From assembly GCA_963798845.1 (NCBI GenBank), contig CAWCUS010000001.1:704001-768000 (forward strand): a stretch of DNA of 64,000 nucleotides. Direction: 5' to 3'. This DNA is from an uncultured Gemmatimonadales bacterium. GTDB lineage: Bacteria; Gemmatimonadota; Gemmatimonadetes; Longimicrobiales; RSA9. Every line of letters starts with the position of its first letter. Positions within the stretch are counted from its first letter, which is position 1. The position numbers and the translations under genes were made by a program. The notes beneath the pieces were generated by a model that saw nothing but the letters and a program-made list of their open reading frames with translations, did no database searches and had not been told where the DNA came from. This document shows positions 1 to 64,000 of the stretch, piece after piece.

Positions 1-825
1 GTACTGCGCGGGATCGCGCTCATGGGCGTTGATCACGTCCAGCCCCCGCCAGTTCCAGAGCTGCATGTCCACCTGCCGGGGCCCATCCTGGTGGTAGCCC
101 GCGATGATCAGGCGGCCCCGGACCCGGGTCAGCCGCGCGGCCAGGTCCAGCGGTGCCTGCTTGCCCGTGGCCTCCACCACCACGTCGCACAGCGCGCCTC
201 CCGTCTCCTCCTCCACGGCCGCCACGGCAGAGTCCGGGGCCGACGCGTCCAGCGTCCGGAACGCGCCCACGCGCTCGGCCACGTCCCTGGCGTACTGCCG
301 CCTCGAGATCCCGATGACGCGCGCGCCCACGGATACCGCGAGCTGCGTCACCAGCGCACCCAGGAATCCGACTCCCACCACCGCCACGGTGCGACCCTCC
401 TCGATGCCACTGCGCTGGAACACGTTCATGGCGCACCCCAGCGGCTCGCCCGGGAAAGGCAGCGCGTCCAGCTCGGGAGGGAGTGGCACGACATCGGCCG
501 CCGGCACGGTGATCTCACCTGCGAACGCGTGGTCTCCAAGCGTCGCCACACGATCGCCTTTCCGCACGATCCGCACCTCGCGGCCCACGGCGACCACCAC
601 GCCCCAACCCTCGTGTCCGGGCTTCCCGGGCTCGAACGGGTAGTCGAACCACGGCGCACCTTCCCATGGGGCCAGGTTCGAGCCGCACACACCGCACCCC
701 TCGAGCCGGATCACCACGTCCCGCGGGCCCGGAGCCGGGAGCACGACGTCCTCCATCTCGACTCGCCCCGGCTCCACCAGCACCGCCGCACGCGTCACCG
801 ATGGCGCAGACCGCTCCATCTTCAT
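1..825 (-). CDS. Zinc-binding (MDR family) alcohol/sugar dehydrogenase, 3' end runs off the window
   Basis: Own translation (not in ORF track): MKMERSAPSVTRAAVLVEPGRVE..GCGVCGSN..GHEGWG..EPLGC..VVGVGFLG; GHE and GxGxxG motifs. Confidence 0.85.
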   Translation of the reverse strand, partial: MKMERSAPSVTRAAVLVEPGRVEMEDVVLPAPGPRDVVIRLEGCGVCGSNLAPWEGAPWFDYPFEPGKPGHEGWGVVVAVGREVRIVRKGDRVATLGDHAFAGEITVPAADVVPLPPELDALPFPGEPLGCAMNVFQRSGIEEGRTVAVVGVGFLGALVTQLAVSVGARVIGISRRQYARDVAERVGAFRTLDASAPDSAVAAVEEETGGALCDVVVEATGKQAPLDLAARLTRVRGRLIIAGYHQDGPRQVDMQLWNWRGLDVINAHERDPAQY

Positions 826-839
826 GGCGACACCCGCCC

Positions 840-1916
840 TCACGACACCGCCTTCAGACGCCCCGTCCGCCGCAATGCCGGCGCCCGCGGCGCGTCGGAG
901 GCCTCCGACGACTCCAGCCACGCCACCAGCCGCTCCAGCCCCTCGTTGACGCTCACCCGGGGCCGCCATCCGAGCCGGTTACGGATCTTGTGCGTGTCCG
1001 ACACGTAGACGCGCTGGTCGCCCGGGCGCCAGGCTGCCGTGCGGAGCGGGACCTGCCGGCCCGTGATCTGCCCGAGGCGATCCACGACTTCGCGCACCGA
1101 AACGGCGTTCCTCGGTCCGCCGCCCACGTTGAAGATCTCCCCCGCCGTAGTGTCGGCGCGGTCGAGGGCTGAGCGCATGGCCCGGACCAGATCTCCCACC
1201 CAGAGCACGTCCCGGACCTGGTCCCCATCACCGTAGATGGTGATCGGCTCGTCACCCAGGATCGCGCGCGCGAAGTGCGCCACCCACCCCTGGTCTTCCG
1301 TCCCCCACTGACGGTGACCGAAGATGCAGCTCATGCGGAAGACCACGGTGGGCACGTCATAGATGCGCGCGTAGTCTCGGACGTACTGGTCGGCCGCGCC
1401 CTTGGAGCAGCCGTACGGAGAGTGGAAGTCCAGCGGGGCGTCCTCGCCCACGCCCTTGCGCCCGCCCGCGAAGATGTAGCGGTCGCCGTCGTGTTCGACG
1501 CCGAACCCCTCCAGCGCGCCGTAGACCTTGTTCGTGGACGTGAACAGGATGGCCGGCGGCCGCTCCATCTTCCGGGCGGCTTCCAGGATGTTGAACGTCC
1601 CGCCCAGGTTCGTCCGGAAGTCCTCGACCGGGTCTTCCAGCGAGGTGGTCACGGCCACCTGCGCGGCCAGGTGGAAGACGCGGCGGGCGCCGCGCACCAG
1701 CCGTTCCACCAGATCCGAGTCGCCCACGTCCCCCACTTCCAGCCGGGCGGCGCCGTCGTAGCGGCGTTTCAGCCATTCCGCGTTCCGGACCACACCCGGC
1801 CGCGACAGGTTGTCGAGGAGCACGACATCCTCACCATCCCGCAGGTGCGCGTCGGCCAGGTTCGAGCCGATGAAGCCGGCACCACCCGTGATCAACGTGT
1901 ATCCTTTCCCGTTCAT
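840..1916 (-). CDS. NAD-dependent epimerase/dehydratase (CDP-paratose 2-epimerase-like extended SDR)
   Basis: ITGGAGFIGSNL, STNKVYG, YGCSK, FRMSCIFG..QWGTEDQGWVAHF. Confidence 0.9.
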   Translation of the reverse strand: MNGKGYTLITGGAGFIGSNLADAHLRDGEDVVLLDNLSRPGVVRNAEWLKRRYDGAARLEVGDVGDSDLVERLVRGARRVFHLAAQVAVTTSLEDPVEDFRTNLGGTFNILEAARKMERPPAILFTSTNKVYGALEGFGVEHDGDRYIFAGGRKGVGEDAPLDFHSPYGCSKGAADQYVRDYARIYDVPTVVFRMSCIFGHRQWGTEDQGWVAHFARAILGDEPITIYGDGDQVRDVLWVGDLVRAMRSALDRADTTAGEIFNVGGGPRNAVSVREVVDRLGQITGRQVPLRTAAWRPGDQRVYVSDTHKIRNRLGWRPRVSVNEGLERLVAWLESSEASDAPRAPALRRTGRLKAVS

Positions 1917-1925
1917 GCTTTCCTC

Positions 1926-3050
1926 TCAGAATGCGAGACCGCGAGCGGCCAGGTCGGCCACGTGCTCGCCCGCCTTCGACTGGGGAGGCTCCTGCTCCCG
2001 CAGCCATCCCATCAGCTCCGTCATCCCTTCCTCCAGCGACACCTGCGGGGCGTAGCCGAGCAGCTCCCTGGCCCGCGTGATGTCCGCCGTGCAGTGGCGG
2101 ACATCGCCCACGCGGTAACGGCCCGTGACCTCCGGCTCGATGTCCACGTCCAGTACATCTGCCAGCATCCGAGCCACCCCCAGGATCGTGACCGGGGAGC
2201 CCGAGCCGACGTTCAGCACCTCACCAACCGCCTCCTCCCGCTCCGCCGCCAGCAGGAGCGCCCGCACGATGTCGTGAACGGAGACGAAGTCCCGCTGCTG
2301 GGCTCCGTCCTCGTAGATCAGCGGGGGCTCGCCGTTCAGCAGCCGCGACGAGAAGATCGCCACCACGCCGGTATACGGGTTGGACAGGGCCTGGCGGGGC
2401 CCGTAGATGTTGAAGAAGCGGAGCGCCGTGACGGGGATGTCGTACGCCTCGCCGATGATCAGCGACGCCTGCTCCTGGTCCTTCTTGGTGAGCGCGTAGA
2501 TCGAGGTGGGGTCCAGCGGCTTTCCCTCATCCGTAGGCACGGGGTAGAGCTCCGTGCCGTCCGCGTCGCGCAGCTCCCACCGGTGCCGCTTCAGCTCCTC
2601 GGGCCGCCGACGGCGGGTCAGCGGCTCGCGCCCGTCCGGCCGGCGGTAGCGGCCTTCCCCGTAGATCGACATGGAGCTGGCCACCACGAGCCGCGGATCC
2701 AACTTCCGGTCCACCAGCGTCTGGAGCAGGTTGGCGGTACCCTGGGTGTTCGTCTCCGTGTAGTCCGCCACCTGGTACATGGACTGTCCGACCCCCACCG
2801 CCGCGGCCAGGTGGTAGACGACCTCGACGCCGCCGTCCAGCGCAGCTTCCCAGGCCGAGCGGTCCCGCACGTCCCCTCGAACCAGCTCCGCGTCCGGCGA
2901 CAGCCAGGCAGGCGGCTGCCGGTCGGGCCCGTGCACCTGCGGGTCCAGGCTGTCCAGCACGCGCACTCGATCGCCTCGCGCCACCAGCGCGTCCACCAGG
3001 TGGCTGCCGACGAACCCGGCGCCTCCCGTGACCAGCACGTGCCGGCTCAC
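1926..3050 (-). CDS. NAD-dependent epimerase/dehydratase
   Basis: VTGGAGFVGSHL, YALTK, LRFFNIYGPRQALSNPYTGV; GTG start overlaps upstream stop (GTGA). Confidence 0.9.
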   Translation of the reverse strand: MSRHVLVTGGAGFVGSHLVDALVARGDRVRVLDSLDPQVHGPDRQPPAWLSPDAELVRGDVRDRSAWEAALDGGVEVVYHLAAAVGVGQSMYQVADYTETNTQGTANLLQTLVDRKLDPRLVVASSMSIYGEGRYRRPDGREPLTRRRRPEELKRHRWELRDADGTELYPVPTDEGKPLDPTSIYALTKKDQEQASLIIGEAYDIPVTALRFFNIYGPRQALSNPYTGVVAIFSSRLLNGEPPLIYEDGAQQRDFVSVHDIVRALLLAAEREEAVGEVLNVGSGSPVTILGVARMLADVLDVDIEPEVTGRYRVGDVRHCTADITRARELLGYAPQVSLEEGMTELMGWLREQEPPQSKAGEHVADLAARGLAF

Positions 3051-3853
3051 CGGAAGCCTCCCCCTAGCCGTGACGGCCCCGGCGGCTCGGCTCCGCCCGG
3101 CCCCGGCGCGCAGAAGTAGATGCCGGGGCCGGGGTGCGCCTCGATGCGGAAGTCCGCCGCGCGGAGGAGGGCGGCCGCCGCCGAGTCGTTGGCGACCCAC
3201 CAGTTCGTCGGGTCGTCCGCGTACCGGTGCTCGATGAAATGGAGACGGGGGAAGCGCGGGTCGTCGAAGACGTCGGTCTCCTCGAACGGGTAGTCGGCGG
3301 CGGGCTCCATGGTGTCGGTCTCTCCGCGCACGAGCGTCTGAAAGACCAGTCGCTCGCCGACGACCCGACGCACCCGGTCCAGCCCCAGCAGCGGATGCCG
3401 GAGGTGGTACAGGACGCCCATGAACACGACGTAGTCGAAAGTGCGCGCGAGATCGGGCACGTCGTACGCGTCCATCTCCACGAACTCGACGGCCCCGTGC
3501 CCCAGGACCTCGGCGGCATAGCGCGCCTGCGCCAGGTAGCGCGGGTTGTGGTCCACCCCGGTCACGTCCGCGCCCCGCGCGGCCAGCTGGAACGAGTAGA
3601 ACCCGGCGTTGCACCCTACATCCAGCACGCTCTTCCCCCGCATGTCCTCGGGGAACGCGGGCGAAACCGTGGCCCAGAGGTCCCTCAGGAAGTTGCCCAG
3701 CGGGTGTCCCGGCGCCGTCCGGACGCCGGAGAGGTCCAGGTCATGGAACCAGGGCCCCAGCGCCTCCACCTCGCCCCTGATCCGCTGGCGCGTCCGGGCG
3801 CTCTCCACCGCCTCCCGCCCTCCTCGTTCCACTCTCACGACATCGCCGGCCAT
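3047..3853 (-). CDS. SAM-dependent methyltransferase (TIGR04290-like)
   Basis: PWFHDLDL..TAPGHPLG, VLDVGCNAGFYS, FMGVLYHLRHPLL, YADDPTNWW. Confidence 0.85.
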   Translation of the reverse strand: MAGDVVRVERGGREAVESARTRQRIRGEVEALGPWFHDLDLSGVRTAPGHPLGNFLRDLWATVSPAFPEDMRGKSVLDVGCNAGFYSFQLAARGADVTGVDHNPRYLAQARYAAEVLGHGAVEFVEMDAYDVPDLARTFDYVVFMGVLYHLRHPLLGLDRVRRVVGERLVFQTLVRGETDTMEPAADYPFEETDVFDDPRFPRLHFIEHRYADDPTNWWVANDSAAAALLRAADFRIEAHPGPGIYFCAPGPGGAEPPGPSRLGGGFR

Positions 3854-4018
3854 TCGCTCCCCGTCCTCGATGAAACCGAGCCGCGACCGGGGCTGGCGGC
3901 ATCGCTCATGGACGTAAAAATGCGAGCCTCGGCCCAGCTGCCACCGTGGCTCGTTTGTTCAAAACCGCGGTGCGGCCCGCTGCGTCAGCAGCTACCGCCC
4001 GTGTGCTGAAAACCTCAA

Positions 4019-4035
4019 CGCAAAGTCTCTGCCAA
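4019..4035 (-). promoter_or_regulatory. Candidate sigma54 (-24/-12) promoter for the methyltransferase/epimerase operon
   Basis: Minus strand TTGGCAGAGACTTTGCG = GG-N10-GC, close to TGGCAC-N5-TTGC, in an AT-richer intergenic region. Confidence 0.6.
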
Positions 4036-4154
4036 CAACGCAGAACGCGTATGTAGATGGCTGATCGGCCTGTGATTCCGGTGCAGAACGGGGCTCGCCA
4101 GGGTGCTATGATCGGCTGACGGCGGTGTGAAACGGAGGGTGTGGCCGGATGGCC

Positions 4155-4475
4155 TCAGGCGACCTGCGTGCCCTCGTGGGTGGAGGCTTCCTCGCCCGCG
4201 GCTCCGGCACCGTCACCGGCGTCGAGGTCCGTCTCCGGCTCGTCGGGGAGGACGCGGCCGTCGCTCCCGAGGTGCCGGGCTGCAACAGGGTGAAGCTCCT
4301 TGAGCTTCCCCTGGACGTGCTCGAGATGCGGGAGAATGTGCGCGCGGTAGCAGGCCGGGCAGAGATAGAAATAGCCGTGGCCGGGGCGCAGGTCAATGAA
4401 GGGGCCGAACCACAGCGTCATGAGCCCGATCATCTTTCGCGGGTTCGAGGACCCGCACCGCTGGCACAGCGGCAT
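4155..4475 (-). CDS. Small hypothetical protein with CxxC...CxxC
   Basis: MPLCQRCGS...YLCPACY; GGAGG upstream of ATG. Confidence 0.6.
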   Translation of the reverse strand: MPLCQRCGSSNPRKMIGLMTLWFGPFIDLRPGHGYFYLCPACYRAHILPHLEHVQGKLKELHPVAARHLGSDGRVLPDEPETDLDAGDGAGAAGEEASTHEGTQVA

Positions 4476-4595
4476 CGCCACACCCACCTCCCGGCGAAGG
4501 ACCATCCCTCAATTTCGCCGGTTGCTGCCCGGAGCAAAAGACTGGCGGGGCGGGCGCCGGTGGGGTCGCGGCGCGTTGGCGGCGCTTTGGCTCGC

Positions 4596-6272
4596 TCAGC
4601 GCCCGCTCACCACCAGGATCTCGCCTTCGCGCAGCGGGCGCGCCTGGCCCAGGGAATTCCACCGCACGAGGTCGGCGATCTCGACCCCGTACCGGCGTGC
4701 GATGGACGTCAGCGTCTCGCCCCGCGCGACCTTGTGGCGCTCCGGCCCCGGCGGCAGAGTGCGGATCACTTCTCCGGCCTTCAGCGGGCGAGGTTCCGAC
4801 ATGCCGTTCCAGCGGACCAGGTCGTCCAGGGCCACTCCCAGCGACTGGGCCAGCTCGCTCATGGTGTCACCGGACCGAACCCGGTAGCGCTCCTCCCCCG
4901 CGAGCCGCTTCGGCGCCGCAGTGGGCGGCGTCGCGGTAGCCGGGATCGCGGTGGCGGCGGGCGAGCCGCCGGAGCGGCCCGGCACCGAGGGACGGCTCGC
5001 GACGGCAAGCTCGGAGTCCGTGACGACGCGGCGCTCGACCAGCAGCCGCTTGCCGGGCCGAATGACGTCCCGGACGCCCGGGTTCAGGGCGCGCAGCTGC
5101 TTGACCGTGATCCCGTGCGCGTGCGCGATGCGCCAGAGCGAGTCTCCGCTCTTCACCACCACCCACGCCTCCCGGTATTCGGGCAGGATGCGGTCTTCCA
5201 GCGGTAGCGCCGCCAGCCGCTGTGCGAACTCCGGCGCGAGTGCGCCCACGGGAACGCGCACCGGGTACTCGGGCCCGGGAGGGGCGGCGCCCCTGATCAG
5301 GTGCGGGTTCAATGCCTTGATCTCGTCCGCGTCCGCCCCCGCCGCGCGCGCCACGGCGCTCAACCGCGTCCGGCCGGGCACCATGACGGTGTCGAACGCC
5401 AGCGGCGCCTCGTCCTCGATGTCGGCGAAGCCGTACCGCTCCCGGTTCCTCGCGACGTGCGCGGCGGCGAGGATCAGGGGCACGTATCGGCGGGTCTCCG
5501 GCGGGAGGCGCCCCGCGCGAACGAGGTCGAAGTACCCGGCGCCGGAGCCGTCCTGGGCGCGTCGCACACGGCCGAGCCCCGCGTTGTACGCCGCGGCGGC
5601 GAGCGCCCAGTCGCCCAGCTCCCGGTGCAGCACCCCCAGGTGCACGACTGCTGCGCGCGTGGCCGCCACGGGATCTCTCCGCTCGTCCACCCAGTCATCG
5701 ATGCGCAGTCCGGAGAGGCGCCCGGTGCTCCGCATGAACTGCCACAGCCCCACGGCCTTCGCCCGCGATACGACGGTGGCGGAGAACCCGCTCTCCAGCA
5801 TGGCCAGGTACAGCAGCTCCTCCGGCAGCCCCGCCGACCGCAGCTCCCCCACGATCAGATCGCGGTAGCGGGATTCACGCGCCAGCCACTTGCCGAAATT
5901 CTCCCGCGCCCTGCCGGCGTGGAAAAGCTCGACATCCTGGCGCACTTCCTCCTCCACCTCCGGCGGCAACGCTCCGGCCTCCCCCGTGAACAGCCCGTTC
6001 AGGGTCAGCGCTTCCGCCGCCGCGTCCTCATCCAGCCCGGCGTCCGCGACGGACGCGTCGTCGGGCATCGCGTCCGCCAGCTCCTCCAGACCGGCCGGGT
6101 TTCCCGTGCCGTCCACGGAGCCGTCGAGGAACGGCGCCTCTTCCACGTCCGTCGTCTCCCCGCTGGCCGGCTCGGGCACCGGACCCGCCATTCGCACGCC
6201 CCCGCAGCCGGCGAGCGCGAGGCTGAGCACCAGCGTGAGCGGGGGACTGCGTCGTCCTTCGAATGCAGGCAT
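4596..6272 (-). CDS. MltD-like lytic transglycosylase lipoprotein with LysM repeats
   Basis: Lipobox LAGC; LAMLESGF, AVGLWQFM, AAYNAG, ETRRYVP; three LysM units (VKSGDSL, VRSGDTM, VARGETL); start uncertain. Confidence 0.9.
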   Translation of the reverse strand: MPAFEGRRSPPLTLVLSLALAGCGGVRMAGPVPEPASGETTDVEEAPFLDGSVDGTGNPAGLEELADAMPDDASVADAGLDEDAAAEALTLNGLFTGEAGALPPEVEEEVRQDVELFHAGRARENFGKWLARESRYRDLIVGELRSAGLPEELLYLAMLESGFSATVVSRAKAVGLWQFMRSTGRLSGLRIDDWVDERRDPVAATRAAVVHLGVLHRELGDWALAAAAYNAGLGRVRRAQDGSGAGYFDLVRAGRLPPETRRYVPLILAAAHVARNRERYGFADIEDEAPLAFDTVMVPGRTRLSAVARAAGADADEIKALNPHLIRGAAPPGPEYPVRVPVGALAPEFAQRLAALPLEDRILPEYREAWVVVKSGDSLWRIAHAHGITVKQLRALNPGVRDVIRPGKRLLVERRVVTDSELAVASRPSVPGRSGGSPAATAIPATATPPTAAPKRLAGEERYRVRSGDTMSELAQSLGVALDDLVRWNGMSEPRPLKAGEVIRTLPPGPERHKVARGETLTSIARRYGVEIADLVRWNSLGQARPLREGEILVVSGR

Positions 6273-6459
6273 GGGCAATCGGGTTCGGGCTGCGCGACCG
6301 GAAAGAACAAACATCTCGGCGGCACCCCGCTCCACCGCAAGTACCACGGGCCACACCGTGGTCGGCCGGCCGGAAACTGCCGCGGCGAGCGCAGGCGCAC
6401 TCCACCCGGACCGACGCGGCCGGTCGGGCAGCCGGACGGCGTGGCCAGCCGGGGCCGTC

Positions 6460-9270
6460 TCAGACGCCGGAGTCCGGGTCGCTCAGGTAGCCCACCGCCT
6501 CGTCCTGGTCGCCGTTCATGAGGACGCGGAGGATGCGCCCGTTGGCCACGGCGCGAACGTCGATGACGCGCAGCGCAGAGGCAACGTGGTCGAACTCGGG
6601 CAGCAGCTCGGAGAGCACACTGGGCGAGTCCCTGAAGAACGCTTCGCTGAAGCGGTTTTCCGGTTCATCGGGGTAGAGCGGCAGGTAGCGGATGTCCGCC
6701 TCCACCAGGTCCTGGAAGAAGTGGGTGCCGAACGAGAGGTCGGGGACGTAGCTCCCCTTCCGCCGGGCGATCTCGGCGAGCATGGCCGTGTTGTTGATGT
6801 CGGCGTACGTCACGCTGACGCCCAGGTGGATGTCGCCGCGGCTCCCCCAGCGTCCGGGCCCCATGAGGATGAAGCGGCGCCGGGGCAGGAGCTTGTTGAG
6901 GCGGCCCACGGCGCGCCCGACATCGAGGAGGTGCTTGCGCTCGGTCAGCTCGGCGTAGCCGTCGGGGTCTACATAGACCACGTGGGTGAGCTCCGGCGCG
7001 CTGCCGTTGGAGATGTGCCGGTGGGCAGTAAAAAGGACGCGCTCGTCGGCCAGGTCGCGCGGGATGAGCGCGCCGATCGCGCTCCCCGGCGTGGACTGGG
7101 GGCGACACTGGAGGAGGTAGAAGTTGTCGCCGTCGGAGGCGAACTCCAGGTCCACCGGCATGCCGAGGCGGGTCCCGAGCACGTCCAGGAGCGTGGCCAC
7201 CTGCGCCATGAACGGGGAGTCGGCGGTCAACCCCTCGAACGTGACCACGGCGTCCTCCTTCTCGAAGTCCACGCTCAGCCCGCGTGGCCGGCGGAGGCGG
7301 CCGTGCTCCAGGATCGACACCATCTTCTTCACCTGCGGCAGCGAGCGGCCGCACTCGCGAAGCAGGCGCTCCACGGGCACCGTCTCCAACTCGTTGGACT
7401 CGAGGTTGATGACGTCCATGAAGCGCGGCGCATAGCGAACCATCTCGTCCACCGTGGTGTTCACCCGCAGCCCCGGCTGGCGCGGCGCGAGCAGGACGGA
7501 GTAGTCGTCGCTGGTGCGGTCGACGGCGCGCGTGCCGAGTCCCGGGACCAGCCGCACCAGCCCGTCGTCCCGCCGGATCCGCGGCGACCACCGGAACTCG
7601 TTGTGGCTCAGCGCCACCCCGGAGTACACGGGGAGGAAGTAGGGCCCCACCCGCTTGCCCACCACCTCCTGGATCATGATCCCCATCTCCTCGTGGACGT
7701 CGAGGAGGCCGCGCGCCGCGCGGTACTCGATCGGGTCCGGGGCGAAAATGGAGGCGTACACCTCGGCGACGGCGTCCTGGAGCGCGCTCAGCCGCTCCGC
7801 CTTGCTCCCCTGGTTGGCCAGGAACAGGCTCTTGTATTTGCCGCTGAACGCCGACCCGGTCCGGTCCTCGAGCAGGCTCGAGCTACGCACGATGAGGGGC
7901 ACATCGCCCAGATCGTCCAGCGCCGCGGACAGCCCTTTCTCCAGCTCGGCCGGGAACGCCGCGCTCTTGAACACCTGCACCACGTGCGGATACTGCTGCC
8001 GCACCTGGTCGATTTCGAGGTACTTGTGGTCGTAGATGTCGTCCAGGTTGTTGTACCGGACGAAGGCCAGGACGGCGTCCGAGGCGACGTACCAGGTGCG
8101 CGGCACGCGCACGTTCGCCAGCACGCTCTGGAACTCGGGTGAGCTCTCCACCACGCGCTGCGCCAGGAACACGCCCGCGCTCTTCCCGCCGAGCCGGCCG
8201 TGGCTGCCGTGGGGGGCGAGGAGGTGACGGGCAAGGCGGTGGAAGTCGGCCACGTTCACGAGACCGCGCGCGGTGTTGATGAAGCCGATCTGGTCCGTGA
8301 AGAAGCGGCGCAGCAGCGCCACGCGCAGCATGATCTGCACCGAGTGCGGGAGCTCCGCCTCCTCGACGCCCAGCGCCTGGAAGCGCTCCAGCGCTTCCGT
8401 GATCGCCCCCAGCGACGATCCCTGGTCCTCGAGCAGATGGATCAGGAAGCTCGCTTTGTCCTGGCTGATCCACATCTGGATATGCCCGAGGATCTCGTCC
8501 TCCGGCAGGTGCTCCGCCGCCACCCGGAACACCTCGTCCGTCGGCGGCGATGCCGACCCGGGCGTCACCCGCGACAGCGGTCGGTTCTCGTCCAGATCCG
8601 GGTCAGGCGCCTCCTCCTTCGCCGCCCCGGGCACCAGCGCGTCCGCCTTCGCCACGCCCCGCCAGCGGAGGTGGTTCAGCATCTTGCGCGTGATCCACTC
8701 CACGAGCGCCGGGTCCGTGCGACGCAGGAAATCCACGATCACCCGCCACTTCGCCCGCCGCTCCTGCCCGAACCACTCCACGGTCCGGCTCCGGCGCAGC
8801 TCTCTGGCCTCCGCCATCTCGCGCCGGATCATGAAGAAGGCGAAGCGCTCGGCCAGCGCTCGGAGCAGCTGTTGCTCCTCTTTCAGGAAGGGCCCGTCGT
8901 CGGCCTCCGGGCGAGGCTCCGTGTAGAAGACGCTCAGCTCGCCCACGGTCTCGTCCCCGATCACGATCGGGGCGCGCTGGACCCACTGCGTCTCCCTTGA
9001 GCCGGGCGCGCGGAACTCACGGCCGCGCACCGTCAGCGTCGGCTGCATGACCTCCGGATGCTGCCAGCCCTCGGGGAGGGCCTCGAGCGCCCGTCGGAAC
9101 AGCTCGTCCTCGGGCTCGTTCCGGCTCAGGATGTCGTCCACCCGATAGAGACAGCTCAGCTCCTTCGCACGCTCCCGGAGCGCGCCGACGGACGAATCGT
9201 CCGTGACTCCGTCGCGGTCGTCGCCCTTCTGCGCCTCCGTCTCGCCGGAACGATGCTGCTCTTGGCTCAT
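6460..9270 (-). CDS. PEP/pyruvate-binding (PPDK N-terminal-like) domain protein with N-terminal GAF-like sensor module
   Basis: LRERAKELSCLY..PEGWQHPE..GPFLKEE N-terminus; GRLGGKSAG, LIVRSSSLLEDRTGSAFSGKY, GLGTRAVD, PGRWGS, SFGTHFFQDL; ATGA overlap with upstream gene. Confidence 0.85.
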   Translation of the reverse strand: MSQEQHRSGETEAQKGDDRDGVTDDSSVGALRERAKELSCLYRVDDILSRNEPEDELFRRALEALPEGWQHPEVMQPTLTVRGREFRAPGSRETQWVQRAPIVIGDETVGELSVFYTEPRPEADDGPFLKEEQQLLRALAERFAFFMIRREMAEARELRRSRTVEWFGQERRAKWRVIVDFLRRTDPALVEWITRKMLNHLRWRGVAKADALVPGAAKEEAPDPDLDENRPLSRVTPGSASPPTDEVFRVAAEHLPEDEILGHIQMWISQDKASFLIHLLEDQGSSLGAITEALERFQALGVEEAELPHSVQIMLRVALLRRFFTDQIGFINTARGLVNVADFHRLARHLLAPHGSHGRLGGKSAGVFLAQRVVESSPEFQSVLANVRVPRTWYVASDAVLAFVRYNNLDDIYDHKYLEIDQVRQQYPHVVQVFKSAAFPAELEKGLSAALDDLGDVPLIVRSSSLLEDRTGSAFSGKYKSLFLANQGSKAERLSALQDAVAEVYASIFAPDPIEYRAARGLLDVHEEMGIMIQEVVGKRVGPYFLPVYSGVALSHNEFRWSPRIRRDDGLVRLVPGLGTRAVDRTSDDYSVLLAPRQPGLRVNTTVDEMVRYAPRFMDVINLESNELETVPVERLLRECGRSLPQVKKMVSILEHGRLRRPRGLSVDFEKEDAVVTFEGLTADSPFMAQVATLLDVLGTRLGMPVDLEFASDGDNFYLLQCRPQSTPGSAIGALIPRDLADERVLFTAHRHISNGSAPELTHVVYVDPDGYAELTERKHLLDVGRAVGRLNKLLPRRRFILMGPGRWGSRGDIHLGVSVTYADINNTAMLAEIARRKGSYVPDLSFGTHFFQDLVEADIRYLPLYPDEPENRFSEAFFRDSPSVLSELLPEFDHVASALRVIDVRAVANGRILRVLMNGDQDEAVGYLSDPDSGV

Positions 9271-11018
9271 CCTGCGCCTTTCTGCTCCACCACGGGCCGA
9301 CGTACCACACCCCGCCTCGCCCGCCCATCCACCCGTACGCGGAGTGGCGCCGCCAGGCGCACGTGGCGCACGTGCTCGGTCTCTCGCACCACCGGCTGCC
9401 GCGCCAGCCATCCCCAGTCGATGGGGCGGCCGAGGGCGTGGCGCACCGTGAAGTACAGTACCCCGAAGCTGGAGAGGTTGTGAAAGAAGTGCGACCCCTG
9501 GCTCGGCTCCACGTCCATGTCGGGGAGCGTCGCCTCGACCAGGACCCGGGCGGAAGACACGTGGCTCCAGGACACGGGGATGCCGAGCCAGGGGTCCGAG
9601 CTGCCCCACCGCCCGAAGCCGATGAGCAGGCACTGCCGCCCCTCGTCGAGCAGCGCCGCGTTCGCCGCCGCCACCTCGCCCGCGATGAGCGACGTCCGCC
9701 TGGTCTCGAACCGGTCCGGCCGCACGTACACCACGTCCCGCAAGTCCTCGCGAACGCCGTTCCCCATCGCCGCCGTGGAGGCCAGCACGACGTCGTCGCC
9801 CTCCAGCTCGCCCACGTCCACCAACACCGCCTCACCCGGTGCGACCATCCGCCGGAGCTGCACCAGCCCGACGCGCATCCCTGGCGAGTTCGGGGTCGGC
9901 ATCGTCGCGGCCAGCTCGATCTCCACCGGCCCCTGCAGCGCCCGCCCGGACACGTCCAGCAGCCCCCGGATCACGGCGTTGAGCGGCCGCTCTCCCAGCT
10001 CCAGCAACGGCGCGAAAGTGAGCACCCTCGGGCCGTCCCGTCCGGTGCCCGCCCTCAGGCGGTCGGCGTCCGCGTCATACGTGGAGGCGAGATAGCGGAG
10101 GGAGCCGTCGGCTTCGGCGTCGGCGAGCGAGCCCTCCACCAGGTACTCCGTCTCCGCCAGCGGGTCGTACGCGGGCGGGCGACCCATGTTCACTGCCCAG
10201 AAGCGCGTCTGCGTCTCGGCCATGAGGCGCCGCACGGAAGCGAACGGCGCCGGCGCCTTCGGATGGCGAGGAGAGTACGTCCACACCACGCCGCCGTCGA
10301 CGATGGTCTTGCCCAGTCCCAGCGCCAGGTCCGCGACCCCGTCCTCCGGGCTGGCCTTCCCGATCGGATAGTAGCTGTACGACCTCGCCACGGCGGACAG
10401 CTCCGGATAGAACCGGGGGCCGTGGCGCGTCCCGACGATCTCCTGGATCATCACCGCCATCGACTCATCGCGGTCCGCCACTCCGATGGCGCGGCGGTAC
10501 GTGCGAGCGGCGGAGAAGTAGGTGGACGCGTACACGAACTTCACGGCCTCCGCCAGGCGCTGGAACCGGGCCCGGGGGTCCAGCTCCAGGTTCGGGATCA
10601 TCTTGGTCTCGTAGATCCCGGCGAACGGCTGGCCGAGCGCGTCCTCCAGCCGGCTGGACGAGCGGATGGCGAGCGGCCGGGTGGCCTCCTCCGCGACCGA
10701 CACCAGGTCTCCCAGGACCTCGCCCGGGAGGTTCGCCTGCTGGAACGCGTGCGCCACGCGTCGGTCGGAGAGCCCCGCGAGGGCCGCGGGGTCCAGATGA
10801 TTGCGCTCGAGGAAGGCGTCGAAGGAATCCGTCGCCAGCACCACCAGCCGGGGGATGGCGACCACGACCCCGGGGTAGGCGTCTTTCAGGTCGCCGGCGC
10901 CGGCCGCATGGGCGCGCAGCAGACCTTCCGCCTTCCCACCCAGGCCGCCTCCACCGATCCGGGAGAAAACATCCCCGGATCGGAAGAAGCGGCGATCGAA
11001 TGCGGGGACCAGCCCCAT
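9267..11018 (-). CDS. PEP/pyruvate-binding (PPDK N-terminal-like) domain protein
   Basis: IGGGGLGGKAEGL, LAIRSSSRLED..FAGIYET, LGLGKTIVDGG, GRWGSSDPWLGIPV, PSQGSHFFHNL. Confidence 0.85.
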   Translation of the reverse strand: MGLVPAFDRRFFRSGDVFSRIGGGGLGGKAEGLLRAHAAGAGDLKDAYPGVVVAIPRLVVLATDSFDAFLERNHLDPAALAGLSDRRVAHAFQQANLPGEVLGDLVSVAEEATRPLAIRSSSRLEDALGQPFAGIYETKMIPNLELDPRARFQRLAEAVKFVYASTYFSAARTYRRAIGVADRDESMAVMIQEIVGTRHGPRFYPELSAVARSYSYYPIGKASPEDGVADLALGLGKTIVDGGVVWTYSPRHPKAPAPFASVRRLMAETQTRFWAVNMGRPPAYDPLAETEYLVEGSLADAEADGSLRYLASTYDADADRLRAGTGRDGPRVLTFAPLLELGERPLNAVIRGLLDVSGRALQGPVEIELAATMPTPNSPGMRVGLVQLRRMVAPGEAVLVDVGELEGDDVVLASTAAMGNGVREDLRDVVYVRPDRFETRRTSLIAGEVAAANAALLDEGRQCLLIGFGRWGSSDPWLGIPVSWSHVSSARVLVEATLPDMDVEPSQGSHFFHNLSSFGVLYFTVRHALGRPIDWGWLARQPVVRETEHVRHVRLAAPLRVRVDGRARRGVVRRPVVEQKGAG

Positions 11019-11043
11019 GGGCGCTTCCGCGCGGGGTTGAAGC

Positions 11044-12360
11044 CTAGACCCAGCCGCGATCCCGGCAGGCCTGTGCCACGCGGTCCACGGCGATGACGTA
11101 GGCCGCGTCGCGCGTGGTCAGGTTCTGCTGCTTCGCCACCTCGCTCACGGCAATGAACGCGGAGGTCATCTTCACATCCAGCTTGCCCAGGACCTCGTCG
11201 CGCTCCCAGAAGTAGTTCATGTTGCTCTGCACCTGCTCGAAATAGCTGGTGGTCACACCACCCGCGTTGGCCAGCAGGTCGGGGATCACGAACACCCCGC
11301 GCTCGTGGAGCACCTGGTCCGCCTCCGGGCTGGTCGGCCCGTTCGCTCCCTCGGCAATGATCTTCACCCGCGACGGGATCAGACCCACGTTGTCGGCGTG
11401 GATCTGGTTCTCGAGCGCCGCCGGGATCAGAATGTCCACGTCCTGCGCCAGCCATTCGTCCCCGTCCAGCACCTCGTAGCCCAGCTCCTTCGCCTTCGCC
11501 TTGTCGATCCCGCCGAAGCGGTCGGCGATTCCCTGCAACTCCGCCAGATCCACCCCGCTCTCACGGCGGAAGGCGTAGCTGACCTGGTCCGCCTGGTCCC
11601 ACGAGCTCACGCAGATCACCTTGCCGCCCAGCTGCGTGTAGAGCTCGATGGCGTACTGAGCCACGTTGCCGAAGCCCTGCAGGCTCGCCACCGTGCCTTC
11701 CGCCTCCTTCCCGAGCTCCCGCAGCGCTTCCCGGATCGTGAAGATGACGCCGTACCCCGTGGCCTCCTTCCGACCCAGGCTCCCGCCCAGTCCCACCGGC
11801 TTCCCCGTGATGAAACCGGGCAGCCGCTGACCGTGGATCACCTCGAACTCGTCCAGCATCCAGAGCATGTGCTGCGGCGTGGTCATCACATCCGGCGCCG
11901 GCACGTCCTGCGTCGGGCCCACGTCCCGGGCGATCTGCCGAACCCAGCCGCGCGAGATCAGCTCCTGCTCCCGCATGCTCAGGTCGTGCGGATCGCAGAT
12001 CACTCCGCCCTTCCCCCCGCCAAGCGGGATGTCCACCACCGCGCACTTCCACGTCATCCACATTGCCAGCGCACGGACCGTGTCCAGGCTCTCCTGTGGA
12101 TGGAACCGGATGCCTCCCTTGCTCGGGCCGCGCGCGTCGTTGTGCTGCACGCGGAATCCGCGGAACACGCGGACGCTGCCGTCGTCCATGCGGACCGGAA
12201 TCGCGAAAATGTGCTCCCGAAGCGGCCATCGGAGCAGATCCCGCGTGCTCGCCTCCAGCTCCAGGAGGTCCGCAATGCGGTCGAACTGCGCCTGAGCCAT
12301 CTCGAACGAGTTGTAGGCTCGAGTGCTCTTCTTCATATATAGAGTCTTCGGCGTGCTCAT
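11044..12360 (-). CDS. gdhA: Glu/Leu/Phe/Val dehydrogenase (glutamate dehydrogenase)
   Basis: RVQHNDARGPSKGGIRFHP, MTWKC..GGGKGG, DVPAPD, ITGKP..GGSLGR, GFGNV, EGANGP, PDLLANAGGV. Confidence 0.92.
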   Translation of the reverse strand: MSTPKTLYMKKSTRAYNSFEMAQAQFDRIADLLELEASTRDLLRWPLREHIFAIPVRMDDGSVRVFRGFRVQHNDARGPSKGGIRFHPQESLDTVRALAMWMTWKCAVVDIPLGGGKGGVICDPHDLSMREQELISRGWVRQIARDVGPTQDVPAPDVMTTPQHMLWMLDEFEVIHGQRLPGFITGKPVGLGGSLGRKEATGYGVIFTIREALRELGKEAEGTVASLQGFGNVAQYAIELYTQLGGKVICVSSWDQADQVSYAFRRESGVDLAELQGIADRFGGIDKAKAKELGYEVLDGDEWLAQDVDILIPAALENQIHADNVGLIPSRVKIIAEGANGPTSPEADQVLHERGVFVIPDLLANAGGVTTSYFEQVQSNMNYFWERDEVLGKLDVKMTSAFIAVSEVAKQQNLTTRDAAYVIAVDRVAQACRDRGWV

Positions 12361-12687
12361 GAGTTGTGTTGTCCCCTCCCCCTCCGCCCAGCCCGTTGCA
12401 AAATAGCCCGACCCCCCGGGGCCGCATAGTAGGGAAATCCCCACATTCATGCTCGAACCCCAATGCCCCCGAGCCGCAGCCTCGGCCGCCCGGGCCGGGG
12501 CCTGCCACGCGTGTCCCGCGTTTTCTCTCCACCCGGAGAGATCGCGGGCTGCCGCGTATTGGCTTAACTCGTTGCATCACAAGATCTTAGGCCACAGGAT
12601 ACTGCAACGTGATCTCTCCAGGTGGAGAGACTTTCGGACCCGCGGCCCGGTCCCGGCCCCGCGTCGGCCCGCGCATCGTGCCGGGGC

Positions 12688-12717
12688 TTGCAAGTCCCGC
12701 CCGAGCACGCCCATCCT
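12688..12717 (+). promoter_or_regulatory. Candidate sigma70-type promoter for yhbY
   Basis: TTGCAA-N18-CATCCT about 50 nt upstream of the proposed start. Confidence 0.35.
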
Positions 12718-12766
12718 TCCGGGACGCTCCTCGCGGGGCGCGACGAACCCCGACCCGGAGGTACCC

Positions 12767-13069
12767 ATCGACGGCCTGAGCTCGAAGCAACGTGCGCACC
12801 TGCGCGCCCTGGCGCACCACCTGAAGCCAGTGCTCCAGGTGGGGGCCGACGGCGTCACCGAGGCAGTGGCGGACGCGGTGCGGGACGCGCTGAACACGCG
12901 CGAGCTGCTGAAGGTGAAGGTGCTCGAGAGCTCGCCGCTCGACGCGCGCGCCGCGGCGGAGGAGCTGACCGGGCGAATCGACGGCGCGCACGTGCCGCAG
13001 GTGATCGGACGCACGGTGGTTCTCTACCGCCGTCACCCTGAGTCTCCGGAGATCCGGCTCCCGGACTGA
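12767..13069 (+). CDS. yhbY: YhbY/CRM-domain RNA-binding protein, probable non-canonical ATC start
   Basis: LSSKQRAHLRALAHHLKPVLQVG..ELLKVKVL..QVIGRTVVLYR; GGAGG at 12757-12761, 5 nt before in-frame ATC. Confidence 0.85.
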   Translation: MDGLSSKQRAHLRALAHHLKPVLQVGADGVTEAVADAVRDALNTRELLKVKVLESSPLDARAAAEELTGRIDGAHVPQVIGRTVVLYRRHPESPEIRLPD

Positions 13070-13188
13070 CCACCCGCGGGCGTCCCGCGGGCACGGCTCC
13101 TGCCTCCCGCTTCGGCCGCACACCGCGTTGCGGCCCGCCCGGTCATGCGATTCCGCAGCGCGCGAGACGGTTCAACGAAGCGGAGTCC

Positions 13189-15876
13189 ATGACAGTCAAG
13201 CAGATCGCCGGCGCGCTGGCCGCGCTCCTTTTCACGGCCGGGGTCCCGGTCGGGGCGGCGGCTCAGGGTCGTGTCCGGCCACCGCCCGCTCCGACCCAGG
13301 ACACGGTGGTGGCCGCGCCGGGGCCGCGCTACGCTGCCGGCGGGCTGCATCGTCTGCTGCTGGGGGACGATTGGCGGGAGCTGTGGCGGACGCCTCTGAC
13401 GCTGCCGGTGCTGGACATCGAAACGTTCGCCGGAGGGCTGAAGCCGGAGGAGGAGGGCGGCGGCAACCAGTCGATCACGCTGCACATGGAGGACGGGAGG
13501 GGCCGGGAATGGATCTTCCGCTCCGTGGACAAGTATCCGGGCGAGAAGCTGGAGACGGGCGGTCTGGTCCGGTGGGTCGCGTCCGACCAGGTCAGCGCAC
13601 TCCATCCCGCGGGGCAGCTGGTGGTGCCCACGCTGCTCGACGCGCTCGACCTCCTCCACGTCGTGCCGACCTTTTACGTCATGCCCGATGACCCCGGTCT
13701 GGGGAAGTTCCGCGAACGCTTCGCCGGCATGATCGGCGCGCTCGAGCTGGTCCCGAACGAGGGCGAGGACGACTCGCCCGGCTTCGCGGGATCGAAGAAG
13801 ATCGCGAAGACGCGGACGCTCCTGGACCACATGCGGGAGAGTCCGCTCCACAGGGTGGACGAGCGCGAGCTGTTCCGCGCCCGTCTCCTCGACTTCATCA
13901 TCGGCGACACGGACCGTGGCACCGACCAGTGGCGCTGGGCCCGGTTCCCGGACCCGTCCCGCGCGAACGGCTACCTGTGGCGCCCGATTCCACGCGACCG
14001 AGACTGGGCGTTCGTCTCCGGCGACGGCCTGGTCGGTCCCGCCCTCGCCCTCATCTACCCGAAGCACGTCCGCTACGGGGCCGGCTACGCCGACCTCTCC
14101 GCCTACACCTTCACCTCCCACGTCATGGACCGTCGCGTCCTGACCTCCCTCACCCGCGCCGACGCGGAAGCGGAGGTGGCCCGTGTGGAGGCTGCGCTCA
14201 CCGACTCCGTGATCAAAGCCGCCGTCGCCCACCTCCCGTCGCGCTATCCGGCGTCGCATCGAGGACGGTTGATCCGGACCATGGAGGTGCGACGGGACCG
14301 GCTCCCCCGCATTGCCGAGGCTTACTACGACTGGCTCGCCGCCGCCGTCGACGTGCGCAGCACCGACCAGCCGGACCTTGCCGAGGCGGTACGGCGCGAC
14401 GACGGGAGTGTCGAGCTGAGCCTCTACCTCCGCACGGGGGCCGAGGACGCCGGCCGCGCGGCGGAGCCGTATTACCACCGTGTCTTCGACCCCGCCGACA
14501 CCCGGGAGGTGCGCGTCCACCTCCGCGCAGGAGACGACCGTGCAGTCGTACGCGGGCCTTCGGAGGACGACATCGCCCTCCGCTTCATGGGCGACGCCGG
14601 CGATGACATCCTCGTCGACTCCACGGGCGGCGACGCCGTCCACTTCTACGACGCCCGCGGCGAGAACCGGTTTCGGACGGCGCCCGAGACCACCGTCAGC
14701 ACGAAGCACTGGTATCCGCCGCCGATCCCCGAAGGCGTGCGCCTCGGCAGCGACTGGTCGCCCGACTTCGGTCAGACGCTCGGCTGGAGACCTGACGCCG
14801 ACTACGGCGAGCACGCCGGCGTGATCATCGGGTTCGGTCCACGCTGGACGAAGTACGGGTTCCGCCGCCTCCCCCACGAGTGGCAGGTGGGCGGCACAGC
14901 GCTGTTCGCCCTCGGCGACCTCCGCCCCGGCGCTCGCGCCTTCGTCGACTGGCGCCCGGAGAACTCCCTCAACTCCGTCCACGTCGACGCGCGCTGGAGC
15001 GCCTTCGACGCCATCCGCTGGTTCGGCCCCGGCAACGACAGTCGCAAGCTCGACGACGATCTGTCCCTCGTCCCCCTTCGACGCGTCACCGTTCGCCCCG
15101 ACCTCGTGCTTCGCTGGGGGACCTGGCGCGCGGAGACCGACCCGGACTCCCTCGTCATCAACGAGGCAGCCATCACCGACGAGACGCCGCCCGGGTTCCG
15201 CGCCTCCCTCGCCCTCGGTCCCCTGATCTCCTTCACCGACCCAGCACCCCGCTCACCCGGCACCGGCTCCGACGACGTCATCCCCGGCGGCGCACCCTTC
15301 GACAACGGCGACCCCATCGGCTCCGACCCCGTGTACCAGGCCGGCGCCAGCGCCCGCTTCGACATCCGTCGCACCGACCGCGACTTCGCTCCCCGCAGCG
15401 GCTACGACCTCTCCGCTACCGCGGAAGGCTTCCCCGGCATCGGCTCGGGCGGCGCTTCCGCTCACGCCGCGGCCGTCCTCCGCGCCTATCTCCCGGCCGG
15501 CCCCGTCGTCCTCGCGTCACGCGTCGGCGCCGCACGCGCGCTGGGCGACTTCACAGCCTGGAACGCCGCCGCAATCGGAGGCCGCGCCACCCTCCGCGGC
15601 CACCGCTTCATGCGTTTCGCCGGCGACGCAGCCGCCTACGGCAGCGTCGAGCTCCGCCTCCCCCTCGCCACCATCCCCTTCATCGTCCGCGGCGACCTCG
15701 GCATCCTCGGACTCGCCGATGCCGGCCGCGTCTGGGACCACGGCCACTCCCCCGGCGGCTTCCACACCGCCGTCGGCGGCGGAATCTGGTTCGCCGGAGC
15801 CGGCCAGGCCGTCTCCCTGTACTATGCCCACGGCGAGCGCGGCAGCCTCTACCTCTCCCTCGGCATGCCCTTCTGA
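13189..15876 (+). CDS. Exported protein: kinase-like N-terminal region plus C-terminal Omp85/BamA-TamA-like beta-barrel
   Basis: Signal peptide; DFIIGDTDRGTDQW and PIPRDRDWAF motifs; IGGRATLRGH..RFAGD, DAGRVW; terminal YLSLGMPF. Confidence 0.7.
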   Translation: MTVKQIAGALAALLFTAGVPVGAAAQGRVRPPPAPTQDTVVAAPGPRYAAGGLHRLLLGDDWRELWRTPLTLPVLDIETFAGGLKPEEEGGGNQSITLHMEDGRGREWIFRSVDKYPGEKLETGGLVRWVASDQVSALHPAGQLVVPTLLDALDLLHVVPTFYVMPDDPGLGKFRERFAGMIGALELVPNEGEDDSPGFAGSKKIAKTRTLLDHMRESPLHRVDERELFRARLLDFIIGDTDRGTDQWRWARFPDPSRANGYLWRPIPRDRDWAFVSGDGLVGPALALIYPKHVRYGAGYADLSAYTFTSHVMDRRVLTSLTRADAEAEVARVEAALTDSVIKAAVAHLPSRYPASHRGRLIRTMEVRRDRLPRIAEAYYDWLAAAVDVRSTDQPDLAEAVRRDDGSVELSLYLRTGAEDAGRAAEPYYHRVFDPADTREVRVHLRAGDDRAVVRGPSEDDIALRFMGDAGDDILVDSTGGDAVHFYDARGENRFRTAPETTVSTKHWYPPPIPEGVRLGSDWSPDFGQTLGWRPDADYGEHAGVIIGFGPRWTKYGFRRLPHEWQVGGTALFALGDLRPGARAFVDWRPENSLNSVHVDARWSAFDAIRWFGPGNDSRKLDDDLSLVPLRRVTVRPDLVLRWGTWRAETDPDSLVINEAAITDETPPGFRASLALGPLISFTDPAPRSPGTGSDDVIPGGAPFDNGDPIGSDPVYQAGASARFDIRRTDRDFAPRSGYDLSATAEGFPGIGSGGASAHAAAVLRAYLPAGPVVLASRVGAARALGDFTAWNAAAIGGRATLRGHRFMRFAGDAAAYGSVELRLPLATIPFIVRGDLGILGLADAGRVWDHGHSPGGFHTAVGGGIWFAGAGQAVSLYYAHGERGSLYLSLGMPF

Positions 15877-16060
15877 CCCCTCTGCGAGGGCGAAGCCCGA
15901 CCCCCTCTGCGAGGCCGAATGGCCGAGCCCCTCTGCGAGGCCGAATGGCCGAGCCCCTCTGCGAGGCCGAATGGCCGAGCCCCTCTGCGAGGGCGAAGCC
16001 CGAGCCCCTCTGCGAGGCCGAATGGCCGAGCCCCTCTGCGAGGCCGAATGGCCGAGCCCC
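15877..16060 (+). repeat. Tandem array of 7 palindromic units (25-26 nt), same family as the arrays at 29.8 and 30.4 kb
   Basis: 2x CCCCTCTGCGAGGGCGAAGCCCGA(C/G) and 5x CCCCTCTGCGAGGCCGAATGGCCGAG, starting at the base after the stop codon. Confidence 0.95.
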
Positions 16061-16141
16061 GTGGAACCTTTCCCGCCCCCAGTGTACTACTCCCCCGTTA
16101 TACAACGGCCGGTCAACCAGTCATATGCCGGGGGGGAAGAC

Positions 16142-16477
16142 ATGGCGGAGAACGTGATGGAGCTCGAGGACGCGCAGTTCGCCGACGAAGTCGAGACGGG
16201 CGAGGGCGTGGTGGTGGTGGATTTCTGGGCGCCGTGGTGCGCACCTTGCCGGTTGGTGGCGCCGGTGATCGAGGCGCTGGCGGCGGAATACGAGGGCCGG
16301 GTGCGGTTCGCGAAGGTCAACGTGGACGAGAGTCCGTCGGTTGCATCGCGATACGGGATCCGGTCGATCCCGACGATCGGGATCTTCAAGGACGGCGAGG
16401 CGGTGAACGGGGTTGTGGGTGCGGTGCCGAAGCAGGTGCTGATCCAGGCCATCGAGGAGGTGCTGAGCGCGAACTGA
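16142..16477 (+). CDS. trxA: Thioredoxin
   Basis: VVDFWAPWCAPCR, KVNVDE, GIRSIPT. Confidence 0.95.
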   Translation: MAENVMELEDAQFADEVETGEGVVVVDFWAPWCAPCRLVAPVIEALAAEYEGRVRFAKVNVDESPSVASRYGIRSIPTIGIFKDGEAVNGVVGAVPKQVLIQAIEEVLSAN

Positions 16478-16497
16478 GCGTCGGCTCGTCGACCGGA

Positions 16498-16536
16498 AGA
16501 AGAGGGGCGCCCGCAGGTCGCGGGCGCCCTTCTCAT
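16498..16536 (+). terminator. Stem-loop after trxA
   Basis: AGAGGGGCGCCCGC-AGGTC-GCGGGCGCCCTTCT inverted repeat. Confidence 0.6.
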
Positions 16537-16558
16537 TGCGCGAGGACGGTGAGGCGGC

Positions 16559-16975
16559 GTGGCGAACCCGACGTTCGGGATCGAGGAGGAATACCAGCTC
16601 GTGGATCCGGGTACGGGAGGGCTGCCCAGCGGGGCCGTTCACGTGCTCCGCTCCTCGTGGACCGACGACCCGTCCTGCCGCTCGGTGATCCAGCGGCGCC
16701 TCCCGCTCACGGGACCGCCGCCGGCGCCCGCTTCCGGCGCCGAATACGAAGCGCTCGTGGAAGGCCTCATTGACGCCGGCGTGCTGCCGGACGCCCACAC
16801 CGTGTACTGGAGCGTCCGCCTCAGCCCCGTCCACCCGACCGTCGTGGGCCGCGGGAACGCGGCGGACCGGCAGCGTGAGCTCCGGTCGGGTGGCCGGGAC
16901 ATGCGGGGGCTGGTAGACTGGCTGCGGGCGGAGAGCCAGCTCGGCCTCAGCTCGGTTTCCGATGGCCCCACCTGA
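16559..16975 (+). pseudogene. Internally deleted YbdK/GCS2-type carboxylate-amine ligase remnant
   Basis: TFGIEEEYQLVDP, RLPLTGPPP, YWSVR..HPTV and GNAADRQ motifs compressed into 138 aa. Confidence 0.7.
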
Positions 16976-17006
16976 ACACGCGCCGCGACAGCGGGTACTG
17001 CGACGA

Positions 17007-18103
17007 ATGTCGAGCGAACCGACGGGCGAAGGGTTGAGCGGAGCCGGGCGCAAGCGGTGGAACTGGCGCAGCCGCATCCACATCCTGCCCGTTCTCTCCC
17101 TCGCGCTGGGGATCGGCGTGGCCGCCGTGGTGGCGGCGCGCGCCGGCGCCAGCGTCGCCGACGTGATGCGGGCGCTCCCCGCCAACGCTCACATCCTGGC
17201 GCTCGCGGTGATGGCGGTGGAGCTCGGCGCCCGGGGCACCCGGTGGGTGCTCCTGGCCCGAGGGGTAGGCGTTCGGCTCCCCTTCAGGACGTCGATCCTG
17301 GCCCAGCTCGCGGGCGAGGCGGCCGGCGCGGTGACGCCGTCGCGCATGGGGACGGAGCCCGCCAAGATCGCCATAGCGACGCGCAACTCCATCACGGTTG
17401 CGGGCGTGAGCGCCATCCTGGCCGGCGAGCTGCTGGCGGAAGCGTCCATGCTCATGCTGACCGTGCTGGCGCTGAGCACGGTCGTGCCCGCGGGAGAGCG
17501 CCTGCCGGTGCTGGGCGTCCTGCTCTACGCGTCCCTGATGGCGACCGGGGCGCTGAGCGTGGTGCTGCTGGCCCGCGCGAGGCCCGGGCGCGAGACACCG
17601 GGCTGGTGGACCCGCCTCCACCTCTCGGAGCGACGGTGGCGCCAGCTGCGCGTCACGTCGCACCACCTCCGCTACCGCGTGAAGCGGCTCCGCCGGCTGT
17701 CGGGAACGGCCATCGCGGGCGTTCTGCTGGTCACTGCCGTCCACATCGGGGCGCGAGTGGCGGTCCTGCCGGCCATGGCCAGCACGGTCGAGACGCCCAC
17801 CTCCGTGCTCCCGCTCGTCACCTGGCCGCTCTTCTTCTTCTACGCCGGGACCCTCGTGCCCAGCCCGGGGGGGGCGGCACCATCGAGCTCGGCTTCGCCC
17901 ACATGCTCGGCGGGTTCCTCACCGCCCGCTCCATGGTCGGGCTCCTGGTCTGGTGGCGCTTCTATACCTTCTATCTCGGCGCCATGATCGGCGGGATCGC
18001 GGTGGCCGTGACCGGGCTGCGCGGTCGCGCGCGCCGGCGCCGCGCCCGGGCCCTCGCCCGTGCGCTGGAGAACGCCGAAGACCCGGCGGGCGAGCTCGCC
18101 TAG
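17007..18103 (+). pseudogene. Lysylphosphatidylglycerol synthase TM / UPF0104 flippase-like membrane protein, frameshifted at a G8 run
   Basis: AVTPSRMGTEP..PSPGG in one frame, GGGTIELGF..LVWWRFYTFYL in another; switch at G-run 17867-17874. Confidence 0.75.
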
Positions 18104-18109
18104 CGCCTC

Positions 18110-18604
18110 CTAGCGGACCACCGGCGGCGCGTAGGCCTCGCCCACCGGCAGCTTCCCCGTCGCGCCCAGGATCCAGCGGAAGCAGCGGTGCGCCACGTCG
18201 ACGGGCTCCAGGAACATCATCGGGCAGCCGCCGTCGAGGAGCGCGAGCCCCCGCTCACGGGCGACCGCGACGGCATCGTCGGCAACGCTCCCGGCGCCGA
18301 ACGAGCGGTGCAGCCAGACACGGGGGATACCCCGGTCGGCGCACGCGGCGACCACCTCGGCGGCGGCGGCCGGGTGCGTCGCGACGACGACACCCTCGAC
18401 CCCGTCCGGCAGGTCGTCGATGGATCGGTAGCAGCGCTCCCCCTCCACCTCGTCGGCGTTCGGGTTTACCGGGAAGACCTCGTAGCCCTCCTTCCTCAAG
18501 CGTCGCCAGATGATGGTCGCGGCGGTGTCGCCCGAGCGGGAGACTCCGGCCACGGCCAGTCTGCGGTGGGAGAGGAACTCCGCTGCGGCCTCCTTCAGCT
18601 TCAT
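18110..18604 (-). CDS. CoA-binding protein
   Basis: RLAVAGVSR, GYEVFPVNPNA, RVWLHRSFGAGSV, GCPMMF. Confidence 0.85.
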   Translation of the reverse strand: MKLKEAAAEFLSHRRLAVAGVSRSGDTAATIIWRRLRKEGYEVFPVNPNADEVEGERCYRSIDDLPDGVEGVVVATHPAAAAEVVAACADRGIPRVWLHRSFGAGSVADDAVAVARERGLALLDGGCPMMFLEPVDVAHRCFRWILGATGKLPVGEAYAPPVVR

Positions 18605-18778
18605 CACGGCTCCTTCGCTGACGCGGATCGGGCCGGGGCTTCGCCCGGATGGTGGGCGCCCGTCGGGGGACGCCGCAAGGACGGCGATTCCGCCCTGCCG
18701 CGTCGCCGGCCTTGATCGGCGCGTGCATCGGCACGACCTTCCGCCAGCGAGCCCCATCACGCCACACCTGGAGCCATC

Positions 18779-19489
18779 ATGCGGAGCCGCACACCCGTCC
18801 TCCTCATCACCGTGGGGCTGGGCCTCGCCGGCTGCCGTCCTGCCAGCGACGCCGAGGCCGCCGAGCCCGCGGTCACAAGCGCGGCCAAGGCGCCGGGCCC
18901 CGCCGCGAAGGGCGGCGCGCCGGCGCAGGCAGCGTCCACCGTGCAGGAGCCCGAAGCCCCGGGACACCGGGTCGGGCGGGCCGATGCGCCCATCGTCGTG
19001 GTGGAGTTCAGCGACTTCGGCTGCCCGTACTGCGCGCGCTTCGCACGCACGACCTTTCCGGAGCTGCGCGACGACGTGGTGAAGAGCGGCATGGTCCGTT
19101 GGCGCTACGTCCCCGTGACGTTCGGCTTCCCGGGCGGCCGGCTCATGGCCGCTGCGGCGGAGTGCGCCGCCGAGATCGGCGGAGAGCAGGCCTTCTGGCG
19201 CATGCACGACATGCTGTACCGGAACCAGCCCCTCTTCCGGGAGGACGACGGCCCCGCCCGCCTCCTGGCGAAGGTCGACTCTCTCGGCCTCGAGCGGCGT
19301 CGGATGGAAACGTGCCTCCAGTCCCCCACCGTGGCCGGCCGGCTCCAGGCCAACAACCTGGCCGCCCAGGAGTGGCTCGTTCGCGGCACCCCCACGTTCA
19401 TCATCAACGGCGTCCCCACCAGCGGCGCCATGCCGACCGCCTTCTTCCACAAGATGTTCAGCACGCTGCTCGATCCCGGCTCGCTCTGA
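18779..19489 (+). CDS. DsbA-family thiol:disulfide oxidoreductase lipoprotein
   Basis: Lipobox LAGC; VEFSDFGCPYCARF; VRGTPTFIING. Confidence 0.9.
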   Translation: MRSRTPVLLITVGLGLAGCRPASDAEAAEPAVTSAAKAPGPAAKGGAPAQAASTVQEPEAPGHRVGRADAPIVVVEFSDFGCPYCARFARTTFPELRDDVVKSGMVRWRYVPVTFGFPGGRLMAAAAECAAEIGGEQAFWRMHDMLYRNQPLFREDDGPARLLAKVDSLGLERRRMETCLQSPTVAGRLQANNLAAQEWLVRGTPTFIINGVPTSGAMPTAFFHKMFSTLLDPGSL

Positions 19490-19612
19490 TCGCGCGGAGG
19501 CTGGGAGGGCGCGGCGAACACCTTTCCCGCCCCGCGTGCCCGCCCTACCTTACCCGCGCCCCTTCCCGGCGCACCCTCTCCTGTCCCATGGACTGGCAAA
19601 AGGAGATGGCAG

Positions 19613-21397
19613 GTGCACACGCCCCCCTGGCTCGAGCACTACGACGAGGGTGTGCCCCGTTCGCTCACCCCGTACCCGGACCGCACGCTGCTGGACTACA
19701 TAAGGGAGGCCGCGGAGCGAGGGCCCGACCGGCCGGCCGTACTCTTCCGCGGCGCCGCTCTGAGCAACCGCCGGCTGGAGCGGGAGAGCGACGCCCTGGC
19801 CGCGGCGCTGGTGGCGGCCGGGCTCCGGAAGGGAGATCGGGTCGCGCTGGTGTTGCCGAACTGTCCACAGTTCCTCGTCGCCGAAATCGGCATCTGGAAA
19901 GCCGGCGGCGTCGTGGCGCCGCTCAACCCGATCTACACGGAGCATGAGCTGCGCGACGCCATGGCCCAGAGCCGCCCGCGCATGGCGGTGGTGCTGACGC
20001 GCTTCTACGGCCACGTGAAGGCGCTCCAGCCGGACAGCACGCTGGAGCGCGTCATCGCCACGAACATCAAGGAGTACCTGCCGCCACTGCTGCGCGTCCT
20101 GTACACGCTCCTGCGAGAAAGGAAGGAGGGGGACCGCATCCGGCTCCAGCCGGGCGACGCCTGGCTCGGCGACCTGATCCGCGAGCACGCCGCCGCACCG
20201 CCTCCCGCCCTGAACGTCGGCCCGGACGACCCCGCGCTCCTCCTCATGAGCGGCGGGACGACGGGAACGCCCAAAGCGGCGCTCGGGCGCCACCGCTCCC
20301 TCGTCATGAGCGGCATTCAGCTGCGCACCTGGCTCCACCCGATCCTGGGCGAGTGGGACGACCTCGTCATGCTCCCGCTCCCGCTCTTCCACGTGTACGG
20401 CAACGCGGGCGTGCAGAGCTTCGCGCTCATCGGCCACAACCCCCTGGTTCTGCCGCCGAACCCGCGTGACCTGGACGATCTCATCCACTCCGTCGACCGC
20501 CTCCGCCCCACCATCTTCGCGGGCGTCCCCGCCCTTTTCTCCGCCATGCTGGAGCACCCGAAAGTGAAGGCCCGGAAGGTGGACATGAGCTCCATCGCAG
20601 GCTGTTTCTCGGGCGCTTCGCCGCTCCTGGCCGAGACCAAGCGCCGCTTCGAGGAGCTGACGGGCGGCGTCATCGTCGAGGGGTACTCGCTCACGGAATC
20701 GATGATGGCGTGCTGCGTGAACCCGGTCCGGGGCGAGAAGAAGGTGGGCTCGGTCGGGATGCCGGTGACGGACGTGGAAGTCCGCGTCGTCGATTCCGAG
20801 GACGGGGACCGCACGCTCCCGCCCGGCGAGATCGGCGAGCTGCTCCTGAGGGCGCCGCAGCTCATGGACGGCTATTGGGAGAGCCCGGCCGAGACCGAAC
20901 TCACGCTCTGCTCCCACGGCGAAGGCGGCCCATGGCTTCACACCGGGGACCTCGCCACCCTTGACGACGACGGCTATGTGCGCATCGTCGACCGGAAGAA
21001 GGACCTGATCAAGGTCAGCGGGATGCAGGTCTGGCCGCGGGAGGTCGAGGAGGTCATTGCCACCCACTCCGCCGTCGCTGACGTGGGGTGCGCCGGCGTC
21101 CCCCACCCGCGCAAGGGCGAGGTCGTGAAGGCGTGGGTGGTGCTGCGCGCGGGCGCGTCGGCGACCGAGGACGAGATCCGCGACCACTGCCGCGACACCC
21201 TGGCCCCGTTCAAGGTTCCGAAGGCCGTGGAGTTCTGGGACGAGCTCCCGCGCAACATGATGGGCAAGGTGCTCCGCCGATCGCTGCGCCAGCGAGCGGC
21301 CCACGACGCCGGCGCCGAGCCGTCGGAGGAGTTTGCCACCGCCGCGGCCGTCGTCGCGGACAGCGTTTCACCCGATTCGGAAGACGTGACACCATGA
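19613..21397 (+). CDS. Long-chain fatty acid--CoA ligase (AMP-binding)
   Basis: SGGTTGTPK, EGYSLTE, LHTGDL, IVDRKKDLIK, PRNMMGK. Confidence 0.9.
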   Translation: MHTPPWLEHYDEGVPRSLTPYPDRTLLDYIREAAERGPDRPAVLFRGAALSNRRLERESDALAAALVAAGLRKGDRVALVLPNCPQFLVAEIGIWKAGGVVAPLNPIYTEHELRDAMAQSRPRMAVVLTRFYGHVKALQPDSTLERVIATNIKEYLPPLLRVLYTLLRERKEGDRIRLQPGDAWLGDLIREHAAAPPPALNVGPDDPALLLMSGGTTGTPKAALGRHRSLVMSGIQLRTWLHPILGEWDDLVMLPLPLFHVYGNAGVQSFALIGHNPLVLPPNPRDLDDLIHSVDRLRPTIFAGVPALFSAMLEHPKVKARKVDMSSIAGCFSGASPLLAETKRRFEELTGGVIVEGYSLTESMMACCVNPVRGEKKVGSVGMPVTDVEVRVVDSEDGDRTLPPGEIGELLLRAPQLMDGYWESPAETELTLCSHGEGGPWLHTGDLATLDDDGYVRIVDRKKDLIKVSGMQVWPREVEEVIATHSAVADVGCAGVPHPRKGEVVKAWVVLRAGASATEDEIRDHCRDTLAPFKVPKAVEFWDELPRNMMGKVLRRSLRQRAAHDAGAEPSEEFATAAAVVADSVSPDSEDVTP

Positions 21398-23013
21398 GCA
21401 TCGGACGGATCGCCGCACTGCTGACGTCGGCCGTGCTGGGCGCGACAGCGTGCGCCCCGCAGCACGAGGAACCGATCACCGCCGACGGCATCATGAGCGA
21501 TGTCCTGGTCCTCTCCGCCGACAGCATGGAGGGGCGCGCCCCCGGCTCGATCGGCGAACAGCGCGCCACGGACTATGTCGCCAGCCGCTTCCAGGCCATG
21601 GGCCTCCGGCCGGCCGGCGACGACTACATCCTCCCCGTGGAGCTGGTGGGGATGACCCGCGACGCGGAGCGCTCCACGCTCGAGCTCGCCGGCCCCGGCG
21701 GCGCGCTGCCGATCCGCGACGGCGAGAACTTCACGTTCTGGTCCACCGCCGAGCAGCCCGAGGTGGATGTCCGCGACGTCCCGGTGGTCTTCGTCGGCTA
21801 CGGCGTCGAGGCGCCGGAGCACGAATGGGACGACTTCAAGGGCGAGGACGTGCGCGGGAAGATGCTCCTCTTCCTCAACGACGACCCGCAGGTCGAGGAG
21901 GACGGCGACTCCCTCTTCGGCGGCCCCGCGCGCACGTACTACGGCCGCTGGACCTACAAGTTCGAGCAGGCGCAGAAGCACGGCGCCGTCGGTGCGATCG
22001 TGGTCCACACCACCAGGTCGGCCAGCTACGGCTTCAGCGTCATCGGCAACACCGGCGACCGCCAGGTCTGGCAGCGCAGCTACCGCGTGCCGGTGCTCGC
22101 CTGGATGGACTCCACCCTGTCCGAGCAGGTGGCCCACGCCATGGGCACCGACCTGGCCGGGCTCGTCGACCGGGCCAACCACCGCGACTTCCACCCGGTG
22201 GACACTGGCTTTCGCCTCGCCGCCCACGTCCTGACCGGTATCCAGCGGGTGCAGGCCCGCAACGTGGCCGCCGTCGTGCGCGGCACCGACCCCGACCTCG
22301 CCGACCAGTACGTCGTCTTCACGGCCCACCACGACCACCTGGGCATCGCGCCCGCCGGCGACGACTCCACCGCCGACCGCATCTACAACGGGGCCGCCGA
22401 CAACGCGCTCGGCGTCTCCGCCATGCTCGCCGCCGCGCGCGCCTTCGTCGACACGCCGGCGCGCCGCTCGGTCATGTTCGTCTCCGTGACGGCCGAGGAG
22501 GGGGGGTTGCTCGGGAGCGAGGCGTTCGTCGCCGGTCCGCCGGTCCCGCTCCGCCAGATCGTCGCCAACTTCAACGTGGATTCGCCCCAGATGTTCGGGC
22601 CAACGCAGGACGTGGCCGCCATCGGCATCGACCTGAGCTCCCTCGGTGACGCCTTCGCCAGCGTCGTGGACGGCCTGGGGCTCACCCCGGTCGGCGACCC
22701 GAACCCCGCGGCCGGGAGCTTCTATCGGTCGGACCAGGTCAGCTTCGCAAAGATGGGCGTCCCGGCGCTCTACCTGCAGGCCGGTCGCGAGTACATGGAC
22801 TCACTGGCGTTCGATCCGGAGGCGTACCACGCCGGACGCTACCACCAGGTCACCGACGAGGTCTCCGACGCGTGGAACCTGACCGGGACCGAGCGCGACA
22901 TGCGCATCCTCGTCGATGCCGCTCGCCACGTCGCCGACGCCGACCAGGCGCCGCGCTGGCACCCCGGCAGCGAGTTCGAGGCGGAGTGGGAGGCGCTCTA
23001 CGGGAGCCGCTGA
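21394..23013 (+). CDS. M28 family peptidase with PA domain, lipoprotein
   Basis: MEGRAPG, YYGRWTYKFE, AHHDHLG, YNGAADNALG, TAEEGGLLGS, RSDQ, YHQVTD; ATGA overlap. Confidence 0.9.
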   Translation: MSIGRIAALLTSAVLGATACAPQHEEPITADGIMSDVLVLSADSMEGRAPGSIGEQRATDYVASRFQAMGLRPAGDDYILPVELVGMTRDAERSTLELAGPGGALPIRDGENFTFWSTAEQPEVDVRDVPVVFVGYGVEAPEHEWDDFKGEDVRGKMLLFLNDDPQVEEDGDSLFGGPARTYYGRWTYKFEQAQKHGAVGAIVVHTTRSASYGFSVIGNTGDRQVWQRSYRVPVLAWMDSTLSEQVAHAMGTDLAGLVDRANHRDFHPVDTGFRLAAHVLTGIQRVQARNVAAVVRGTDPDLADQYVVFTAHHDHLGIAPAGDDSTADRIYNGAADNALGVSAMLAAARAFVDTPARRSVMFVSVTAEEGGLLGSEAFVAGPPVPLRQIVANFNVDSPQMFGPTQDVAAIGIDLSSLGDAFASVVDGLGLTPVGDPNPAAGSFYRSDQVSFAKMGVPALYLQAGREYMDSLAFDPEAYHAGRYHQVTDEVSDAWNLTGTERDMRILVDAARHVADADQAPRWHPGSEFEAEWEALYGSR

Positions 23014-23078
23014 CCGGGAGCCGCTGGCCGGAAGCCGTTGACCGGGAGCCGCTGACCGGGAGCCGTAGACCGGAGCCG
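23001..23078 (+). repeat. Tandem 14-nt repeat (CGGGAGCCGCTGAC consensus), about 5.5 copies
   Basis: Directly visible; first unit contains the M28 stop codon. Confidence 0.85.
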
Positions 23079-23093
23079 GTCGCCCGCTCCCCG

Positions 23094-23456
23094 TTATTCC
23101 TCCAGCAGCGTGTCGAGGGCGCGGGTGCGGGTGACCGCGTCCTCGATGTCGTCGAGCACGGCGAAAAGGCGGGCCATGGCCTCGTCGGTCTTGGCCGGGA
23201 GGTTGTCCAGCTCCCAGATCGCCTCCATCAGGGCGTGCCCGATCTCCTCGTGCATCGCCTGGAGTTTGCCGCACTCGCTGGAACGGGCGAGGGCGAGACG
23301 GCGTCCCGCAGGGGTGTCGGTGAGTCGGATCTTCAGCCCGTCCGTCGTGCAGCCCGGACAGCAGGTGCCGCACTCGGGGCACTGGAGCGTGCGGGCGTCG
23401 AGCTCGGCGTCGCAGACACGGCAGCGGGTCAGGGACGAGATCTTGGTTTTCGGCAT
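23094..23456 (-). CDS. Hypothetical protein with Cys-rich N-terminus and helical C-terminus
   Basis: CRVC..CPECGTCCPGC; GGAG upstream of ATG. Confidence 0.6.
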   Translation of the reverse strand: MPKTKISSLTRCRVCDAELDARTLQCPECGTCCPGCTTDGLKIRLTDTPAGRRLALARSSECGKLQAMHEEIGHALMEAIWELDNLPAKTDEAMARLFAVLDDIEDAVTRTRALDTLLEE

Positions 23457-23649
23457 ATGGACTTCTCCGCCATCATCGACCGTTGGCTAGGCGGGGCTCC
23501 GTCCGTCCTTTCAGCATATGCGTCCGGACCGCCCGGTGCCAGAGCGGCGTCGCCGCTCAGCCGACCCGTCCGGCGAGCCCTGGTGTCGAGCGAACGCTCA
23601 CCGCACCTTCCAACCCAATGCGTACACCGATTTTCCGGCAGCCGGGCTC

Positions 23650-24537
23650 GTGAGCGCTGCGCCAGATCGCCGAACCGGCGTCCAGGTGGCCCTGCTCGGG
23701 CTCGGCGTCAACGCCGTCCTGGTACTGGTCAAGGTGACCGCCGGCGTCCTGGGGAACTCCTACGCCCTGATCGCCGACGGGGTGGAGTCGAGCCTCGACG
23801 TCTTCTCTTCCATCATCGTCTGGCGAGGCCTCACCGTGGCCGGCCGCGCCGCCGACGAGCGCTATCATTTCGGGTACGCCAAGGCCGAGTCGGTCGCCGG
23901 CGCCACCGTCGCCGCCATGCTCGTGGTCGCCGCGATCGGCATCTCGATCGAGGCTGTGCGCGAGATCCTCACCCCTCACCACTCCCCGGCCCCGTTCACG
24001 CTGGCCGTCCTCGCCGTCGTCGTCCTCGGCAAGGGACTCCTCGCCCGCACCGTCTTCCGCGTCAGCGACGGGATCGGCAGCGTCGCCCTGCAGGCCGACG
24101 CATGGCATCACCGCTCCGATGCCCTCACCTCCGCCGCTGCAGCGGTCGGCATCGCCGTCGCCATCGTGGGCGGCGAAGGCTTCGCCCCCGCGGACGACGT
24201 CGCCGCCCTCGTCGCATCCGGCATCATCGTATACAACGGAATCCGCCTCCTTCGTCCCGCGCTCGGAGACCTCATGGACCGCGCGCCCGATCCGGACGTC
24301 ATCGACCGGGTCCGCGCCAGCGCCGCCACCGTTTCCGGCGCGCTCGCCGTCGAGAAGGTGTTGGCGCGGCGGGCCGGTCTCGGCTACTTCGTCGCCCTCC
24401 ACGTCGAAGCCGATCCTGCCATGTCCCTCGAGGACGCCCACGAGCTCGGACATGCCGTCAAGGAAGCCGTCATCGAGGAGGTACCCCACGTCCTCGACGT
24501 CATCGTCCACATGGAGCCGCATCACTCCGCCCATTGA
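23650..24537 (+). CDS. Cation diffusion facilitator family transporter (FieF-like)
   Basis: SYALIADGVES..D, YHFGYAKAE, DAWHHRSD, HVEADP..DAH, VIVHMEP; start uncertain. Confidence 0.9.
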   Translation: MSAAPDRRTGVQVALLGLGVNAVLVLVKVTAGVLGNSYALIADGVESSLDVFSSIIVWRGLTVAGRAADERYHFGYAKAESVAGATVAAMLVVAAIGISIEAVREILTPHHSPAPFTLAVLAVVVLGKGLLARTVFRVSDGIGSVALQADAWHHRSDALTSAAAAVGIAVAIVGGEGFAPADDVAALVASGIIVYNGIRLLRPALGDLMDRAPDPDVIDRVRASAATVSGALAVEKVLARRAGLGYFVALHVEADPAMSLEDAHELGHAVKEAVIEEVPHVLDVIVHMEPHHSAH

Positions 24538-24688
24538 CCCGGCGCCCCCACCCCCCGCCCCCCTCCCCCTCCCACCCTCGCACATACCGCCCTCCCGCCC
24601 TCCGACCCTCCGACCTCCCGCCCGCCGGCCGTTCCGCCCCGCAGCCCGTGGCGGCGAAACGCACCGATGAGGCGGTGCGGGCGCGGCC

Positions 24689-24704
24689 CGGAACACCCCT
24701 TGCT
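24689..24704 (+). promoter_or_regulatory. Candidate sigma54 promoter
   Basis: CGGAACACCCCTTGCT = GG-N10-GC, 39 nt upstream of the next ATG. Confidence 0.4.
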
Positions 24705-24742
24705 ACAGATGTTTGGCGAACTCCAACGCGAGGAGGATCGCA

Positions 24743-25420
24743 ATGGCTGATATGGAGCTCGAACGGAGGCCGCGGCGGGGCCGCGGCGGAAACTGGGTCT
24801 GGTGGATCGTGGGCGCGCTGGTGATCGTCCTGCTCATCTGGTGGTGGGTCGGCGACTGGGGCGGGGACAATGACAACGGGTACGCGGCGAACGACGAGAC
24901 CGCGGACCAGGTGGCGCCCGCGCCGGTGACGTCACCGGCGCCGGTGACGACGACGTCGGCGATCCCGATTGCGGATATCGTGTCCAACCCGCAGACATAC
25001 GTGGGGCAGAGCTACAGCGGCGATGTACTGGTGACGGAGTCGCCCACGCCGCGCGGGTTCTGGGCGCAGGACGACGCGAGCGGCCAGCGCATCTTCGTGG
25101 TGGTGACGGAGGAGCCGAGCGGGCAGCCCCTGTCAGTGACGACGGACCAGCGCTACACGCTGCGGGATGCGACGGTGAGCGACGCTTCCACACTGGGCAG
25201 CATGGGCGGTGAGCCGCTGGACCAGCAGACGCAGGACATCGCGCAGCAGCAGCCGGTGGTGCTGACGGTTTCGGCGATGAACGTGCAGCCGTCCACCGGA
25301 ACGGCGGGCACCCAGAACGGCACCGGGATGAACGCCCCGCCGAACGGCGGCGGCACCCCGGGTGGCGTGAACCAGCCCGCCGACGTGGGTGGCGGAAACA
25401 ACGACGAGGGCGGCAGGTAG
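24743..25420 (+). CDS. Hypothetical single-pass membrane protein
   Basis: AGGAGG RBS; WVWWIVGALVIVLLIWWWV helix; biased codon usage. Confidence 0.75.
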   Translation: MADMELERRPRRGRGGNWVWWIVGALVIVLLIWWWVGDWGGDNDNGYAANDETADQVAPAPVTSPAPVTTTSAIPIADIVSNPQTYVGQSYSGDVLVTESPTPRGFWAQDDASGQRIFVVVTEEPSGQPLSVTTDQRYTLRDATVSDASTLGSMGGEPLDQQTQDIAQQQPVVLTVSAMNVQPSTGTAGTQNGTGMNAPPNGGGTPGGVNQPADVGGGNNDEGGR

Positions 25421-25440
25421 CCAGCCGTTCCCTCACGAGG

Positions 25441-25482
25441 GCACGACGCCCGCCGCGGTTCCGCCGTGGCGGGCGTTCGTGT
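25441..25482 (+). terminator. Stem-loop after 24743-25420
   Basis: GCACGACGCCCGCCGCGG..CCGTGGCGGGCGTTCGTGT. Confidence 0.5.
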
Positions 25483-25615
25483 GTCCGGGCGGGGGAGCGT
25501 GGTCACCGCGGGCGGCGGCCGCGGGAACGGCGGCGTCGCGCCGGGCGCTCCCATGTTTGCCCGGACCTTGCATATTGAGGCGATCGCAGCTCCCACGACA
25601 GCGTGAAAGGTGACC

Positions 25616-26500
25616 GTGCATCGATCGATCGAAGCCCTCCTGGTGGAGGCGCGTGAGCAGGAACGCTCGCTCCCGGACGTGGTGCTCCGTGCAGAGGCGG
25701 CGGAGAGCGGGCGAGGCGAGGACGAGATCCGCGGCCGGGTTCGGAAGACGCTGCGGGTGATGCGCGAGGCGATCGACGAGGGCCTGAAGGGGGACGTCCG
25801 CTCTCCGTCCGGCCTCACGGGAGGGCGCGCCGCTCGCCTGCACGCCGACGGCCCCCGCCTCCTGGGCGACCGTGTCACGACCATGCTCTCCCGCGCCATC
25901 GCGACGCTCGAGGTGAATGCGGCCATGGGGCTGATCGTGGCGGCGCCCACCGCCGGCGCGGCGGGGGTGCTCCCGGCGATCCTGACGTCGGCGGGCGAGA
26001 TCCTCGATGCGGACGAGGAGCGCCTCGTCGACGCGATGTTGGTCGCGGGCGGGGTGGGGGGCGTCATCGCCCATCGCGCCTCCCTGGCGGGCGCGGCGGG
26101 CGGCTGCCAGGCGGAAACCGGCTCGGCCGCCGCCATGGGCGCGGCTGCCGTCACGTGGCTGGCGGGGGGGAGCGACGACCAGGTGGCCACCTCCGTCGCG
26201 CTGGCGCTGCAGGGGATGCTCGGCCTCATCTGCGACCCCATCGGAGGGCTGGTCGAGATCCCGTGCATCTACCGCAACGCGACCGCAGCCATGCAGGCGC
26301 TGGCCGCGGCCGAGATGGCGCTCGCCGGCCTCGACTTCCCCGTCCCCGCCGACGAGGTCATCGACGTCATGGGCGAGGTGGGCCGGAAGATGCCCATCGC
26401 GTATCGCGAGACGGCCCAGGGCGGCCTGGCCGCCACGCCTTCCGCCCGCCGCCTGGTCCAGATCCAGCCGTCCCGACGCCCTGCGGGGATCAGCGCCTAG
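25616..26500 (+). CDS. sdaAA: L-serine dehydratase, Fe-S dependent, alpha subunit
   Basis: EVNAAMGLIVAAPTAGAAGVLP, GGCQAETGSA, LGLICDPIGGLVEIPC, YRETAQGGLAATP. Confidence 0.93.
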   Translation: MHRSIEALLVEAREQERSLPDVVLRAEAAESGRGEDEIRGRVRKTLRVMREAIDEGLKGDVRSPSGLTGGRAARLHADGPRLLGDRVTTMLSRAIATLEVNAAMGLIVAAPTAGAAGVLPAILTSAGEILDADEERLVDAMLVAGGVGGVIAHRASLAGAAGGCQAETGSAAAMGAAAVTWLAGGSDDQVATSVALALQGMLGLICDPIGGLVEIPCIYRNATAAMQALAAAEMALAGLDFPVPADEVIDVMGEVGRKMPIAYRETAQGGLAATPSARRLVQIQPSRRPAGISA

Positions 26501-26509
26501 GAGGCGATC

Positions 26510-27175
26510 ATGGTCGGACTCTTCGACATCCTCGGCCCCGTGATGGTCGGGCCGTCCTCGTCCCACACCGCCGGCGCGTGCCGCCTGGGGCTGCTCGCCC
26601 GCGCCATTTTCGGCGGCACTCCCGAGCGGGCCACCATCCGCCTCCACGGCTCCTTCGCCGCCACGGGCGAGGGGCACGGCACGCAGCGCGCCATCGTCGG
26701 CGGACTGCTCGGCGTTCCGCCCGACGACCTCCGCCTCCGCTCCGCGTTCGAGGATGCCGACGCCGCCGGCCTCGACTACCGCTTCGAGACCGTCGACCTC
26801 GGCGACGATGCCCACCCCAACACCGCCGTCCTGGAGATCGAGGGCGGGGACGAGAGGCTCCACGTCCGCGGCGCGTCCGTGGGCGGCGGCCGCGTCCGGA
26901 TCACCGAGATCGACGAGTTCCCCGTCGACCTCGGCGGCGACTACCACACCCTCGTCCTGGCAGCCGAGGACCGCCCCGGCACCATTGCTGCCATCAGCAG
27001 CCTCTTCGCGGAGGAGGGCGTCAATCTGGCCACCATGCGCGTGGACCGCACCGGACGGCACCAGGAGGCGCTGATGACCATCGAGGTCGACGCGGCCATC
27101 AGCGACGCGGTCCTCGCGCGGATCCGGGCGTTCGACTGGGTTCTCTGGGCGCGCCGAATCGAGCAGATCGCCTGA
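26510..27175 (+). CDS. sdaAB: L-serine dehydratase beta subunit
   Basis: FDILGPVMVGPSSSHTAGA, GSFAATGEGHGT, HPNT, SVGGG, C-terminal ACT (DRPG). Confidence 0.93.
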   Translation: MVGLFDILGPVMVGPSSSHTAGACRLGLLARAIFGGTPERATIRLHGSFAATGEGHGTQRAIVGGLLGVPPDDLRLRSAFEDADAAGLDYRFETVDLGDDAHPNTAVLEIEGGDERLHVRGASVGGGRVRITEIDEFPVDLGGDYHTLVLAAEDRPGTIAAISSLFAEEGVNLATMRVDRTGRHQEALMTIEVDAAISDAVLARIRAFDWVLWARRIEQIA

Positions 27176-27325
27176 CGGCAGCCGGCGCCACGATATCCTA
27201 CCATCCCGGGGCGATCCGCCCTATCGTGGAATCGCTGCACGCATCATCCCCCCGCCGCCGCAGGCGGCCGGCTCCACCAGGACCGCGCGGCGGCCAGCCC
27301 GCAACAGCCAGCCGGAGAGACATCA

Positions 27326-27802
27326 ATGGGAGGGACGGTCATCACCATCGAGTTCGATGGCAGGGAGGTATCCGTGACGCCATCCTCGACCTGCCCGGCG
27401 AAGAACGCCCCGGACGCGGCGTGCGCGGTCCACGGGTCGTTCGTGGACTGGGAGGAGAAGCCGAGGAACACGTTCCACTGGGCCGTGATCGTACTGGGGG
27501 ATGCGCCGTTCAAAAAGCAGGTCTTTTCCAACACCCGCGGCTGCGCCACGGGCGGCTACGTGGACACCGGCGAGGACGGAGAAGAGGTGGAGTACGTGGT
27601 GGTGGCGTGGAACGACTACGGCGCCCACAAGGTTCTCGACCCGGTGCTGGTGATCAAGGACCAGCCGCACCCGCCGACCACCTCCGCCTTCTACTCGATC
27701 CTGGACGGGATCCAGAGCCAGGCTCAGACGCTGTCGGAGGACCTCCAGCAGCTGGAAGCGATCGCTCGTCAGATCATTCCCGAGGAGGAGACGGCGTCGT
27801 AG
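27326..27802 (+). CDS. Hypothetical protein (beta-rich domain ending LDPVLVI plus coiled-coil tail)
   Basis: GGAGA RBS, gene-like codon usage; 3' end overlaps the convergent TPR gene. Confidence 0.65.
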   Translation: MGGTVITIEFDGREVSVTPSSTCPAKNAPDAACAVHGSFVDWEEKPRNTFHWAVIVLGDAPFKKQVFSNTRGCATGGYVDTGEDGEEVEYVVVAWNDYGAHKVLDPVLVIKDQPHPPTTSAFYSILDGIQSQAQTLSEDLQQLEAIARQIIPEEETAS

Positions 27803-29711
27803 AGGCGGTCTCGGTTCCGAGGCCTACCAGGCGGAGGAACGCCGGGTCCGTGTGCAGCCCGTCGAACACCCAGTCCCGGGCCACCACGGCGGTGTCGGGA
27901 AGCTGGACCGCCAGCGCCATCCGGAGCAACCGGACTGCGCTGGCGCGGTCGTCCATCAGCAGTGCGACCTGCGCCTCGTCGTAGGCCAGCCCCGGCTGCG
28001 GCTCCGGGCCGCGTGCGCGGATAACGATCGCCCGGGCGCTGTCCGCCAGCCCGGCCCTCGCCGCCACCTTGGCCACCTGCATGATCGCCCACGCGCGGTA
28101 CGGCTGGCGCTGCGACGACGGCACCGTCGCCACCAGCGAGTCGACCAGCGCCCAGGCGCGGTCCACGTCGGGAGCCACCTGGGGGAAGGTCCCGAGCACG
28201 GTGAGGTCCAGCTGGATGAACCCGGAGTTGTCCGGGAACCGTGACCGGCCCTCGGCGACCTGCGTGATGATGGCGTCGTCAGGGCCGAACTGCAGCCCGC
28301 TGTAAGCGGCGGCGAAAAGCGCGTTCTCCTCCAGGTCGAGGAACTCGTCGGCGGCGATTGCGTGGTCGGCCGCGAGCTTCGCTTCCTCGAAGCGGCCCTG
28401 GTCCGTGAGCAGCTCGCTGAGGGCCTGCCACGCCCGGGCACTGCGGTCGTCGCGCTCCACGGCCAGCCGAAGGTCGGCCTCCGCCCTGGAACGGAGCGAG
28501 GCAAGCTCCGACCCCGAGGCACCCGTCGCCTGCGCCATCCGGACGAGCCCCCGCAGCTCCAGCGCCGCGGCGGTGTCCACAGATACGGCCAGCGCTCGCT
28601 CGGCGTGCGCCAGCGCCTGTGTGCACCAGGTCGGCGAGGGTGCCGTGGGGCTGCCCACGATGGAAGCCAGGTCGAGGGCGACGTGGCCACGCAGGAGCGC
28701 GGGCTGGTCCCAGGTGGGGTCCAGGTGCCCGGCCTTCGCCAGGAGCGTGTCGGCGCGCAGCAGCAGCGGCAGCCCGGCCTCCGCGTCCTCGCTGCGCAGG
28801 GCCCAGAAGTCCGTGTACAGGCGCTGGGCACGGCCCCAGAGCGCCCACGCCTCGTCGCTGGTGTTGCCCGCGCGCCGACGGCGGAGATCGAGCTCCCTCC
28901 CGAGGACCTTCCGGAGTGCGCGCGAGACCCCGCCCACGAGGCTGTCCTGGAGCGCGATCCAGGCGCCCACCGGCGCGTCCACGTAATCGCTGTGCAGGTG
29001 GCTCAGGTCGGAGCCGCGGATGAGCTGGAACGTGACCCGGATCTTCCCGTCCGGCCCCGGCGCAACGCTCCCTTCCACGATGCTTCCCGCCCGGAGCTCC
29101 GCCACGACCCTGTCCATGTCCACACGCTCGCCACGGAACCGCTTCACCCCGTTGCGCGAGATCACGTCCAGCGACCGGACCTGCCCGAGCTCGTGGATCA
29201 GCGCTTCGGTCAGCGCGTCGGCCAGGTACGCATATTCGCCGTTCGGCGTGTAGTCGTCGAAGTAGAGCACGGCCACGCGCGCGGGGTCGAGCGACACCGG
29301 GGCGATCACCGCCGCCGCATTCCCGGCGGAGGCCGCTTCCGACGTGCGCGGCCCCCAGACCTGCCAGCCGGTCACGCCCAGCGCCACGCTCAGCAGCACC
29401 ACGAGCAGCACGGCCAGCACGCGCCCACCGACCCCCAGCAGCTCTGAAAACCCCCGCCCCCGGTCCGCTCTAACCCCCTCGGTGGTGACCTGGAGCGCCC
29501 ACGCGAGGACCACGACGATCGGGAATCCCACGGCCGAGACCACCACCAGCAACGGGAGCAGCCATGACGGGAACTCCAGCGCCGACACCAGGATCGTGTC
29601 CACGAACTGGAGCACCGCGTACGCCCCGACCAGGTACAGGATGACCATCCTGGAAACGCGGCGGCGGCGCAGCTCGTCGAGAAATGACCGAAGACCCGAT
29701 CCAATGGGCAT
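27774..29711 (-). CDS. Membrane protein with TolB-N-like domain and TPR repeats
   Basis: ELRRRRV..GFPIVVVLAW TM segment; RVAVLYFDD..LADALTEALIHEL..VISRNGV; helical TPR-like C-terminus. Confidence 0.8.
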   Translation of the reverse strand: MPIGSGLRSFLDELRRRRVSRMVILYLVGAYAVLQFVDTILVSALEFPSWLLPLLVVVSAVGFPIVVVLAWALQVTTEGVRADRGRGFSELLGVGGRVLAVLLVVLLSVALGVTGWQVWGPRTSEAASAGNAAAVIAPVSLDPARVAVLYFDDYTPNGEYAYLADALTEALIHELGQVRSLDVISRNGVKRFRGERVDMDRVVAELRAGSIVEGSVAPGPDGKIRVTFQLIRGSDLSHLHSDYVDAPVGAWIALQDSLVGGVSRALRKVLGRELDLRRRRAGNTSDEAWALWGRAQRLYTDFWALRSEDAEAGLPLLLRADTLLAKAGHLDPTWDQPALLRGHVALDLASIVGSPTAPSPTWCTQALAHAERALAVSVDTAAALELRGLVRMAQATGASGSELASLRSRAEADLRLAVERDDRSARAWQALSELLTDQGRFEEAKLAADHAIAADEFLDLEENALFAAAYSGLQFGPDDAIITQVAEGRSRFPDNSGFIQLDLTVLGTFPQVAPDVDRAWALVDSLVATVPSSQRQPYRAWAIMQVAKVAARAGLADSARAIVIRARGPEPQPGLAYDEAQVALLMDDRASAVRLLRMALAVQLPDTAVVARDWVFDGLHTDPAFLRLVGLGTETASTTPSPPRE

Positions 29712-29797
29712 GGGGAGTCGTCTTCGGGTAGGGGGAAGCCATGGCGCCCGTATGCACTATGTCGGGGGAGGGGGTGCGGGGACAAGGGGGGTCTTGG

Positions 29798-29990
29798 CTC
29801 GGGCTTCGCCCTCGCAGAGGGGCTCGGCCCCTGCGGGGCCTCGCAGAGGGGCTCAGCCCCTGCGGGGGCTTCGCAGAGGGGCTCGGGCTTCGCCCTCGCA
29901 GAGGGGCTCGGCCCCTGCGGGGCCTCGCAGAGGGGCTCGGGCTTCGCCCTCGCAGAGGGGCTCAGCCCCTGCGGGGGCTTCGCAGAGGGG
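29798..29990 (-). repeat. Left array: 7 palindromic units (25-30 nt), reverse orientation
   Basis: Minus-strand units CCCCTCTGCGA-[GGGC GAA GCCC | GGCCCC GCA GGGGCC | AGCCCCC GCA GGGGCT]-GAG. Confidence 0.95.
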
Positions 29991-30372
29991 CGGGGCCGGG
30001 CAGGTGGGGGGGGGAGCGGGTGAAGGCGTTGATCAGGCGGCGCAGGTCCAGCTTCACGTCCTTCAGGAGGCGGAGCGCGCAGAGGAGATCCTCGTTGGCG
30101 ACGGCGCCGACCGCCGTGAGGCTGCGGAGGGCGTGCTCGCATTCCACGGCCGAGCGGTGAGCATAACGATAGAGGCGGACCTTGTCGCCGGTGCTCATCT
30201 CGCCCAGGCCCTCGCCCACGTTGGTCACGACCGACGCCGCCGAGCGTTGCAGGTGATCGTTCGCCGGCTGCCTTGCCACCGCCGCCCGCCCTCCGAGCGA
30301 CTCCGCCATTCGGAGGACCTTTCGCGCCAGCCTGGCCACCCGCGGCTCCCGCGACCGCCCGCTTCTCACCAT
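29962..30372 (-). CDS. Four helix bundle protein (TIGR02436 / 23S rRNA IVP-like family)
   Basis: DHLQRSAASVVTNVGEG..DKVRLYRYAHRSAVEC..LRRLI matches the QL.RA..S...NIAEG..F...A.GS..E pattern. Confidence 0.8.
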   Translation of the reverse strand: MVRSGRSREPRVARLARKVLRMAESLGGRAAVARQPANDHLQRSAASVVTNVGEGLGEMSTGDKVRLYRYAHRSAVECEHALRSLTAVGAVANEDLLCALRLLKDVKLDLRRLINAFTRSPPHLPGPAPLRSPRRG

Positions 30373-30417
30373 GCTCCCACTCTACCCCTCCCCCCCGGCC
30401 ACAGCCATGGCTCGATG

Positions 30418-30642
30418 CGCCTCTGCGAGGCGAAGCCCGAACCCCTCTGCGAGGCGAAGCCCGAGCCCCTCTGCGAGGGCGAAGCCCGAGCCCCTCTGCG
30501 AGGCGAAGCCCGAGCCCCTCTGCGAGGGCAAAGCCCGAGCCCCTCTGCGAGGGCAAAGCCCGAGCCCCTCTGCGAGGGCGAAGCCCGAGCCCCTCTGCGA
30601 GGGCGTAGCCCGAGCCCCTCTGCGAGGGCGAAGCCCGAGCCC
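30418..30642 (+). repeat. Right array: 9 palindromic units (24-25 nt), forward orientation
   Basis: CCCCTCTGCGA-G(G)GC-[GAA|AAA|GTA]-GCCC-GAG tandem units. Confidence 0.95.
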
Positions 30643-30774
30643 ACCCACCCCCCACCCCTTTCCCCGCCCCGCCCCCGCGCCCATCATCGAGGCGCCCCGC
30701 TCGCCATTGACCCGAGATGAACAGTTGCGCCCGCCGGCGGTCCGGGGGGGCGCCGCAGGAGCGACCGAAGGCCG

Positions 30775-32862
30775 ATGCCCGACCAGGATGAACGATACGG
30801 GGCGGTCCGCCCGCCGGAGGAGCTGAATCCTCGGCGGGAGGCGGCGCTCGACTTTCGCCAGCGAGCGCTCGGCGACATGACGCCGGCCGACTATGACGCC
30901 ATCGGCTTCCTCGCCGGGCTCGAGGTCCACCAGCAGCTTCTGACCACTTCGAAGCTCTTCTGCCGATGCCCTGCAGGCCGGCGTTTCGAGCACGCCGATG
31001 CCGAGGTGCTGCGCCACATGCGGCCCACGCTCAGCGAGCTGGGCGAGTACGACGGCACGGCGCTGATGGAGTTCAAGACGCGCAAGGAGATCGTCTACCT
31101 GCTGGAGCGGCGCACCGTCTGCACGTACGAGATGGACGACACGCCGCCGTTCCCGGTGGACGAGGAAGCGGTCCGCATCGCGGTCGAGCTGGCCATGCTC
31201 TTCGACCTGAAGCTGGTCTCGGAGCTCCACGTCATGCGCAAGCAGTATCTGGACGGCTCGATCCCCACGGGTTTCCAGCGCACGGCCATGGTCGGGCTCG
31301 GCGGCAGCGTCCCGTTCCGGGTCCCCGAGCTCGGCGTGGACCGGCCGCTCACCATCCGGCAGCTCTCGCTGGAGGAGGACTCCTGCCGCGAGGTCAGCGA
31401 CGTGGGCCACCGCATCGTGTTCCGCGCCGACCGCCTGGGCGTCCCCCTCACCGAGGTGGTCACGGAGCCCGAGCTGCGCACGCCCTGGGAGCTTCAGGCC
31501 GCAGGCCGCCTCATCGCAAGCGCCGCCCGTGCCACCGGCCACGTCCGCCGCGGCCCCGGCGCCGCCCGTCAGGACGTGAACGTCTCGGTCGCCGGCGGCA
31601 GGCGGGTGGAGATCAAGGGCGTGCCGCGCCACCGCGGGCTCCCGCTCCTCGTCCACATCGAGGCATTCCGGCAGCTCGCCCTGCTGCGCGTGCAGGCCGA
31701 GCTGGAGCGACGCGGCGTCACCACCGCCCTGCTCCCGCTGCCCGGCGACGATGCGCCGGCGTGGGAATCGTCGACGCTGGTGGCGGACGCGTCCGGCACC
31801 CTCGCCCGCACCGGCCACACCCCGCTGCGCAGTGCGCTGGACCGGGGCGAGACCGCCGTGGCCGTGCGGCTCCCGGGCTTCGCCGGACTGCTCGACCAGC
31901 CGACGCAGACGGGCATCCCCTTCGGTCGTGAGCTGGCGGAGCGGGTGCAGGTCATCGCGTGCCCGGTCCACCGTCCGTTCATGGCTTGGAACGGCAGTGC
32001 CGTCCGGGGTGGACTGGAGCGGGCGACGACGCTGTCGCACGCCCATTGGAGGGAGGTGGAGCGCGCGCTCGGCGCGGACACCGGTGACGCCATCGTCGTG
32101 GTCTGGGCGCCGGAGGCCGACGCGGACACCGCGGCGAGAGAGATCCTGATCCGCGCGCGCGAGGCGCTGGCGGGCGTCCCCGCCGAGACGCGCCAGGCCC
32201 GCGCCGACGGCACCACCGGCTTCGAGCGGATCCTCCCCGGCCCCGACCGAATGTACCCTGACACGGACACGCCGCCGCTCCCGATCTCCGACGTGCTGGT
32301 GGCTGAGGTCGTCGCCGAACTGCCCGAGACGCCGTGGGCACGCGCGGACCGCTACGTCGGCCTGGGGCTCGACCCCGGTGCGGCGCAGCGCCTCTCCGTG
32401 GCACCCTGGGCCGACCTGTTCGACGACGTCCGGCCCGCAGCCGGCGACACGGCCCGGACCGTGGCCCGGGCGCTCCAGCACCGCCTCCCTTTCCACTCCC
32501 GAAGACACGCCGCGCCGCCCCCGTCCGCCGACCGCCTCGCCACCGTGGTCCGAGCGCTCGAGTCCGGGGTGCTGCTCCCCGGCGCCATTGAGCCGGCGCT
32601 GGACGCGCTCGTGCTGGAGCCGGAGACGAGGGCCGGAGCGGTCGTCGCCCGCTTCCGCGCGTCGCCCGATGCGAGGAAGGCCGTGGCGTCGCGGATCGAG
32701 GAAGCGGCCGCTCGGGCGCGCAACGAGGGCCCGCCCGATCCCGAGGCGGCGCTGCGCCGCGCCATGGGCGAGGTCATGCGCGGAGTCCGGGGGCGGGTGG
32801 ACGCCGCGGACGTGCGCCGACGCGTCGTCGCCGCGCTCGGATTCGAAGTGGAGGCGGCGTGA
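30775..32862 (+). CDS. gatE: Glu-tRNA(Gln) amidotransferase subunit E (archaeal type)
   Basis: GLEVHQQL..KLFCRC, LRPTLSELGEYD-like, MRKQYLDGSIPTGFQRT, LEEDSCR, RLGVPLTE, RQDVNVSV..RVEIKGV, GVPAETR, LPGPDRMYPDTD. Confidence 0.9.
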   Translation: MPDQDERYGAVRPPEELNPRREAALDFRQRALGDMTPADYDAIGFLAGLEVHQQLLTTSKLFCRCPAGRRFEHADAEVLRHMRPTLSELGEYDGTALMEFKTRKEIVYLLERRTVCTYEMDDTPPFPVDEEAVRIAVELAMLFDLKLVSELHVMRKQYLDGSIPTGFQRTAMVGLGGSVPFRVPELGVDRPLTIRQLSLEEDSCREVSDVGHRIVFRADRLGVPLTEVVTEPELRTPWELQAAGRLIASAARATGHVRRGPGAARQDVNVSVAGGRRVEIKGVPRHRGLPLLVHIEAFRQLALLRVQAELERRGVTTALLPLPGDDAPAWESSTLVADASGTLARTGHTPLRSALDRGETAVAVRLPGFAGLLDQPTQTGIPFGRELAERVQVIACPVHRPFMAWNGSAVRGGLERATTLSHAHWREVERALGADTGDAIVVVWAPEADADTAAREILIRAREALAGVPAETRQARADGTTGFERILPGPDRMYPDTDTPPLPISDVLVAEVVAELPETPWARADRYVGLGLDPGAAQRLSVAPWADLFDDVRPAAGDTARTVARALQHRLPFHSRRHAAPPPSADRLATVVRALESGVLLPGAIEPALDALVLEPETRAGAVVARFRASPDARKAVASRIEEAAARARNEGPPDPEAALRRAMGEVMRGVRGRVDAADVRRRVVAALGFEVEAA

Positions 32863-34250
32863 TGAGCGCGACGGAGACCGGCGGCTATCGCGGACCGGCC
32901 TGGGCGGCCATGCAGCGCTTCGGCATCACCGTGTGGTGCGAAGTGCGGGCGCGCACCACGCGCGGCGAGTTCATCGGACTGGTGCTGCCGCGCTCCGAGA
33001 CCAGCGACGACCTCCACCTCGTCCTGAAGCTCGGCTCCGGCTACAACGTCGGCCTCCGCCACGACACGATCCTCGAGCTGGAGAAGCTCGGGTATCGCGA
33101 GGCCCACTACAGGATCCCCGAGAAAGCCTTCCCCGTCACGCCCGACCTCCCGCGCGTCAAGCTGCTCGGCACGGGCGGCACCATCGCATCCCGGCTCGAC
33201 TACCGCACGGGCGCCGTCATACCCGCGTTCACCCCCGGCGAGCTGTACGGCTCGGTCCCGGAGCTGGCCGACGTGTGCAATCTGGAGACGGAGAAGCTGT
33301 TCGGCGTCTTCAGCGAGAACATGGGGCCCGAGCAGTACATGGTGCTGGCCGAGAAGATCGGCGAGGCCATCCGCGACGGCTACGACGGCGTGATCGTGGG
33401 TCATGGCACGGATACCATGCACCACACGGCCGCGGTCCTCAGCTTCATGGTCCAGGACCCGCCCGTCCCGGTGATCCTCGTGGGCAGCCAGCGCTCCTCC
33501 GACCGCCCGTCCTCCGACGCGGCCCGCAACCTCATCAACGCCGCATGGGCCGCCGGCCACGGGCCCATCGCCGAGGTCATGGTGTGCATGTTCGGCCCCA
33601 CCTCCGACGTGTACAACCTGCTCCACCGCGGCACGCGCGTGCGGAAGATGCACAGCTCCGTGCGAAGCACGTTCCGCACCCTGGGCGACATCCCGCTCGC
33701 CATGGTGGAGCGCGGCGCGCTCACCCCGCTCAAGGACGACTGGAAGCCCCGCCGCGACGATCGCGACGTCACCATCCGGCCCGCGTTCGACCCCCGGGTC
33801 ACCCTCGTCTACTACTATCCGGGGATGCAGCCGGACGTGATCGACGCGCTGGTGGGGTGCGGCTACCGCGGCATCGTGCTGGCCGGCACCGGCCTCGGCC
33901 ACGTCAACCGTCTCATCTATCCGGCGCTGGAGCGGGCGAGGGACGCGGGCGTGCAGGTCTACATGACGCTCCAGACGTTCTGGGGCTTCGTTCAGATGCA
34001 CGTCTACGAGACCGGCCGCGAGATCCTGGAGCTGGGCGTGGTGCCGCTCGCCAACATGCTGCCCGAAGTGGCCTACGTGAAGCTCGGCTGGGCGCTGGGC
34101 CTCCATCCCGATGACCCCGCCGCCGCGCGGGCCCTCATGACCGCCACGCTCGCCGGCGAGATGACCGAGCGCGAGCCGCACGACGGCTACCTCATCCTCC
34201 AGGGTGGCGTCCCGGAGGTTCAGGCGGCGCTCTCCGGCTTGTGGAGATGA
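32862..34250 (+). CDS. gatD: Glu-tRNA(Gln) amidotransferase subunit D (archaeal type, asparaginase-like)
   Basis: N-terminal VLKLGSGYNVGL domain; TGGTIASRLDYRTGAV, HGTDTM, GSQRSSDRPSSD, RGTRVRKMHSS, GTGLGHV, MLPEVAYVKL; TGATG overlap with gatE. Confidence 0.92.
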   Translation: MSATETGGYRGPAWAAMQRFGITVWCEVRARTTRGEFIGLVLPRSETSDDLHLVLKLGSGYNVGLRHDTILELEKLGYREAHYRIPEKAFPVTPDLPRVKLLGTGGTIASRLDYRTGAVIPAFTPGELYGSVPELADVCNLETEKLFGVFSENMGPEQYMVLAEKIGEAIRDGYDGVIVGHGTDTMHHTAAVLSFMVQDPPVPVILVGSQRSSDRPSSDAARNLINAAWAAGHGPIAEVMVCMFGPTSDVYNLLHRGTRVRKMHSSVRSTFRTLGDIPLAMVERGALTPLKDDWKPRRDDRDVTIRPAFDPRVTLVYYYPGMQPDVIDALVGCGYRGIVLAGTGLGHVNRLIYPALERARDAGVQVYMTLQTFWGFVQMHVYETGREILELGVVPLANMLPEVAYVKLGWALGLHPDDPAAARALMTATLAGEMTEREPHDGYLILQGGVPEVQAALSGLWR

Positions 34251-34392
34251 GCGGAAGGGCGCGAAGAACCTGATGAGGGTGTCGGAATGGCGGTTCACTC
34301 GCTCCCTCCGGGGGCGCCACCGAGGTGGTCCGGCGCACCGTTCCCGGCTAAGTTCCTGGCCGTTCAAGGCCCCGGCAACGAAGAACGGACCG

Positions 34393-36969
34393 ATGACGAA
34401 TACATGGCACCCGCGGGCCGGCCGCGCTGGCCTGGCCTCGCTTCTCGTTCTGGCCGCGTGCGCGGCGCCCGTCACCCCGTCCCCGGAGCCGGCGACGCCC
34501 GGCGCGGCAGGGGCGGATGAGGCGGCATGGGACACCGTGTCCCGGACGCTCCCCACCGGTGTGACGCTGGATCCGGCGGGTGACGCGGTCCCCGTGGGCA
34601 GCTTTCCGCTGGCCTTCACGCTCGCGCCAGACCCACGGTACGCGGTGACGATCCTGAGCGGGTGGCGTGAGCAGGGCCTGGAGGTGGTGGACCGGGAGGC
34701 CGGGCGCGTGGTGCAGAGAGTGGCGCAGCCCGCGGCCTTCCTGGGCCTCGCCTTCTCTCCCGACGGCCGCACGCTGTTCGCGTCGGGCGGAAACCAGGAC
34801 GTGATCTACCGCTACGACTGGGGCGCCGACCTGCTGACCTTCCGCGACAGCATCGTCCTCGCCGCGCCGAACCGGTCCGTCGGCCACCTCCCCGGCGAGC
34901 CCATGACGCCGGGCCGGCCGCAGCAGGTCGGGCTTCACTTCCCCGCCGGCATCGCCCTCTCCCCCGACGGGGATCGGCTCTATGTCGCGGAGAACCTGGG
35001 GGACCTGCTCGCGGTGGTGGACGTGGGTAGCGGCCGCGTGGTCCAGCGCTTCCCGGCCGGGCGCTACCCGTACGGCGTGGTGGTCGCGCCGGACGGGACG
35101 GTGTACGTCTCGGCGTGGTCGCAGTCCACGGTGGCTGTGTTCGTGCCGACGGAGGACGGGCTCGAGCCCGATGGCGCCATCATCGTGGGACGCCACCCGT
35201 CGGCCATGGTGCTGAGCGAGGATGGGAGCCGCCTCTTCGTGGCGTCGGCCAGCACCGACCGCGTGGCCGTGGTGGACACGCGCGAGCGCCGGCTGATCAC
35301 GGAGCTGCTCGACCCGGCGCCGCACGGGCCCGGCGAGGGGAGCACGCCGAACGCGCTGGCCCTGTCGAAGGACGGTCGGCGGCTCTTCGTCGCCGAAGCG
35401 GACAACAACGCCGTGGCCGTCTTCGACCTCTCCTCCCGCACCGCCGGGCTGCGCTCAGGGCTGGGGCGCGACCTTCTTGCGGGGCGGATCCCTGCCGACT
35501 GGTACCCAACGGACGTCGAGATCCGCGGCGACACCCTCCTCACGCTGTCGGCCAAGGGGCTCGGCACGCGGCCCAACCCCGAGCTGCCGCAGCCCGGGCA
35601 GGCGCGCCGGCTCAGGCAGGTGGAGGAGAACTACACGCTGGGGCAGCTGGACGGCACGCTCCGCACTGTCCCGGGCGGCGCTGCGCTGCGCGGCGGCGAC
35701 CTGCGCCGCATGACCGCTCGCGTCGTGGCGGCGAACCACTGGGACCTCCCGCGCCGGGGCGCCTCCGCGGCCTACCCGCCGTTCGAGCACGTGATCTACG
35801 TGATCAAGGAGAACCGGACGTACGACCAGGTGTTCGGTGACATGCCGGAGGGCGACGGCGACTCTTCGCTGGTCTTCTTCCCGCGCGAGGTCTCGCCGAA
35901 TCACCACGCCCTGGCCGACCGCTTCGGTCTGTTCGACCGCTTCTTCGTGAACGCGGAGGTGAGCGCGGACGGGCACAACTGGTCCACCGCCGCCTACGCG
36001 AGCGACTACGTGGAGAAGACGGTCCCGTCCAACTACGCCGGGCTCCGCCCCTCGTACGACTACGAGGGCACGAACCGCGGCTTCGCCAACATCCCGCCGG
36101 AAGGCGAGGACGTCGCCGAGCCATCGCAGGGCTACATCTGGGACCTGGCCAACCGCGCGGGCATCACCTTCCGCAACTACGGCGAGTTCGTCATCCCGGA
36201 GGACGTGGATCTGGACGACCCAATGCCGGAGGGGTACCGCGGCGTGAAGCCGTTCCTCGCCGTGCACACCAACCCGGACTACGCCGGCTTCGACATGAAC
36301 ATCCCGGACCAGGACCGCGCCGACGTCTTCCTGCGCGACCTCCAGGAGTTCGAGCGCACGGGGGAGATGCCGCAGCTCATGATCCTGCGGCTCCCCAACG
36401 ACCACACGGCGGGTGGCCGGGCGGGCGCGCCCACGCCGGAGGCGTACATGGCGGACAACGACCTGGCTCTCGGCCGCATCGTCGAGGCCGTGTCCCGCTC
36501 TCGGTTCTGGAAGAGCACCGTCTTCTTCATCCTGGAGGACGACGCCCAGAACGGCCCGGACCACGTGGACTCCCACCGCTCGCCGCTGCTGGTGGTGTCC
36601 GCGTACGGGCGCCCGGGCGTGAGCCACCGGTTCGCCAACACGACGGACGTCATCGCCACCATGTCGGACATCCTGGGCATGGGGAGTCTCTCCCAGTTCG
36701 ACCACTACGGCCGCCCGTTGCGCGGCATCTTCGCGGACCGACCGGACCTGGAGCCGTACACCGCGCTGGTCCCCGCCGTCGACCTGGACGAGCGCAACGC
36801 CATCGACAACCCGGGCGCCGACGCCTCCCGCCACATCGACCTCCGATTCGAGGACAGCGTCGACGACATCCTCTTCAACCGGATCCTGTGGGCCATGATC
36901 AAGGGGCCGGACGTGCCCTACCCCGGGACCACGCGCATGCCCGTCCTCGAATGGCAGAGGTCGCGCTGA
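34393..36969 (+). CDS. YncE-like beta-propeller / phosphoesterase (alkaline phosphatase-like) lipoprotein
   Basis: Lipobox LAAC; repeated SPDG propeller blades; HVIYVIKENRTYDQVFGD, SADGHNW, LPNDHT, EDDAQNGPDHVDSHRS. Confidence 0.88.
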   Translation: MTNTWHPRAGRAGLASLLVLAACAAPVTPSPEPATPGAAGADEAAWDTVSRTLPTGVTLDPAGDAVPVGSFPLAFTLAPDPRYAVTILSGWREQGLEVVDREAGRVVQRVAQPAAFLGLAFSPDGRTLFASGGNQDVIYRYDWGADLLTFRDSIVLAAPNRSVGHLPGEPMTPGRPQQVGLHFPAGIALSPDGDRLYVAENLGDLLAVVDVGSGRVVQRFPAGRYPYGVVVAPDGTVYVSAWSQSTVAVFVPTEDGLEPDGAIIVGRHPSAMVLSEDGSRLFVASASTDRVAVVDTRERRLITELLDPAPHGPGEGSTPNALALSKDGRRLFVAEADNNAVAVFDLSSRTAGLRSGLGRDLLAGRIPADWYPTDVEIRGDTLLTLSAKGLGTRPNPELPQPGQARRLRQVEENYTLGQLDGTLRTVPGGAALRGGDLRRMTARVVAANHWDLPRRGASAAYPPFEHVIYVIKENRTYDQVFGDMPEGDGDSSLVFFPREVSPNHHALADRFGLFDRFFVNAEVSADGHNWSTAAYASDYVEKTVPSNYAGLRPSYDYEGTNRGFANIPPEGEDVAEPSQGYIWDLANRAGITFRNYGEFVIPEDVDLDDPMPEGYRGVKPFLAVHTNPDYAGFDMNIPDQDRADVFLRDLQEFERTGEMPQLMILRLPNDHTAGGRAGAPTPEAYMADNDLALGRIVEAVSRSRFWKSTVFFILEDDAQNGPDHVDSHRSPLLVVSAYGRPGVSHRFANTTDVIATMSDILGMGSLSQFDHYGRPLRGIFADRPDLEPYTALVPAVDLDERNAIDNPGADASRHIDLRFEDSVDDILFNRILWAMIKGPDVPYPGTTRMPVLEWQRSR

Positions 36970-37071
36970 TTTCGTGATTCCGCCCGCCGGCCATGTCACC
37001 GGCGGCCCCGGCTGCCACGACCCCCGCCACCCTCGTCCAGCACGCCCGTCAGGCGTTGCGTTAGGCAGCGC

Positions 37072-38736
37072 TCAATCCCCCAGCATCTCCATCTCCACGG
37101 CCGCGCGAGGAGTCCGGAGCAGCAACACGAGCGGCAGAGAGATCACGAACAGGACCGTGACCAGCGCGAACACGTGGTTGTACGCCAGCACCGCCGCCTG
37201 GCGCAGGAACGAGAGGTTCAGCAGCTGGAGCGCCCTCGCCCTGGCCGTGGCCAGGTCCATCCCCCGCGCCTGCATCCCGGCCGTGGCCCGCGCCAGGAAG
37301 TTGACGGTGGCCGGGTCGAACGCGGTGGCGTGCTGGCCGAGGATGGCGTGGTTGCGCGACATGGAGCGAGTCAGCGACGTGGCCGCCGCCGCGATCCCGA
37401 CGCTCCCGGCCACCTGCCGCACCACGTTGTAGAGCCCGGTCGCCTGCGTCATCTTCGGGCGCGGTATGGTGGCGAGCGCCGCCGTCGACAGGGCGACGAA
37501 GATCAGCGCGAAGCCCACGCCCTGCCACAGCTGGGGCCAGAAGATGTCCCAGAAGCCCACGTCGATGGTCAGGTGAGACAGCTCCCAGAAGGAGTAGGCG
37601 CTCACGGCCAGCCCCGCGCCGACCAGCACTTTCGGCCCCAGCCGGTTGTAGACGCGGCCGCCCAGCGGCATGATCACGGCCATGGCCAGGCTGCGCGGGA
37701 TCAGCGCCTCGCCCGAGAGCATGGCCGTGTAGCCCAGCAGGTTCTGGAGGAAGAGCGGGAGCAGGAAGAGCGACCCGTACAGCCCCATCCCCAGCACCCC
37801 GCCGATCACCGTTGCGGAAGTGAACGAGCCGTTCTTCAGGATGCGCAGGTTCACCGCGGGGCGGTCCGTGTTGAGCTCGTGCCAGATGAACAGCAGCATG
37901 CCCACGATGCCCATGAGGGCCAGGCTGATGATGAAGCTGGACTCGAACCAGTCGTTCCGCTGCCCCTCCTCCAGCATGAGCTGTAGCGCGCCCAGCCCCA
38001 TGGCCAGCAGCGCCAGCCCCGTCCAGTCGATCCGCCCCTTCTCCCGTACCAGGTAGTGCGGGTCGCGGATGAAGCGCGTGACCAGCATCACGTTCAGGAT
38101 GCCGATCGGGACGTTGATGTAGAAAACCCACGGCCACGTGTAGTTGTCCGTGAGCCACCCGCCCAGCGTGGGGCCGATGGCCGGCGCCACCACGACGCCC
38201 ATCCCGTAGATCCCCATCGCCATCGCCTGCTCCTCCGCCGGGAACGTCTCCCGGAGGATCGCCTGCGATACGGTCACGATCACCCCGCCCCCGATCCCCT
38301 GGAGCACGCGGAAGATCACCATCACCGGCAGCGTGCGCGACACGCCGCACGCCATGGAAGCCAGCGTGAAGAGCGCAACGCTGAAGATGTAGAAGTTCTT
38401 GCGGCCGAACCGGCTGCTGAGCATGCCGGTGATCGGCATGATGATCACCTGCGCCAGGATATAGCCGGTCACCACCCAGGTGATCTGCTCCACGGTCGTG
38501 CCCAGCGTGCCGGTCATGGATGGGAGCGCCACGTTCACGATGCTGGAGTCCAGCACGGCCATGATCGTCCCCGTCAGCACCGTCCCGGCCACCAGCCACT
38601 TGTGGTGCTCCATCTCCTCCACGGCCGCGTCCGGTACCGCGTGCGACGCTGCCGTTGCGGGCCCGGCCGGATCGGGCGACAACGGCGCGCCAGGCTCGCC
38701 GGACCCCCCACCCATCCCGTTCACTCCTTCCGCCAT
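37072..38736 (-). CDS. DHA2 family MFS efflux permease (EmrB-like)
   Basis: LDSSIVNVALP, FRVLQGIGGG, APAIGPTLGGWLTD..WPWVFYINVPIG. Confidence 0.92.
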   Translation of the reverse strand: MAEGVNGMGGGSGEPGAPLSPDPAGPATAASHAVPDAAVEEMEHHKWLVAGTVLTGTIMAVLDSSIVNVALPSMTGTLGTTVEQITWVVTGYILAQVIIMPITGMLSSRFGRKNFYIFSVALFTLASMACGVSRTLPVMVIFRVLQGIGGGVIVTVSQAILRETFPAEEQAMAMGIYGMGVVVAPAIGPTLGGWLTDNYTWPWVFYINVPIGILNVMLVTRFIRDPHYLVREKGRIDWTGLALLAMGLGALQLMLEEGQRNDWFESSFIISLALMGIVGMLLFIWHELNTDRPAVNLRILKNGSFTSATVIGGVLGMGLYGSLFLLPLFLQNLLGYTAMLSGEALIPRSLAMAVIMPLGGRVYNRLGPKVLVGAGLAVSAYSFWELSHLTIDVGFWDIFWPQLWQGVGFALIFVALSTAALATIPRPKMTQATGLYNVVRQVAGSVGIAAAATSLTRSMSRNHAILGQHATAFDPATVNFLARATAGMQARGMDLATARARALQLLNLSFLRQAAVLAYNHVFALVTVLFVISLPLVLLLRTPRAAVEMEMLGD

Positions 38737-38737
38737 G

Positions 38738-39865
38738 TCAGCCCGTGCTCACGTGCACGACCACGCTCATCCCGGGGCGCAGCGGACGGTCCGACCCGCA
38801 CCCCTCGCTCACCCGGATTCGAACGGGGACGCGCTGCACCACCTTCGTGAAGTTCCCCGTGGCGTTGTCCGGCGGGATCAGCGAGAACTGCGACCCCGTC
38901 GCCCCGCTGATGCTCGCCACCTCACCGCGCGCCCTGCACCCGCCGTACGCGTCCACCTTCAGCTCCGCGGCCTCGCCTGGCCGGATGTCGCCCAGCTGCG
39001 TCTCCTTGAAGTTGGCGGTCACCGTGATCCCGGAGTCGGCAACCACGGTCATCACCGGCTGCCCGGGCTGGAGCAGCTGCCCCGGCTCCGCCGACCGCTT
39101 CGCCACCACCCCGGTCACCGGGGCCCCGATGCGCGCGTGCGAAAGCTGTAGCCTGGCGTTCTCCACGGCCGCCTGCGCCGCCTTCAGCCGCGCTTCGGCC
39201 TGGCGCACGCCCGCCTGCGCCGTCTGCACGCCCGCCCGCGCGGCCAGCCGCTGCTGCTCCAGCGACCGCAGCGTGGCCCTCGCCGATTCCGCCGCCGCTT
39301 CCGCCCCGTCCAGCTGCTGCTGCGACACGATCTGCTTCTCCGCCAGTCCCCGGATCCGCTCCAGGTCCCGGTCCGCCTTCGACGCCGACGCCTTCGCGGC
39401 CGCGATCTGTGCGCCCAGCGCTTCGCCCTGCCGCTGCGCCTGCTCCACCTGGGACTCGGCCTGCCCCGGCACGCCGTCACCCCCCGCCGCCGCCCGCGCC
39501 GCCGCCAGCTCCGCCTCCACCTGGTCCAGACGCTGGCGCAGCTCCACGTCGTCCACCAGCACCAGCGTCTGCCCCTCCGACACGTGCTGGTTCTCCTCCA
39601 CTCCCACGCTCTTCACGTACCCGCCCACCTTCGCCAGCACGGGCACCAGGTGGCCGGCCACGTACGCGTCGTCCGTCGACTCGTGCGACGACGCGTACCG
39701 CCACCGCATCACGCCCCAGATCGCCACCGCCACCAGCAGCACCCCGGCCACCGGCACCACCCACCTGCGCTGCCCGTTCCGGGGCGGCCCACCCGCGGGC
39801 GCATCCTTCCTGCCCTCCGCCATTGCCTCGCTCCTGTCCCCATCGTCCTTCGGTCCGTTCGCCAT
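38738..39865 (-). CDS. HlyD/EmrA family membrane fusion protein
   Basis: STDDAYV, ANFKETQL, FSLIPPDNATGNFTKVVQRVPVRI, LRPGMSV. Confidence 0.92.
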   Translation of the reverse strand: MANGPKDDGDRSEAMAEGRKDAPAGGPPRNGQRRWVVPVAGVLLVAVAIWGVMRWRYASSHESTDDAYVAGHLVPVLAKVGGYVKSVGVEENQHVSEGQTLVLVDDVELRQRLDQVEAELAAARAAAGGDGVPGQAESQVEQAQRQGEALGAQIAAAKASASKADRDLERIRGLAEKQIVSQQQLDGAEAAAESARATLRSLEQQRLAARAGVQTAQAGVRQAEARLKAAQAAVENARLQLSHARIGAPVTGVVAKRSAEPGQLLQPGQPVMTVVADSGITVTANFKETQLGDIRPGEAAELKVDAYGGCRARGEVASISGATGSQFSLIPPDNATGNFTKVVQRVPVRIRVSEGCGSDRPLRPGMSVVVHVSTG

Positions 39866-41238
39866 CAGCGCAGCTCCCCCGCCTTGCCCTCCGCGGCCCA
39901 CAGCGCCACGCGCGCGCCGCGGGAGGCCGCGACCGCGTCCACGTACGCACTGCGGGCGTCGCTCAGCCGCAGCGCCGACTCCGTCACCTCCGCGCTGCCG
40001 GCCACGCCCGCCTCGAAGCGCTCCTGCGCCTGACCGTACTCCTCCTGCGCCAGCTCCAGCCTCGACCTCGCCGCCGACACCTGCTCTTCGGAGTCCGACA
40101 GATCGAGCAGCGCGGCACGGACCTGGAGCGCCACCTGCTCCCGCAGCTCGTGCCGCTCCGCTTCCAGCAGCGAGACCTGCGCGTGCTCCTCATCCAGACG
40201 CGCGCTGGTCCGGAAGCCCGAGAACGCCGGCACCGACACCCGCACCGACCAGTCGTACGTGTTCAGCAGGTGCTGCTCCTCCCTCCCGATCCAGCCGTCA
40301 TCGGCGCCCAGGGACACCCGCGGCAGACGCTCCGCCCGCACTGCCGAGACCGCGTGCGATGCCGCCTGGATCCGCTGGTCCAGCGCCACCACGTCGCTGC
40401 GGCGCGCCAGCGCCGCGGCCACTGCGGCATCCACGTCCTCTCCCACCCCCGACGCCCCCGACACCACCGTGTCCACCAGCACCACCGGCCGGTCCAGCGG
40501 CAGGTCCAGTGACCGCAGCAACGCCAGCCTGGCCTGCGATGCCTGGTTCCTCGCCCCGATCAGCTTCGCCTGCATGGTCGCCAGCTGCGCTTCCGCACGC
40601 GTCACGTCCAGCTTCACGCCCACGCCCGCGTCGAGCAGGTTCTTCGCCGTCCGCACCAGGTCCCGCGCCAGCGACATGTCCTCCCGCACCGCCGCCATCC
40701 TCGACTCCGCCTGCAGGCCCCGCACGTACGCCCTCGCCGCGCCCGCGGCCAGCGACTCCCGCGTCGCCGCCGTGCTGCTGCGCGACGCGGCGAGCGCCGA
40801 CTTCGCCGAGCGCACGCGCTCCACCGCGCTCCAGTCGAACAGCGTCTGCGTCAGTGTCGCCCGCACGTCGGGCGTGCCGATCGGCCCGATCACCTGCCCG
40901 TTCGGGTCGAACAGGGGCGGCTCACCGGGTGGGGACGGGAAGTCGATCCCGAACGTCGCCGTGTTGAAGCTCCGCTGCCCGTCCTGCGCCGTGAGGCCGA
41001 CCTGCGGGAGCAGCGCCGAGCGCGCCTGAGTCACCCTCGCCGCCGCCTGCACATCCCCCAGCTGCGCCATGTCCAGCCGGGCCCCGCGCTCCGTGGCCAT
41101 CCTCACCGCGTCCCCCAGCCGCAGCCGCAGCGTGTCCGGCGCGCCCCCGCTCTCCTGCGCGCACACCGGCGCCGCACCGGCCGCGGCCAGGGCCAGCACC
41201 GCTGCGCCCGATCTCAGAACGCCCGTCCTCCTCCTCAC
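39865..41238 (-). CDS. TolC family outer membrane efflux protein
   Basis: Signal peptide, ARSALLPQV, LTQTLFD, RFEAGV; stop and start overlaps with both neighbours. Confidence 0.88.
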   Translation of the reverse strand: MRRRTGVLRSGAAVLALAAAGAAPVCAQESGGAPDTLRLRLGDAVRMATERGARLDMAQLGDVQAAARVTQARSALLPQVGLTAQDGQRSFNTATFGIDFPSPPGEPPLFDPNGQVIGPIGTPDVRATLTQTLFDWSAVERVRSAKSALAASRSSTAATRESLAAGAARAYVRGLQAESRMAAVREDMSLARDLVRTAKNLLDAGVGVKLDVTRAEAQLATMQAKLIGARNQASQARLALLRSLDLPLDRPVVLVDTVVSGASGVGEDVDAAVAAALARRSDVVALDQRIQAASHAVSAVRAERLPRVSLGADDGWIGREEQHLLNTYDWSVRVSVPAFSGFRTSARLDEEHAQVSLLEAERHELREQVALQVRAALLDLSDSEEQVSAARSRLELAQEEYGQAQERFEAGVAGSAEVTESALRLSDARSAYVDAVAASRGARVALWAAEGKAGELR

Positions 41239-41870
41239 GCCTCGCCTCCGCGTATCGCCGCCATGTAGAAGTCCAGCAGCTGCTGCAGCACCGTCTCGTC
41301 GTCCAGCCCGCCCAGCGATTCCATGAACTCCGGGCGCGCGCACCACACGGCGTGCTTGATCAGCAGCGCCAGCAGCATGCGCGCCCGCGCCGCGGCGTCG
41401 CCCGGCGAAAACTCGCCCCGCTCCACTCCCCAATCGAGCAGCGACTCCACGCCCTCCATGACCGGGCGGCGGACCTCCCGCACATACTCGCGCACCAGCT
41501 CCGGGAACGCGTTCGCCTCCGCCTGGACCAGCCGGTGCACCGGGTCGAACTCCGGCGACCGGACCTGCGCCCAGATCACCGAGATCAGGTCCTCCAGTGA
41601 CACCGTGGCGCTCTCCCCGCGCTCCACCCCGGCCACAGCCTCCCGAATCCCCCGCACCCGCCGGTGCATTACTTCCGTGAACAGCTCCGTCTTGCCCGGG
41701 AAGTACAGGTAGATCGTCGCCTTCGAGACCCCGGCCCGCGCCGCGATGTCCTCCACCCGCGCCGCCTCCAGGCCCCGTTCGCTGAACTCCGCCAGCGCCG
41801 CGTCCAGGATCTGTCCCGGCCGCTGTTCCGGCTGCCGCCGCCAGCGCGGCTCGGTTGCCCGTTCCGTCAT
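41235..41870 (-). CDS. TetR/AcrR family transcriptional regulator
   Basis: ILDAALAEFSERG..VEDIAARAGVSKATIYLYFPGKTELF. Confidence 0.93.
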   Translation of the reverse strand: MTERATEPRWRRQPEQRPGQILDAALAEFSERGLEAARVEDIAARAGVSKATIYLYFPGKTELFTEVMHRRVRGIREAVAGVERGESATVSLEDLISVIWAQVRSPEFDPVHRLVQAEANAFPELVREYVREVRRPVMEGVESLLDWGVERGEFSPGDAAARARMLLALLIKHAVWCARPEFMESLGGLDDETVLQQLLDFYMAAIRGGEA

Positions 41871-41887
41871 GCGTGCCCTCCCGCGGA

Positions 41888-41909
41888 ACTAACTGACCGG
41901 TCATTTAGT
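41888..41909. promoter_or_regulatory. Candidate TetR operator
   Basis: ACTAACTGACCGGTCATTTAGT, 20/22 palindromic, 18 nt upstream of the tetR start. Confidence 0.7.
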
Positions 41910-42104
41910 AGACGCGCAAGCTAATGCCCCCGGGACCTGACGTGAAGCCCCGGCGCCGCAACGGACTGCGGAGCGCCGGCGGGCCCGGGGCGCATGGATG
42001 CGACGGCCGATCCGCGTCGCGCGCGTGGCCGTCGCTCCCCATATTGACGCGCGGCGGTTTCCTCCGGCGAGGCGCGGCCGATGGTCTCTGGGGAGGGCGG
42101 TGGG

Positions 42105-42806
42105 ATGACCGAAGCGTCGGGTTTCCGCATCGTTCCCGCGTTCCGCCGGTGGGCGCGGGAGTTCGTCATCATCGTGCTGGGCGTGCTGGTGGCGCTCTGG
42201 GTGGACGGCTGGTACCAGCGCCGCGCGGATCACGAGCGGGAGCGGGTGGACCTCGAGCAGCTCCTGGCTACCACGCGCGAGAACGAAGTCCGTGTCATGG
42301 TCGCCCTGCGCGACGACAGCAGCGCGCTCGCGTCGGCGACTCGACTGCTGACGCTCGTTCACTCGTCGCGCCCGCTCCCCCCCGAGGACACGCTCGGCCG
42401 TCTGCGCAACGACGCCTTCCACTTCTCCGTGTTCTTCCCCATGACGGGGACGTACGCGGCCATCGCGCAGACGGGCGACCTGGGGCTGATCCGGAACGAC
42501 TCTCTGCGGGCGGCGGTGGCGGCTTATTCCGGCGTGCTGGAAGGCACGGCGCAGCAGATCGAGGACTGGACGGACACCTTTCACCGCAACGTCGAGGAGC
42601 TGATCCGGACAGTCCCCATCGGCGGAATCTACGGCGCGGCGTTCGGCGAGGCGGCCGGCGCCGGTGTCTGGCGCTCCGCCGCGCTGCAGCGCGCGCTCCT
42701 GCTCCAGCAGATCATCTCCGCGAATCGCGTCCAGGACCTCCGCCTGCTCCTGGAGCAGACGCGTTCGCTGCGCGCGTCCCTGGAGGCCGAGCAGGCCGGG
42801 TTCTAG
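42105..42806 (+). CDS. Hypothetical membrane-anchored helical protein
   Basis: REFVIIVLGVLVALWVDGW N-terminal TM; gene-like codon usage. Confidence 0.7.
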   Translation: MTEASGFRIVPAFRRWAREFVIIVLGVLVALWVDGWYQRRADHERERVDLEQLLATTRENEVRVMVALRDDSSALASATRLLTLVHSSRPLPPEDTLGRLRNDAFHFSVFFPMTGTYAAIAQTGDLGLIRNDSLRAAVAAYSGVLEGTAQQIEDWTDTFHRNVEELIRTVPIGGIYGAAFGEAAGAGVWRSAALQRALLLQQIISANRVQDLRLLLEQTRSLRASLEAEQAGF

Positions 42807-43099
42807 CCGCGCCCCGCCGGGGGCCGCCAGTCGTGCTCCGCCGCCACCGGTCCGGTGATGACGTAGATGCGGGCGAAGCTGTGCTTCCGGCAGAAGAGGG
42901 TGCGCCGGGATGCGTCCACGCCCCCGTCGTCGTGGAGCATGGTGTGCCACCCGGAGTCCACCAGCGCGCACCCTTCCGGGCACGCGGTGACGACGTCGTC
43001 GCCCGGAGTCCAGGGCAGCGCCTCGAGGTCCGCGTAGGCGGAAACCTTCCGCCACTGGGCCTCCAGGTCCTTCAGCAGATCCTTCATCAGATCGTCCAT
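42803..43099 (-). CDS. Hypothetical protein
   Basis: 98-aa ATG ORF with gene-like codon usage, CPEGC..FCRKH. Confidence 0.55.
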   Translation of the reverse strand: MDDLMKDLLKDLEAQWRKVSAYADLEALPWTPGDDVVTACPEGCALVDSGWHTMLHDDGGVDASRRTLFCRKHSFARIYVITGPVAAEHDWRPPAGRG

Positions 43100-43212
43100 G
43101 TCCGATTCGTTGTGACAGGGCCCCGGGCCGCCGGTACAGGAAACCTACGGGGCGGCGCGGCCGGCGGACAGGCGCGGTCGCAGCGAGGCCATCACGGTGT
43201 CAGGCCGGCCGG

Positions 43213-43635
43213 TCAGTCGAAGATGTCGGCGAAGATGAGGATCGCTCCGGTGACCACCGTCCCGATCGCGGACTCGATCCAGTAGCCGGTGCTGAACGGC
43301 GGGGTCGCGACGAGGATCGCCGCCGGCTCCCCGGCCCGCACCACCACCCGCTCGGTGTGGTCGATCGCCTGCTTCCGCCGCCCTTCTGAAGCCGTGACCG
43401 TCACCTGGCGCTCGCCCGCCGGGATGCCGCTGATCTCGACCCGCTCGGTGAACCTGTCCTCGACGACGAGCGACCCGTCCACTCGGACGCTCACGGACCG
43501 GATCGGCTCCGTGAACCGGACGATGACCGTTCCCGTCGAACCCGGGCTCGGCGTCTCCGGATACCGGGCCTGCACGTTCGACGCGCACGCCGAGAGGACC
43601 ACCGCCAGCACCAACGACACGATTGGCTTCTTCAC
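43213..43635 (-). CDS. Hypothetical lipoprotein
   Basis: AGGAGG RBS, GTG start, KKPIVSLVLAVVLSAC lipobox. Confidence 0.7.
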   Translation of the reverse strand: MKKPIVSLVLAVVLSACASNVQARYPETPSPGSTGTVIVRFTEPIRSVSVRVDGSLVVEDRFTERVEISGIPAGERQVTVTASEGRRKQAIDHTERVVVRAGEPAAILVATPPFSTGYWIESAIGTVVTGAILIFADIFD

Positions 43636-43777
43636 CGCGCTCTCCCTCCTGGTGAGCGTGTGGATCTCGAACATCGAAGCTGTCGGGTGGGGCGACCCCG
43701 AATATGCCGGCCGCCGTGGGGGTTCACAAGCGATCGCTGGGCGCAGGCATGAGACTGACGGGGCGGTGCAGCGCCCG

Positions 43778-44431
43778 TCACCCGTCGTCGCGCAGCGTGT
43801 CCATCGGGTCGACGCGCGCGGCTCCCCAGGCGGGGAGCAGCGCGGCGGCCATGGCTGCGGCGGCGAGGACGAGGGCGGCGGCGGCGAGGGTGCCGGGGTC
43901 GCCGGGCGTGACGCCGTAGAGGAACCCGGCGAGCAGTCGCGTGGTCGCCAGGGCGAGGGCGACGCCGAGCCCCAGGCCCAGGGCGACGAGGACTCCGGCC
44001 TCTCCGGCCACCATCGCCAGCACCCTCCGCCGTGCCGCGCCGAGCGCCATGCGGATGCCGATCTCGCCGCGGCGGCGGGTTACGGCGTAGGCGAGGGTCC
44101 CGTAGAGCCCGATCACGGCGAGCAGCAGAGCGAGGGCGCCGAAGAAGGCGGACAGCGTCGCCAGGAGCCGCGGCCGGGCCAGCGACGCCGAGAGCTGGTC
44201 CGCCAGCGTGGTGATGTCCACCGTGAGAGCGGGGCTCACTCCGGCGACGGCGTCCTTCACCTCCGGGATGAGCGCCCCGGGATCGCCGAAGCCTCGGACC
44301 TCGAGGATCAGGTCGGGCGGCGCGTCGTCGCTCTGAGCGAAGGGGATGAACGCGGTGGGAGGCGGCTCCTCCGTCAGGGAATTGTACTTCACGTCGCCCA
44401 CCACGCCCACGACTTCGATGGGGTCTCTCAC
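43778..44431 (-). pseudogene. C-terminal fragment of an ADOP/MacB-FtsX permease
   Basis: LLLAVIGLYGTLAYAVTRRRGEIGIRMALGA..RVDPMDTLR; about 217 aa versus about 810 aa for the full paralog at 57233. Confidence 0.75.
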
Positions 44432-44533
44432 GGTCAGGTGAGCTACTGGGAAACGGCGGCGCTGGAGGAGGAAAGCCGGGTGCCGGCGCTGCTGAAGCGG
44501 CTGCGCTCGACGTGGGTGGAAGTGCTGCCGTCG

Positions 44534-44680
44534 TCAGCGGAGGGAGAGCTGGAGGCCGACGGCCACGGCGTGGCGTCCGGTGCCGCCGAGGACGAAGAGG
44601 TGCCAGACCGCGTGGTCGTAGCGCCGCGGCGAAGGGTACAACCGCGTCCCCGCCGTGTGGGCCTCGCCGCCGGGCAGCAG
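44534..44680 (-). pseudogene. C-terminal fragment of a hemolysin III/PAQR family membrane protein
   Basis: GGEAHTAGTRLY..YDHAVWHLFVLGGTGRH resembles GG..YT.G..FY..HAIWHLFVL.G..H. Confidence 0.6.
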
Positions 44681-44689
44681 GCAGGAGAT

Positions 44690-44860
44690 CGCCGCGACCA
44701 CTGGCGTCGGTGTTTCGGCCCAGTGGTCGGTTTTCGGGCGTGGAGGCCGCTTATCAAACACTCGATCGACCGCCGCCAGAGCGAAGGGTCGGTTTCCGGC
44801 GCTGAGACGCGGAAACCGACCACCGGGCGAGCTGGCACCGCCGACTGGTCGCTTCCGGCC
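44690..44860. repeat. Array of alternating TGGTCGGTTTCCGGC-like inverted motifs, about 62-nt period
   Basis: Motif at 44724, 44786, 44846 and its complement at 44809; related copy at 62300-62440. Confidence 0.6.
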
Positions 44861-44949
44861 CCCTCCGGGCTCCACGCCTGACCCCGCGTCCGGTCTTCCT
44901 CACCTCTCGATCACGCTGCGGGCACCGGCCCCCCGGCTCCCCATCGCGG

Positions 44950-45687
44950 CTAGACGGCGTGCACGGGCTCGCGCCTCGCCGGCTCCGCCGGCCGCCGCAC
45001 CCCGCGCGCCAGCAGGTACACCGTGAACGAAAGCTCCCCGATCACGGCGGGCACCAGGACGATGTTGGCCAGGACGTCCGCGTGCTGGGGCGCCAGCAGG
45101 TTGCCGAAGCTGTCGACCAGATAGCCGGCGCCGGCCAGGGCGAGGAGCGCGCCGAGGATGGCGGGGAAGTAGTCGGCCTTCCACACCAGCCAGCCCAGCA
45201 CGACGAGGTGGAAGCCGAAGAAGAGCTGCCAGATCAGCACGCCGAACTCCCGGCTCTCGAGCGCCAGCATCGCCAGCGCCTGCAGCTGCTCCGGCCGGAA
45301 CGCCTCCAGGTACGTGGCCCCGCCGAGCAGCGCCAGCGCGAATATCCCGCCGAGCAGGTTCACGCCCTGGATCACCGCCTCGCCCAGCCGCGCCGACGCC
45401 GCAACCAGCGCCGCGCCCCGACTCACCGGCCGCGTGAGCAGGTAGAGCAGCACCGTCAGCGCCACTTCCACCAGCACGATCACGCCGTCCACGGCGACGC
45501 CGGCGCGCAGCAGCCCGCCGGACGCCGCCACGTTCGCCGCCGTGGCCGCCGCGTCGCCGGCCACCAGGATCCGGCCGGGGACGTACATGATGCTGAACGG
45601 CCCCAGGAAGAAGAGGGCGAGGTAGAGGACGCCAGCGAAGCGCGCGGTCCGGGACAGGGCACGGACGTCGGTGGGGGCGTCGGTCAT
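44950..45687 (-). CDS. DUF4386-like multi-pass membrane protein
   Basis: ARFAGVLYL, GDAAATAANV, FFGFHLVVLGWL, GELSFTVYLLARG. Confidence 0.75.
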   Translation of the reverse strand: MTDAPTDVRALSRTARFAGVLYLALFFLGPFSIMYVPGRILVAGDAAATAANVAASGGLLRAGVAVDGVIVLVEVALTVLLYLLTRPVSRGAALVAASARLGEAVIQGVNLLGGIFALALLGGATYLEAFRPEQLQALAMLALESREFGVLIWQLFFGFHLVVLGWLVWKADYFPAILGALLALAGAGYLVDSFGNLLAPQHADVLANIVLVPAVIGELSFTVYLLARGVRRPAEPARREPVHAV

Positions 45688-45983
45688 GGACTGGCTCCGG
45701 GTCGGGGGATCGGGTCCGCGGCTCCACGGGGTCGATGCGCGTCTGGGCGCGCTCCGGGCGACAATACGCCCCCGGCCCGCGCAGGCCAACCCGCTCGTCG
45801 TTCCGCTGTCTCCGGTCTGGGGTACGGCCGTCGGCGGAGTGTGGGAGTGGCGATCCGGCGTTTCAAGCGGCGGAATCCCCACCCCGTCTGTAACGATGCG
45901 GCAGGGTCGCGCGTCTGCGAAGTATGTCGGCCTGTGGGGGTACCTGCGCCGACGATCTCACCGTGGAAGAGGGGAGCGCTGCC

Positions 45984-46559
45984 ATGCGAGCGATGCTGCA
46001 CGCCACGCTGTTCGTCCTTGTTCTTTCGTGCGCCCCGTCCGCTGTGGCGGCCCAGAGCTACGCCACCGACCAGGGGTCCGTGATCCTGGGCGGCTCGGGG
46101 AGCTGGATGAGCCGCGGCGGGGATGCCAACGAGAACATGGGCGGGGACCGCGTGAACACGCTGACGCTGAATCCCTACGTCCTGTATTTCATGTCGCCGG
46201 GGCTGGGGATCGGCGGCGACCTGGTGCTGTCGCGAACGGCGCAGGGGGACAGCCACGCCACCACCGTGGGCGTGGGGCCGACGGTCGCCTACTACTTCGG
46301 CGGACCGGACGCCAGCACCCGGCCGTTCGTCGAGGGCAACGCGTCCTATCGGTCATCCACGGCCGATTTCGGTGGCGGCTCCGACACGGCTACCGGCTAC
46401 GGCTTCGGCGCCGGGGTGGGCGCGGCGTTCATGCTCTCGCCCACCGTCGCGCTGACGGTCGAGGGCGTGTACCAGTGGGAGCGCCTGTCGTTCAACGACG
46501 TGGACATCGACGGCAACGGGATCGGCATCCAGCTCGGGATCGCGGCCTTCCTGTTCTGA
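45984..46559 (+). CDS. Small outer-membrane beta-barrel protein
   Basis: Signal peptide, amphipathic beta strands, terminal GIAAFLF. Confidence 0.8.
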   Translation: MRAMLHATLFVLVLSCAPSAVAAQSYATDQGSVILGGSGSWMSRGGDANENMGGDRVNTLTLNPYVLYFMSPGLGIGGDLVLSRTAQGDSHATTVGVGPTVAYYFGGPDASTRPFVEGNASYRSSTADFGGGSDTATGYGFGAGVGAAFMLSPTVALTVEGVYQWERLSFNDVDIDGNGIGIQLGIAAFLF

Positions 46560-46592
46560 GCGGCGGGGGCCGGCGGGCGACCGGTCGCCGGC

Positions 46593-47369
46593 TCAGGCGG
46601 TGTAGCCGCCGTCCACCAGGAGGTCGGTGCCGGTGATGTAGGAAGCGTCGTCCGAGGCGAGGAAGAGGATGGCGGCGGCGACCTCCGCCGCGTCGGCGAA
46701 TCGGCCGAATGGCGTGCTCGCGGCGAGGGCTTCATACGCCCCGCCCTCGCCGTGCTCCCGCATCATCTCCTGGAAGAACGGCATGGCGTGCCAAAGCGGC
46801 GTGACCACGCCGGCGGGTACCACGGTGTTGACGCGGATGTGGTGGACCGCGCACTCCACGGCCACGCTTTTCGCGAAGTGCTGGAGCGCCGCCTTGCTCG
46901 AGCCGTAGGCGCTGGCGCCCGCGCTGGCCTTCACGCCGGACGCGGACGACACGAGGACGATGCTCCCGCCCCCGCCGCGCTCTTTCATGGCGCGGATCGC
47001 GTGCTTTGTTCCCAGGAACGCGCCGTCCAGGTTCACGGCGTGGACGTGGCGCCATTCCTCGAGCGACATCTCGTCCACCGGCTTCGCGAAGGAGATCCCG
47101 GCGCTGGCGACGAGCACGTCCAGCCCGCCCCAGGCCTCCACCACTTCGACGATCGCGGACTCCCAGTCGGCCTCCCGCCGCACGTCCAGCACGCGGGCGA
47201 AGCCGTCCCCGCCCCGGTCCCGAATCGCGGTGGCCACGGCCTCGGCCTTGCCGCCGTCCAGGTCGGTGACCGCCACGCGGGCGCCCTCGGCCGCGAACCG
47301 CTCCGCCGTGGCGCGCCCGATCCCCGAGCCCGCGCCGGTCAGCAGGGCGGACTTCCCTTCAAGCCGCAT
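46593..47369 (-). CDS. SDR family oxidoreductase
   Basis: TGAGSGIG, YGSSK, IRVNTV, YITGTDLLVDGG. Confidence 0.92.
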   Translation of the reverse strand: MRLEGKSALLTGAGSGIGRATAERFAAEGARVAVTDLDGGKAEAVATAIRDRGGDGFARVLDVRREADWESAIVEVVEAWGGLDVLVASAGISFAKPVDEMSLEEWRHVHAVNLDGAFLGTKHAIRAMKERGGGGSIVLVSSASGVKASAGASAYGSSKAALQHFAKSVAVECAVHHIRVNTVVPAGVVTPLWHAMPFFQEMMREHGEGGAYEALAASTPFGRFADAAEVAAAILFLASDDASYITGTDLLVDGGYTA

Positions 47370-47522
47370 CTTCCGCCTCTCTCACCCGTGTCCGTGTCCG
47401 TCCGCCGTGCCCGGGTCCGGCGTTTGCCGGAGGTGGTGCCGAAGCTCTGAGGCTCCGGCCTGGTCCGGGAAGATCCTGACACGCCAGACGGAGCACGGGC
47501 ACGGACACGCAGAGCCGCGGCG

Positions 47523-50057
47523 CTACTCGCCCGGGTGGTAAACCCGCTCCGTGTGCCCCTTCAGCTGCGTCGGGTAAAAGTACACGTCGCGCAGGCTGCC
47601 CATGGCGTAGATGGCCGCCTCGTCGTCGAAATGGGGCGAATCGGGGTGCCCGCTCTCGCCACCGGCCGTCAACGCCCTCGCCCTAACGCTGTCGCCGAAC
47701 TCCACCACGGCCACGAAGCTGTTCCCGCTGGTGCCGTACCACTTCTTCGTGTCCGGGTACGGGCGGGCGCCGAACGACGCCAGCGAGCCCCACACCGCGG
47801 ACGTGAACGGGACAGGGATGCTGTGGGCGTCGTCGTCGAAATGGGGCCCGATGTCGGGGGAGATGCGCTGGAAGCGGTTGATGTGCCCCCACGGCGTCTC
47901 CCACGCGCCGAAGTCTGCGTCGAGCCGGTCCACGGCATCGGAGAGCGACGACAGCAGCAGCGACGCTGGCGCCCGGTCGGCCACCCAGCGCGGCGGCGAC
48001 ATGGAGTCCGGGCGGTCCGTGGCCCGGTACGCTTCGCGCAGCATGGCGGTGCCCCAGAACACCGCGAGCGACGTGGGCACGGAGCTCACGCCCCAGCGGT
48101 GGTCCCACTGGCGCAGCCGCGCGATCGGACCGGCGAGCTTCGCGCGCAGCGTGTCGTCGGCGGGGAGCGCGTCGTACGCCTTCAGCAGGGACGGGATCGT
48201 GACGGCGAACCAGGGCAGGAAGCTGTCGAAACCCAGCTCCGTGAGCGTCGCCCGGGTGAACGGGTCGTGGTCCGGGAGCAGCTTCAGCGCGTGCAGTCCG
48301 CGCGCGGTCTCGTAGCGACCGCGCTCCACGTACTCCGGGTAGTCCTCGCGCACCGGACTGTCCGGCCCCGCCGCGGACCACGGCCAGTTGTTGGAGTTGT
48401 AGACCCAGCCCACGTCCGGGTTGACGGCGTTGGGCGTCTCGTCGATGGAGAGGACGCCGTCGTACGAGGTCTTCGGGTCGTCGCCCGGGACCGGCTGGTT
48501 CCAGTCGAACGCCGTGTCGCGCCGGGGGATGTAGTTGGAGTGCAGATAGGCAATGTTGCCGGACGCGTCGGCATAGACGGTATTGTTCGACGCGTTCGTG
48601 TGCAGCTTCATGATGTCCAGGAACGCGTCCAGGTCCTTCGCCTTCGTGCGCGTGTACGACTGCGTCAGCGCGTCCACCGGGCTCCACATCAGGCTCACCG
48701 TCTGCCACTTGTCCCCGTTCCGGGCGACGACAGGCCCGTGCTGTGTGTAGTAGACCGTGAACCTGCGCTCGGCCGTGGAGCCGTCGCCGGCCCGGTACTG
48801 GATGGTCACCGGCTTCGTCGCCATGGGCAGGTCGCGGCCGCCGTAGCGGTGGAACATCCGCCCGCCCTTCTCCACCACGGTCTCGTCGAACCAGTCAATG
48901 TTGTCCACCCCGCTCGACGTGTGCATCCACCCGGCCGTGCGGTTGAAGCCCTGGTAGATGAAGAACTGCCCCCACGTCACCGCGCCGTACGCGTCCAGCC
49001 CCTCGTCGCTCGTCATCTGGAGCTCGCTCCGGAAGTAGAACGACGTGTGCGGATTGATGAAGAGCAGCGCGTGGCCGTCCAGCGTCTTCTTCGGCGCGAT
49101 GGCGAACCCGTTCGACCCCCGCGGCTCCCCGTCCGCGGCCCTTTGCTCCTGCTGCTCGAGGTAGGCGACGAGCGCTGAGGCCGGCGACGCGGCCCGGGCT
49201 GGCTGCGCGGGCCCCGCGGCGTTCGCGGCCGCCACGGCGTTCGCGGGCCCGACGGCGTTCGCGGGCGCGACGGCGTTCGCGGCCGCCGACGGCGTTCGCG
49301 GGCCGCGACGGCGTTCGGGGCCCCGGCGGCGTTCGCGGCCGCGACGGCGTTCGCGGGCCCCGGCGGCGTTCGCGGCCGCGACGGCGTTCGCGGGCGCGAC
49401 GGCGTTCGCGGACCCGGTCGTCCGCTGGCCACCGGGGGCGGCCGAGCCCGTCGTCGCCTGGCTGCCGTAGAAGTCCTCGAGGCCCCGGAGGTCGATGCGC
49501 TCAATGTCGCCGCCGATGCTCCCCTCCGTGAACGAGAGCGCCATCCACGGCTCGTAGCGCTGGATGGTGGTGCGGTCCGCGTCGGGGTGCTTGTAGAGAT
49601 AGAAGTTCAGCCCGTCCGCGAACGCGTCCATGAGCTTCTTGAGCGACGCGGGGCTTCTCGCGTACATGGCCTTCAGCGAGTCCGGGTCGGCGTACATGCG
49701 CGACCGCAGGTCGAGCCAGATCCCGTCCTCGCCCGTGGCCAGGGCGGTGCGGCCAAGCGCGAATGCGTAGTTGGCCTCGATGCGCGGGTAGTCGTCCTCT
49801 GCCTGGGCGTACTCCATGCCGAACACCGCGTCGGCGTCGGTGGAGGCGCGCACGTGGGCGATGCCCCAGTCGTCGCGCGTGATGGTGACGCGGGCGGCCC
49901 TGGCCTCCCAGCGCGCGGTCTCCTCCGGAGACGGAGCGGCGGCTCGGGCGCTCGACGATGATGCCGCGCCCGCCTGGGCCCGGGCGGGGGGTGGTGCGGC
50001 CAGACTCGAGAGGGCCAGGGTCGCGGCGGCCACCACGGCCGGGATGAGCTTCTTCAT
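47523..50057 (-). CDS. Penicillin acylase family (S45) Ntn-hydrolase
   Basis: Signal peptide; ITRDDWGIAHV, YAQAED, GSNGFAIAP..LFINPH, GNSFVAVVEF. Confidence 0.9.
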   Translation of the reverse strand: MKKLIPAVVAAATLALSSLAAPPPARAQAGAASSSSARAAAPSPEETARWEARAARVTITRDDWGIAHVRASTDADAVFGMEYAQAEDDYPRIEANYAFALGRTALATGEDGIWLDLRSRMYADPDSLKAMYARSPASLKKLMDAFADGLNFYLYKHPDADRTTIQRYEPWMALSFTEGSIGGDIERIDLRGLEDFYGSQATTGSAAPGGQRTTGSANAVAPANAVAAANAAGARERRRGRERRRGPERRRGPRTPSAAANAVAPANAVGPANAVAAANAAGPAQPARAASPASALVAYLEQQEQRAADGEPRGSNGFAIAPKKTLDGHALLFINPHTSFYFRSELQMTSDEGLDAYGAVTWGQFFIYQGFNRTAGWMHTSSGVDNIDWFDETVVEKGGRMFHRYGGRDLPMATKPVTIQYRAGDGSTAERRFTVYYTQHGPVVARNGDKWQTVSLMWSPVDALTQSYTRTKAKDLDAFLDIMKLHTNASNNTVYADASGNIAYLHSNYIPRRDTAFDWNQPVPGDDPKTSYDGVLSIDETPNAVNPDVGWVYNSNNWPWSAAGPDSPVREDYPEYVERGRYETARGLHALKLLPDHDPFTRATLTELGFDSFLPWFAVTIPSLLKAYDALPADDTLRAKLAGPIARLRQWDHRWGVSSVPTSLAVFWGTAMLREAYRATDRPDSMSPPRWVADRAPASLLLSSLSDAVDRLDADFGAWETPWGHINRFQRISPDIGPHFDDDAHSIPVPFTSAVWGSLASFGARPYPDTKKWYGTSGNSFVAVVEFGDSVRARALTAGGESGHPDSPHFDDEAAIYAMGSLRDVYFYPTQLKGHTERVYHPGE
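49211..49412 (-). repeat. Intragenic 18/19-nt tandem repeat, 11 copies
   Basis: CGGCGTTCG core at spacings 18,18,18,19,19,18,18,19,18,18. Confidence 0.9.
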
Positions 50058-50474
50058 GAACGGCTCCGGAAGGCGATTCGGCGTCAGGGTACGGCCTCGA
50101 TCCGACAGGACGATATGACGGCGCGACGGAGAGACGTCAAGGCGGAACGGCAATGGAGGCGGCAGGGGTCCCGTCGAGGGCCACGGGCGGCGCCGACTCC
50201 TGGAAACCCCCGCCCCCGCCACCACGGACCGGGTGCGGCGGTGGTTTTCGGCACATGGTACGGGAAACGCCCGAGGGGGTGAGGGCGCCGGAGCGGCCCC
50301 GGGCGTTTACCTGACTATTTGTGCACAACGCCCGTCCCGTCCCGGGAACCCGCGCGGCCGCGGGACTTGTTCGCACGCCGCCGCCCCGCCGCGGCCGCCA
50401 TGCTTGTAGACGGCGGACGCTGGCGTTAGCGTGGTTCCCGGCGAACCTCGCTGCACGCGTTACCGGAGGAATCC

Positions 50475-50888
50475 ATGCGCAACCGAGCGGCCGTCGCGGC
50501 GCTGGGGATGGCCGCGGTCCTGACGATCCTCGCCTGCGGCTCGGACAGCACCGGGCCGGACAACGGCGCGCCCAACGTCCCGGTGATCGGCAACGGGCCG
50601 AACGCGTTCGGGTTCGCCGTTCTCGCGGACGGGCTGACGCTCGACCGGACGTACCAACTTTCCTTCACGAGCGACTCCAGCAGCATCGGCCTGGCGGTGT
50701 CCGGCTACGGCGGCGGGGCGGGCACGTTCGAGCTGTTCGACGAGGCTCACGCGCTCCTTTTCGCCCGTCCCCTCAACGGCAACATCGCCGAGGGCCAGGC
50801 CGACGTTCGCGTCGGCCGACCGGCGGAGGTGCGGCTCCGTTTCACCGGCTACACGGGCAGCGTCGCCATAGGTGTCAACGGCGATTGA
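50475..50888 (+). CDS. Hypothetical lipoprotein
   Basis: GGAGG RBS; ILACGSDSTGP lipobox. Confidence 0.75.
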   Translation: MRNRAAVAALGMAAVLTILACGSDSTGPDNGAPNVPVIGNGPNAFGFAVLADGLTLDRTYQLSFTSDSSSIGLAVSGYGGGAGTFELFDEAHALLFARPLNGNIAEGQADVRVGRPAEVRLRFTGYTGSVAIGVNGD

Positions 50889-50894
50889 GACCGT

Positions 50895-53549
<2,655 letters not shown>

Positions 53550-53747
53550 GGGCTTTCCCCTGTCGACGGATCGGACGAGCGCGCCCGGCCACCACGCCGG
53601 GCAGAGGCCGGGTACCCCTTCCATGGGACGAAGGTTCGCCCTTCGGCCGCGGGTCTCCGCCGCCGGGGTGGGCGGCGAGCTCGGCGGCCGGGTCGGCGGC
53701 TGGCGATGCGGGCCGGCCCGATGCGCGGGCGGCGCTCGTCGCCCGGA

Positions 53748-55133
53748 TCAGAACCCGGCGGTGAGCAGCTGCGTGGCCACGCCTGCGGCGAAGCCCAGGA
53801 GGATGGCCCAGGTCCACCGGAGGTGGCCCATGAAGGTGTAGGTGTTCCGGGCCTGTCCCATGAGCGCGACGCCGGCCGCGCTGCCGACCGAGAAGAGGGA
53901 GCCGCCGATCCCGGCGGTGAGCGTCACCAGCAGCCACTGCCCCTCGTCCATCGTGGGGCTCATCTGGAGCACGGAGTACATGACCGGGATGTTGTCCACG
54001 ACGGACGAGAGGAGCCCGACTGTGACGTTCGCGGCCGTGGGCCCGAACGAGCCGTAGAGCCACTGGGAGGCGAGGGCGAGATAGCCCAGGGTCGCGAGGC
54101 CGCCCACGGCCATGATCACGCCGTAGAAGAACAGGAGCGTGTCCCATTCGGCGCGCTTCAGCAGCCGGAACACGTCGAAGCTCGCGTCGGCGGGTGCGCT
54201 CTCGAACAGCGAGAACGGTGAGCTCGGGTCGAAGAAGAAGCCGGAGCCGTTCCCCCTCGGCACGTCCCCTTTCCGACGGACTCCCCAGCCGAACACGTTC
54301 AGCACGGCCAGCCCCGTCATCATCCCGATCACCGGCGGCAGGTTCCAGGCATGTCGGGAGTAGACGGTCCCCGCCACGGTCAGGACGAAGAGGGCGACCA
54401 CCTCCAGCGCCCCCGGCTTGAGCGGCTCCCCGGCGGCGGACGTGGTCGGGCGCCCGGCGGGCACCGCCGTCTGCATGAGCAGCGCCGGGACGAGCCAGCT
54501 CACGAGGGCGGCCGGAAGGATGTGGAAGAAGTCTCCGAACGGGAGCATGCCGGCCTGCCAGACCATGAGCGTCGTCACGTCGCCGAAGGGGCTGAACGCG
54601 CCCCCCGCGTTGGCGGCGACCACCACGTTGACGAGGGCGGCCAGGAGGAACTTGGGCCGCTGGCCCGCCACGGCCACGACCACCGAGCCCACCACGAGGG
54701 CGGTGGTCATGTTGTCCACGATCGGGGACAGGACGAACGCGAGGGCGCCGGTGATCCAGAACACGGCGCGCAGCGACAGGCGACGGCGCAGCAGCCAGGC
54801 GCGGAGCGCCTCGAACACGTTCCGCTCCTCCATCGTGTTCACGAACGTCATCGCGACGAGGAGGAAGAGAAACAGCTCGCCGAAGTCCGTCAGCTGCCGC
54901 CGCACCGCCTCCGCCGCGGCGTCCGGATACCCGAGCACGGTGAACGCGTGTGCCACGAGCAGCCAGATGATGCCCGCGGCCAGCATCACCGGCTTGCTCT
55001 TCCGCAGCTGGAGCGGCTCCTCCAGCAGGACGAGAACGTAGGCGACGACGAAGATCCCGACCGCGACGAGACCCACCGGGCTCGCCACCAGGTCCATCTG
55101 CGGCCCCGTCAGCAGGGCGGACATGGCGAACAT
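53748..55133 (-). CDS. nhaD: NhaD family Na+/H+ antiporter
   Basis: LEEPLQLRKSKP, SPIVDNMTTAL, ANAGGAFSPFGDVTTLMVWQ, VDNIPV, GGSLFSVGSAAGVALMG. Confidence 0.9.
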   Translation of the reverse strand: MFAMSALLTGPQMDLVASPVGLVAVGIFVVAYVLVLLEEPLQLRKSKPVMLAAGIIWLLVAHAFTVLGYPDAAAEAVRRQLTDFGELFLFLLVAMTFVNTMEERNVFEALRAWLLRRRLSLRAVFWITGALAFVLSPIVDNMTTALVVGSVVVAVAGQRPKFLLAALVNVVVAANAGGAFSPFGDVTTLMVWQAGMLPFGDFFHILPAALVSWLVPALLMQTAVPAGRPTTSAAGEPLKPGALEVVALFVLTVAGTVYSRHAWNLPPVIGMMTGLAVLNVFGWGVRRKGDVPRGNGSGFFFDPSSPFSLFESAPADASFDVFRLLKRAEWDTLLFFYGVIMAVGGLATLGYLALASQWLYGSFGPTAANVTVGLLSSVVDNIPVMYSVLQMSPTMDEGQWLLVTLTAGIGGSLFSVGSAAGVALMGQARNTYTFMGHLRWTWAILLGFAAGVATQLLTAGF

Positions 55134-55399
55134 GCTGTTCTATTCCCGCAGACGGCGGCTCCGCGACCGGGCCGCCGCGCTTGGCTGCTATCCATTCCGA
55201 CCGCCGTCCGTTCGGCGGCGGGACAGAGGAAGATGGCGAGTCTGCCGCGAATGGAAAGGGCAGACGGTGTCCGACCTGCGCGGTGAGCCCGCCGCAATCA
55301 GGGTCGGCCGCCTCACGCCCGCGCTGGACGGTCCAGCAGGGTTCCTCTACCTTTTGGCCTCCAGGCCCACGGCAAACTACCTGTCAGAAAGGCGACGTC

Positions 55400-56974
55400 A
55401 TGAGAAAGGCCGGTACGCCCGCGCTCCTCCTCGCGGCGCTCATGGTTCCTGCGGGCGTTGCGGCCCAGCAGGGGCGGCCCGAAGTCCAGGTCCGTCACGA
55501 GAACGGCGCCGCTGCGAAGAAGGACGCGGACGTCAAGCCGGAGCAGGTGACCACGCAGCACTCGGCCACCATCGGCGGCCAGAAGATCGACTATGACGCC
55601 ACCGTCGGCGACATCATCCTCCGCGACGACGACGACAACCCGACCGCGGCGCTGTACTACACCGCCTACGTGCGGCGCGGAATCTCCGACACGAGCGGTC
55701 GGCCGCTGGTGTTCGCGTACAACGGCGGGCCGGGCAGCGCGTCGATCTGGGTGCACATGGGGGCGTTCGGGCCGAAGCGCGTGGCGGTGCCGGACACCAC
55801 CCACGCGCCGCCGCCGCCCTACCCGCTCGAGGACAACCAGTACAGCCTGCTGGACGTGGCCGACCTGGTGTTCATTGACCCGGTGGGCACCGGCTTCAGT
55901 CACCCGCTCGGCGACGCCACCGGGAAGGACTTCTGGGGTGTGGACGAGGACGCGCGCTCGCTGGCGCAGTTCGTCACGCGCTGGCTGAGCGAGAACGGGC
56001 GCTGGAACTCGCCGCGCTACCTCATTGGCGAGAGCTACGGCACCACGCGCTCCGCAACGCTCGGCAACCTGCTCCAGCAGCGGGAGAACGTGGATCTGAA
56101 CGGCATCGTGCTGGTCTCCGCCGTCCTGGACTTCAGCACGATCACGTTCCAGCCGGGGAACGAGATGCCGTACATCACGTACCTGCCTTCCTACGCGGCC
56201 GTGGCGTGGTATCACGACGTGCTGCCGGAGAAGCCGATCGAGCTGCGGCCGTACCTGGCGGAAGTGGAGCAGTTCGCCACGGGCGAGTACGCCCACGCCC
56301 TCCTCGCCGGCTCCGACCTGGACCCCGCGGAGCGGGGCCGCGTGCTGGACCAGCTGGCCAGGTACACGGGCCTGGACCGCGACTACCTGGACAGGGCGGA
56401 CCTGCGCGTGGACGCCAGCGAGTTCGAGAAGGAGCTCATGCGCGAGCACGGCCTCGTGGTCGGCCGCCTGGACGCCCGCTTCACCGGCCCCACCGGGGAC
56501 CTGCTCGCGGAACGCGCGCCGTACGACCCGCAGTCGTCCGCCATCAGCTCAGCCTACACGTCGCTCTTCAACGAGTACATGCACGATGAGCTCAAGTTCG
56601 GCCGGGACAGGGTCTACCAGGTGAGCGGGAACGTGCGCCCGTGGAACTGGACGCACGGCGCGACGCGCGGCTGGCCCGGCTACACCAACGTGGCGACGGA
56701 CCTGGCCCAGGCCATCACGCAGAACCCGAAGCTCCACGTCATGCTCGCTTCCGGGCTTTTCGACCTGGCGACGCCGTACTTCGCCGCCGAGTACACCATG
56801 GACCACCTCGGCCTCCCCGCGAACCTGCGCGGCAACATCCGCGAGGAGGAGTACGAGGCCGGGCACATGATGTACGTGAACCCGCAGTCGCTGGCCAAGC
56901 TGAAGACGGACATCGCCAGCTTCATCGCGCAGACCAGCCGCGCGCCGGCAGCCGTCGCGGCAGGGGCGAGGTAG
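55400..56974 (+). CDS. S10 family serine carboxypeptidase
   Basis: AYNGGPGSAS, FIDPVGTGFS, GESYGT, DLATPY, YEAGHMMY. Confidence 0.92.
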   Translation: MRKAGTPALLLAALMVPAGVAAQQGRPEVQVRHENGAAAKKDADVKPEQVTTQHSATIGGQKIDYDATVGDIILRDDDDNPTAALYYTAYVRRGISDTSGRPLVFAYNGGPGSASIWVHMGAFGPKRVAVPDTTHAPPPPYPLEDNQYSLLDVADLVFIDPVGTGFSHPLGDATGKDFWGVDEDARSLAQFVTRWLSENGRWNSPRYLIGESYGTTRSATLGNLLQQRENVDLNGIVLVSAVLDFSTITFQPGNEMPYITYLPSYAAVAWYHDVLPEKPIELRPYLAEVEQFATGEYAHALLAGSDLDPAERGRVLDQLARYTGLDRDYLDRADLRVDASEFEKELMREHGLVVGRLDARFTGPTGDLLAERAPYDPQSSAISSAYTSLFNEYMHDELKFGRDRVYQVSGNVRPWNWTHGATRGWPGYTNVATDLAQAITQNPKLHVMLASGLFDLATPYFAAEYTMDHLGLPANLRGNIREEEYEAGHMMYVNPQSLAKLKTDIASFIAQTSRAPAAVAAGAR

Positions 56975-57232
56975 GACCCGGCCGGGACCCGGCGGGCACC
57001 GGGTGCCCGGCCGGAGTCCGGGTCTCCAGGCGCGCAGGCGGGGCCGGCGCGCTGTCGCGGAACTGGGAAGGCTGCGTCCGGTCCCGGAGCGAACGGGTGG
57101 CGCTCCCGGGCCCTCACCAGTCGGCCCAAGCTGTTGCGGTGAAAGGACATCCGGTCGGCGTTCCGGGCAGGCACGCTCCTTCCCCTCAGTCCGATCCGTG
57201 ACCCTGTGCCCCTGACCCGGACCGAACGATCC

Positions 57233-59656
57233 ATGCTCACTGCCGTCTTCACCTCCCTCCGCGACGCCGCCCGCGGCCTGCGCCGCTCGCCGGGCTTCAC
57301 TGTGGTGGCCGTGCTCTCGCTCGCGCTGGGGATCGGCGCCGGGGCGTCCATCTTCTCGCTCGTGGATGCGCTGGTGCTGCGGCCCGTGCCCGGGGTGGCG
57401 GACCCGGCCAGGGTGGTGGAAGTGACTGGCGAATCGTTCACGTACCCGGCCACGCGCGACTACATCGACGCGGTCGGCTCGGCGAGGCTGACGGGGTTCG
57501 CTCCGCGCTGGGTGGCGCTGACCACGGGCGGGGAGGCGGAGCGGGTGGAAGTGGTGGCGGTCACCGGCGACTACTTCGGGGTCCTGGGCGTCCGCCCGGC
57601 CCGGGGCCGCGCGCTCGGGGCCGCGGACGACGAGCCGGGCGCCCCCCTCGCCATCGTGCTGTCGGATGCGGCGAGCCGGGAGCGGTTCGGCGGCGCTGCC
57701 GATGTGGTGGGGCGGACCGTGTCGCTGAACGGCCAGGCGTTCACCGTGGTCGGCGTGGCCCCGGCGGGGTTCCGGGGCACGCGGCTCGGCACGCGCCCGC
57801 TGGGATGGGTGTCGGTCCGGAGCTGGGCCCAGGTCAAGCGCGGCGCCTACGTGGGGCTGGACGTGGAGGGGCGGGGCTGGAGCTGGCTGCGGATCGCCGG
57901 CCGGCTGGCGCCGGACGCGGGGCCGGGCGCCGTCGCCGCCGAGATGGATGCAGTGGCCCGGCGCGAGATCGAGCGCTTCCCCGACGCCGTGCCCCCGACG
58001 CCGCCGGCGCTGCGCGTGGTCCCGATCGCGGCGGCCGCCGCGGGGCTGGACGGCAGCCGGGCGCTGAAGCGGTTCGGCGGCGTGCTGCTCGCGGCCGTCG
58101 GGCTGGCGCTCCTCATCGCGTGCGCCAACATCGCCAACCTCATGCTCGCCCGCGGCGCGCGCCGCCGACAGGAGCTGGCCGTGCGGCGGGCGCTGGGCGC
58201 GAGCCGCCGGGGGCTGGCGCTTCGTACGCTCACGGAGAGCTCGCTGCTGGCGGCCCTCGGCGTCGGCTTCGGCATCCTCCTGGCGACGTGGGGCGTCGCG
58301 CTGCTCGCGGCCCTCACCCTCCCCGGGGGCATCGACGTGGGCGCCCTCGGTGTGCACGTGAGCGCGCGCGTGGTGGCGGTGTCGGCAGCCATGGGCGCGA
58401 TCACCGCCCTGCTCTTCGGCTCCGTTCCCGCGCTGCGCAGCGGCTCCGCGCCGGCGGCGAGCGCCCTCGGCGCCCGCGGCGCCACCGGCGGAGCGCGGGG
58501 TGCGCGGACGAGGGGCGCCCTGGTGGCCACGCAGGTTGCGCTCTGCCTGGTCCTGCTGGCGGGGGCGGCGCTGCTCCTGCGCAGCCTGGGCGCGGCCATG
58601 CGCGAGGATCCGGGCTTCGACGCGCCGAGGCTCGGGGTCCTCGAGGTGGACCTGGGCAACTCCGGCTACACGCCCGAGCACGTGCGCGCCTACATGGACG
58701 CCGTGCGCGGCCGCGTCGCCAGCGATCCCGGCGTGGAGGCCACGGCGTGGATCTCCATCTCGCACCTGACCGCCGACGAGAACGTGGAGACGTTCACGCT
58801 CGACGCGCCGGGGGCGGCAGGCGCGCGCGACGTGCCGGCCACAGAGATGGGGCTGGTCGGTCCGGGGTACTTCCCCGCGAGCGGGACGGCGCTGCTGCGC
58901 GGGCGTGGCTTCGACGAGAACGCAACGGAGCCGGAGGCGGTGGTGAGCCGGGCGTTCGCCGAGCGCTTCTCGCCGGGCCGGGACCCGATCGGCCGGGCCG
59001 TCTTCATGGGACCGGGACGCGCGACCATCGTCGGCGAGGCGGAGGACGTGGCGCTGCACGGCCCCGGCACCGTGGTGGCTCCGTTCGCCTACCTCCACGT
59101 CCCAGACGCGACGCCCGGCGGCGTCGCCAGCCTCCTGGTGCGCACGCGCGGCCGCCCGGACCGCGTCCTCCCGGGCATCGTCCGCACCGCCGCGGACGTG
59201 GACGGGACGCTTCCGATCCGCGCCGTGTCGCTGGCCGAGCGGCTTCGTGACCTGCTCGCGCCGCAACGCGTGGCGGCCATCCTGTTCACGGTCTTCGGGC
59301 TCCTCACCCTGGCCCTGGCAACCACCGGCATCTACGGCGTCATCTCCTACGCCACAGCCCAGCGGAAGCAGGAGTTCGGCATCCGCGTCGCGCTCGGCGC
59401 CTCCACCCGCGCCGTCGCCGCCATGGTCGTGCGGCAGGGGATGCGCGCCGTCGCCGCCGGCGCAGCGGTCGGACTCGCCGGGGCCTGGGTCGCCGGCCGC
59501 ACGCTGCGGAGCCTCCTCTACGACGTCGCCCCCTCCGACCCGCTGGCCCTCGGCGCCGCCGTCGCCCTCCTGGCCCTGGCCGCCATCGCCGCCCTCCTGG
59601 TGCCCGCCATCCGCGCCGCCGCCGCCGATCCCGCCGCCGCGCTCCGAGAGGAGTAG
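57233..59656 (+). CDS. ADOP family duplicated permease (MacB-PCD/FtsX)
   Basis: [53 protein letters not shown]. Confidence 0.9.
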
Positions 59657-59818
59657 CCAGCCCCTACCGTCGGACTGGCGGCACCCGCCTTCACGTCCTG
59701 CGTTCCTCGGCCACGTTCTCGCCGGGCACCTCGGGCCCATCCTGCGGCCTTCTTTGCGCGCCTCCCCCTTCCGCCCCCATACTCCCGGGACAACGCCAGA
59801 AACCCCTGGAGGCACCCC

Positions 59819-61855
59819 ATGCGCCGTAGCGCCATCGCCACGCTGGCCCTCGTCCTCGCCACAGCCGCGAACGTCTCCGCCCAGCGACCCAACAAGCCCG
59901 TGCTTCACGGGCAGCACTGGGTGGCCATCACCGGGAAGCCGCTCGCCGCCACCGCCGGCGCGCGCATCTTCCAGGAGGGCGGCAACGCCGTCGACGCCGC
60001 GTGCGCGATGCTCGGCTCCGTGACCACCATGTGGGACGTGCTGAGCTGGGGCGGCGAGACGCAGGCGCTGATCTACAACCCGAACACGGGCAAAGTGATC
60101 GGCATCAACGCGCTGGGCGTGGCGCCCACCGGGGCGACCGCGGAGTTCTACCGCTCGAAGGGCTACGACTACCCGCCCGAGTACGGCCCCCTGGCGGCGG
60201 TGACGCCCGGCACACCCGGCGGGCTCATGACCATGCTCGCCGAGTACGGCACCATGAGCCTGGCGCAGGTGCTCGCGCCCGCCATCGAGCTGGCCGACGG
60301 CTACCCCATCGAGGCCCAGACCGCCAACTCCATCGAGCGCGCCAAGGACCAGATCAAGGAGTGGCCCTACTCGAAGGCCGTCTTCCTCCCCCACCTGGGC
60401 GACGCGGCCCGCGAGGCCCCGTCCGCCGGCGAGATCTTCCGCCAGAAGGACCTCGCCGCGACGCTGCGCAAGCTGGTGGCCGCGGAGAAGGGAGCGCTGG
60501 ACGCCGGGAAGAGTCGCAAGGAGGCGATCTACGCCGCGTACGACCGCTTCTACAAGGGCGACATCGCGCAGGAGATCGTCCGGTCGGTGCGCGAGCAGGG
60601 CGGCCTCTTCACCATGGACGACCTCGCCAAGTGGCAGGTGCACATCGAGGAGCCGGTCCACACCAGCTACAAGGGGATCGAGGTCTACAAGCTGACCCAC
60701 TGGGTGCAGGGCCCCGTCATGCTCCAGACGCTGAACATCCTGGAGAACTTCGACCTGAAGAGCATGGGCTACAACAGCGCCCGCTACATGCACACGCTCT
60801 ACCAGGCCATGAACCTGGCGTACGCCGACCGCGACTTCTACTACGGCGACCCGTACCTCCCGCCCGAGGAGCCCATCGAAGGGCTGCTTTCCAAGGACTA
60901 CGCCCGCGAGCGCGCGAAGCTCATCGACCCGGACCGCAACGACCCCGACGTACGGCCCGGTGACCCGTACCCGTTCATGGGCAAGACCAACCCCTACACG
61001 GAGCTCCTCGCCGGCTGGCATACGACGACCCGGTTCGGCGACCACGGCAAGCCCACGACCACCGCCGCCGCCCGCGCCGGGTCCGCAGCCGGCGCCGCAG
61101 CCGACGCCGCGGCCGGGGACGAGTTCGGCGCCGCAGCCAATGCCGCGGCCGGGGACGAGTTCGGCGCCGCAGCCAATGCCGCGGCCGGGGACGAGTTCGG
61201 CGCCGCAGCCGATGCCGCTGCCGGGGACGAGTTCGGCGCCGCAGCCGACGGCTTCGCCCCGCCCGGCTTCTTCGCCGGCACCACTTCCATCCAGACCGCG
61301 GACGACGACGGCTGGGTGGTCTCCGTCACCCCCAGCGGCGGCTGGGTGCCCGCAGTCATCGCCGGCCACACCGGCGTCGGCCTGAGCCAGCGCGCCCAGA
61401 GCTTCGTGCTGTACGAGGCGGAGGACCCGTTCAACGTCATCCAACCCGGCCAGCGGCCCCGGGCCACCCTCACGCCCGGACTCGCCATGAAGGATGGGAA
61501 ACCGTACCTGTCGTTCGCCGTCCAGGGCGGCGATACCCAGGACCAGAACCTCCTCCAGTTCTTCCTCGACGTGGTGGAGTTCGGCATGGACGTCCAGGAG
61601 GCGACCGAGGCCGCGAACATCAACAGCTACCAGATGCGCAGCTCCTTCGGGACGCACGAGTCGGAGCCCGGCCGCGTGACGGTGCAGGCGCAGACGTCCC
61701 CCTGGGTCCTCGACCAGATGCGCCACATGGGCTACCGCCTCGACCTCCAGGAGCGCACCTCCGGCCCCATCAACGCCATCTTCTTCGATCGGGAGCACGG
61801 CACGTTCTGGGGCGGTTCCAGCGATTACGGGGAGGACTACGGCATCGCCTGGTAG
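59819..61855 (+). CDS. ggt: Gamma-glutamyltransferase family Ntn-hydrolase
   Basis: GGNAVDAA, RFYKGDIA, AYADRD, GTTSIQTAD (Thr nucleophile), RPRATLTP, GGDTQDQ. Confidence 0.88.
   Translation: MRRSAIATLALVLATAANVSAQRPNKPVLHGQHWVAITGKPLAATAGARIFQEGGNAVDAACAMLGSVTTMWDVLSWGGETQALIYNPNTGKVIGINALGVAPTGATAEFYRSKGYDYPPEYGPLAAVTPGTPGGLMTMLAEYGTMSLAQVLAPAIELADGYPIEAQTANSIERAKDQIKEWPYSKAVFLPHLGDAAREAPSAGEIFRQKDLAATLRKLVAAEKGALDAGKSRKEAIYAAYDRFYKGDIAQEIVRSVREQGGLFTMDDLAKWQVHIEEPVHTSYKGIEVYKLTHWVQGPVMLQTLNILENFDLKSMGYNSARYMHTLYQAMNLAYADRDFYYGDPYLPPEEPIEGLLSKDYARERAKLIDPDRNDPDVRPGDPYPFMGKTNPYTELLAGWHTTTRFGDHGKPTTTAAARAGSAAGAAADAAAGDEFGAAANAAAGDEFGAAANAAAGDEFGAAADAAAGDEFGAAADGFAPPGFFAGTTSIQTADDDGWVVSVTPSGGWVPAVIAGHTGVGLSQRAQSFVLYEAEDPFNVIQPGQRPRATLTPGLAMKDGKPYLSFAVQGGDTQDQNLLQFFLDVVEFGMDVQEATEAANINSYQMRSSFGTHESEPGRVTVQAQTSPWVLDQMRHMGYRLDLQERTSGPINAIFFDREHGTFWGGSSDYGEDYGIAW
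61091..61249 (+). repeat. Intragenic 36-nt tandem repeat (GAAA[D/N]AAAGDEF), about 4.4 copies
   Basis: Directly visible, in frame. Confidence 0.92.
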
Positions 61856-62262
61856 GCGGCCGGCGGCAGGTTGCAGGCGCCAGGGTGCGGGGCAGGCGGC
61901 GCGCGTGAGGGTCCGGAGGCAGGCGGCGGACGGCAGGGCCGGAGGCAGGCGGCGGGTTGCAGGCGCCAGGGCGGCGCGCGGCACGCGGCGGGGTGCAGGC
62001 GGCAGGCTGCAGGTGCCAGGGCGCGGGGCAGGCGGCGGACGGCAGCGCCGGAGGCAGGCGGCGCCGGCGAGGGGCAGGCAGGACCCCGAGGCCGAACGGA
62101 GCGCCGGGCGGCAGGCGCCGGCGGCAGGTTGCAGGCGCCCAGGGTGCGGGGCAGGCGGCGCGCGTGAGGGGCCGGAGGCAGGCGGCGGACGGCAGGGCCG
62201 GAGGCAGGCCGCGCCGGAGAGGGGCAGGCAGGACCCCGAGGCCGAACGGAGCGCCGGGCGGC
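61856..62262 (+). repeat. Composite direct repeat built from GGCAGGC/TGCAGGC heptamers
   Basis: About 61859-61950 recurs at about 62117-62209; about 62028-62112 recurs at about 62178-62262. Confidence 0.8.
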
Positions 62263-62299
62263 CCCGCCGGATTCCGCCCAAACGACCCTGCCAGTCGTT

Positions 62300-62445
62300 C
62301 AATCGGTCGATCGGAGGCGCATAGCGCCGGAAATCGACCACCCGGCCAGGGCTCGAGCCCACGAATGGTCGGATTGGGGCCCTGAGAGCCGGAAATCGAC
62401 CATTCGAGCCGCGGCGCCCCTTCATCAGGTCGGTTCCCGGGGCCC
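62300..62445. repeat. Array of alternating GCCGGAAATCGACCA-like inverted motifs, 62-nt period
   Basis: GCCGGAAATCGACCA at 62326 and 62388; complementary-type motifs near 62366 and 62428. Confidence 0.65.
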
Positions 62446-62464
62446 GGCGACGCCTCCTCACGCC

Positions 62465-62870
62465 TTGACCCCACCCGCCCGACCGCCACCCGCCCCACCG
62501 CCACCCGCCCCGACCCGCCCGCCCCAACCCACCCGCCCCGACCCGCCCGCCCCAACCCACCCGCCCCAACCCACCCGCCCGACCGCCACCCGCCCGCCCC
62601 CCGACCCGCCCCGACCGCCACCCGCCCCGACCCGCCCGCCCCACCCGCCCCGACCCGCCCGCCCGCCCCAACCCCCCGACCCGCCCCCCGACCGCCACCC
62701 GCCCCGACCCGCCCGACCCGCCCGCCCGACCGCCACCCGCCCCTACCCGCCCGCCCGACCCGCCCCACCCGCCCCGACCTGCCCGACCCAACCCCACCCG
62801 CCCCGACCGCCCACCCGCCCGCCCCAACCCACCCGCCCCAACCCCCCCGCTCCACCACCCGCTCCGCCGC
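62465..62870 (+). repeat. C-rich low-complexity tract (CCCGCCCCGA / CCCACCCG units)
   Basis: About 400 nt almost devoid of T on the plus strand; continuous GGG runs on the minus strand. Confidence 0.9.
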
Positions 62871-62963
62871 CCCGCGCGCGGCAACGCGTCCGGCCCGGCT
62901 TGCCGACCCTCCGGGTTCCGGAGCATGTTCCTCCCTGGACACCATCCGACGGAGGAATCCACT

Positions 62964-64000
62964 GTGGGACCTCGCCGCCCGCGCCGTTCCGAATCCGCTC
63001 ACGCCGCACCCGCCCTCCATGTCGGCCGCGTCGCCCGGGCGGTGCTTCGCGCCGGGTTGCCCGACGAGCTCCGTTTCGTCCTCGTGGTGGGGCTCGGCGC
63101 CGCTCTGGGGGCGTGCGCGCGCGGACCGACTGCGGACCGCGCCGACGCCCTGACCGGTGACTGGGACTGGTACCGGACCATGGGCACGGAGCCGATCGGC
63201 GGCTTCGAGGGGAGCCGCCGCATGGCGTTCGCCCACTTCGAAGGCACGGACGCCGCGAAGGCGTGGGTTCGCCATCGCTCGGACACCCCGATGTACGGCG
63301 TGCGCGAGGTGCGCCTGGACGGCGATTCGCTGCTCCTGACGCTCGCCGCGCCGGGGAGCGGCGCGCCCGCGTCCGCGGTGGAGGCGGGGCCGGGGGAGGC
63401 GCCGTCGTTCCGGGGGGTGGTCCACGGGGACACCATCGTCGGCCTGCGCTACCGGGGCGCCGAGGCGGTGGAGCGGGTGCGGCTGCTGCGGCGGTCGTCG
63501 ACGCCGGACTACGAGCCGTACACCTCGCTCTGGGGTGATCGCAGCTCCGTGTCCGACTCCTCGTACGACGTCGTCATCGACCCGGCCGTCCCCATGCACG
63601 CGCGGGACGGCACGCTGCTCATGAGCTTCGTGGGCCGGCCGGTGGGCGACGGTCCGTTCCCGATCGTGATGGAGCGGACGCCCTACCTGCGCTGGGACAC
63701 GGCCGCGGCGCGGTTCTGGGCCGCGCGGGGCTACATCTACGTGAAGCAGGACGTGCGCGGCCGCGGCGGGTCGGACGGCGTGCTGGACATGAACGCCGGG
63801 CAGATGGAGGACGGCTACGATGCGGTGGAGTGGGCTGCGTCGCTGCCGGCGTCGAACGGGAAGGTGGGCATGGTGGGTCGCTCGAACCCGGGTCTGTACG
63901 CCTGGTACGCGGCCATCGCGCAGCCGCCGCACCTGGCGGCCATCGCGCCGGCGGTGGCCACGGCGGACCCGGTGCGGCTGGTGCCGTACATCGACATGGT
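62964..64000 (+). CDS. CocE/NonD family hydrolase, runs off the window
   Basis: Own translation: VPMHARDG, MERTPY, GYIYVKQDVRGRGGSDG, DGYDAVEWAA..SNGKVGMVGRSNPG; GGAGG before GTG; start uncertain. Confidence 0.85.
   Translation, partial: MGPRRPRRSESAHAAPALHVGRVARAVLRAGLPDELRFVLVVGLGAALGACARGPTADRADALTGDWDWYRTMGTEPIGGFEGSRRMAFAHFEGTDAAKAWVRHRSDTPMYGVREVRLDGDSLLLTLAAPGSGAPASAVEAGPGEAPSFRGVVHGDTIVGLRYRGAEAVERVRLLRRSSTPDYEPYTSLWGDRSSVSDSSYDVVIDPAVPMHARDGTLLMSFVGRPVGDGPFPIVMERTPYLRWDTAAARFWAARGYIYVKQDVRGRGGSDGVLDMNAGQMEDGYDAVEWAASLPASNGKVGMVGRSNPGLYAWYAAIAQPPHLAAIAPAVATADPVRLVPYIDM

Follow-up and report, generated by a model that had tools for sequence, protein, structure and literature searches.

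To our knowledge, the proteins of the PF05635/TIGR02436 (IVP) family, which are four-helix bundles (4HB), are widespread and represented by solved structures, with no function assigned to them, and we know of no explanation to date for the movement of ORF-bearing IVSs. The 23S rRNA IVSs of Coxiella and Leptospira (S23p/IVP) are portrayed in passages of PMC4990558 as patchily distributed elements in which a gene for a protein of this family and fold, with tandem repeats beside it, is enclosed by complementary ends. Furthermore, in CPR bacteria IVP ORFs occur dispersed among several insertion sites in rRNA, as stated in part of a preprint (bioRxiv 10.1101/2024.02.27.582315). A comparable layout is found in the REPtrons, which according to sections of PMC3733652 consist of a small gene (RAYT/TnpA-REP) between inverted REPs or TIRs, that is, extragenic hairpins that occur genome-wide. 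The same fold also recurs in the basic DGR protein Avd (PDB 4DWL, 8UBE; excerpts of PMC10053308).

Here, we describe a cassette of about 860 nt in the genome of an uncultured Gemmatimonadales bacterium, located in a stretch of 64,000 nt (the window, to which all coordinates without a contig refer). We call the genome containing the window the focal genome (G000) and compare it with that of a congener, a sister species in the same genus (G001). The layout of the cassette is closest to that of an IVS or a REPtron, but by the defining features of these systems it is not an rRNA IVS, a REPtron, a DGR or an IS. To the best of our searches in the main texts of the open-access literature, no description of this class of cassettes was found.

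Layout and boundaries of the cassette

The only ORF between the two arms is the 4HB gene (Table 1). A sequence-only reading of the window had described a lone 136-aa gene between a seven-unit reverse and a nine-unit forward array; the ORF and the repeat cores were found as claimed. The large stem that it had envisaged is likewise plausible: the arms are complementary in 74 inverted pairs, with up to 50 nt at 92%, and both strands of the 869-nt segment, whether RNA or DNA, fold with 151-166 long-range pairs. A closing stem from complementary ends, a feature of IVSs, is thus present. The innermost left repeat unit, already recognized as the source of the TGA, encodes the last ten codons of the gene as well. 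There is no transposase in cis, and neither a transposase nor a reverse transcriptase was found in the four neighbouring proteins scanned, in agreement with the earlier reading. Rfam searches of the cassette yielded no family at gathering score, with sub-threshold miRNA and CRISPR matches only, and a strict scan of the locus for sigma-70 promoters and terminators returned 0 sites.

Table 1. Features of the 4HB cassette, its neighbours and a related array (window coordinates)
Feature	Position	Strand	Basis or details
4HB gene, 136 aa, PF05635/TIGR02436	29962..30372	-	ORF and profile searches
Downstream (left) arm	29796..29991	-	7 cores in tandem, hairpin units of 25-30 nt
Upstream (right) arm	30418..30642	+	9 cores in tandem, units of 24-25 nt; orientation opposite to that of the left array
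Predicted promoter of the 4HB gene	30379..30411	-	ends 6 nt before the ATG; GCCATGG-ctg-TGGCCGG ... TAGAGT
Putative host promoter of the TPR-like gene	29756..29785	-	-35-like TTGTCC, -10-like CATAGT; by eye
Putative host promoter of gatE	30659..30687	+	TTTCCC-17-CATCAT; by eye
Left neighbour, TPR-like membrane protein	27774..29711	-	Host gene; weak TPR matches only
Right neighbour, gatE	30775..32862	+	Host gene; amidotransferase subunit of archaeal type; divergent from the cassette
Gene-less array of the same repeat family	15877..16042	+	7 cores

On its left, the cassette is bounded by the putative promoter of the TPR-like gene and on its right by that of gatE; judged by eye, it is positioned between the -35 boxes of the two. 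Both hexamers of the TPR-gene promoter are retained in the corresponding empty site of the congener, and the putative gatE promoter is retained there and at several other gatE loci. The G-rich left and C-rich right outer flanks had been taken to extend the asymmetry of the arrays. This view had to be given up, as they are mostly host sequence, with the spacers of the putative host promoters inside both of them, and conservation of the C-rich right one extends to the empty site. Neither neighbouring gene reads across the cassette and, since it is placed between divergent promoters, no host transcript should hold both arms. The upstream arm is also outside the predicted transcript of the 4HB gene itself.

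Compared with the 23S rRNA IVSs, the cassette is not located in an rRNA gene, but between the TPR-like gene and gatE with their divergent host promoters; its arms measure about 200 nt and are built of 25-30-nt hairpin units, whereas the IVS has a 28-bp stem and heptamers (as given in part of PMC4990558); and it has a predicted promoter of its own inside the arms. In contrast to REPtrons, it encodes no HUH/Y1 nuclease, the three PF01797 matches of the focal genome being elsewhere, no GTAG or CGTC tag was seen, and no cognate repeat is tied to the protein lineage. The absence of a transposase in cis distinguishes it from insertion sequences and MITEs.

The gatE gene lies together with gatD (30775-34250, +), both being archaeal-type genes in a bacterium and NCBIfam equivalogs above cut-off; gatE exceeds the cut-off in 9 of the 61 family genomes searched.

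The 4HB protein

The identity proposed from the sequence alone, a TIGR02436 four-helix bundle, was confirmed. The protein belongs to the IVP family, with scores of 39.9 bits for PF05635 (cut-off 33.8) and 39.2 bits for TIGR02436 (cut-off 24), and its structural model (pLDDT 91.9; helices 11-29, 32-57, 61-87 and 93-119) matches the folds of 2GSC (rmsd 1.2 Å), 2RLD and Avd (4DWL). According to passages of PMC4990558, 2GSC is a homopentamer. Like Avd, the protein is basic (25 R+K vs 12 D+E), and the two folds agree with a TM score of 0.71 by query and an rmsd of 1.6 Å; however, their sequence identity is just 13-15%, and no reverse transcriptase was found among the neighbours scanned. There was no match to PF01797 (Y1/HUH transposase), and profile and structure searches found no catalytic domain.

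Within the family tree the protein is divergent, being placed on a long branch. It carries a His where the family has a nearly invariant Gln and is without the N-terminal motif of the family; on these two grounds, the copy at the gatE site may be decaying. In metagenomes, no close homolog was confirmed among 595 pattern matches.

Empty sites and turnover

The congener has an empty site between the TPR-like gene and gatE, as the sequence-only reading had anticipated for a close relative: its matches to the window stop at 29743 and resume at 30628, and the interval measures 124 nt, as opposed to 885 nt in the focal genome. The flanks of the empty site are 71-79% identical to the window and surround about 90 nt of unrelated filler, with no definable target duplication; from the sequences, the difference may represent a gain in the focal genome or a loss in the congener, both of which fit. 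At eight other gatE loci, no 4HB motif was found within 1.4 kb upstream. Three DNA sequencing runs from one study gave only short contigs at low depth, with no joint across the cassette, a result that speaks neither for nor against its presence.

A second cassette of the focal genome, at metH, is also absent from the congener, where a short hairpin stub is found. The gap 3' of metH harbours 4HB genes recurrently, and their arms differ from genome to genome (L001, L010, L011, L012, L014, L020, L023 and L116). On the protein tree, the metH-site proteins require 6 changes at weak support, and the tree leaves their monophyly unsettled. At uvrB, the focal genome and the congener have sister 4HB proteins (support 100/99) with different arms. 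Likewise, the other two 4HB genes of the focal genome have arms of other sequence than those at the gatE site, and the single 4HB gene of the congener has arms unrelated to this array family. Copy numbers range from 0 to 17 4HB genes per family genome.

At four loci, long direct repeats occur on both sides of the 4HB gene (L027, L036, L096 and L110; scores 147, 78, 58.5 and 195.5), and the direct repeat of L027 is itself palindromic, as if integrated by a single crossover.

Inverted arms across 4HB loci

As a measure of the inverted layout, the 330 nt upstream of a gene were scored against the reverse complement of the 330 nt downstream, with scores of at least 18 counted as positive. The gatE-site 4HB gene reaches 95.5, the top score of the 3466 called genes of the focal genome. 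All three 4HB genes of this genome are positive, as are 22/27 loci of relatives in a first family set (which left out one locus without downstream DNA and one without the motif), 18/24 in a second family set (30 loci minus one duplicate, two short ones and three without an anchor) and 37/67 in a cross-phylum set (13 of 80 loci not scored). By comparison, positives are rare among controls: 0/28 for ssb and 0/26 for glyoxalase (30 loci each), 0.27% of 1500 random windows and 15 of the 3466 called genes. Related 4HB loci are not independent of each other, yet the gap to the controls remains large, and it is thus not the case that 4HB genes are flanked by such arms no more often than random genes. 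Together with the empty site in the congener, this supports the earlier proposal of a cassette. RAYT loci are positive in 12 of 16 cases.

The sequence of the arms is locus-specific, with hexamer or heptamer runs at some loci and hairpin repeats at others. Given that they vary by locus, even between the sister proteins at uvrB, it is complementarity rather than sequence that is kept. A general rule of arm polarity, with the G-rich arm first, was considered and dropped, as this order is common in the family and mixed across phyla.

All 26 other classifiable cassettes have at least one host gene reading in, which fits either a role at the RNA level or a bias towards gene 3' ends. The gatE-site cassette is the only classifiable one without a neighbour reading in, a situation that it shares with 261 of 845 stand-alone genes of the focal genome.

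The hairpin-repeat family of the focal genome

The repeats at the gatE site belong to a family that forms 30 arrays with at least three units each in the focal genome, nearly all between called genes. Two of these arrays are the arms of the cassette and 28 are away from any 4HB gene; the array at 15877..16042 has one linker variant in common with the arms. Five array pairs are inverted, all in the same orientation. Tabulated in this way, inverted arrays do enclose the 4HB gene, as proposed, but four pairs are gene-less; these have arms 69-163 nt apart and are located between co-directional genes. No 4HB remnants were found in them, and family searches gave only the 3 4HB genes genome-wide. Of the five, only the gene-bearing pair has a linker variant common to both arms, while its overall arm similarity is just the median among array pairs.

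GA-stem-loop-stem-GA describes 190 of the 216 linkers, with 12 different stems and loops that are mostly GAA (64) or GCA (46). GNA triloops are DNA-type mini-hairpins. By nearest-neighbour DNA rules, single repeat units fold no better than shuffles, and neither a GTAG nor a CGTC tag was seen in them. No RAYT-like (3 genes) or GIY-YIG (1 match) partner was found near the arrays in the focal genome. Five relatives have 0-4 copies each of the exact core pattern, which is the control level, and the congener retains a degenerate array of the family. An exact search of the GTDB collection, which may omit near-identical genomes, gave no match to the tandem two-unit pattern; this suggests that the expansion of the arrays is recent, like the cassette.

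A second hairpin family flanks typA on both sides (C1:829194-831018) and forms the arms at the metH site (C6:1185657). In addition, two GxxExxY-type genes have their own repeats around them as inverted arms (C6:1344928-1345342 and C6:1353234-1353471), the former confirmed as PF13366.

A promoter-like motif shared with RAYT and ssDNA-related genes

Upstream of 4HB genes, a promoter-like motif was first noticed by eye, and it also precedes the three RAYT-like genes of the focal genome. In its combined form, it reads GCyATGG-n3-tGCCCCG-n10-yAnnnT; in the gatE-site cassette, it starts 39 nt before the ATG, inside the arms. A first model, built with 14 4HB sites that all lie outside the focal genome, gave top ranks in the focal genome to two ssb genes, 4HB, RAYT and a pilin. 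As it assigned a score of at least 12 to no more than 1 of the 26 4HB promoters held out, a further model was built exclusively from 10 RAYT promoters of relatives. By this RAYT-only model, the gatE-site 4HB gene scores 14.5 (top 0.43%), a value reached by none of 1000 column-shuffled models. Scores of at least 12 were obtained for 13/28 and 6/24 other 4HB loci (total 19/52), compared with 26 of 3468 genes of the focal genome; for comM, the count was 17/26.

A combined model of 34 sites, none from the focal genome, scores at least 14 for 22 of its genes. All three of its 4HB genes are among them, as are its three RAYT-like genes, two ssb (C6:209005 and C6:998548), comM (C1:185621), pilB (C6:297609), the pilin heading the pil operon (C2:357768), yraN, recN (C5:163249), recQ, recX, an integrase, parts of toxin-antitoxin systems, miaB (upstream of comEC) and aroK. 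Among relatives, it finds comM at 22 of 26 loci (3 of 29 having been left out) and glyoxalase at 0 of 19. We regard the gene set as a candidate competence or ssDNA regulon of this Gemmatimonadota family, where the word 'competence' is chosen for the gene content, because the motif is mostly absent from dprA (1/28) and recA (3/29) of relatives and was found at 3/19 family ssb loci with the first model. The motif is lineage-restricted, occurring at 3/7 Longimicrobiales loci (one of them a training site) and 0/60 in other taxa, and the arms are cross-phylum. In the open-access literature, we found no description linking such a promoter to RAYTs or to Gemmatimonadota.

The ATG of the gatE-site 4HB gene, the RAYTs, the pilin, recX and the integrase is 38-39 nt from the start of the motif, which points to leaderless or nearly leaderless mRNAs and supports the start of the 136-aa protein. 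In 17 of the 21 cassettes having the motif, it is found inside the arms, so that the RNA of the 4HB gene itself should be without the upstream arm.

The closest described promoters are those of mycobacterial PafBC, given as tGTCgg(N10)tA(N3)T in part of PMC8635444. They likewise have a GC-rich element 10 nt upstream of a -10 hexamer; in the present motif, this geometry is represented by columns 12-17, ten free columns and yAnnnT. The focal genome also has a tandem pafB/pafC-like WYL-WCX pair with a PafC-type HTH (L220:901-3058; C6:1350310-1352459), in this case outside Actinobacteria, and the genes downstream of the motif are ssDNA-related. On the other hand, the bases differ, there is an extra upstream GCyATGG block, and recA is mostly without the motif. 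Searches detected the PafC HTH in 17 of the 24 family genomes and in 1 of the 16 others, but not in G018, G022 and G024, all of which have strong comM sites. A TfoX_N protein is present, but nothing links it to the motif.

Long RAYT-like proteins of about 300 aa (L037, L038, L039 and the family relatives L155-L168) share the promoter and have short terminal inverted repeats; the two scanned showed weak C-terminal HTH matches.

Possible modes of action

The layout, the empty site, the locus-specific arms and the shared promoter-like motif are established; beyond the promoter match, we infer every step of the mechanism from them. The 4HB unit is probably a selfish cassette without a transposase, activated in the presence of ssDNA, and as our leading, though tentative, reading, we propose that the gatE-site cassette works on ssDNA. 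This is favoured by the lack of read-through from either neighbour, by an RNA of the 4HB gene without the upstream arm and by a promoter in common with ssDNA-related genes and RAYTs. The 4HB gene would be switched on together with the host genes for DNA uptake and ssDNA handling. In ssDNA, the arms would pair up as a single long stem, with the gene looped out and the host flanks brought together, and the basic, Avd-like protein would bind this stem. Having no transposase of its own, it would probably help the unit to be inserted or retained via host recombination or a hairpin enzyme acting in trans. The arms would be drawn from locally available repeats, here the hairpin repeats of the genome itself, and change at a higher rate than the gene; since they need only be complementary, their sequence would be free to vary. 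What is new is a promoter-like motif inside the arms that is common to 4HB, RAYT, comM and ssDNA genes. It indicates the conditions to study, DNA uptake or ssDNA stress, and the object, long ssDNA stems as opposed to one particular repeat, and the gatE-site locus is useful in this respect because its arms are uncoupled from host read-through.

Possible, albeit somewhat unlikely, is an action on RNA in the manner of an IVS, which had been among the earlier proposals and is compatible with one on ssDNA. The arms would pair in a read-through transcript, RNase III would cut or insulate the insert so that it is harmless to the operon, the 4HB protein would act on that RNA, and the gatE-site copy would be atypical or decaying. 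Much in the relatives agrees with this: host genes read into all other classifiable cassettes, the four gene-less array pairs are all between co-directional genes, and the family of the protein and the terminal stem are those of the Coxiella 23S IVS, which according to passages of PMC4990558 is cut out by RNase III. In addition, the structural relative Avd is part of an RNA-protein complex, to judge by PDB titles. At the gatE site, however, the fit is poor, since the neighbours do not read across and the predicted promoter is inside the arms; with divergent neighbours and a transcript starting in this position, no predicted RNA has both arms. Furthermore, a cut mRNA is split, whereas rRNA stays functional in pieces, and the promoter shared with ssDNA genes is left unexplained.

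Improbable in our view is a REPtron-like nursery, in which the 4HB protein would recognize the repeat and seed or amplify the arrays genome-wide. The layout and the promoter class are those of RAYT genes, no RAYT-like or GIY-YIG gene near the arrays offers itself as an alternative amplifier, the gene-bearing pair is alone in sharing a linker variant between its arms, and the expansion of the arrays appears as recent as the cassette. Yet the protein has no detected catalytic domain, 28 of the 30 arrays are without a 4HB gene nearby, and the similarity of the enclosing arms is only the median for array pairs. The arms also differ among the three 4HB genes of the focal genome and between sister proteins at one site, and the congener has a degenerate array of the family, while its 4HB gene is accompanied by unrelated arms. 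The notion that the protein recognizes and propagates its flanking repeats as RAYTs do REPs is therefore not supported, and membership in the REPtrons fails on both the catalytic domain and repeat specificity.

We also give little credence to a domesticated stress gene that serves the host response to ssDNA or DNA damage, with functionless arms. In this view, small genes would insert preferentially into palindromic elements already resident in the genome, which would account for the repeats to either side. The regulon-like promoter would suit such a role, the four gene-less inverted pairs would be ready targets, and GxxExxY genes and typA are also found in inverted repeats of the focal genome. 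This is at odds with the variable copy number of 4HB genes, with the changes required on the weakly supported tree of metH-site proteins, with a complementarity that persists while the arm sequence changes, and with controls almost free of arms.

A broader extension of the ssDNA reading is speculative and rather doubtful: 4HB genes would be the core of widespread transposase-free mobile cassettes that are spread by natural transformation and plugged into DNA-uptake promoters. Their arms would fold incoming strands, the cargo would loop out and the flanks would recombine into empty sites, with the rRNA IVSs as a special case that landed in rRNA.

A 4HB gene captured by an insertion sequence

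One route of 4HB movement is documented, namely capture inside a DDE insertion sequence in a Chlamydiae MAG (CAWCVY01, L341-L396). Among the matches listed, there are 14 near-identical copies of this element, which combines a DDE transposase with a 4HB passenger. The 4HB gene is found inside the terminal repeats together with its hexamer arms, and the element is accompanied by 3-bp duplications. One copy (L362) measures 521 nt and is too short for the transposase.

Follow-up and report, generated by a model that had tools for sequence, protein, structure and literature searches.

Passages of PMC2330236, PMC9499178, PMC8007984 and PMC2811023 describe the amidotransferase GatDE as restricted to archaea or as an archaeal signature protein, and the sections on this enzyme in reviews from 2008-2022 trace the lack of GlnRS in archaea to GatDE having co-evolved with an A1-U72 tRNA-Gln (PMC2330236, PMC9499178). 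What, then, would a gatE-gatD pair be doing in a bacterial chromosome? This question is raised by a locus in a 64-kb stretch of DNA from an uncultured Gemmatimonadales bacterium (this whole stretch is hereafter called the window). An earlier note on the window had described an intact, coupled gatE-gatD operon, and the list of open reading frames agreed with it: gatE and gatD are both intact, lie on the same strand and overlap at their stop and start codons (Table 1). The junction reads GCGGCGTGATGAGC. Given the position of the gatE stop codon, the overlap amounts to 1 nt if gatD starts at ATG 32862 (462 aa) or to 4 nt if it starts at GTG 32859 (463 aa); the copy of the gatD product in the protein database has 462 aa and corresponds to the ATG start. 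A scan of positions 29700-34700 returned no promoters and no terminators, which carries little information, and Rfam gave no matches at gathering thresholds in the whole window.

Table 1. Coordinates of the gatE-gatD locus and of the GatE domains in the window.
Feature	Position	Strand	Description
gatE	30775..32862	+	695 aa, ATG start; predicted kinase/amidotransferase, tRNA-binding subunit
GatE cradle (catalytic) domain, first part	30889..31710	+	about residues 39-312, approximate boundaries; GatB_N, invariant columns
Positively charged loop	GatE residues 252-270		within first cradle part; role taken from the archaeal complex as described in passages of PMC2811023
GatE-specific AspRS-like insertion	31711..32139	+	about residues 313-455, approximate boundaries; no counterpart in GatB
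GatE cradle end and tail	32140..32859	+	about residues 456-510, cradle end (RMYPDTD block); about 511-695, helical and YqeY-like tail
Stop/start overlap GTGATG	32859..32864	+	gatE stop TGA 32860-32862; gatD start ATG 32862 or GTG 32859
gatD	32859..34250	+	462/463 aa; predicted asparaginase-type glutaminase subunit

The identity of the two proteins was assessed with family models and solved structures. GatD passed both TIGR02153 (478.5 bits, cut-off 324) and NF003217 (470 bits, cut-off 310), and Pfam placed GatD_N (PF18195; 40.1 bits, cut-off 25.7) at residues 36-77, followed by the two asparaginase domains (Asparaginase N at 99-288, Asparaginase C at 313-427). GatE passed NF003107 narrowly (461.3 bits, cut-off 456) and TIGR00134 more clearly (380 bits, cut-off 319.55), with a GatB_N match of 146.6 bits over residues 47-508. 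Each protein aligns near full length to the archaeal GatDE structures 1zq1 and 2d6f. The GatD blocks GTGGTIASR, HGTDTM and VRKMH, which presumably carry the catalytic threonine and the Thr-Lys-Asp triad (the roles of single residues being our assumption), do not differ from 1zq1_A and 2d6f_A in the printed alignments. The GatE-specific features with a long insertion, the GatD N-terminal domain and the asparaginase catalytic motifs claimed by the earlier note were thus all recovered. An asparaginase-type catalytic Thr and a Thr-Lys-Asp triad are ascribed to the GatD family in the relevant passage of PMC2330236.

Could the genes nevertheless be gatB in a divergent form, followed by the gene of an ordinary type I asparaginase? 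GatE and GatB have the cradle domain in common, and on the broad subfamily model for type I asparaginases GatD does pass (357.9 bits, cut-off 260.5). However, this was the only such model that it passed: the AnsA equivalog NF006998 gave 133.4 bits against a cut-off of 376, and GatE reached 49-128 bits on GatB models with cut-offs of 315-680 (127.8 against 338 at best, so that the GatB equivalog was missed). GatE also has the insertion domain, and GatD has GatD_N. Comparison with the PDB ranked the archaeal subunits far ahead, at 375.2 (1zq1_A) and 372.6 (2d6f_A) bits for GatD against 154.7 for the best plain asparaginase, and at 288.7 and 276.1 bits (1zq1, 2d6f) for GatE against 66.7 for the best GatB. 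Model scores and structure rankings both contradict this misidentification, to which we attach a negligible probability, and the grouping with GatB or ordinary AnsA that the earlier note had held against its own proposal did not occur.

The AlphaFold model of GatE (pLDDT 91.2) found 1zq1_C and 2d6f as its best fold matches (target TM 0.79-0.81), GatB chains coming next, and residues 39-680 align with 1zq1_C. The insertion at about 313-455 aligns to 1zq1_C and 2d6f_C, whereas GatB alignments end near residue 312. AspRS chains were also matched, weakly, as expected from the AspRS-like character of this GatE-specific insertion, and the GAD domain (PF02938) is precomputed on some close relatives. 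The model is all-helical from residue 506 onwards (506-688), and the tail domain was recognized from the alignment to 1zq1_C reaching residue 680; Pfam did not report PF02637 on the window GatE at E<=1e-3, this domain being precomputed on relatives only. In an alignment of 40 bacterial and archaeal-type GatE sequences, 55 columns were invariant, 45 of them in the first part of the cradle.

Compared with the archaeal enzymes of Methanothermobacter thermautotrophicus (2d6f, with tRNA-Gln) and Pyrococcus abyssi (1zq1), the window pair has the same two subunits, domain order and fold, the same catalytic columns and GatD catalytic blocks, and passes the same equivalog models. It differs in its bacterial host, in its placement in a separate clan and in GatE sequence, with 33-35% identity to the solved archaeal chains over the fold alignment. 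For bacterial GatCAB (for example that of Staphylococcus aureus, 3ip4), the overall reaction on Glu-tRNA(Gln) is the one proposed here for the window pair. GatB is a paralogue of GatE, with the cradle and a YqeY-like tail in common according to the part of PMC2330236 that compares them. GatCAB relies on GatA, which is of the amidase type, together with GatC, where GatDE has the asparaginase-type GatD, and it lacks the AspRS-like insertion.

A second possibility was that the segment is archaeal DNA, either mis-joined during assembly or newly transferred. Its sole basis is the textbook limitation of GatDE to archaea. Against it, the GC content of 0.724-0.725 over 30-34 kb falls within the 0.688-0.772 found across the window, and the third-position GC of the pair (0.91 and 0.89) equals that of the flanks (0.85-0.95 in the other coding ORFs). 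Gemmatimonadota were the nearest relatives in all six organism-named GatE matches and all four organism-named GatD matches. The gatE-gatD unit recurs in the best 80 bacterial loci, which range from 30 to 74% GC, and a chimeric join with archaeal DNA, the other outcome that the earlier note had named against itself, is thereby excluded. Contradicted by composition, relatives and the tree placement described below, a recent archaeal import or a chimera is very improbable. The host-like composition and the location in a bacterial chromosome, both put forward in that note, accordingly stand. So does the bacterial setting of the neighbouring genes, which include an SLT+LysM transglycosylase, an OMP beta-barrel protein, MacB/FtsX and an EmrA-like adaptor, with a weak, below-cut-off match to the Omp85 family; the TolC named among them does not, since none of the window neighbours had a Pfam or NCBIfam match naming TolC.

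How far does the pair extend among bacteria? By record title, all of the best 80 matching genome loci are bacterial. They belong mostly to the FCB group, with others in Planctomycetota, Acidobacteriota and Myxococcota, and the carriers include an isolate, Perlabentimonas gracilis. Bacterial GatDE copies are very widespread and occur in many phyla. The archaea-only background of the earlier note is still so stated in reviews but fails for genomes, the window and these 80 loci all being bacterial. In a phylogeny of GatE, proposed in that note as a check, a single branch with support 100 separated 69 bacterial rows from 73 archaeal-type rows, and an IQ-TREE analysis of 62 rows gave the same split (SH-aLRT 100). 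Within the purely bacterial clan, the window GatE falls into a Gemmatimonadota group with support 97-100, so any transfer predates the phylum, and the description of the pair as archaeal-type and transferred into this lineage was not borne out. Neither the window nor any of the best 80 loci holds GatB or a plain asparaginase to serve as outgroup, and the GatE trees are therefore unrooted and carry no direction of transfer. The trees are of GatE only; the best 120 GatD matches are close relatives, 80-100% identical to the window protein. Across phyla, main-segment tblastn identity was 61-84% for GatD (66 GatD-holding loci) versus 36-64% for GatE. Judged by such sequence conservation, gatDE is under purifying selection, and GatD is very strongly conserved.

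We then compared the GatE regions that face the tRNA. As described for the archaeal complex in passages of PMC2811023, a short positively charged GatE loop adjoins the tRNA 1-72 pair, and a tail motif, GXXAXGX, takes the place of GatB's Lys-rich motif and is implicated in substrate discrimination by archaeal GatDE. Such a short, positively charged loop is found in the window GatE (V-R-R-G-P-G-A-A-R-Q-D, residues 257-267), with G260, G262, R265 and D267 invariant in the 40-sequence alignment. In this loop, the bacterial clan, including the window protein, reads G-x-G-A-(A/G)-R versus G-x-G-T-I-R in archaea. The tail motif is not kept, PEAALRR standing in its place. Across the 69 bacterial rows, every residue at the motif's G, A and G positions stays below 35% (at the first G, P leads with 28%), and the motif is loose even in the 73 archaeal-type rows (G 58%, A 63%, G 32%). 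These differences suggest that tRNA recognition may have been re-tuned in bacterial GatDE, on whose presumed substrate the 1-72 pair would be the bacterial U1-A72 and not A1-U72.

Analysis of the gene environment was done on relatives. Among the best 80 loci, 69 had at least 1.5 kb of sequence downstream of gatE and could be judged; in 58 of these, gatD directly follows gatE on the same strand within 120 nt, and 31 of the 58 adjacent pairs overlap by 1-8 nt. Three loci of Gemmatimonadales/Gemmatimonadota (L004, L005 and L006) share the order gltX on the minus strand, then gatE, gatD and glnS on the plus strand. Their glnS products scored 685-743 bits on TIGR00440 (cut-off 425.8) and the gltX products of L004 and L005 438-453 bits on TIGR00464 (cut-off 289.95), while gltX of L006 is cut by the contig end and has only a Pfam tRNA-synt_1c match. 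In a fourth locus, L007, a glnS-YqeY fusion lies directly upstream of the pair (1131 bits, cut-off 681). Altogether, of the 7 loci in the Gemmatimonadota-type group, 4 have glnS next to gatED, in contrast to archaea, which lack GlnRS according to the relevant passage of PMC9499178. The best model for all four glnS products was NF011291, the Deinococcus-type GlnRS with a C-terminal YqeY domain, a neighbour in relatives that the window lacks. L007 matches it over its full length, YqeY tail included; the GlnRS of L004-L006 lack this tail, as the model was matched only over positions 11-560 of 769. A type I glnA gene lies directly upstream of gatE in three loci of three phyla (L076, L011, L023). 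NtrC-type regulators and glnA adjoin the pair in several phyla. When 902 crude ORFs were compared all against all by BLAST, no family apart from GatE and GatD recurred in over 11 of the 80 loci; these counts are lower bounds, since crude ORF calls fail in high-GC loci. Within the 64-kb window, tblastn at E<=1e-3 found neither glnS nor gltX, and a Pfam scan of 36 window ORFs found no aaRS or Gat domains. Neither the window nor the best 80 loci yielded a tRNA-Gln gene, the six tRNA genes detected there being for other amino acids.

Our best explanation, which we hold to have about an even chance of being right, is that the pair is a working GatDE-type tRNA-dependent amidotransferase of a distinct bacterial branch, most likely operating beside GlnRS. 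By homology to the archaeal enzyme, GatD would hydrolyse glutamine or asparagine to release ammonia, and GatE would bind Glu-tRNA(Gln), phosphorylate the gamma-carboxyl group of the attached glutamate and then amidate the activated glutamate to give Gln-tRNA(Gln). Glu-tRNA(Gln) is the probable substrate: the recurrent neighbours gltX, glnS and glnA all concern glutamate, glutamine or tRNA charging, which fits the canonical reaction. GlnRS presumably co-exists with the pair in the window genome too, an extrapolation from relatives because the 64-kb window holds no glnS or gltX. In the phylum, the enzyme could provide a second, glutamate-fed route to Gln-tRNA(Gln) beside GlnRS, or clear up Glu-tRNA(Gln) made by GluRS.

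The same enzymology would apply if the genome lacked both GlnRS and a Glu-specific GatCAB, so that GatDE together with a non-discriminating GluRS were its only path to Gln-tRNA(Gln) and the enzyme were essential. Very strong conservation of GatD and the absence of glnS from the window would agree with this, as would the cultured bacterium Rhodothermus marinus, related to one of the carrier lineages, for which Table S1 of PMC4206432 lists no glnS. However, 64 kb is a small fraction of a genome. In the same table of this 2014 survey, Gemmatimonas aurantiaca T-27 is listed with one gatCAB, one asnS and one glnS (its gatDE status aside), and together with the glnS beside the pair in four relatives this argues against GatDE as the only route of the phylum, which it probably is not; for the window genome itself, we consider a sole route unlikely. 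On the other hand, a third enzyme for this product would seem superfluous in a genome that has both GlnRS and GatCAB, and that speaks for a different role. The kinase/amidotransferase chemistry might have been kept and turned to another target: another aminoacyl-tRNA, a single tRNA-Gln isoacceptor or a non-translational tRNA-dependent amidation; alternatively, the main task of the pair might be to bind tRNA as a partner of GlnRS or GluRS. The apparent redundancy in cultured relatives, the clan-specific changes of the 1-72-side loop, the loss of the GXXAXGX tail motif and the presence of a YqeY tail in the GlnRS of L007 but not of L004-L006 all speak for such repurposing. Yet all catalytic columns are kept, the GatE and GatD equivalog models are both passed, and every recurrent neighbour fits the canonical substrate; we rate a changed target as improbable to a similar degree as a sole route.

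A broader reading is possible, although we regard it as somewhat doubtful: GatDE would not have arisen in archaea and passed a single time to one bacterium, but its bacterial lineage would date back to the FCB radiation or beyond, with its tRNA-facing loop and tail re-tuned to bacterial tRNA-Gln and with gltX-gatED-glnS as a module. The lineage would then stem from a very early inter-domain transfer, or be a relic of an ancestor with both amidotransferases, and one tRNA would be used by both the direct and the indirect route to Gln-tRNA(Gln), with nitrogen status possibly acting as a switch in view of the glnA and NtrC-type regulator genes beside the pair in several phyla.

The names GatD and GatE are already given by public annotation pipelines, and no new protein family is involved; what would be new is the recognition of the bacterial clade and its genomic context. 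In some genomes clustered with GluRS and GlnRS, the clan offers a natural test of the co-evolution idea. From it one might learn whether a single tRNA-Gln can serve GatDE and GlnRS alike, and which residues govern the recognition of the first base pair and the D-loop, and it bears on the presence of GatDE in the common ancestor of both domains. The enzyme could also be obtained from bacteria that are cultured or can be cultured, the isolate P. gracilis being one.

That a dedicated GluRS can feed an amidotransferase acting on Glu-tRNA(Gln) has a precedent in the glutamine transamidosomes of Helicobacter pylori and Thermotoga maritima (GluRS2 or ND-GluRS), where the partner is GatCAB and not GatDE. 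The gltX product of L005 matched T. maritima GluRS2 at 314 bits, other bacterial GluRS structures scoring about equally.

The gatE-gatD pair of the window forms a real, intact GatDE operon. At the gatE/gatD junction, which reads GCGGCGTGATGAGC, the gatE stop codon TGA overlaps the gatD start, whether this is ATG at 32862 or GTG at 32859. The database copy of GatD has 462 residues, which corresponds to the ATG start. GatE scored above both NCBIfam GatE equivalog cut-offs (461.3 versus 456, a narrow margin, and 380 versus 319.55) and below the cut-off of every model for GatB, its GatCAB paralogue (best 127.8 versus 338). GatD exceeded both GatD model cut-offs (478.5 versus 324 and 470 versus 310), contains the Pfam GatD_N and both asparaginase domains, and fell below the equivalog cut-off of the ordinary asparaginase AnsA (133.4 versus 376). 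The ORFs and their overlap thus bear out the intact, stop/start-coupled gene pair described in the earlier note, and the model scores its identification as GatDE. Both proteins aligned nearly end to end with the solved archaeal GatDE structures 1zq1 and 2d6f, and archaeal GatDE chains ranked far above GatB or asparaginases among PDB sequences. A structure model of GatE built from a 40-sequence alignment (pLDDT 91.2, pTM 0.89) gave GatE chains as best predicted fold matches (target TM 0.79-0.81), followed by GatB. AspRS was weakly matched by the model, as expected from the GatE-only insertion domain.

How far such bacterial copies extend, a question raised earlier, can now be answered: the clan is widespread, with many phyla among the best 80 of 597 relatives. 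Among the 120 best matches listed for each protein, from searches that each reached at least 8000 candidates, identity to the window proteins was at least 62% for GatE and at least 80% for GatD, which indicates that the pair is common in Gemmatimonadota. All organism-named nearest relatives in these lists (6/6 for GatE, 4/4 for GatD) belong to this phylum and are named as Gemmatimonadota, Gemmatimonadales or Longimicrobiales MAGs. A profile-free GatE search of 1.84 billion cluster representatives returned 2793 matches at E<=1e-3, of which 577 reached E<=1e-30. A pattern derived from the 40-sequence alignment, scanned against one genome per GTDB species, matched at least 601 stretches, 597 of which encode a relative. 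Record titles were bacterial for 80/80 of the best loci (hereafter designated by L numbers). By NCBI title, these 80 comprise Bacteroidota (29), Ignavibacteriota (7), Gemmatimonadota, Planctomycetota and Acidobacteriota (6 each), Myxococcota, Cloacimonadota, Fermentibacterota, Bacillota and Pseudomonadota (2 each), Lentisphaerota, Thermotogota, Zixibacteria, Rhodothermota, Krumholzibacteriota and Chlorobiota (1 each), and 10 unplaced; one is an isolate, Perlabentimonas gracilis M08_MB (L078). Locus GC ranges from 30% to 74% across the 80 loci, indicating that each gatED copy has the composition of its host. Five third-party MAG loci bear the titles Eubacteriales (twice), Rickettsiales, Hyphomicrobiales and Thermotogae (L009, L018, L022, L035, L071). 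The tree places their GatE among FCB-group sequences, reflecting either unreliable labels or further transfers, and we put no weight on these titles.

The operon structure was evaluated in 69 loci, after setting aside 11 of the 80 that end less than 1.5 kb from gatE. In 58/69, gatD is co-directional with gatE and no more than 120 nt away, and in 31 of those 58 the two genes share 1-8 nt at the stop/start junction. The gatD gene is more distant or fragmented in 7/69 loci, upstream on the opposite strand in one, and missing from the sequence examined in three. The apparent 292-nt gatE/gatD overlap of L040 was taken for a frameshift or assembly error. Five MAG loci (L023, L030, L032, L040, L080) carry an apparently split, shortened or frameshifted gatE or gatD, which points to either pseudogenes or assembly errors.

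Two accounts of the window operon other than a bacterial gene family were considered, namely an artefact and a private archaeal import; the earlier note had inferred an old, ameliorated transfer. A FastTree phylogeny of 120 rows (114 representatives of 580-800 aa from 150 listed of the 2793 matches, the window protein and five organism-named Gemmatimonadota proteins) split 41 versus 79 with support of 100. A 142-row tree, omitting 12 loci with truncated or fragmented gatE, placed the window and 68 complete locus proteins, 69 bacterial rows in all, on one side of a single branch (support 100, length ~0.46) and 73 other rows on the opposite side. An identical split was obtained with IQ-TREE (LG+G4, short search; SH-aLRT 100) on 32 bacterial and 30 other rows. 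These trees have no outgroup, and the two-clan topology is all they show. In the 142-row tree, the window GatE grouped with six Gemmatimonadota loci (group of seven, support 97), and all bacterial rows lay on one side. A private archaeal import was therefore rejected, since the window GatE nests with Gemmatimonadota inside a widespread bacterial clan. An artefact was rejected as well, the operon being judged genuine. The window GatDE is thus a member of this clan, which has its own sequence signatures and linkage to glnS, gltX and glnA. In the 142-row tree, Planctomycetota and Acidobacteriota (five rows each) form single groups with support of 100, and Bacteroidota require at least five label changes on the starred branches; together these suggest inheritance plus some transfer among bacteria.

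The other clan is archaeal, as judged from four lines of evidence. Against P0313, a representative of that clan, the two archaeal PDB chains scored 551 and 509 bits; their scores were 325 and 319 for a basal bacterial-clan protein, and 289 and 276 for the window GatE. For a second representative, P0281, the Atlas neighbour clusters are 100% archaeal. Of the 120 best relatives of a third, P0289, 20 carry organism names, and every one of these is archaeal (Njord-, Odin-, Heimdall-, Baldr-, Hod- and Promethearchaeota, Thermoprotei, Bathy- and Verstraetearchaeota, Pyrohabitans). A contrary result is that the top Atlas cluster of P0289 is just 62% archaeal, Fermentibacterota being its commonest phylum. 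The archaeal-type clan may for this reason include a few bacterial sequences, and the P0289 cluster may reflect either an additional, archaeal-type GatE carried by some bacteria or contaminated bins.

No gene family beyond gatE and gatD recurred broadly among the 80 loci. Several associations were found in subsets of them. In three Gemmatimonadales/Gemmatimonadota loci (L004, L005, L006), gatE-gatD is preceded by a divergent bacterial gltX and immediately followed by glnS, which brings enzymes for both Gln-tRNA(Gln) routes together at one locus. The glnS products scored 685-743 bits (TIGR00440, cut-off 425.8) and gltX 438 and 453 bits (TIGR00464, cut-off 289.95), the L006 copy of gltX being cut by the contig end. 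Among these three loci, a tRNA-Ser(gct) gene separates gltX from gatE in L005 and L006 only. The adjoining GluRS of L004 and L005 is short (441-456 aa) and aligned in two pieces with most solved bacterial GluRS, skipping about 40 residues (around 98-138 of 8i9i_A); its alignment with 8jpv_A, a solved GluRS of 448 aa, is in one piece. L007 is sister to the Gemmatimonadota group, and its gatE directly follows a gene for a complete GlnRS-YqeY fusion (1131 bits versus 681); the GlnRS of L004-L006 match the same fusion model, the tail being absent. In loci from three phyla, gatE is immediately preceded, on its own strand, by a gene for type I glutamine synthetase; in L012 this gene lies 3.8 kb upstream. 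An NtrC-type regulator and its kinase precede gatE in two close relatives (L017, L029), and in L002 and L003 the gene after gatD encodes a dicarboxylate/amino-acid symporter.

Coordinates of features in the window and in related gatED loci (L numbers)
Feature	Sequence	Position	Strand	Remark
gatE ORF	window	30775-32862	+	695 aa
gatD ORF	window	32859-34250	+	463 aa; 462 aa from ATG at 32862
Four-helix-bundle ("23S rRNA intervening sequence") gene	window	29962-30372	-	upstream of gatE
Beta-propeller/phosphoesterase protein gene	window			downstream of gatD
25-nt GC-rich repeat	window	29796-29991, 30420-30642, 15879-16006		
Two ORFs with PPDK_N domain	window	6460-9633, 9267-11018	-	
gltX(-)-gatE-gatD-glnS(+) cluster	L004	8442-16006		
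gltX(-)-gatE-gatD-glnS(+) cluster	L005	8367-15089		
gltX(-)-gatE-gatD-glnS(+) cluster	L006	2-6037		
Short GluRS gene	L004	8442-9812	-	
Short GluRS gene	L005	8367-9692	-	
GlnRS with GatB/YqeY-like tail	L007	6831-9224		797 aa
Type I glutamine synthetase	L076	113-1678		Fermentibacteria; 482 bits versus 429
Type I glutamine synthetase	L011	176-1591		Planctomycetota
Type I glutamine synthetase	L023	8541-9998		Krumholzibacteria

The window GatE retains all 55 columns invariant in both clans of the 40-sequence alignment, the TGGTIAS, HGTDTM and RKMH blocks of GatD are intact relative to the archaeal GatDE structures, and cross-phylum identity is 61-84% for GatD (36-64% for GatE). The conserved columns, the GatD blocks and the GatD identity indicate strong constraint on the enzyme. 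The predicted chemistry of the pair is that of a tRNA-dependent amidotransferase, and the gltX/glnS/glnA linkage points to Glu/Gln-tRNA charging; this putative function is assigned from homology and genomic context alone. A 2014 survey that did not score gatDE records gatCAB, asnS and glnS for Gemmatimonas aurantiaca, Ignavibacterium album and Melioribacter roseus (PMC4206432, Table S1). Given glnS in the relatives' cluster and these glnS records, we think that bacterial GatDE would usually act beside GlnRS, as a parallel route and not as a replacement.

Two tRNA-facing elements are described for archaeal GatE in PMC2811023, a loop at the first base pair and a GXXAXGX motif in the tail. The positively charged bacterial loop retains the G-x-G...R-x-D frame, but carries A (89%) followed by A or G (46% and 33%), whereas the archaeal loop carries T (79%) followed by I (87%); the tail motif is not retained in the bacterial clan. 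These differences would fit an altered tRNA identity set, presumably U1-A72, the pair used by GlnRS and bacterial GatCAB (PMC2330236). No tRNA-Gln gene was found in the window or in the 80 loci.

In earlier reviews, GatDE is an "archaeal signature protein" found only in archaea (PMC2330236, 2008) and is again confined to archaea (PMC8007984, 2021; PMC9499178); the abstract of a research paper has it "exclusively in archaea" (PMC2811023, 2009). Full-text searches, with subscription journals mostly outside their scope, found no report of GatDE in Gemmatimonadetes or of bacterial genes in Bacteroidetes. Phrases such as "bacterial GatDE" or "GatDE-like" led only to work on Leishmania synthetases in the text searchable, and no title or abstract opening among the matches listed since 2015 concerned bacterial GatDE. 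Public annotation already gives bacterial genes the names GatD and GatE; it is therefore the bacterial clade and its genomic context that appear unreported.

GC is ~71% along the entire window. Third-position GC is 0.91 for gatE and 0.89 for gatD, within the 0.85-0.95 of the other coding ORFs, in agreement with the claim that the pair resembles the neighbouring bacterial genes in composition. No tRNA gene, no Rfam family at gathering score, and none of the gltX, glnS, glnA, NtrC-type regulator or symporter neighbours of the relatives was found in the 64-kb window. Elsewhere it carries ordinary bacterial genes (SLT+LysM transglycosylase, outer-membrane beta-barrel protein, MacB/FtsX, an MFS pump with an EmrA-like adaptor, peptidases and dehydrogenases). 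A 25-nt GC-rich repeat forms a nine-copy tandem array just 5' of gatE, recurs in reverse orientation on the far side of the four-helix-bundle gene, and has two further copies past an Omp85-like gene. Eleven matches were found at up to three mismatches, versus 0 in 100 shuffles. The repeat resembles a dispersed intergenic family. Two long ORFs on the minus strand each contain a PPDK_N (PEP-utilising, ATP-binding) domain; they overlap by ~370 nt when called from the first start codon, the upstream start probably being mis-called.
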